The notes below the pieces were generated by a model. The model did not search any database and was not told the DNA's origin. It saw only the letters and a program-made list of their open reading frames with translations. From a virus (lineage: Duplodnaviria > Caudoviricetes): 24,693 nt of DNA. The position numbers and the translations under genes are program-made. Of the stretch, positions 1-24,693 are shown in pieces. Where the stretch lies: positions 1-24,693 of IMG/VR virus record IMGVR_UViG_3300018080_000572; one strand, written 5' to 3'. How positions within the stretch are numbered: position 1 is the first letter of the stretch; each line of letters starts with the position of its first letter.

Positions 1-2
1 AA

Positions 3-1220
3 ATAAGAATAGAAGATAAAAACTACTTCAAACAGCAAACATCATCAGTTTCTTTTGACAATGTAAACGACCTATCACAGGCATTAGCAACTGAAACATT
101 ATTTGCTAAAGTGACATTCGGTAGCGCAAAAGTGTCAAGTGATTTTGATTACCTGCAAGACATAAGGTTTAACTCTTTTGCCAACGAGGAATACCATTTA
201 GGCGGTCAATGTAACACCGATACAGAATTAAAACTAGACCTAAACGCAATAATAACAGACACAAACATTATACAGGATGTTTTGCCATCAGGTTCAATGG
301 GCGGCTCAGGTAATGACAATTACGATGATGATGTTTTAATCATACACTGTAATTCGTCAAACGAAGTTCAGCTAACAGAAAAGCCAGCAATACCTACTGA
401 TTTTTACTACAATGATAGGTTCGTAAATAAAAACGTTGCCCTACGTTGGCTAGGTCAAATACCCCAATCAATCTATGCCTTTTTAGGCGAAGGAAACGAT
501 GGTTGTTTTATAAATTCGCCAAATAGCTTTAGTGGTGTAACTATTCTACAAGGCTATCAAGGAACACAGGAAACGCCATTACCTTGGAATGACGTGAACA
601 GCAACTATCAGGTGGCTACTAGGTGGTTTCCGATACAAGGGTATACAAATCAATACATAATAGACAATGAAGGAACACCGCAGGCTGGGGGTGTTATATT
701 TAACAACCAACATACAATAGGTATTTACACAGCACCCGCAAACGATGTTTATTCCTTTGAAATAGACGTTAGAAGTACTTTGAACTCAATAGGTTTTTTT
801 GGTAAAATGATTGCAAATTCTGTTTCAGGCGGTTGGGGGTGTGTGTTTATTAATGGTGTTTTAGAGGGTGGTGGAGTTTACAGGTATCAGGGCGGTGCAA
901 CTTTCTACTTAAACGCTGGCGAATACGTTGGTTTTAGTTTAAACAATGGTCTTTATGAATATGAATCTGGGTCTACATTTAAGGTTTACGACCCTTTAGG
1001 TGGTGTTTGGCAAACCTATGATGCTGCAAGCGTTTACAACATAGAAAATCAGACCACTTACCCAATACCTATTGACGATTGGAAAACAATTAAATCAGCG
1101 CCTTATCAAGCAATGGGACTTAATTATAATGGCGGCTCAACCTTGGGTTGGCTAAAGGACATTAGCAGAAACCTAAAAACAGGTAATGCAGAATTAACAT
1201 TACTAGGACAAAATGGCTAA
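3..1220 (+). CDS. Phage tail/baseplate structural protein, 5'-truncated by the window edge
   Basis: The frame is open from position 3 (IRIEDKNYF...), upstream of the listed GTG at 111. The protein is acidic and rich in beta/Gly/Asn/aromatic residues, and overlaps the next structural gene. Confidence 0.6.
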   Translation: MRIEDKNYFKQQTSSVSFDNVNDLSQALATETLFAKVTFGSAKVSSDFDYLQDIRFNSFANEEYHLGGQCNTDTELKLDLNAIITDTNIIQDVLPSGSMGGSGNDNYDDDVLIIHCNSSNEVQLTEKPAIPTDFYYNDRFVNKNVALRWLGQIPQSIYAFLGEGNDGCFINSPNSFSGVTILQGYQGTQETPLPWNDVNSNYQVATRWFPIQGYTNQYIIDNEGTPQAGGVIFNNQHTIGIYTAPANDVYSFEIDVRSTLNSIGFFGKMIANSVSGGWGCVFINGVLEGGGVYRYQGGATFYLNAGEYVGFSLNNGLYEYESGSTFKVYDPLGGVWQTYDAASVYNIENQTTYPIPIDDWKTIKSAPYQAMGLNYNGGSTLGWLKDISRNLKTGNAELTLLGQNG

Positions 1221-2787
1221 CACGATACCAAATCAACCGATAGTATTTGACCAAGATGAAAACTGCTGGTTAGAAGATTCAGGAATAAAAGTTCTAGCTG
1301 AACACGGGGACATTACGCAGTTTCAAATGAAGTTAAACCCTTGCGGTTCTGATTTCAATTTGATACAGAACGGCAACTTTCTATTAACCTCAGGGATGGT
1401 AGGTAGTTTTTGGGAACGAAATTCAAACTATTGGTTTATTCAAGATGGTGAGGCTAGAAAGGTTCAAGGGCTGAGTGGGTCGTTTTATCAAGAAGCTCCA
1501 GCGTCTCAGGGAACTTTGGCACGATTAACTTTTGACATTGTAATAGGACAGGGTGAAATTCAGGCGGGGTGGTCAAGCACCGCGGTAACAATTACTGAAA
1601 GTGGTTCGTATGAGTTTTGGATAGAAGCGGTTGCGGGCACAAACTTGGTTCTTTTCTTTGGTGATGCGTCCTCTGTTGCTACATTAACAAACGTACAGTT
1701 AATATCTGTAAATGATGACTTTCTAGTCAACATAGTTGACGAATCAGGCGTTGTTGTTGATTCACTTGAAAAGGCTGACGGTTACTTTGACATTTCAGAA
1801 GGTTACTTTACTTGCTCAATAGATTGGGAGGCTCTTTCTATACCCGATGGGTGCTACACATTAGAGGTAATTGACCCCTGCGATTGTGCTAAACGCGGAA
1901 TAAACGCATTGGATTTTAAAGCCTCAACATTTGTTTGGGATTTGGAATCGGGCTGGACTATTGATTCGGGTTCTGCTGATTTCAGTAGTTCTGTTGATGC
2001 TTTGGCTCAGTTATACCATGTGGTCTGTACAAACCAAAGGTATGAGGTAACTTACACGCTTTCAGGCATGTCTGTTGGCGAACAGTTCAAGGTTTTTCTA
2101 GGGTTAAATGGTGGTACAGTAAGGGGAATTGACGGCACTTACACGGACACTATTGACGCGGCTGGGGATGACTTAGTTTTAAGCGCAACAGCATCAGGTG
2201 CTTCATCTTTTTCGGTAACTGATTTTTCAATTGTAGCGGTTGACCCTGAGCCAACTTACATTAGTAACACAATAAAAGTATCGGAGTCTTTCAATTGCAC
2301 GACATTAGCATTGGCAATGTGTAACGATTCGGACGCTTTCGGGTTCGGTTTTGAAAACACGGGATTTCGCCCGTTAATGCGCATACCAGCAAGTTTAAAC
2401 CGTTCTAGTTATCCGATGGAGCGTCTAGCGTATGAAAACTCAGTAGGTCGCAAATACACGTACTACGGAAGGTCAAGAAAGGCGCGTGAGTTAGGTTTTG
2501 ACGGTTTAGAATTTATGCACGACTTCGCGCATCTGTGGGGCATGGCTGACCACTTTTACATTGATGACACGGAGTATGTTGTCGAAGAGGATGAATACCC
2601 GTCAATAAGTTGGGCTGATAACGATGATGTTGGCGGTGTAACACTTATAGTCAGCGAAAAAATTCAACTAATTGAAAACAGAAGATTGTCAAGTGCTTCG
2701 GTCGGATGTGTACCCGAAGGCACTTCTATAACAGACAATAACGGCACAGTAATCGTGGATTCAGAAGATACAAGTTTAACAGGATAA
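1213..2787 (+). CDS. Tail structural protein with probable inserted carbohydrate-binding (jelly-roll) modules
   Basis: 524 aa and acidic. LIQNGNF...W-type segments resemble CBM insertions. Lies in the tail gene block. Confidence 0.5.
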   Translation: MANTIPNQPIVFDQDENCWLEDSGIKVLAEHGDITQFQMKLNPCGSDFNLIQNGNFLLTSGMVGSFWERNSNYWFIQDGEARKVQGLSGSFYQEAPASQGTLARLTFDIVIGQGEIQAGWSSTAVTITESGSYEFWIEAVAGTNLVLFFGDASSVATLTNVQLISVNDDFLVNIVDESGVVVDSLEKADGYFDISEGYFTCSIDWEALSIPDGCYTLEVIDPCDCAKRGINALDFKASTFVWDLESGWTIDSGSADFSSSVDALAQLYHVVCTNQRYEVTYTLSGMSVGEQFKVFLGLNGGTVRGIDGTYTDTIDAAGDDLVLSATASGASSFSVTDFSIVAVDPEPTYISNTIKVSESFNCTTLALAMCNDSDAFGFGFENTGFRPLMRIPASLNRSSYPMERLAYENSVGRKYTYYGRSRKARELGFDGLEFMHDFAHLWGMADHFYIDDTEYVVEEDEYPSISWADNDDVGGVTLIVSEKIQLIENRRLSSASVGCVPEGTSITDNNGTVIVDSEDTSLTG

Positions 2788-2797
2788 AAACAAAAAA

Positions 2798-3334
2798 ATG
2801 ACATTACCAAGACAAAGATTTACCCAATACCCAGCGGCATCGGTAGATGATTACGCAGATGCAACTACGTTTTTGATAGCAAATCCGCAAGGCACGATTA
2901 AACAAGCGACACTTGAAAAAATGAGGGAACTTTATTTGGGAGACATAAGACCAGCTACATTAACAGTTACAAGTGCGCAAGTGTTGGCACTTCATTCAAC
3001 GCCTCAAACAGTTGTTTCGGCTTTGGGTGCTGGCAAAGGTATAAAAGTGATAAGCGCAAGCGTTAAAATAGATAACCCTTCGGCTGCTTATGCTACAAAC
3101 GTAGCTTTAGCGTTGCAATGTAACGGAGCTGCGGAAGCTCAATTTGTAAGTAATACTGCTTTAAACGCAAGCGTAACGTCAACAAGGCTTATGACTGCTG
3201 ATACTACATTTGCGGCAACAGACACGCAAATAATTGCAAACGCAGCTTTAGAAGTTTTTGTTCCGAGTGGTGACCCAACAGGCGGTGATGCCGACATTGA
3301 AATTCACGTGCTTTATCAAGTTATTGATGTATAA
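2798..3334 (+). CDS. Putative virion structural/decoration protein
   Basis: 178 aa, Ala/Thr/Val-rich beta protein in a structural operon, with an A-rich leader. Confidence 0.45.
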   Translation: MTLPRQRFTQYPAASVDDYADATTFLIANPQGTIKQATLEKMRELYLGDIRPATLTVTSAQVLALHSTPQTVVSALGAGKGIKVISASVKIDNPSAAYATNVALALQCNGAAEAQFVSNTALNASVTSTRLMTADTTFAATDTQIIANAALEVFVPSGDPTGGDADIEIHVLYQVIDV

Positions 3335-4184
3335 AGCGTTAAGTACCATTCACGACAAGTACGGGAATACAGTTAAAGCAGGTTCATTAGTTGACCCTGC
3401 TAACCTTACTGAATCGCACTTGTTCAAGATGGTTCAACGCGGTTGTTTGGTCAGCGCAACCGAACAAGAACCGATTGAATACAACGGCAAAATAAAACCA
3501 TGTATAGTAACGGGTATGTGGAAAAGACCCGAAGTGTTCAAGATATTCGGGCAACATTACAAAGAGTTAGGCATTGACGTAATCGTTGCAGGTAGCAAGG
3601 GCAACAAGTCTAAACAGCTTGCAGAATCATTCGGTTTCATCTATTTAGAGCGTCCTAATCAACCTTTAGCCGATAAGATGAACGCTACCATTACCGAAGG
3701 GCTGAAACGCGGTTACACGCACTTTATATGCGTTGGTAGTGACGACCTATTAACTAAAGATTTAGTTGATGAGTATATCAGGCTGATTCGTTCAGGGTAT
3801 CATTTTATCGGTGTACTCGATTTCTACTTTTACGAACTTAAAACAGGCAAAGCAAGTTATTGGGGTGGTTACAGAGATAGAAAACGCTTCGGGAATACTT
3901 GCGGTGCTGGTCGTGTACTTAGTCGCAAATTAGTTGAATCTTGGAACGGCAAAGTTTGGGAGGGTGAACGCTATTTAGACAGTTCAATGCAGCAAAGGTT
4001 AGCAACGTCCGATTTACCTAAATACGTATTTAAGCTAAAGGATAAGGGCTTATTAGCGGTTGACATCAAATCGGAAACAAACCTAACACCATTCTCATTG
4101 TGGGGGAATAGTTCGTATATTGACGGGCAAATTTTAGAAGATGAGTTTTGCCTTAAAAGAGATAGAAGATTGTGCGGAATATAG
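3327..4184 (+). CDS. GT-A fold glycosyltransferase with a short N-terminal extra domain
   Basis: ATG at 3327 overlaps the previous stop. Motifs NQPLADKMN, HFICVGSDDLL (DxD-like), CGAGR and YLDSSM. Confidence 0.7.
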   Translation: MYKALSTIHDKYGNTVKAGSLVDPANLTESHLFKMVQRGCLVSATEQEPIEYNGKIKPCIVTGMWKRPEVFKIFGQHYKELGIDVIVAGSKGNKSKQLAESFGFIYLERPNQPLADKMNATITEGLKRGYTHFICVGSDDLLTKDLVDEYIRLIRSGYHFIGVLDFYFYELKTGKASYWGGYRDRKRFGNTCGAGRVLSRKLVESWNGKVWEGERYLDSSMQQRLATSDLPKYVFKLKDKGLLAVDIKSETNLTPFSLWGNSSYIDGQILEDEFCLKRDRRLCGI

Positions 4185-4371
4185 AGGTGTTTCTGTTTGC
4201 TTATTCGGAACGGTTGATAATTGGCGAGAAGTAGCAAAAGAAAACAATCTTATAGCCGAAAATCAATCTGAACTATTAGCGTGGTGGGTGTACCATAACA
4301 AACCGATTGACGTATTCAAAGGAAACTATTTAATCTTACATGATGAACCTATACCACACAGATTGGATTGA
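4141..4371 (+). CDS. Hypothetical protein
   Basis: 76 aa ORF overlapping both neighbours; no motif recognised. Confidence 0.45.
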   Translation: MSFALKEIEDCAEYRGVSVCLFGTVDNWREVAKENNLIAENQSELLAWWVYHNKPIDVFKGNYLILHDEPIPHRLD

Positions 4372-4849
4372 GATAGATGGTAACCACATCCATCCAACGG
4401 CTATTATTTACCCTAACGTAAAACTAGGAAAGGGTAACTGGATTGGTGCTTATACGGTAATAGGCTCAAACGGTGAGATTAGAAATAAGAATCAACGCGA
4501 CTTCAAAGGAAACGTTACAATAGGCAACAACAACGTTATTTCAGAACACGTAACTATTCAACGTCCTTTCGATTTCAAAACTACGTACATTGGAGACAAT
4601 AACATTATCATGGCTCATTCTCACATTGGGCATGATGCTAAGATTATGAATGACTGCGAAATCTGCACAGGCGTTATTATTGGCGGTCATTGCGTTATTG
4701 AAAGCGGTGTTAAAATCAAACTTGGTTGCACCGTTCGTAACCGTATCAAAGTAGGTTCTAACGCTTTGATTGGTTTGGGTTCAGCAGTAGTTAAGGACGT
4801 TGAAAATAACACTACTGTTTACGGCAATCCTGCAAAACCTAAAAACTAA
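4340..4849 (+). CDS. Left-handed beta-helix (hexapeptide repeat) acetyl/acyltransferase, LpxA/PglD-like
   Basis: IHPTAII, repeated [IV]G-x-x hexapeptides, HIGHD, and C-terminal VVKDV...VYGNPAK. Confidence 0.9.
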   Translation: MMNLYHTDWIEIDGNHIHPTAIIYPNVKLGKGNWIGAYTVIGSNGEIRNKNQRDFKGNVTIGNNNVISEHVTIQRPFDFKTTYIGDNNIIMAHSHIGHDAKIMNDCEICTGVIIGGHCVIESGVKIKLGCTVRNRIKVGSNALIGLGSAVVKDVENNTTVYGNPAKPKN

Positions 4850-4860
4850 CTTCTTTTTCG

Positions 4861-4868
4861 TAACTTTG
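4861..4868 (+). promoter_or_regulatory. Bacteroidota sigma70-type -7 promoter box
   Basis: TAACTTTG matches TAnnTTTG and lies about 70 nt upstream of the 4941 ATG. Confidence 0.65.
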
Positions 4869-4881
4869 TAGCAACCGCAAA

Positions 4882-4938
4882 ACGAGGCTAATTACTCAAA
4901 GCCTGCATAGTTGAGTAGATAATATCTAAATTACTCAA
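4882..4938 (+). promoter_or_regulatory. 5' UTR H-type pseudoknot, copy 1
   Basis: Stem 1 AGGCT(4885-4889)/AGCCT(4900-4904); stem 2 TACTCAA(4893-4899)/TTGAGTA(4911-4917). The same architecture occurs at 12887-12917. Confidence 0.7.
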
Positions 4939-4940
4939 TC

Positions 4941-5489
4941 ATGGCTAATTGTTCAAGCTATAATTGCGACCCATTAGACCCACAGGTACGTAATGATTGT
5001 GGAGACCTTTTGAACGGTTCAGGTGCTGAGGTAGTTGTTTTCCAATGTGGAAACGTGCCAACAGATCCAACGGACGGTACAGAGGTCAATAACCTCATTA
5101 CGGCTGGAACGGCTGTCCTTTTTAAGGAAATAATGGTTGAATTGCCCGAAGGTTCTGCGGTAGAGGGTGCGAGTTACGTTGCAGGTGGTCAGACACGAGT
5201 TAGCACTTACGAGAGAAGTGTAACGTGGACTGATGCTAACGTTAACGAGTACTCACACGTGGCTTACGATTCGGTTGACTTCGCAAGTGGTCAGTCAATA
5301 GGTGCAATTCTAATCAAACTATACGAAGAAGATTATTGTTTATACATAACGCCAAACGTTGCTGGCATTGCTTTTAAAGGAACTATGACGGGTTCTGACA
5401 CCGAAGCATTGCGTTACGTTTATACGGCAAATTGGAAGAACAAATTAAATCCGCGTGTAGTTGCCGAGCCTGCTGGTGTATTCAGCTAA
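4941..5489 (+). CDS. Putative major tail (tube) protein
   Basis: 182 aa, acidic and beta-rich. It has its own promoter and terminator and shares a leader motif with the major capsid gene, consistent with a high-copy virion protein. Confidence 0.6.
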   Translation: MANCSSYNCDPLDPQVRNDCGDLLNGSGAEVVVFQCGNVPTDPTDGTEVNNLITAGTAVLFKEIMVELPEGSAVEGASYVAGGQTRVSTYERSVTWTDANVNEYSHVAYDSVDFASGQSIGAILIKLYEEDYCLYITPNVAGIAFKGTMTGSDTEALRYVYTANWKNKLNPRVVAEPAGVFS

Positions 5490-5508
5490 TAGGTAGCAAA
5501 AGAAAAAG

Positions 5509-5546
5509 AAGCCCCGTTCCTTTGTTGGTTCGGGGTTTTTTGTTTT
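5509..5546 (+). terminator. Intrinsic terminator
   Basis: AAGCCCCG...CGGGGTT followed by a T-rich tract; the upstream A-rich tract suggests it is bidirectional. Confidence 0.8.
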
Positions 5547-5556
5547 ACTTTGGGTT

Positions 5557-5712
5557 ATGAAATACATAGTAGCTGTTTTATTTGCAATACTTACTTTTTT
5601 TGCATGCCAAAATTTTGGCATTGATGGATTTATGAGAGGATTAATTTTTGCATGTTCTTTTTATTTTGGAAGGGATTTAGTTGTTTTTTTATCACAACAG
5701 AATGAAAACTAA
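5557..5712 (+). CDS. Small membrane protein or lipoprotein (51 aa, not in ORF track)
   Basis: MKYIVAVLFAILTFFACQNFGIDGFMRGLIFACSFYFGRDLVVFLSQQNEN; hydrophobic N-terminus with FFAC; stop overlaps the next gene. Confidence 0.5.
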   Translation: MKYIVAVLFAILTFFACQNFGIDGFMRGLIFACSFYFGRDLVVFLSQQNEN

Positions 5713-6346
5713 AATAGGCATACGTTGGTTTCCCCGCAAGGTCGAAACATTCCACCAGATGCAACATTCAATCGGTCATAAAGACTGTATTGTTTACCCT
5801 GATGGTCTTGAGTTTTCGCATAGAACAGACTTTGAAGTTCGTATGCTTGGAGATAACGTAGGGTGTTTCAAACACTATTACAGAACGCTTGAAGATTTGC
5901 TAAAAACGGACGCTGAAATAATAGGTTCGTTTCCTGATGACATTATCTTCAAAGATGGGTGGTTATCAATAGCACACCAACAGTTCCGTAAAAACCCGTA
6001 CATCGGCTATTTAGCGTGTTTCACGCCTAGAGGTATATTGGGTATTCAAAGGCAAATTACAGGTCGTAAAGGATGGCACGAGATAAAAGGCGGCTGGGCT
6101 ACATCTTGGGGCGGTGGTTATCTTTATAGGCGCGAAGTATTGGAGCAGATACTCAAACACCCTTACATCATTGAACATAGGGATAGCTACGAAAAGAATC
6201 AGCAAATTGACCATGCAATACCCGAAGTGATTCACAGAATGGGTTACTTGCAATTTGTTCACAATCCAAGTCTGATGAAACACATCGGGAAGTTCAGTAC
6301 TATTGGTCATTCTCACCGCAAAATTGACGATGCTCTAAATTGGTAA
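5702..6346 (+). CDS. GT-A fold glycosyltransferase
   Basis: ATG 5702. Motifs NVGCFKHY, FPDDI, GGGYLYRRE, QQID and PSLMKHIG, typical of GT2/GT25-like enzymes. Confidence 0.7.
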   Translation: MKTKIGIRWFPRKVETFHQMQHSIGHKDCIVYPDGLEFSHRTDFEVRMLGDNVGCFKHYYRTLEDLLKTDAEIIGSFPDDIIFKDGWLSIAHQQFRKNPYIGYLACFTPRGILGIQRQITGRKGWHEIKGGWATSWGGGYLYRREVLEQILKHPYIIEHRDSYEKNQQIDHAIPEVIHRMGYLQFVHNPSLMKHIGKFSTIGHSHRKIDDALNW

Positions 6347-6347
6347 A

Positions 6348-6650
6348 ATGTCAGAGCAAATATTTAAATACAAAAGACTAACTGATTTCGAGAAACTTCT
6401 ATTTACAGAACGTGAATTGCGTTTAGTTAAAGAAGAATTGAAAAAGAAGAATGTTGAAATAGGAATGCTAAAATCTGAAATCGAAGAGTTTCAAGATGCT
6501 GGATTTAAAAAAGGCATTTTAGACATTCAAAAGAAATATACCAAAAGACTAAAGCCTTCTGCCGTGTTATTTGCGGCACAAAAGATAAAAGATAAAAACG
6601 ATAATTACACAACTTTGAGTGAGTTGTTTAAAAATACACCGAACTGGTAG
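6348..6650 (+). CDS. Hypothetical coiled-coil protein
   Basis: 100 aa, Lys/Glu-rich, starts 1 nt after the previous stop. Confidence 0.55.
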   Translation: MSEQIFKYKRLTDFEKLLFTERELRLVKEELKKKNVEIGMLKSEIEEFQDAGFKKGILDIQKKYTKRLKPSAVLFAAQKIKDKNDNYTTLSELFKNTPNW

Positions 6651-6700
6651 AGCAATGTAAACACAACAACAGTTGATAAATCAAAAATCATAAACTACAA

Positions 6701-6859
6701 ATGAAAAAAATTTACAATGGGTTTGAAAAGTGGATTAAATCAAAATCCATTTTAGAGAATGTGTTTCTTAAATTAACCGTAAGCAACAACATTATTTTTT
6801 TTATAGTGATATTGTTAATACTTAAACTTTTTTGGTTTATTATAAACACATTTAACTAA
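6701..6859 (+). CDS. Small membrane protein (52 aa, not in ORF track)
   Basis: MKKIYNGFEKW...NNIIFFIVILLILKLFWFIINTFN, with a C-terminal hydrophobic helix and an A-rich leader. Confidence 0.45.
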   Translation: MKKIYNGFEKWIKSKSILENVFLKLTVSNNIIFFIVILLILKLFWFIINTFN

Positions 6860-6895
6860 ATCTTTAGTTTCGTAACTAAGTAATTAGTTTTTGCG

Positions 6896-6903
6896 TATAT
6901 TTG
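6896..6903 (+). promoter_or_regulatory. Bacteroidota -7 promoter box, probably giving a near-leaderless mRNA
   Basis: TATATTTG ends 5 nt before ATG 6909. Confidence 0.55.
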
Positions 6904-6908
6904 ACGCA

Positions 6909-7790
6909 ATGAATGTTGTTTTAGCAGCCTTCGGCAAACACGGTTATTACTTTGCAGCTTATAACCTAGCCTTTACAATTAAGCATTACGACCCTGATGC
7001 TAAGATTCTATTGATACACGATAGGAACTTAGGCAAAAGGAATCTTACACCTGATGAAATAAAGGTTTTTGACAAGCTGCATGAAGTTGATGAAGCCACA
7101 ACGCACCCGAAAGGTATGTTTGATGCTGGCAACGTTAAGTTGAACGTTTACAAGATTGCCACAAAGTATTTCAGAGAATACCTATTCTTAGACGTTGATG
7201 CAATTGCGTTAAAGTCATTGCGCCAATGGTACGAAGATTGTCAAGCAAGCGATAAGGACTTTCTAACAGATGTCAGGGGTTCAGGTGGTATTGACGACAC
7301 TATTAACTATTCTGTTTGGGCTTCTAATGCTGACATTTGGGAGGAGTTCGGATTGAATGATTCTGATGTTTGGCGGGCTATTCAATCTTCTTGGCACTAT
7401 GCTAAAAGGACAAAGGAAAACACGGCACTATTTAAAGATGCTTGTAAGCTCAATTTAGAGACTTTCACTGACAAAACTAAGCTACTTATCAAATGGGGTA
7501 AGTCATTGCCTGACGAGCTTGTTTTAGGCGGTGCAATAGCCCGTAAACAAATAAACCCTTCATTTGCTTACGAACCTATCTTTTTTCCGAATAAGCACAA
7601 GCCTTTGCAAGAGGTCAAAGAGAAGTATTACATCTTGTCAATGTTTGGAAATGGTAGGGGTGCAACGATGGTCAAGGTTGACTTCAAAGAGTTTTACGAT
7701 AGGTACTTACTCAAAGAAATATTTAAACCAAAAGGAATGAATCACAAGTACAAGAACGCATTTGTTATGCGTGACAAAATGATAGGATAA
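6909..7790 (+). CDS. GT-A fold glycosyltransferase (GT8/mannosyltransferase-like)
   Basis: ATG 6909. N-terminal beta-alpha (VVLAAFG...AYNLAFTIK), YLFLDVDAI (DxD) and PDE motif. Confidence 0.75.
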   Translation: MNVVLAAFGKHGYYFAAYNLAFTIKHYDPDAKILLIHDRNLGKRNLTPDEIKVFDKLHEVDEATTHPKGMFDAGNVKLNVYKIATKYFREYLFLDVDAIALKSLRQWYEDCQASDKDFLTDVRGSGGIDDTINYSVWASNADIWEEFGLNDSDVWRAIQSSWHYAKRTKENTALFKDACKLNLETFTDKTKLLIKWGKSLPDELVLGGAIARKQINPSFAYEPIFFPNKHKPLQEVKEKYYILSMFGNGRGATMVKVDFKEFYDRYLLKEIFKPKGMNHKYKNAFVMRDKMIG

Positions 7791-7791
7791 A

Positions 7792-8211
7792 ATGGCACTA
7801 ACAGACAAAGTAGAAATCGTATTTTCAAGTACGGGGCGAAGAAGAAAAGTCCTAATATCTTGGCTATTGAGTGAATCGGCAATTTTTGCAATGGAAGCAA
7901 ACGAGTTCATCATTACAGACACTTCGATTAAGAACAAGGTCAATGGGGAAACGTTTATGGGGCAACCTATTAAACCTCAGTTAATAATGCGTTACCCGTA
8001 CCTTCGGACAATCTTTGCCGAGCCTGTTGAAGATGAATTAGAGGACGCTGAAGAAACGGTATTGGAAGAAATTCTAAACGAACCAACCGAACTTTCAGAA
8101 CTAAGCGTTGAACAGCTTAAATCAATCTGTGATGAACGCGAAATCGAATACGATGGACGTAAAAGAAAAATAGAATACTTTATTGAATTAATCGAACAAA
8201 ATGGAAATTAA
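7792..8211 (+). CDS. Acidic protein with C-terminal helix-extension-helix (SAP/HeH/Rho-N-like) domain
   Basis: LSELSVEQLKSICDEREIEYDGRKRKIEYFIELI pattern. Confidence 0.6.
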   Translation: MALTDKVEIVFSSTGRRRKVLISWLLSESAIFAMEANEFIITDTSIKNKVNGETFMGQPIKPQLIMRYPYLRTIFAEPVEDELEDAEETVLEEILNEPTELSELSVEQLKSICDEREIEYDGRKRKIEYFIELIEQNGN

Positions 8212-9013
8212 AGACATTGCAGGTTACTTAGGAATTGAACTAGGTGAAGATGACAACCTAGACACGTTTAAAAACAAATTCAGTTCTTCATTCATTCGCA
8301 AGGATAGAGCAGCAGAAGATGAAGATGTTGCAAAGGCGGTAATGGGTAAACAGACTCGTGAATACGCTACTGAAATTAAACGTGTAGCAAAGGAAAGCGG
8401 AATCGAATTAAGCGAAGAGGAAAGCAAGCTACCTGTTGCAGACCTTCTAAGGGTTATTCCAACTAAAAAGGATGAGTTCTATACCTCACAGATTGAAAAG
8501 CTAAAAGAAGGGTCTAAAAAGCCGTCAGAACAGGTGCAAGAGTGGGAACAGAAGTTTAACCAACTGAATACAAAGTATGAGGACACGGTTAACTTGTTGA
8601 ACAACACCAAAAGCACGTTGCAAGAAAAAGAACAGGAGTTTGTAACGTTCCAAAAAAACTTCAAAAAGAACGAGGTTGTTAAGGACGTTTGGTCAAAGGC
8701 TAATTCATTTATTAGCGAAACTGCCAGCGACCTAGAGCGAACAGGATTCCAGTCTTACATCAATCAGAATTACACGATTGACCTAGAAGATGACAAGCCA
8801 GTTATTTTGAAAGACGGACATCGTATTCCAGACCCGAATAAAGCAGGTGAGTTCTTAGACCCTGTAACGGCTATCCGAATGGAAGCTGAAAAGAACAAGA
8901 TTCTGAAAGTAACCGATGCGTCAAAGGTTACACCACCGCGTCAAGAAGCACCAAAGAACTTTACTCCCGAAGGTACACGGACAACGGGTCGTAGAGTAGT
9001 ACGTCATAAGTAG
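8201..9013 (+). CDS. Putative capsid scaffolding protein
   Basis: 270 aa, charged with a central coiled coil and a basic low-complexity C-terminus. It is the last core gene before the island that precedes the capsid gene. Confidence 0.6.
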   Translation: MEIKDIAGYLGIELGEDDNLDTFKNKFSSSFIRKDRAAEDEDVAKAVMGKQTREYATEIKRVAKESGIELSEEESKLPVADLLRVIPTKKDEFYTSQIEKLKEGSKKPSEQVQEWEQKFNQLNTKYEDTVNLLNNTKSTLQEKEQEFVTFQKNFKKNEVVKDVWSKANSFISETASDLERTGFQSYINQNYTIDLEDDKPVILKDGHRIPDPNKAGEFLDPVTAIRMEAEKNKILKVTDASKVTPPRQEAPKNFTPEGTRTTGRRVVRHK

Positions 9014-9042
9014 TAGTTTGTTTCTTTTTTTCTGTTGTTTTG

Positions 9043-9073
9043 AAGGGGTTGGCTTTTAGCTTGCCCCTTTTTT
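9043..9073 (+). terminator. Intrinsic terminator
   Basis: AAGGGGT...GCCCCTT followed by a T-run, after the scaffold gene. Confidence 0.75.
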
Positions 9074-9084
9074 GTATATTTACA

Positions 9085-9235
9085 TTTAATAGGAAGCTCG
9101 CCAAAGTATGTGATTGGTACGCTTATAACGGATAGGGAGTTCCCTGTCGGGCGCACTTACCAATCGTTTCTAAACCCTGACACTTAGACCTCAAGTTCCA
9201 CTTGAATCGAATATAGTGTTGGGGTTTTTTATTTT
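9085..9235 (+). ncRNA. Putative small structured RNA ending in a terminator
   Basis: Near-consensus TATATTTA at 9075-9082. Helix GATTGGTA(9112-9119)/TACCAATC(9158-9165) encloses GATAGGG-AGTT-CCCTGTC. Terminator AAACCCTGACACT(9172-9184)/AGTGTTGGGGTTT(9215-9227) followed by Ts. Confidence 0.5.
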
Positions 9236-9263
9236 GTAGTTTCAAAACAAAACGTTAAGTTTG
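9233..9263 (+). promoter_or_regulatory. Bacteroidota -33/-7 promoter driving cassette array A
   Basis: TTTG (9233-9236), 19 nt spacer, TAAGTTTG (9256-9263). Confidence 0.7.
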
Positions 9264-9271
9264 ACTTATAA

Positions 9272-9398
9272 TTACGGTAGGTATATGGTTAGTGCGCCTA
9301 CCACAAAACTTCCTTACTCGCCAATTTGGCGGGATAATGGCGAGATAGAACAAAAGCACCGACCTAACTTGGCGCATTAACTATATACATTGTTGTGT
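9272..9398. mobile_element. attC-like recombination site 1 (left outer box degenerate)
   Basis: 18-bp stem GTATATGGTTAGTGCGCC(9281-9298)/GGCGCATTAACTATATAC(9371-9388) with two G.T pairs, followed by GTTGTGT at 9392. Confidence 0.7.
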
Positions 9399-9416
9399 GC
9401 CGTTAATTTTAGAACT

Positions 9417-9635
9417 ATGATTCAAAATTGGAATGATAAAATAGACTTTGGTAAATTTAAAGGACAAACAGTAAAGCAAGTTTTTGAATATGATGCGACC
9501 TACTTGTGGTGGGCAATGATGAATACTGATAGAACCAACTTTGAAAAAGAAGTAAAGGATGCTATTCAAAAACGAACAGAAGAGATAGATGCTGAAAAGT
9601 ATGAAGATTTATCTTGGGGTGACTTTCATACTTAA
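9417..9635 (+). CDS. Cassette gene: DUF3820/exonuclease X C-terminal-like small domain protein
   Basis: ATG 9417; IDFGKFKGQTVKQV...DATYLWW motif. Confidence 0.7.
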   Translation: MIQNWNDKIDFGKFKGQTVKQVFEYDATYLWWAMMNTDRTNFEKEVKDAIQKRTEEIDAEKYEDLSWGDFHT

Positions 9636-9639
9636 TGGC

Positions 9640-9699
9640 ACACAACGATGTAGCTATGGTGCGTATCCCGTAGGGTATGCACCATAGCGTGTGTTGTGT
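9640..9699. mobile_element. attC-like recombination site 2
   Basis: ACACAAC(9640-9646), then 16-bp stem GCTATGGTGCGTATCC(9653-9668)/GGGTATGCACCATAGC(9673-9688), then GTTGTGT(9693-9699). Begins just after a stop codon. Confidence 0.8.
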
Positions 9700-9733
9700 G
9701 TAGTGCGGATTATTAACGATAAATTTAATTAGA

Positions 9734-10033
9734 ATGAAAATACCGAAAAAATTCAAAGTCTTTGCGTCTACAATAAATGTAGGCTTTGAAAATGCGAGAT
9801 TAAGTAACGAAGGAGTGCTTGGTGATTGTAGTTTTACTGATAACCAGATAAATATTTGCACTGAATACAAAGGCGAAAAAGTATCTGAATGTAGTACGAT
9901 AGACACATTCTACCATGAAAAAGTACATATTATTTTAGATGCTATGGGAGAGCATGAACTATCTAAACAAGAAAAATTTGTAGAAGTATTTGCGAGGTTG
10001 CTAAGGCAGTCTGATGAAAGTGCAGAATTTTAG
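9734..10033 (+). CDS. Cassette gene: small zincin-like (HExxH) metallopeptidase
   Basis: LGDCSFTDNQINI...TFYHEKVHIILD...EKFVE pattern. Confidence 0.7.
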   Translation: MKIPKKFKVFASTINVGFENARLSNEGVLGDCSFTDNQINICTEYKGEKVSECSTIDTFYHEKVHIILDAMGEHELSKQEKFVEVFARLLRQSDESAEF

Positions 10034-10063
10034 CATTACCCCCAACTAGTTGCTAAACGCAAC
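10033..10063. mobile_element. Terminal half-site of array A (attI-like or truncated attC)
   Basis: GCATTACCCCCAAC is complementary (11/14 Watson-Crick) to the cassette start GTTGTGTGTAGTGC. It is followed by TAGTTGCTAAACGCAAC, with no long partner arm. Confidence 0.45.
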
Positions 10064-10155
10064 GACAAATTTGACTTATAAAAAAACTTTTAATAAAGGT
10101 TTTTAATGAAAACAGTATTAACGCATCGTTTTCATGGTTTCGTTGTTTTGGTTAT

Positions 10156-10183
10156 GCCCCCTTGATGCGTGGGGGCTTTTTTT
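10156..10183 (+). terminator. Intrinsic terminator between the convergent arrays
   Basis: GCCCCC/GGGGGC stem followed by T7. Confidence 0.75.
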
Positions 10184-10703
10184 ATTTAAGCAACCTTTTT
10201 GCTTTGTAAATGAGATTAGGCGTTAAACCAGCGTAAGGGTCAACCCAAATAAAGTTTTCGCGCTGCCACCATAGCACATCACTATCATCATCAAATATTA
10301 CGTATTGAAGGTTTGACACTTTTTCGTTAAGTATTCCTTTGTTGTTTTCAATCCATGCTTTGATTTCACAACCACGAGGAACTGAGGTGTTTCGCCAATC
10401 TTCGCCCTGATTATGACCAAACCATAAGTAAGGCGTTTTTCCAATTATTTCACCTTTAAAGCCGAACCAATCAAACAGTTCAGTTAAATCTTCAACCGTT
10501 CTACCGTTTCGCCATGATGAAGATATAACCACTTTTGCGCCTGTTGCATCAATTAAATTGTTTAACAATCCAACCTTTTCAGGGTCAATATCATGCGCTC
10601 CATTTGGCGCGTCTGTGGTTAACTCCTTTCTTTTATCGCATTGCCGTTGATAAAATAGTTGGTGGTTCAGAACCCCGTCTATGTCTAAAAAAATCAGTTT
10701 CAT
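10182..10703 (-). CDS. HAD-superfamily phosphatase (Swiss-army-knife RNA repair-type HAD domain), copy 1
   Basis: IFLDIDGVLN, VVISSSWR, RGCEIKAW, YVIFDD and GLT motifs. Confidence 0.88.
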   Translation of the reverse strand: MKLIFLDIDGVLNHQLFYQRQCDKRKELTTDAPNGAHDIDPEKVGLLNNLIDATGAKVVISSSWRNGRTVEDLTELFDWFGFKGEIIGKTPYLWFGHNQGEDWRNTSVPRGCEIKAWIENNKGILNEKVSNLQYVIFDDDSDVLWWQRENFIWVDPYAGLTPNLIYKAKRLLK

Positions 10704-10721
10704 CTTATGTCAAATTACTGT

Positions 10722-10782
10722 AGCCAACATCACCTAAAAAATACCTACGGTCGCTGCGCTATTTTTTATCCTACCGTTGTGT
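10722..10782. mobile_element. attC-like recombination site 3
   Basis: AGCCAAC(10722-10728), 6 nt, TAAAAAATA(10735-10743)/TATTTTTTA(10760-10768), 7 nt, GTTGTGT(10776-10782). Confidence 0.65.
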
Positions 10783-10826
10783 GTAATAAAATAAAACCCA
10801 CCGCACTTTGGCTGCTAAGGCAGCCA

Positions 10827-11726
10827 TTATGAAAAAACCTCACAGCTTTCTTCACATCCATTAGTTACGTCAAGTTCAGTTCCATCATGTAAAATTGAAA
10901 CTTGATAATTCGTAAGGTGGCGTTCATCAATTGCACGTTCAAAATTTTCTTCTTTTCCAATGTCAAACACATCATTCACGGTCTTATGCTCTCTAAAAAA
11001 GTGATGCGGTGCTTTATAGGTTTTGTGGTCTTTTCTTCCAGCTGGTGTAAACTCTGAAAATTCACTTTCCATGCGCTTAAATACTTGAAACCAATCAGGA
11101 GTTTCAACGCTAATAGTTGCCAGTTTTCTAAATGATTTCTTCCAACAGGTTTTGCAGTTTCCCTCATAGGTTTTAATTCCTAATCGAAAAGGCATCTTAG
11201 ACCAAAATGCGTTAATTAAAGGTTTGCTTATGTCGGCATGAATTAGCGGATAGTAATGTTTTCCAGCTCTATCAATTTCATCTGCACGAATACCAATTGC
11301 GTAGGTAATATCTTTCGGCTTCCAACCGATTGAACTCATATATCTGTTCATGGGGTATTCCTTCAATTCCCTTGTGCAAATCATGTTTTCCATGTTGGGT
11401 ATTCCTTGGCGTTCAATCATCTTTCTAAAAGGGTGGTTTTGCCAACCATTTGCAACTTCAATCGGATTATCGCTTCTGTAAGCAGTTTGAAAATTCACTT
11501 GCTTAAAAGATGGTTTTTCGTTCACCACATCAAATTCCACCCACGTTACATTAAGTCCAAAATACTTATCGCATTGGTCAACAAATTCAAGTGTTTCTTC
11601 CGCTTCTTCGCCAGTATTGGCAAAGATGAATTTCATATCGTATTCATGTGATTTATTGAGCAATAGCCAATTGCACATATAAGCCGATGTTTCTCCTCCA
11701 GAAAATGATACTACTAATTTTTCCAC
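10827..11726 (-). CDS. Cassette gene: PAPS reductase-like / PP-loop adenine nucleotide alpha hydrolase with Cys motifs
   Basis: VVSFSGGETSAYM PP-loop, FANTGEE, CTRELK, IGIRADE, GNCKTCWKKS and C-terminal CEESC. Confidence 0.88.
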   Translation of the reverse strand: MEKLVVSFSGGETSAYMCNWLLLNKSHEYDMKFIFANTGEEAEETLEFVDQCDKYFGLNVTWVEFDVVNEKPSFKQVNFQTAYRSDNPIEVANGWQNHPFRKMIERQGIPNMENMICTRELKEYPMNRYMSSIGWKPKDITYAIGIRADEIDRAGKHYYPLIHADISKPLINAFWSKMPFRLGIKTYEGNCKTCWKKSFRKLATISVETPDWFQVFKRMESEFSEFTPAGRKDHKTYKAPHHFFREHKTVNDVFDIGKEENFERAIDERHLTNYQVSILHDGTELDVTNGCEESCEVFS

Positions 11727-11770
11727 CCTTCTTTTTATTTTACTTGCCTACGCACAAAGCGACCGCACAC

Positions 11771-11861
11771 ACACAACACCAGCTATACAAAAAAGCGGAC
11801 AGGTTGGCGGTAAATTGAAAGTTCATCTTAGTGCTTCTTTGCATAGCTGTTTCCGTTGCTA
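11771..11861. mobile_element. attC-like recombination site 4
   Basis: ACACAAC(11771-11777), 17-bp stem CAGCTATACAAAAAAGC(11780-11796)/GCTTCTTTGCATAGCTG(11833-11849), then GTTGCTA at 11855. The two stem mismatches become G.T pairs on the minus strand. Confidence 0.78.
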
Positions 11862-12386
11862 CAATAATAGCCGCTGTGCCTTGTATATCAGGTGTGGCGT
11901 TAATCCAGCGTAAGGGTCAACCCAAATGAAATTATTTCTTTGCCACCAAAGCATGTCGCAACCATCATCGAATATCACATATTGAAGTTTTGACATCTTC
12001 TCCCCAAGTATTCCTTTGTTGTTTTCAAGCCATGCTTTGATTTCGCAACCGCGCGGAACAGATGTGTTACGCCATTCTTCTCCTTGGTCGTGATTGAACC
12101 ACAAGTAAGGTGTCTTGCCAATTATCTCACCTTTGAAACCAAACCAGTCAAACAATTCTTTCAAATCATCAATCGACCGACCACTTCGCCATGAGGATGA
12201 TATGACAACTTTTGCGCCAGTAGCATCAATCAGGTTATTTAGTAATCCTATCTTTTCGGGGTCAATATCATGCGCCCCATCTGGAGCATTTTCAGGAAGT
12301 TCCTTCCATCTATCGGCTTGACGTTTTTCATGCCAAAACAATTGACTGTTAAGAACTCCGTCTATATCTAGGAATATCAATTTCAT
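11859..12386 (-). CDS. HAD-superfamily phosphatase (Swiss-army-knife RNA repair-type HAD domain), copy 2
   Basis: Same motifs as 10182..10703; roughly 80% amino-acid identity by eye. Confidence 0.88.
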   Translation of the reverse strand: MKLIFLDIDGVLNSQLFWHEKRQADRWKELPENAPDGAHDIDPEKIGLLNNLIDATGAKVVISSSWRSGRSIDDLKELFDWFGFKGEIIGKTPYLWFNHDQGEEWRNTSVPRGCEIKAWLENNKGILGEKMSKLQYVIFDDGCDMLWWQRNNFIWVDPYAGLTPHLIYKAQRLLL

Positions 12387-12419
12387 GTTTACTGTTTATT
12401 TATTTACTAATATAGTTAA

Positions 12420-12770
12420 TTCTGCTTTTGTTAGATTCAAGGTTTGTGAAGGTCAGCACAAGCAAGTCTAACCCCCTACCCCCTAAAGAGAGTTAGACTT
12501 ACCTGAACACATTCTGCTTCCGTTGAGTTCATAGGAATTAGTTTTGGCTGATAGCGCGTAGCAAGTCTGAGAAGGCGCGTTTCTATCATTTAACAGCGGG
12601 TACACTCATTAACTTGGTATTGAGTTGACCTAATCGTTTAATGGACCCTACTGTTTTTATTTTGTTTGGCTTAGAACAATACCCAAAAAAAACCCCGTCA
12701 ATAGTGGAGGCTATATCAGGGGTTCTTATGGTATCCTTGTAATCACTGCCTCCACAATGATTGAATTATC
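12420..12770 (-). ncRNA. Putative long structured non-coding RNA/leader
   Basis: No listed ORF. Multiple helices, with G.U pairs favouring the minus strand, lie downstream of a minus-strand TATATTTG box. Confidence 0.5.
12685..12724 (-). terminator. Intrinsic terminator/attenuator in the leader
   Basis: Minus strand reads AACCCC-TGATATAG-CCTCCA-CTATTGAC-GGGGTT followed by a T-run. Confidence 0.7.
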
Positions 12771-12775
12771 TGATG

Positions 12776-12783
12776 CAAATATA
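12776..12783 (-). promoter_or_regulatory. Bacteroidota -7 promoter box (leftward)
   Basis: CAAATATA on + equals TATATTTG on -; divergent from the capsid promoter. Confidence 0.65.
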
Positions 12784-12832
12784 AAAAAATTTTCATTCAC
12801 ATAGCGCAAACAGATTTAAACTAAATTATTCT

Positions 12833-12840
12833 TACCTTTG
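12833..12840 (+). promoter_or_regulatory. Bacteroidota -7 promoter box for the capsid operon
   Basis: TACCTTTG, 100 nt upstream of ATG 12941. Confidence 0.65.
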
Positions 12841-12880
12841 TAAAAGCGGTTATTCGTGGGGTGACCTTACCCATTATAAA

Positions 12881-12934
12881 AGGTTTACGAGGCTAAAAGG
12901 ACAGCCTGCATACGTCCAAGTATCAAGTAAACCT
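12881..12934 (+). promoter_or_regulatory. 5' UTR H-type pseudoknot, copy 2
   Basis: Stem 1 AGGCT(12890-12894)/AGCCT(12903-12907); stem 2 GGAC(12899-12902)/GTCC(12914-12917); enclosing helix AGGTTTAC(12881-12888)/GTAAACCT(12927-12934). Confidence 0.7.
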
Positions 12935-12940
12935 AATAAA

Positions 12941-13993
12941 ATGAGTTACACTCCTTCAACTCTTGTAGCTTGTCCTAACATACAAGAGAGATTAGATAGC
13001 GTGTTTGAAAATGAAAACGCACGCTTTTTTCAGGACAAAATTCCATTCTCTGAATTTTTGATGTCTCCACTCAACCGTAATGAGCTTGCTCAACGTGTTG
13101 CACCGGGACGTTCCAAAATCAGAACAGTTGATTTAACGTATCAACCACGAATCCTTCAAAGTGAGAAATTTACCAACAGCTCAGACTATTGTACTGCAAC
13201 ATCCGAGCGTGGTGATACTTCTGCATCTTACGAAATCGACACTACTCAAAACGTAGGGTTTGAACAAAAGTTTGATGTTGAGAAGTTGAAATCATCTTGT
13301 GAAGATAACGAGATGTGGTTTATGGATCAAGTTGGTAAGATGGTAGCGGCTACTGACGTAGCTGTTAACGATAAGAACGCTTCACAGGCTAACGCTCTAT
13401 TGGGCGGATGGTCAACTGATGTTTCAGGTGTTCCTTTCGTGACTTTGAATGGTGATATTTTGGAAGTTCAGACGCTTGTTCCTTCAAGCACTTACGAACC
13501 ATTTCCGTCAACGCTTCAGGGCATTCAATCTGCATTGAGCGCGTCAAGTTTCGGTAACTCTACGTTGGTTGGTGGTTTCCAACTACACAACTACTTAGAG
13601 CTTATTCGTAACGGATGTTGCACAGACTACGGATTGGACATTGCAGGAATCCAAGCTGATTACGGTATTGCCTCTATTTACGATAGAGCAGTAGCATCTA
13701 CGCAAGGCAACAACGCGACTGCTTGGGCGGTAGCTAACGGAGCATTGCAAGTGCTTTACTACAACCGTTGGTCAGGTCTTTTCGAGGCTCAAGACGCCAA
13801 TCAGTCTTACGGTCAAATTATGGGTGCTTTGGGTATTCCTTACGATTTGGTCATTAAGCATGATTGCGGTGTGATTCAAGTAACCGTAACAGCCACAACT
13901 AAGTTGGTAGCACTACCTGATGATATGTATCAGACAGGTGACCACTTGGATGGTGTGAAAGGTTTCGCTGAAATCAACGTAGTTAATTCGTAA
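12941..13993 (+). CDS. Putative major capsid protein
   Basis: 350 aa with its own promoter and a downstream terminator, biased codon use, and a position in the head module near scaffold and portal. Confidence 0.75.
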   Translation: MSYTPSTLVACPNIQERLDSVFENENARFFQDKIPFSEFLMSPLNRNELAQRVAPGRSKIRTVDLTYQPRILQSEKFTNSSDYCTATSERGDTSASYEIDTTQNVGFEQKFDVEKLKSSCEDNEMWFMDQVGKMVAATDVAVNDKNASQANALLGGWSTDVSGVPFVTLNGDILEVQTLVPSSTYEPFPSTLQGIQSALSASSFGNSTLVGGFQLHNYLELIRNGCCTDYGLDIAGIQADYGIASIYDRAVASTQGNNATAWAVANGALQVLYYNRWSGLFEAQDANQSYGQIMGALGIPYDLVIKHDCGVIQVTVTATTKLVALPDDMYQTGDHLDGVKGFAEINVVNS

Positions 13994-14001
13994 ATTGTAA
14001 C

Positions 14002-14032
14002 GGGGGTTGGTTTCGGCTAACCCCCTTTATTT
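14002..14032 (+). terminator. Intrinsic terminator after the capsid gene
   Basis: GGGGGTTGGT-TTCG-GCTAACCCCC followed by TTTATTT. Confidence 0.8.
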
Positions 14033-14038
14033 AACTCA

Positions 14039-15034
14039 ATGAGCTGTTTCGATAATATCATATCTTACAAAGGCGGTTGCACAAGTGTTAGCGGTCTGCT
14101 ATTGGATGAACTTATTCCTATTCGTGAGGTTGAAAAATACACGGGTGAAGATTACGGAACGGCTAGTGAACTGATTGAAGATAAGATTGACTTTGCGGTT
14201 AGGCTTATAAAAAAGGAACTTATCGGAATGTTCCAACATAACTACATTCCGAGAACCATTTTAGAAAACAAACGTGCTGGATTCATTGCAGAAACGCAAA
14301 CAGAAAAATCGGCAGCAGCACAATTCAGAGGCGTTGAACTAAGAGTATGCAACCAAGAAAGCTACCTTAGCTTATACGTTTCTTCGATTGATACTTATTT
14401 GAATTATACGGGTGCTTTGAATGTTTTGGTAATTGACACCATGACGGGCGAAACACTTGACACGATAGCGGTAACTTCGGTTGCTGGACAAGTTGTAACA
14501 ACTTACGTAGATAAGACTTACAACGCTGAAAAGCGCAAGCGTAGAATTGCGTTCGTTTACGATTGCACGTCTATTTCTAATTATCTTACTTCATTAATTG
14601 GTGAAGGTTGCACAACTTGCAACGGTGGGTTGTATAACTTGAACGATTGGATAACAGGGAGGTCAATCAAATACGATACGGGCGCAACTCCAATTTTGGC
14701 GAATATAGACGGTCATACGGACACGGCAGGACTTAGCATAAACTTTAGTCTGATTTGCGACCAAGAAAGCTGGTTGTGTGCAAGTCGTAACCTGTTAGCA
14801 ATGCCTATCATGTATCGAACGGCTCAGGCTATTTTAGAGTATGCTTACTTCAATTCTGATAGATTCAACTCCAAGACTGCAATTAGAAAGGATGAGATGA
14901 AAGAGCGCATCGGCTTGTACCATTCCGACTATACTAAACAGATGGAATTGATATTGAAGAATATTAGAACGCCTATGGACGGTATTTGTTTCACTTGTAA
15001 ACCACGCTCAAAATCAGTAACAACGCTACCATAA
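14039..15034 (+). CDS. Putative head completion/head-tail adaptor protein with inserted beta domain
   Basis: Directly follows the capsid gene. Helical N- and C-termini flank a beta-rich centre; CxxC pairs present. Confidence 0.45.
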   Translation: MSCFDNIISYKGGCTSVSGLLLDELIPIREVEKYTGEDYGTASELIEDKIDFAVRLIKKELIGMFQHNYIPRTILENKRAGFIAETQTEKSAAAQFRGVELRVCNQESYLSLYVSSIDTYLNYTGALNVLVIDTMTGETLDTIAVTSVAGQVVTTYVDKTYNAEKRKRRIAFVYDCTSISNYLTSLIGEGCTTCNGGLYNLNDWITGRSIKYDTGATPILANIDGHTDTAGLSINFSLICDQESWLCASRNLLAMPIMYRTAQAILEYAYFNSDRFNSKTAIRKDEMKERIGLYHSDYTKQMELILKNIRTPMDGICFTCKPRSKSVTTLP

Positions 15035-15098
15035 AAGTTGGCAACCAAGAGGTTATCACTATCTTTTATGAAGATGGTAGTTTTAAGATGTTCTACGT

Positions 15099-15668
15099 AT
15101 GGCTCAACTGACAGAGGCACAATTCGCTAATAAGATTCGTGAGAAGGTCAAACTACTTGCGAAGGACAACGTGCCTTTAAAGTTGGCGGCTGCAAGTGTT
15201 CACGCTGATAGAATCAATAGAATCTTTTACGTTGGTTTAAATTCAAACTCGGCACGTATTGGAACATACGACACAACGCGCGAACTATGGGTGTCTGATA
15301 ACCAACTAAGGCGAAAAGGAACGAACAGAGGTAAGACTGGAAAGCCTACCAAAACAAGTTATTACAAAAACTACAAGACTTTAAAAAAGCAACAAGGCTT
15401 TAGGGATGATAGGGTTAACTTACGGATGACAAACAACCTGCAAAGTGAGTTTGCAAATGTTAACATCAGCGCGTCAAGTAATACTATTCCAAGAAACGCA
15501 AAACCTATAAAGGTCAATAAGGATAAGTACATTGAACGCATTGACAACGTTAAGAAGCTGGAAGGAATAGAGGCTAAATACGGAGATGTTTTTGATTTTA
15601 CCAAAGGTGAGGTTAACAAGTTTTACAAAGTGTATAACGCAGAAGCAATACGAATTTTAGAATCATAG
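15099..15668 (+). CDS. Putative neck/tail-completion (virion morphogenesis) protein
   Basis: Basic 189 aa protein with VNLRMTNNLQ, resembling the L..TG.L motif of neck proteins; context fits. Confidence 0.5.
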   Translation: MAQLTEAQFANKIREKVKLLAKDNVPLKLAAASVHADRINRIFYVGLNSNSARIGTYDTTRELWVSDNQLRRKGTNRGKTGKPTKTSYYKNYKTLKKQQGFRDDRVNLRMTNNLQSEFANVNISASSNTIPRNAKPIKVNKDKYIERIDNVKKLEGIEAKYGDVFDFTKGEVNKFYKVYNAEAIRILES

Positions 15669-15670
15669 TC

Positions 15671-15721
15671 ATGGGATGTAATTGCGGTAAAAAGAAAGGC
15701 GGTAAAAAGAAGTACAAGTAA
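15671..15721 (+). CDS. Micro-peptide MGCNCGKKKGGKKKYK (not in ORF track)
   Basis: Starts 2 nt after the upstream stop; its TAA overlaps the portal ATG (TAATG). Confidence 0.5.
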   Translation: MGCNCGKKKGGKKKYK

Positions 15722-17583
15722 TGAAAAGCGCAGAAGAAATACAGGCTATTCTTAGCGGTGTTTTAGAAGCTTCAAAAGACCTTTATACGGTATCTCGTGA
15801 AGGTAATTGGAGTTGGAAGTATTGGGAAACCAAAGACTCGAAAGACATTCCGCATTATTACGATGGTTACCGAAAGGCGGTCATGCAGTCGGAACGTATT
15901 TCTACGCACTCAGAAGTTGACAAGTACCCCGAAAAGCTATTTGAACAACGCGCCCCGAATCAGAACGAAGAGGAAAGCGAGTACGTTAAAAACAACTACA
16001 AAAACACTACGCATCCTGTTTTCATGGATTACCTTTCGATAACAACGAGAGGACTTCAAGATAACAACTGGTCAATCCAATATCCTAACGGAAGCGCAGA
16101 GGCAGACGATTACAATCAGTACGTTAATAGCGGTATTGATGTATTTGGAAGCATAGAAAACTATGTTAAGAACATTGTTCCAAGTATTCGAGCAAACGAC
16201 CCTAACGGAGTAATGACGTTCTACATCAAAGAACCAACTCTGATTGAGGTTGATGGTGAAATGGTCGTTGCCGATAACAAACGATTAGAACCACAGCCCA
16301 AATACTTCAAATGCGGTCAGGTCGTGCATTGGGAATGGAACGAGGCTGCAATGTTTGAAAGCCACGAAAAGACTGTTGTAGAGTATAATGGAAAGCCTTA
16401 TAAGGTCGGAAGGGTGTTCTACTTATACGGTGACACGAACATTTGGAAGATTGAACAGGTAGGTAAATTCATTGACCATAGCTTTAATTTTTCGATAGTA
16501 TTCCGTCACGAACTTGGAATGTTTCCATGCATTAAATTAGGTGGTGTACCTTCGATACTTTCGGATAATAGCATCTACTACACTTCGCGCTTTTACTACG
16601 CGGTTGACTTGTTGGATTGGTCGTTATTGTATGACAACTATTTGAACGTTTCAATAGCGAATGTTTGCTTTCCGTTTAGATGGATGGTCGGAGATGAGTG
16701 TGATTTTCATGATGAAAGAGGCGCATGTGTTGATGGTAAGATAGCTTCAGAATTAGGTTTTGTAGACTGTCCAAGCTGTTCAGGTACAGGAATGAAGGTT
16801 AGAACTTCGCCAATGAAAACCTATTTGCTTAAGAGCGAAAAAGGACAAGACAAAGGCGATACTTCTTTTCCAACGCCTATTGGATTCATTAGCCCTAAGA
16901 CACACACTTTAGAGTTTACTAAAAAGACCTCACAGGAATACAAGAACGATGCTAGGCAGATGTTGCACGTTTACACAACGAACGACAAAGCAACGGGTTC
17001 AGATGAAACGGCAACTGGTAAGATGATTGACCTGAAAGCAATGTATGCTTTTGTTCAGCCTGATTCAGACCAAACGTTTGACGTTTTTCAATTCCTTTTA
17101 GATGTTATTGGCAAAGTTCGTGAGGGTGAAAACTTTGAGGGTGCTGTTCTGAATTATCCTACTTCATTCGACTTTAGAACGGATGCCGACATTTTGGATG
17201 ACATTAGAGTTGCAAGAGAAGCAGGCGCACCTACACACATTATTAACTCATTGATGTATCAGTACATCTCGCATCGTTTCTACACCGAAAGCGATACTGC
17301 AAGGGTTAGCGAGTTGATAATGGCGGCAGATAGGCTATTGACTTTGAATAACGATGAAATAATCCAAAGAAAAGCACAAGGGGCGGTTAATAATTGGGAG
17401 ATTGTTCTGCATGATTCAGCCTTCAACTTTGTCAATGATTTGATTGATGAAGATGCTGGTTTCCTTGACCTTGAATTACAGGCGCAAGTTGAACGATTGG
17501 AAGCGAAGGCAAAAGAGAAAACACCTTCGGGCATTAACACTAACCAAGCAAGAGCAGAAAGGTTATTAAATGTCGGAAATTGA
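15721..17583 (+). CDS. Putative portal protein with Cys-rich Zn-finger insertion
   Basis: 620 aa immediately upstream of a minor head protein. HELGMFPCIKL resembles the H.lG..P portal motif; CPSCSGTG insertion. Confidence 0.75.
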   Translation: MKSAEEIQAILSGVLEASKDLYTVSREGNWSWKYWETKDSKDIPHYYDGYRKAVMQSERISTHSEVDKYPEKLFEQRAPNQNEEESEYVKNNYKNTTHPVFMDYLSITTRGLQDNNWSIQYPNGSAEADDYNQYVNSGIDVFGSIENYVKNIVPSIRANDPNGVMTFYIKEPTLIEVDGEMVVADNKRLEPQPKYFKCGQVVHWEWNEAAMFESHEKTVVEYNGKPYKVGRVFYLYGDTNIWKIEQVGKFIDHSFNFSIVFRHELGMFPCIKLGGVPSILSDNSIYYTSRFYYAVDLLDWSLLYDNYLNVSIANVCFPFRWMVGDECDFHDERGACVDGKIASELGFVDCPSCSGTGMKVRTSPMKTYLLKSEKGQDKGDTSFPTPIGFISPKTHTLEFTKKTSQEYKNDARQMLHVYTTNDKATGSDETATGKMIDLKAMYAFVQPDSDQTFDVFQFLLDVIGKVREGENFEGAVLNYPTSFDFRTDADILDDIRVAREAGAPTHIINSLMYQYISHRFYTESDTARVSELIMAADRLLTLNNDEIIQRKAQGAVNNWEIVLHDSAFNFVNDLIDEDAGFLDLELQAQVERLEAKAKEKTPSGINTNQARAERLLNVGN

Positions 17584-18418
17584 GCGAATCATAAACCTAA
17601 AGGTCGAAAGGCTTGAAAACATTCCTGATGCTTTTGCAGATAGGATGGTTGCAATTCAACGCGCTAAGTTTTCAGGGATAGTCGCGCTATTAGATGAACT
17701 TGACTACACGGGCGGTAATATTGTTGTCAATCAAGCGAACCTTTTACGAATAGAACAGATAGTAGAACAAGCGAAAGACCTACTTACAACGGGCGAATTT
17801 GAAACGGTTGTTGGTGAGTTGCTAGGCGAATTTGATGACCAAGCTGCGATTACTTACAAATACTTTGATGAGGCGTTTACAGATTTTGAAGTTCCAGCGA
17901 TTGCAAACGAGATATTGGCGCAAAAGAAACGCGAGGCGGTAATAGACCTGTTGAATTCAACAGACCAATACTTAAGCAATCCTGTTCGTCAAGCATTGAG
18001 TAACGCGGTAACTTTGGGCGCAAGTCGAAAAGATGTAATTGATGTGTTCAGATTGCTAATAGAAGGAGATGCGGACACCGTAGGACGTTTAGAACGCGCC
18101 ACACGGCAAATAGTATCGGACACATTTGCGTTAAGCGATAGGGCTGTTACTAACGCTGTTTCAGAGCAATTGGATGCGAAGTGGTTCAGATACGTTGGCG
18201 GAACAATGGACACAACTAGACCATTCTGCAAAGCTCGTAACGGTAAATACTTCTCAAAAGCGGAGGTTCAAAGTTGGGCGGCTACTGATTGGGAAGGTAA
18301 AATGGCGGGTACTGATAGCAAAACAATCTTCGTAACGGCAGGCGGTTACAATTGCCAACACTCTATTTTACCCGTTGCTGAAAGCGCAGTACCAAACAGA
18401 TTTAAAGACAATGCTTAA
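17570..18418 (+). CDS. Minor head morphogenesis protein (SPP1 gp7/Mu F-like)
   Basis: C-terminal DTTRPFC...GGYNCQHSILP motif; follows the portal. Confidence 0.8.
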   Translation: MSEIERIINLKVERLENIPDAFADRMVAIQRAKFSGIVALLDELDYTGGNIVVNQANLLRIEQIVEQAKDLLTTGEFETVVGELLGEFDDQAAITYKYFDEAFTDFEVPAIANEILAQKKREAVIDLLNSTDQYLSNPVRQALSNAVTLGASRKDVIDVFRLLIEGDADTVGRLERATRQIVSDTFALSDRAVTNAVSEQLDAKWFRYVGGTMDTTRPFCKARNGKYFSKAEVQSWAATDWEGKMAGTDSKTIFVTAGGYNCQHSILPVAESAVPNRFKDNA

Positions 18419-20588
18419 AAGTCTTATTACATATCTAAACCTAAAATTAGACCTACTTAACTACTTTGATTTAACCCGTTGTTTGGTTGAGTTAAAGGAA
18501 GATTCAGAGGGTACAAGGCAACCTGTTGAATACATTTCAAATGGTGATTATGACGTTATAAATTTCGATGAGTTCAACGGTGTTTCTTATTGGAGGTTAC
18601 GAGATGAACCAAGCACTGATAGAACGGAAGAGCGAAAATACAAGGCGGGTGCAAGAAACAACATTGAAACAACCGTACCTTTAAAGTTAGTTTTTGCTGT
18701 TCCAAGAACTAAGCTAACAGAGGATGACGCTTATTCATTTGACCGAATACGTCAAACGATGGTTAAACAGTTTGCAATTGATGATGATGTTATCAAAACA
18801 ACGTTGCAAGCTGAAAGCGTTCGTATCAATGTAGTAACGGCTAATTCAGATGCCAAAGATGTTTGGGAGGACGAAACAGGCGGTACGGGCACATTTGAGC
18901 CAAAATACGAAACGGTTTTCGGGTCGATTGATGTTGACGTTGTAATCATTTCAAAGCACAGTTGCCTACCTACTGAATGTGATGACGTTGAAAGTGATAT
19001 TATCAGAGCGTTCGATTGGTGTGGTAATACGGCTGTAACTGTTGGTAGATTAACGCTAGCACAACAAACTTGCGTATCTGATTTTCTTTGCTCTTGCGCT
19101 GATGCAACCGTGCAATTGAATGGTATCGAAGTAGCAACACCTGCAAGCGGTGGAACTGTTGACATTCCTGTTAACCTTGACGGTGTTCCAAGTGGTTCAT
19201 GGGATGGGGATAGTTGGGAGGTTACATCAAACCCATGCGCAGACGCTACGGTTCAATTGAATGGTGTTGACATGACCGACATTCCATCGGGAGACACGGA
19301 GAACATTCAGGTGAGGCAGTCGAGCGGTTCTACGCTGGTCGGATCTAAACAAGGTCAATATTGGCGAATTGATGATAGCGATATAAGTATCAACGGTTCA
19401 CCTGTTGCAGATGTAATGGCGGAGGATTCGTTGAATATTGATGTAACTCAAGACGGATTAGCCGTTGGAAGTTGGAATGGTTCTGCATGGATTGTTCCAA
19501 GTTGTCCTGCTGGAGGTGGTTCAATTGAAGTAACCGCGAGCGATAGTTCGCCAAGTTTAGGCGATACGATTACAATAACAGGAACGGCAAGTGGATACAC
19601 ACCTGATAGCTATTTGTTTTTCGCATACGATGGAACAAGTGAAGTGTACTTCATTGCAGAACAAGCGTCAAATAGCTTTGATTGGCAGATACTCGGACTG
19701 AACGCTGGAACATATACCATTTACGTTCTTGGAGTTGATAATGGCTCGCCAGATGTAACTGCTTTCGGCACGGTTGACATTACATTAAGCGTTGATTTTC
19801 TACTCGACCAAACATACGGGCAAGATATAGATGTAGCATTTGCATTTTACAAGGTTCGGGAGGCTTTCAATGATTATGTCGCCATAATAAGAAGAGAATC
19901 AGACAACGCGCAAGATAGTTGGAATCTCGACTCTAATGGCGTTCTAAGCCTATCAAGTCAGAACGTAGCAGAAACAACGACTTTAGGTGATTGGATAGGC
20001 TCTGATAATGGGTATCTGGTAACTTGGAAAGACCAAAGTACAGCAGGACTTACGGCTACTAACTCAAATGCCACTACACAAGCTAAGGTAATATCTTTAG
20101 GCTCGTTGATTACGCTTAATGGAATACCATGTGCAGAAAAAGATTTGTGGCAGCGTTACGCAATAAGTACAACTATAACAACTCGTACATGTATAGCAAT
20201 AGGTCAGAATAGTTTACTTGGTCAAAGACTGATACACACAATAGCTGGTGGTGATAACGTTGCTTTCTTTTTTAGTGGAACAGGTTCTGTTGATGGTATA
20301 GGTTATTTCAAAATTGGTGATGTCGCTGTTACTGATGTCAATAACACAGATCCTAATTTGGTGAGCTTCATGTTGAACGATGCTATTTATGTGAATGGAG
20401 TTTCTGAATTAACTTACAGCACGATTCCTTTTGTAGACATTACTGGAATAGCAGGTAGAACAGATAACTTGACAACTAATTTTTACGGAAAGATTTGCGC
20501 CCTGTTCTTCTCCTCACAGTATTTAGGAACTGAACGAACAGACATTGAAGCGAACATAAATAACAACTTCACACCAAGCATATTATGA
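18411..20588 (+). CDS. Virion protein: N-terminal structural domain, repeats, Ig-like domain and C-terminal lectin/LamG-like domain (fibre/adhesin)
   Basis: ATG 18411 overlaps the previous stop. CADATVQLNG occurs twice, GSW(D/N)GxxW twice; Ig-like GDTITITGT...GTYTIYV; IRRESDNAQ...VTWKDQS module. Confidence 0.65.
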   Translation: MLKSLITYLNLKLDLLNYFDLTRCLVELKEDSEGTRQPVEYISNGDYDVINFDEFNGVSYWRLRDEPSTDRTEERKYKAGARNNIETTVPLKLVFAVPRTKLTEDDAYSFDRIRQTMVKQFAIDDDVIKTTLQAESVRINVVTANSDAKDVWEDETGGTGTFEPKYETVFGSIDVDVVIISKHSCLPTECDDVESDIIRAFDWCGNTAVTVGRLTLAQQTCVSDFLCSCADATVQLNGIEVATPASGGTVDIPVNLDGVPSGSWDGDSWEVTSNPCADATVQLNGVDMTDIPSGDTENIQVRQSSGSTLVGSKQGQYWRIDDSDISINGSPVADVMAEDSLNIDVTQDGLAVGSWNGSAWIVPSCPAGGGSIEVTASDSSPSLGDTITITGTASGYTPDSYLFFAYDGTSEVYFIAEQASNSFDWQILGLNAGTYTIYVLGVDNGSPDVTAFGTVDITLSVDFLLDQTYGQDIDVAFAFYKVREAFNDYVAIIRRESDNAQDSWNLDSNGVLSLSSQNVAETTTLGDWIGSDNGYLVTWKDQSTAGLTATNSNATTQAKVISLGSLITLNGIPCAEKDLWQRYAISTTITTRTCIAIGQNSLLGQRLIHTIAGGDNVAFFFSGTGSVDGIGYFKIGDVAVTDVNNTDPNLVSFMLNDAIYVNGVSELTYSTIPFVDITGIAGRTDNLTTNFYGKICALFFSSQYLGTERTDIEANINNNFTPSIL

Positions 20589-20785
20589 TGCTACTACCAT
20601 TCGAAAATAAAGAAGCGGCAGACGAACGCAACAAGTTCGAAGCGTTCAAACGTGGATGCCAGCCGCCTACCATCTGTTGGTGGTCAAACCCTATTGAGTA
20701 CAACGAACAATGGTGTTTAGATGTTGGCGATGGTGAAGGATTAACGCAAGAAGAATTGGATAGGTGTATAGAATTGGAAACGTAA
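20585..20785 (+). CDS. Small protein, possible fibre chaperone
   Basis: 66 aa; ATGA overlap with the fibre gene. Confidence 0.5.
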   Translation: MMLLPFENKEAADERNKFEAFKRGCQPPTICWWSNPIEYNEQWCLDVGDGEGLTQEELDRCIELET

Positions 20786-20799
20786 AATGAGAATTGAAA

Positions 20800-21027
20800 A
20801 TGGATGTAATACTTGAATCACTTGCGAACTACGGAATAGCTGGAATTTTCTTGGCTGTGTTGGTTTATTACCTTAATAAGCTAACTGATATTCATCGAGA
20901 AGAACGAAAGGAATGGCAAGATGCCAATAACAGGCACGTTGAGAAATTCGCGGAGGTAATAAGCGAAAACACGAAAGCAATCAGCGAAATGAGGAGCGAA
21001 CTTAGAGATGGTAAATGCAAGATGTAA
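20800..21027 (+). CDS. Putative holin (single TM plus coiled coil, BhlA/UviB-like)
   Basis: NYGIAGIFLAVLVYYL transmembrane segment, then a charged coiled coil; upstream of the endolysin. Confidence 0.65.
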   Translation: MDVILESLANYGIAGIFLAVLVYYLNKLTDIHREERKEWQDANNRHVEKFAEVISENTKAISEMRSELRDGKCKM

Positions 21028-21116
21028 TGGCGAATAAAGTTTGGTGTGCTACGAAACCTATAGAATGCTCAAAGAATTGTTTACGAACGGGTAAATGCGA
21101 AATATCAACAAAATAA
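21027..21116 (+). CDS. Cys-rich micro-protein (29 aa, not in ORF track)
   Basis: MANKVWCATKPIECSKNCLRTGKCEISTK; TAATG coupling to the holin stop. Confidence 0.45.
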   Translation: MANKVWCATKPIECSKNCLRTGKCEISTK

Positions 21117-21505
21117 TAGTTCACTGTACTGCAACTCCCGAAGGTAGAGATGTTAGCGTAGATACCATTAGAAAGTGGCACGTTGAAGATAACGGTTGGT
21201 CAGATATTGGTTATCACTGGATTATAACTTTAAGTGGTGCAATAGAAAAAGGACGGCACGAAAGTAGGTCAGGCGCACACGCTAGAGGTTTTAACAAAAA
21301 CAGTATTGGAATTTGTTATGTTGGCGGTGTTGATTCTGACATGAAACCGAAGGACACGCGAACAGAAGGGCAAAAGGAAACGCTAAGATGTTTGCTTGAA
21401 GATTTAAAAGACCGTTATCCGAACGCTGAAATCATTGGTCACAGAGACGTTTCAAGCAAGGCGTGCCCGTCCTTCGATGCTAAAAAAGAGTATTCAGATA
21501 TTTAA
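21095..21505 (+). CDS. Endolysin, N-acetylmuramoyl-L-alanine amidase (T7 lysozyme/Amidase_2 family)
   Basis: IIVHCTAT, GWSDIGYH, GAHARG.N..SIGICY.GG, GHRD and KACPSF motifs. Confidence 0.95.
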   Translation: MRNINKIIVHCTATPEGRDVSVDTIRKWHVEDNGWSDIGYHWIITLSGAIEKGRHESRSGAHARGFNKNSIGICYVGGVDSDMKPKDTRTEGQKETLRCLLEDLKDRYPNAEIIGHRDVSSKACPSFDAKKEYSDI

Positions 21506-21507
21506 AG

Positions 21508-21568
21508 TTATACCCGATGCGGTATAATTACTTGCAAATCAACTAAATTCGTACCCGATAAGGTATAA
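21508..21568. repeat. Two tandem imperfect palindromes TACCCGATnnGGTATAA
   Basis: Copies start at 21511 and 21552, 41 bp apart, and fill the intergenic space. Confidence 0.7.
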
Positions 21569-21569
21569 A

Positions 21570-22181
21570 ATGACCGACCTACAAACACACCTTTTCAAAA
21601 CCTACTTTCCTTACTTGGTCTGTTTCCTTTTAGGCGTTCTTGTAGCTTGGAAAGGATGCAATGATGGAACAACTGATGGAACAACTGAGGTAATAACCAT
21701 TAATAAACCCGTACCCGTTACAGAATACGTTGATAGATGGCGAACTGATACCGTTCGTTTTGTTTCTAAGAAAGTAATAACCGTTACCGATACAATCTAT
21801 CAACGCGAAACAATTAGGCGTTTAGATACGTTGTTTATAATTGACACGGTTAAAATAGTCGAAGCATGGTTAACCGAAGTTCAGAAATACGACACAACAA
21901 CAACGTTTGAAGGTGCTGATATTCGTTTACGTTGGCATAATTACCAAAACATTTCAGAGAATCTTCGCATTGATTACACTCCGAAAGTGGTACGTGCAAA
22001 TTTTGCACTTGGCATACACGCAAACGCTGGGTTAATAAGCGATTTTCAAACTAGATACACGCCTTTATTCGGGTTGGGTTTGCAGTTTTCAATAAAAAGA
22101 AGTTATATTGCAGCCGATTACGGTTTTAACGGGCAGCATTATATAGGTGTTCGTTACGGTCGAAACATTATTCAAAGGTAA
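21570..22181 (+). CDS. Membrane-anchored lysis accessory protein (spanin candidate)
   Basis: N-terminal hydrophobic helix ending in KGC, Thr/Val-rich DT repeats, and C-terminal amphipathic beta strands; follows the endolysin. Confidence 0.5.
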   Translation: MTDLQTHLFKTYFPYLVCFLLGVLVAWKGCNDGTTDGTTEVITINKPVPVTEYVDRWRTDTVRFVSKKVITVTDTIYQRETIRRLDTLFIIDTVKIVEAWLTEVQKYDTTTTFEGADIRLRWHNYQNISENLRIDYTPKVVRANFALGIHANAGLISDFQTRYTPLFGLGLQFSIKRSYIAADYGFNGQHYIGVRYGRNIIQR

Positions 22182-22224
22182 AACACGTTAAAAATTACTC
22201 TTGTTTAACATTTAATTTAACATA

Positions 22225-23022
22225 ATGGAGGATAAAGGATTGAGATTCAATGACGGAAAAATAAGGCATGAACTTACACCTCAATTTGCGCAAAATGAAT
22301 ACGCCAAAGTACTAACTAAAGGCGCTGAGAAATATGCTGAAAGAAATTGGGAACTTGGCATGAAGTGGAGTAAAGTAATAGCTTCATTAAAAAGGCATAC
22401 AGCTGCATTTGAAAGAGGCGAAGATTTTGACCCTGAAACAGGACTGTTGCATACAGCACACATAATGTGTAATGCAGCATTCTTAACAGAGTATTACAAG
22501 ATATACCCACAAGGTGACGACAGACCACACAACTACCTTAGACGTGCTAAAATAGGTCTTGATATTGACGAGGTTTTAGCCGATTGGGTTGGTCATTGGA
22601 CTAAATTTCATGGTCAAGAAGTGCCTGAAACATGGAACTTTGATAGAAACATATCGGAAAAGTTTAAAGCGTTATCTAATGATAAAGATTGGTGGTTATC
22701 AATACCTGTAAAAACAAACCCTAAAGACATACACTTTGAGCCTCATTGTTACATAACGTCAAGGTCAATACCTAAAGAATGGACTGAAGAATGGTTAGAC
22801 AAGAATGGGTTTCCTACAATGCCTGTTTATTCAATTGGACACGGTGAAAGCAAGGTGGATGTTGCAATGAAAAGCGGTATTGAAATATATGTTGACGATA
22901 GATATGAAAACTTTGTCGAATTGAATAATGCTGGTATATGTTGCTTTTTGTTTGATGCTCCTCATAATAGAAGGTATCAAGTAGGATTTAAACGAATTTA
23001 TTCATTATCTGAATTGACTTAA
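22225..23022 (+). CDS. dATP/dGTP diphosphohydrolase (DUF5664-like) fused to a HAD 5'(3')-nucleotidase domain
   Basis: N-terminal GK...VLTKGAEKYAERNW.LG...DPETGLLHTAHIMCNAAFL; C-terminal IGLDIDEVLADW, YITSR, YVDD and PHN. Confidence 0.85.
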   Translation: MEDKGLRFNDGKIRHELTPQFAQNEYAKVLTKGAEKYAERNWELGMKWSKVIASLKRHTAAFERGEDFDPETGLLHTAHIMCNAAFLTEYYKIYPQGDDRPHNYLRRAKIGLDIDEVLADWVGHWTKFHGQEVPETWNFDRNISEKFKALSNDKDWWLSIPVKTNPKDIHFEPHCYITSRSIPKEWTEEWLDKNGFPTMPVYSIGHGESKVDVAMKSGIEIYVDDRYENFVELNNAGICCFLFDAPHNRRYQVGFKRIYSLSELT

Positions 23023-23039
23023 ACTACTAACTTAACATA

Positions 23040-23249
23040 ATGAACATTACACGCGAATTTGATTACGATGCTTACCGTGACAGTGAAACGGTTCAAGAAT
23101 TGGTTAACGCTATTCTAGTCGTAAATAGAAACATTCAGTCAAACAGCGATGATGAAGAACTGAAAGCCATTTACGATAAGTACATGGAAAGCGAAATCAA
23201 CCGCGTTGCGCCTAAGTATTGGGAGCGCATAAAGCTAGAACACCAATAG
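23040..23249 (+). CDS. Hypothetical protein
   Basis: 69 aa ORF in an operon-like arrangement. Confidence 0.55.
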   Translation: MNITREFDYDAYRDSETVQELVNAILVVNRNIQSNSDDEELKAIYDKYMESEINRVAPKYWERIKLEHQ

Positions 23250-23267
23250 GCTAACTAAACCGAAACC

Positions 23268-24292
23268 ATGAGCAGAACAGTTAAAGGTCAAATCGTTCTA
23301 GAATACTTGAACGATGGATTGACAAAAGAGCTACCTAGCAAATCACTTGCAGAACTTATTTACAAGAAGAACGTCAAGGTATTTAAAGACGTTGAAAATG
23401 TCCGTAGCATTATACGGTATTATAGGGGTCAGCGTGGTAGCCAAGATAGAAAACATCGTGAAGGCTCTGACCTTTTAACAGAAAAAGCACAACACGCTAA
23501 AGCATTAGGAATTGGTAACCCGTTCGGATTACCTGACACGGATGAAGATGAGTGGGATGCGTATGTACTACCAAAAGGCGCAACTCGAATACTTCTTTTG
23601 TCGGATATTCACGTACCTTATCACAACATTGAAGCGTTGACCATTGCCATCAATTACGGCAAGGAAAAGAACGTTAACGCGGTTGTGTTGAACGGTGACA
23701 CGCTGGATTGCTATGCGTTGTCGCGTTATGAAAAAGACCCGCGTAAAAAAAGTTCAGCGAAGAACTAGAAGCGTGTCGGCAACTATTGGAAATCATTCAG
23801 CGTGAGTTGCAATGCCCTATCTACTTTAAACTTGGAAACCATGAGGAAAGGTATGAGGCTTACTTGCGAACCAAAGCACCTGAACTACTTGGAACGTCTG
23901 AATTTACTTTAGACACTTTGCTAAAGTTCGGTCAATACGGTTGTGAGTTAATACAGGACAAACGAATTATCAAAGCTGGACACTTGAACATTCTACACGG
24001 TCACGAGTTCGGGCGTTCTGTTTTCAGTCCTGTTAACCCAGCTAGAGGGTACTACATGCGGGCTAAGGCTTCGGTTATCTGTGGACACAACCACCAAACA
24101 AGCGAACACACGGAAAACAACTTAGAAGGCAAGATTGTAACTACATGGTCAACGGGTTGCTTGTGCGAAATGCACCCACAGTATATGCCGATAAACAAAT
24201 GGAATCATGGATTTGCATACGTGTCTGTCGACCCTGCCGATGGCAGTTACGAGGTTGACAACTTCCGAATTATCGAAGGTCGTTTACGATAG
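23268..24292 (+). pseudogene. Calcineurin-like metallophosphoesterase split by a -1 frameshift at an A7 run
   Basis: ORF1 has SDIH and NGDTLD; ORF2 has GNHE, HGH and GHNH. The second frame is open from the A7 run at 23745-23751 (KFSEELEACRQLLEII). Confidence 0.8.
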
Positions 24293-24396
24293 TCTGAACA
24301 CAAAAGGTTAATTATTTCCACTTTTTCTTGGTCAAAATTTGCATAAGTCAAAACTATGCCGTTATTTTGGTGTCATAATCAAAACAACTAAACAAC

Positions 24397-24648
24397 ATGG
24401 AAAAAGAAACAGACATAACATGGCAAGGGCTGAAGGTAACAGTTCATTACGAACCGAACGGAATGCCCGATTTAATTCTATTAGACGCATACTGTCCTGA
24501 AAATCCTATTGAGTTCTTGGAAAAGGTGCAAGGCAATGAGAACGCACTTGACGAGATTGCTACAATAGTTGGCGAAGATTGGGCGGCAGAGAATTACTGC
24601 ACAGAGATTGACGTTGATTACATTTACGAAAGAAGCGTTGACAAATGA
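24397..24648 (+). CDS. Hypothetical acidic protein
   Basis: 83 aa with an A-rich leader. Confidence 0.6.
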   Translation: MEKETDITWQGLKVTVHYEPNGMPDLILLDAYCPENPIEFLEKVQGNENALDEIATIVGEDWAAENYCTEIDVDYIYERSVDK

Positions 24649-24693
24649 AGGCAATAGACTTTTTAAACAAGTTCACAGACCCGAAGATTCCCG
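24645..24693 (+). CDS. Start of an ORF truncated by the window edge
   Basis: ATGA overlap; MKAIDFLNKFTDPKIP is open to the end of the window. Confidence 0.45.
   Translation, partial: MKAIDFLNKFTDPKIP

Follow-up and report, generated by a model that had tools for sequence, protein, structure and literature searches.

Hairpin-first gene cassettes in a phage that encodes no recombinase, probably exchanged at AA|C by a borrowed non-IntI enzyme

The DNA analysed here, called the window, is a stretch of 24,693 nt from a phage whose complete record (G001) comprises 42,991 bp. It contains two convergent arrays of single genes bounded by hairpins, as a preliminary description of the window had proposed, and the arrays meet at a hairpin with a T-run at 10157-10184. 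The features are the following.

9237..9271, plus strand: 35-nt repeat, copy 1, 80% identical to copy 2 at 10047-10081
9273..9394, plus strand: hairpin site 1, from TAC 9273-75 (variant core) to GTT 9392-94; leads cassette A
9417..9635, plus strand: cassette A gene, 72 aa, ExoX-like_C domain (PF20600); the cassette ends at AA|C 9644-9646
9644..9695, plus strand: hairpin site 2, from AAC 9644-46 to GTT 9693-95; leads cassette B
9734..10033, plus strand: cassette B gene, 99 aa, function unknown (phrog_1233); the cassette ends at AA|C 10044-10046
10044..10081, plus strand: terminal AAC with an unpaired half-site that overlaps the second repeat copy, where the left array ends
10157..10184, no strand assigned: GC hairpin with T-run, likely terminator; convergence point of the two arrays
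10182..10703, minus strand: HAD_SAK_2 gene HAD-173, 173 aa; cassette start present (site 3), cassette end absent
10378..10382, no strand assigned: HAD switch interval, equal to 12055-12059; sister-strain join of the paralogs
10726..10778, minus strand: hairpin site 3, AAC 10726-28 and GTT 10776-78, stem weak; leads HAD-173 and marks the end of the PAPS-reductase cassette
10827..11726, minus strand: PAPS-reductase-like gene, 299 aa (PF01507, phrog_424), cassette cargo
11775..11857, minus strand: hairpin site 4, AAC 11775-77 and GTT 11855-57; leads the PAPS-reductase cassette
11859..12386, minus strand: HAD_SAK_2 gene HAD-175, 175 aa; has a cassette end and no leading hairpin

The four hairpins named in the preliminary description are all present, with AAC and GTT cores around an imperfect palindrome and an unpaired spacer, except that the first core of site 1 reads TAC. 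In a stem scan of G001 three window sites score 37-40, and no site reaches 37 in 12 shuffled genomes under the same scan (maximum 33.5). Sites 1, 2 and 4 have unbroken stems of 15-17 pairs and carry all the family bases given below. Measured against shuffles, free energy lies far beyond chance at site 2 only (z -6.1), with site 1 at -2.1 and site 4 at -1.25. The stem of site 3 (10726-10778) is weak (score below 22, free-energy z -0.5), so its assignment comes from the family bases; its profile score is 8.0 on the minus strand versus -15.1 on the plus strand. At 4/4 window sites, the gene strand is the better-folding strand.

The family signature was derived from 165 sites of other phages, the window sites being excluded from the derivation, and its bases G+1, T-1, A-7 and T-15 each occur there at 93-98%. 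The window sites conform to the family layout, which joins these bases to a long spacer after AAC and a gene on the same strand; the bases are found at 16/16 positions on the window gene strands versus 2/16 on the opposite strand. Spacers are short and asymmetric (5-6 nt and 1-4 nt). Position -15 forms a G·T wobble in 147/165 family sites, and bulges on the 3' arm number 11 among the 165, a count from sites chosen by stem score, which disfavours bulges; the core-anchored pairing analysis is partly circular for the same reason. RNAalifold returned 0 pairs on 16 short sites, because sequence alignment fails on them. The extrahelical bases of attC (conserved G and T, L arm) are absent from sites 1, 2 and 4, and the conserved wobble may stand in for them. 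A locus that has at least two cassette sites spaced over a few kb and lacks an integrase is a CALIN in the broad sense, and this one fits by function and not by canonical attC.

The left array is flanked by the two 80%-identical repeats and is unchanged in sister strains. A box at 9256-9263 in repeat copy 1, which we take to be a Bacteroidota-type -7 promoter-like motif, is a possible promoter of this array; since such motifs are not enriched in the window (21 versus 31 expected), that reading draws on its position, and a sigma-70 scan stayed at chance. Site 2 was also listed as terminator-like. At the far end, the terminal half-site (10044..10081) has no partner arm, because related strains have AAA in place of the GTT at 10151-53; a fifth hairpin at 10044-10153 was rejected for this reason and for its fold (z -1.6). 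The searches did not support the half-site as an attI: a degenerate pattern gave 13 loci, 12 of which showed neither recombinase nor array on inspection, and the exact pattern was found in the G001 phage only. The half-site aligns poorly with the conserved AAC-TAYTATAT-type site that precedes the recombinase in other phages (by eye), and it was not found beside recombinases.

The complementary cassette ends of the preliminary description read as quoted, at 11/12, 11/14 and 9/9. Among 15,256 GTT/AAC pairs of the window lying 150-1100 nt apart, real pairs included, 9/10 matches outside the cores occur at 0.00007, 6/6 at 0.0006 and at least 7/10 at about 0.0045. Sister strains were compared in contigs from 8 of 22 sequencing runs; X1, a possible source, and X10-X22, whose share was small or absent, were left out, and uncovered stretches of contig layouts were excluded as evidence. 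For natural breakpoints, cassette B was compared in 136 pairs, 7 of which have genes at least 97% identical. In these, the upstream hairpin is identical in 7/7, the DNA past the downstream AAC differs in 6/7, and the DNA before the upstream AAC differs in two (L054/L055 and L056/L061). Where the genes are 85-92% identical, the mean identity of the upstream hairpins is just 53%, which means that hairpins also drift or get replaced. In many relatives of cassette B one site or both have been lost, and the end of cassette B itself at 10044-10046 is mutated relative to the ends of relatives; outer sites often decay. In the cassette A relatives L283-L285 one leading hairpin is common to three contexts, and the two ends co-vary. 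Segments at least 95% identical have 46 boundaries over all loci, lying near AAC (25), GTT (1), both (3) or neither (17); these counts are loose and dominated by cassette B. Loose contig ends place hairpin 1 behind other upstream DNA ending in AAC (runs X2, X3, X5 and X6) and join cassette B at AAC to other neighbours in the same samples. Loci homologous to the PAPS-reductase gene have cassette-type ends in 4/14 cases (L008, L009, L011 and L012; by eye). By sequence comparison, the hairpin leads its gene and the neighbours change at AA|C on the gene strand. The preliminary description had put recombination at G|TT on the gene strand and read each site as lying behind its gene, which the comparisons do not support. 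Its mobile single-gene cassettes with complementary ends stand; its label attC in the strict sense is not supported, as the stems lack extrahelical bases.

No integrase was found in the window, as had been described, and a search of the complete record found no tyrosine recombinase either (best E 0.17, control 9e-117); a recombinase elsewhere in the phage genome, as the description had allowed, is thus excluded, and action in trans is supported because the phage encodes none. In other phages the site family lies upstream of a 267-aa tyrosine recombinase at 53/55 loci. The 55 loci hold 165 sites upstream of the enzyme (146 kb) versus 1 downstream (158 kb); 164/165 upstream sites share one polarity, and the gene lies on the site-polarity strand in 103/108 of their cassettes. 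Cassette ends match there at 6.2/7 nt versus 3.0 for the two ends of one hairpin, and at L008 a PAPS-reductase cassette directly precedes the recombinase. An IntI-like recombinase in the strict sense, as had been proposed, is not supported: 4/4 linked enzymes score 135-162 bits versus the TIGR02249 cut-off of 265, and the linked enzyme lacks the IntI insertion (32 versus 80 residues in the stretch aligned to VchIntIA). Its sites are mostly TAAC/GTTA versus CAAC/GTTG in the window, so it may not be the enzyme that serves the window sites. Bacteroidota chromosomes bear the site family in classical polarity: relatives of the phage enzyme have an array downstream with the same signature on the non-coding strand, and of 26 chromosomal sites 12 follow genes versus 2 that do not, with 12 ambiguous.

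These data bear on two readings that would keep the system conventional or outside DNA recombination. A classical CALIN, with true attC trailing the genes and a host IntI recombining them at G|TT, would explain the AAC/GTT cores, the unpaired spacer, the complementary ends and the G after AAC, which attC bottom strands also show (PMC2727003, in its accessible text); CALINs are moreover published in virulent phages, where 5/6 tested sites recombined with IntI1 according to the accessible portion of PMC9892861. We nevertheless consider this reading unlikely, since breakpoints lie at AA|C with the hairpin leading, spacers measure 5-6 and 1-4 nt on unbroken stems, the linked enzyme lacks the IntI insertion, and, as far as that portion states, the only one of the six tested sites whose recombination by IntI1 was not verified is the P12002L site, which has this layout. 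That the hairpins are RNA elements only (terminators, processing sites or 5' stabilisers), with no DNA step, is very improbable: the better-folding strand is indeed the coding strand and site 2 resembles a terminator, but Rfam families gave no match to the sites at gathering score, bacterial copies carry the signature on the non-coding strand, and such elements leave the AA|C breakpoints, the co-varying ends and the 165 to 1 bias to one side of the recombinase unexplained.

The right-hand block follows a different course. HAD-175 and HAD-173 are 77-79% identical in DNA, and in a sister strain without the PAPS-reductase block they are joined in one gene, 10377 to 12055, skipping 1677 nt (runs X2, X3 and X5, from one study only). 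The longest exact match between the paralogs is 23 nt, too short for the join to be a 31-mer assembly chimaera. Run X3 holds a further mosaic HAD allele, and runs from other studies (X4 and X9) cover the two-HAD form. The preliminary description expected exchange breakpoints at the core triplets and counted breaks elsewhere against itself; near-identical cassettes do break at AA|C, and this block breaks within the HAD paralogs, off the triplets. Neither outer end of the HAD–PAPS–HAD block retains a site remnant, the inner ends of the paralogs complement each other (12/13 with one gap), and more distant relatives lack the whole insert. The sister-strain break fits homologous capture of a two-cassette circle or homologous deletion. 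Both the split of 30 homologues at the join and GC3 were uninformative on gain versus loss, blastn of the block against annotated phages gave gene-level matches only, and HAD relatives in viral contigs came down to one distant locus. G001 encodes both Erf and RusA, and Rad52-like Erf efficiently recombines 78%-identical DNA (PMC3945230, as far as its accessible text goes). Capture is most likely, moderately favoured over deletion: a circle carrying HAD and PAPS-reductase would have met a resident, 79%-identical HAD gene through Erf-type recombination and left two reciprocal chimaeras around the PAPS cassette. That the block is older instead, three cassettes with eroded outer ends from which the one-HAD strain arose by deletion, is possible though somewhat doubtful; 79% direct repeats delete readily with Erf-type enzymes (same source and extent), outer sites are prone to decay and the two-HAD form recurs in X4 and X9, yet the bare outer ends beside inner ends that complement each other, and the distant relatives without any insert, count against it. 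It is likely that the phage picks up cassettes by ordinary homologous recombination too.

Given the observed sites and their polarity, the breakpoints seen among relatives, the way family and recombinase go together in other phages and the missing recombinase here, we consider it probable that these arrays consist of hairpin-then-gene units exchanged at AA|C by a non-IntI recombinase in trans. The support for cassette movement is sequence comparison, with contigs in all runs used. In each unit a DNA hairpin would precede its gene, and exchange would take place at AA|C on the strand that carries the gene. The likely agent is a short tyrosine recombinase of non-IntI type, supplied in trans, which would fold and cut the coding strand in the way IntI acts on the bottom strand of attC, with the G·T wobble 15 nt before GTT selecting the strand. 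The enzyme may come from a co-infecting phage, from a prophage or from a chromosomal system of Bacteroidota. The opposing view that the cassettes are by now inert passengers agrees on the reversed-system origin and differs on present activity: they would have arrived as blocks by homologous recombination and no longer move site-specifically. We hold this at a little under an even chance. The lack of a recombinase in G001, the TAC of site 1, the mutated end of cassette B, the weak site 3, the sole observed strain-level loss breaking within the HAD paralogs and the unchanged left array between its 35-nt repeats all suit it; the 15-17-pair stems and complete family bases kept at sites 1, 2 and 4 speak against it, as do the other AAC-joined neighbours of hairpin 1 and cassette B (loose ends, same samples). 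More tentatively, and rather doubtfully in its full extent, Bacteroidota phages might share a mirror-image cassette pool handled by a minimal tyrosine recombinase that has no IntI insertion and chooses the coding strand by the G·T wobble in place of flipped-out bases. Recombinase-free lytic phages would tap into this pool both in trans at the sites and by Erf capture of circles into a homologous resident gene, an event of which the HAD–PAPS–HAD block would be the trace.

If exchange of this kind is real, precise cassette swapping by a widespread family without an IntI insertion or extrahelical bases would be a second solution to single-strand recombination, and integron-like rAID arrays and precise gene swapping in phages would gain a testable mechanism. 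What the G001 phage adds is enzyme-less passengers that keep intact sites, and a strain pair in which homologous recombination has added or removed a block of cassettes, so that the two routes connect. Software trained on attC probably misses some of these arrays or calls them in the wrong orientation.

Several known systems invite comparison. Classical integrons (IntI, attI, attC; Bouvier et al. 2009, PMC2727003; Cury et al. 2016, PMC4889954), in the accessible text of these papers, have in common with the window the AAC/GTT cores, the G after AAC, the unpaired spacer, the variable loop, complementary cassette ends and an inferred cut at AA|C of the better-folding strand. Unlike them, the phage genes lie on the folded strand after the hairpin, a G·T wobble replaces the extrahelical G or T, the short spacers are asymmetric and the IntI insertion is missing from the linked recombinase. 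The rAID arrays of Bacteroidales (Ross et al., bioRxiv 10.1101/471110; PMC12247911), compared by description from partial texts only, likewise combine an XerD-like recombinase, co-oriented genes and integron-like intergenic motifs; they are defined there by a 5' XerD-like recombinase more than 44% identical to the B. fragilis enzyme with at least two co-oriented genes downstream, whereas no recombinase lies here and the phage arrays stand upstream of the enzyme with leading sites. Bacteroidota chromosomal arrays lie downstream of the enzyme with sites mostly trailing genes, opposite to those of phages. The 78% repeats of relaxed Erf recombination (De Paepe et al. 2014, PMC3945230, accessible text) approximate the HAD gene identity, and Erf is present in G001; Erf capture of a site-specifically excised circle is our own suggestion beyond that paper. 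Our literature search, mostly outside subscription journals, turned up no description of phage cassettes with reversed polarity and a non-IntI enzyme. The virulent-phage CALINs of Qi et al. 2023 (PMC9892861), which include Polaribacter phage P12002L, are likewise integrase-less, hairpin-bounded accessory genes in lytic-type phages; the accessible part of that paper regards them as bounded by classical attC substrates of IntI1 and reports neither hairpin-first polarity, a non-IntI enzyme nor natural breakpoints. P12002L, the only named portal match of the G001 phage, also lacks a recombinase and, by our computation, has sites of this layout on the gene strand. Phage CALINs are therefore already known, and the part that appears new, judged from the literature searched, is reversed polarity combined with a non-IntI recombinase.

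The window comes from a tailed phage that also has a complete record, G001, of 42,991 bp and with terminal repeats; the two are 99.97% identical. Among named phages, Polaribacter phages P12002L/S are the sole matches to its portal, from which we infer a Bacteroidota host. In relatives L002-L004, whose capsid is 78% identical, the likely scaffold and capsid genes directly adjoin, so the 3.9-kb block between them here is an insertion, with the following flanks and cargo:

8201-9013, likely scaffold gene, flank of the block (label by position and size, without a family match)
plus strand, ExoX-like_C gene, 72 aa, cargo
plus strand, phrog_1233 gene, 99 aa, cargo
minus strand, HAD_SAK_2 gene, 173 aa (HAD-173), cargo
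minus strand, PAPS-reductase-like gene, 299 aa, cargo
minus strand, second HAD_SAK_2 gene, 175 aa (HAD-175), cargo
12941-13993, likely capsid gene, other flank (label by position and size, without a family match)

N6/N4 methyltransferase and Mom-family genes lie in the same genome (positions 7202-9366 of its L024 numbering), and together with the PAPS-reductase-like cassette may point to DNA modification. The metallophosphoesterase gene at 23268-24292 (L024 1466-2491) is split in the window by a one-base difference, probably an assembly error, and is whole in G001 (341 aa).

The four hairpin sites of the preliminary description and its cassette-end matches are present as described: sites 1 and 2 (9273-9394 and 9644-9695, plus strand) and sites 3 and 4 (10726-10778 and 11775-11857, minus strand). 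When both strands of G001 were scanned for a core-spacer-stem-spacer-core pattern, sites 1, 2 and 4 scored 37-40 against a background maximum of 27.5, and none of 12 shuffled genomes reached 37. Site 3 is weak by folding; the gene's own strand is the better-folding one at all four. One further site of the 37-40 class lies outside the window at G001 31582-31669, within a third array of the early region (about 31530-31870; L024 about 11640-11970), where it is preceded by a very short unit that has matching ends but no gene, and followed by a small gene and a half-site.

Natural breakpoints give these sites their polarity. Cassette B (site 2 and the phrog_1233 gene) has 81 related loci, of which 26 full-length, close ones were compared; 17 had a called upstream hairpin, giving 136 pairs. 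In the seven pairs with gene identity of at least 97%, the upstream hairpin is always identical, while the DNA past the downstream AAC differs in six and both flanks are common in the seventh. On the upstream side, L054/L055 and L056/L061 have unlike DNA ahead of the AAC, L060 is truncated, and L043/L044 and L064/L065 share their context there and inform on the downstream break only. Among relatives of cassette A (site 1 and the ExoX-like_C gene), three of the four loci, the fourth being this phage, carry one leading hairpin, each behind an upstream sequence of its own, and the two cassette ends have changed in concert. An all-against-all screen with loose windows, to which cassette B contributed many of the 46 boundaries, placed 25 near AAC, 1 near GTT, 3 near both and 17 near neither. 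These data indicate that the mobile unit is a hairpin plus its gene, exchanged at AA|C on the coding strand, rather than by the G|TT crossover on the gene strand that had been proposed. Against a rigid unit, upstream hairpins average 53% identity where cassette-B genes are 85-92% identical. In integrons the cut is described as falling between the C and the A, on the non-coding bottom strand (PMC2727003); in the reversed phage cassettes, the coding strand would take the part of that bottom strand.

Several elements surround the arrays. The intergenic stretch 9105-9236, a possible small RNA, is structured (RNA fold z -4.65), with a promoter-like stretch before it and a T-run hairpin at its end; contigs of other phages carry it, and an Rfam search gave no significant match. 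A 35-nt direct repeat, 80% identical, flanks the left array on both sides (9237-9271 and 10047-10081), and its copies would stand in tandem if the cassettes were removed at AA|C. In related strains, 9269 is joined to 10154, with the letters in between unread. A contig of sequencing run X2 joins 9342 to 10052, where a hairpin-1-like site breaks at an internal AAC and continues as terminal-half-site-like sequence, which suggests that a secondary core within a hairpin was used. The leader of HAD-175, about 390 nt (12390-12780, minus strand), contains several hairpins, among them a long stem near 12450-12510 (z -1.6 and -2.4).

An enzyme linked to such sites is found in a related locus, L008, where the PAPS-reductase homologue forms a cassette whose ends are complementary at 14/15 nt, and a 267-aa tyrosine recombinase stands directly 3' of it. 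Of 80 phage recombinase loci, the 55 with enough flank hold 165 sites upstream of the enzyme against one downstream, with at least one upstream site in 53. The longer spacer follows AAC in 164/165, and 103 of 108 genes between sites lie on the strand of site polarity. Cassette ends match at 6.2/7 nt (n=111), compared with 3.0 for a hairpin's own ends (n=164). Four enzymes score 135-162 bits on TIGR02249, below the cut-off of 265, and across the IntI insertion the L008 enzyme falls about 48 residues short of VchIntIA. The 63 of 80 prokaryotic loci counted, most of them in Bacteroidota and with enzymes about 40-50% identical, have 26 sites 3' of the enzyme, of opposite polarity to the phage sites, against 2 on its upstream side. 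The neighbouring gene shares the orientation of the 3' site and precedes it in 12 cases, is opposed to it in 2 and is unclear in 12. By these counts, the site family is used in the classical layout on chromosomes and in a mirror layout by phages.

The family has a signature. The 165 phage sites carry G+1 after AAC in 98%, and T-1, A-7 and T-15 before GTT in 98, 93 and 97%; in bacterial sites (n=26), read on the antisense strand, the same four occur at 96, 92, 81 and 85%. Every window site has all four when read on the gene strand, compared with 0-1 on the opposite strand, and site 3 is accepted on this basis despite its weak fold. The window cores, CAAC/GTTG, are a minority type (about 5% of recombinase-linked sites). 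T-15 stands opposite G in 147/165 phage sites and in sites 1, 2 and 4; stems are otherwise Watson-Crick, and bulges are rare, in a site selection that favours unbroken stems. Because this wobble would read as a C·A mismatch on the other strand, it could determine which strand is used, the role that extrahelical bases have in attC. In this phage, a six-frame search of G001 with a profile of 12 related recombinases found no match (best E 0.17, against 9e-117 for the control), and Pfam found no recombinase among the 32 proteins of the window and 25 larger ones from the remaining genome.

The HAD-PAPS-HAD block has a history of its own. HAD-175 has a cassette end without a leading hairpin, HAD-173 a leading hairpin without a cassette end, and 12/13 nt agree, with one gap, between the start of one paralog and the end of the other. 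A single study supplied runs X2, X3 and X5, in whose contigs position 10377 continues at 12055 with the register exactly kept, leaving a single HAD gene without the PAPS cassette; the left-array pieces of X2 are identical to the window, and pieces of the two-HAD form occur in runs X4 and X9. The longest exact match between the paralogs is 23 nt, which makes a 31-mer assembly chimaera unlikely. A two-cassette circle meeting a resident HAD gene would yield exactly this layout by a single recombination; G001 carries Erf and RusA genes, and Erf is reported to recombine 78%-identical DNA efficiently (PMC3945230). Deletion from a three-cassette array would leave the same pair of strains, and neither the protein homologues nor GC3 separated these routes; we lean towards capture, with deletion a possible, less probable history. 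On either route the break at 10377/12055 lies away from the core triplets, where exchange had been expected. The window's arrays are passengers without an enzyme, possibly still active, and the HAD block adds a record of homologous gain or loss.

Our literature search turned up no publication on phage cassettes that are hairpin-first and non-IntI. Ross et al. (bioRxiv 10.1101/471110) describe Bacteroidales arrays with a XerD-like recombinase and integron-like motifs, and Qi et al. 2023 (PMC9892861) report 17 phage CALINs, with IntI1 recombining 5/6 tested sites. The single exception, P12002L attC1, has the reversed layout and 3/4 signature bases, and P12002L attC2 reads as a half-site. P12002L carries reversed-layout sites on the gene strand, with all four signature bases in 4/5 scanned minus-strand sites, and at 29.2-39.3 kb, around methyltransferase and Mom genes, has further members of this family besides the two assayed in that paper. 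This cultured phage is a ready experimental host system for the family. The window's array resembles an integron cassette array in its working, yet falls outside integrons by its lack of three tested features: a trailing site with G|TT crossover, extrahelical bases and the IntI insertion.
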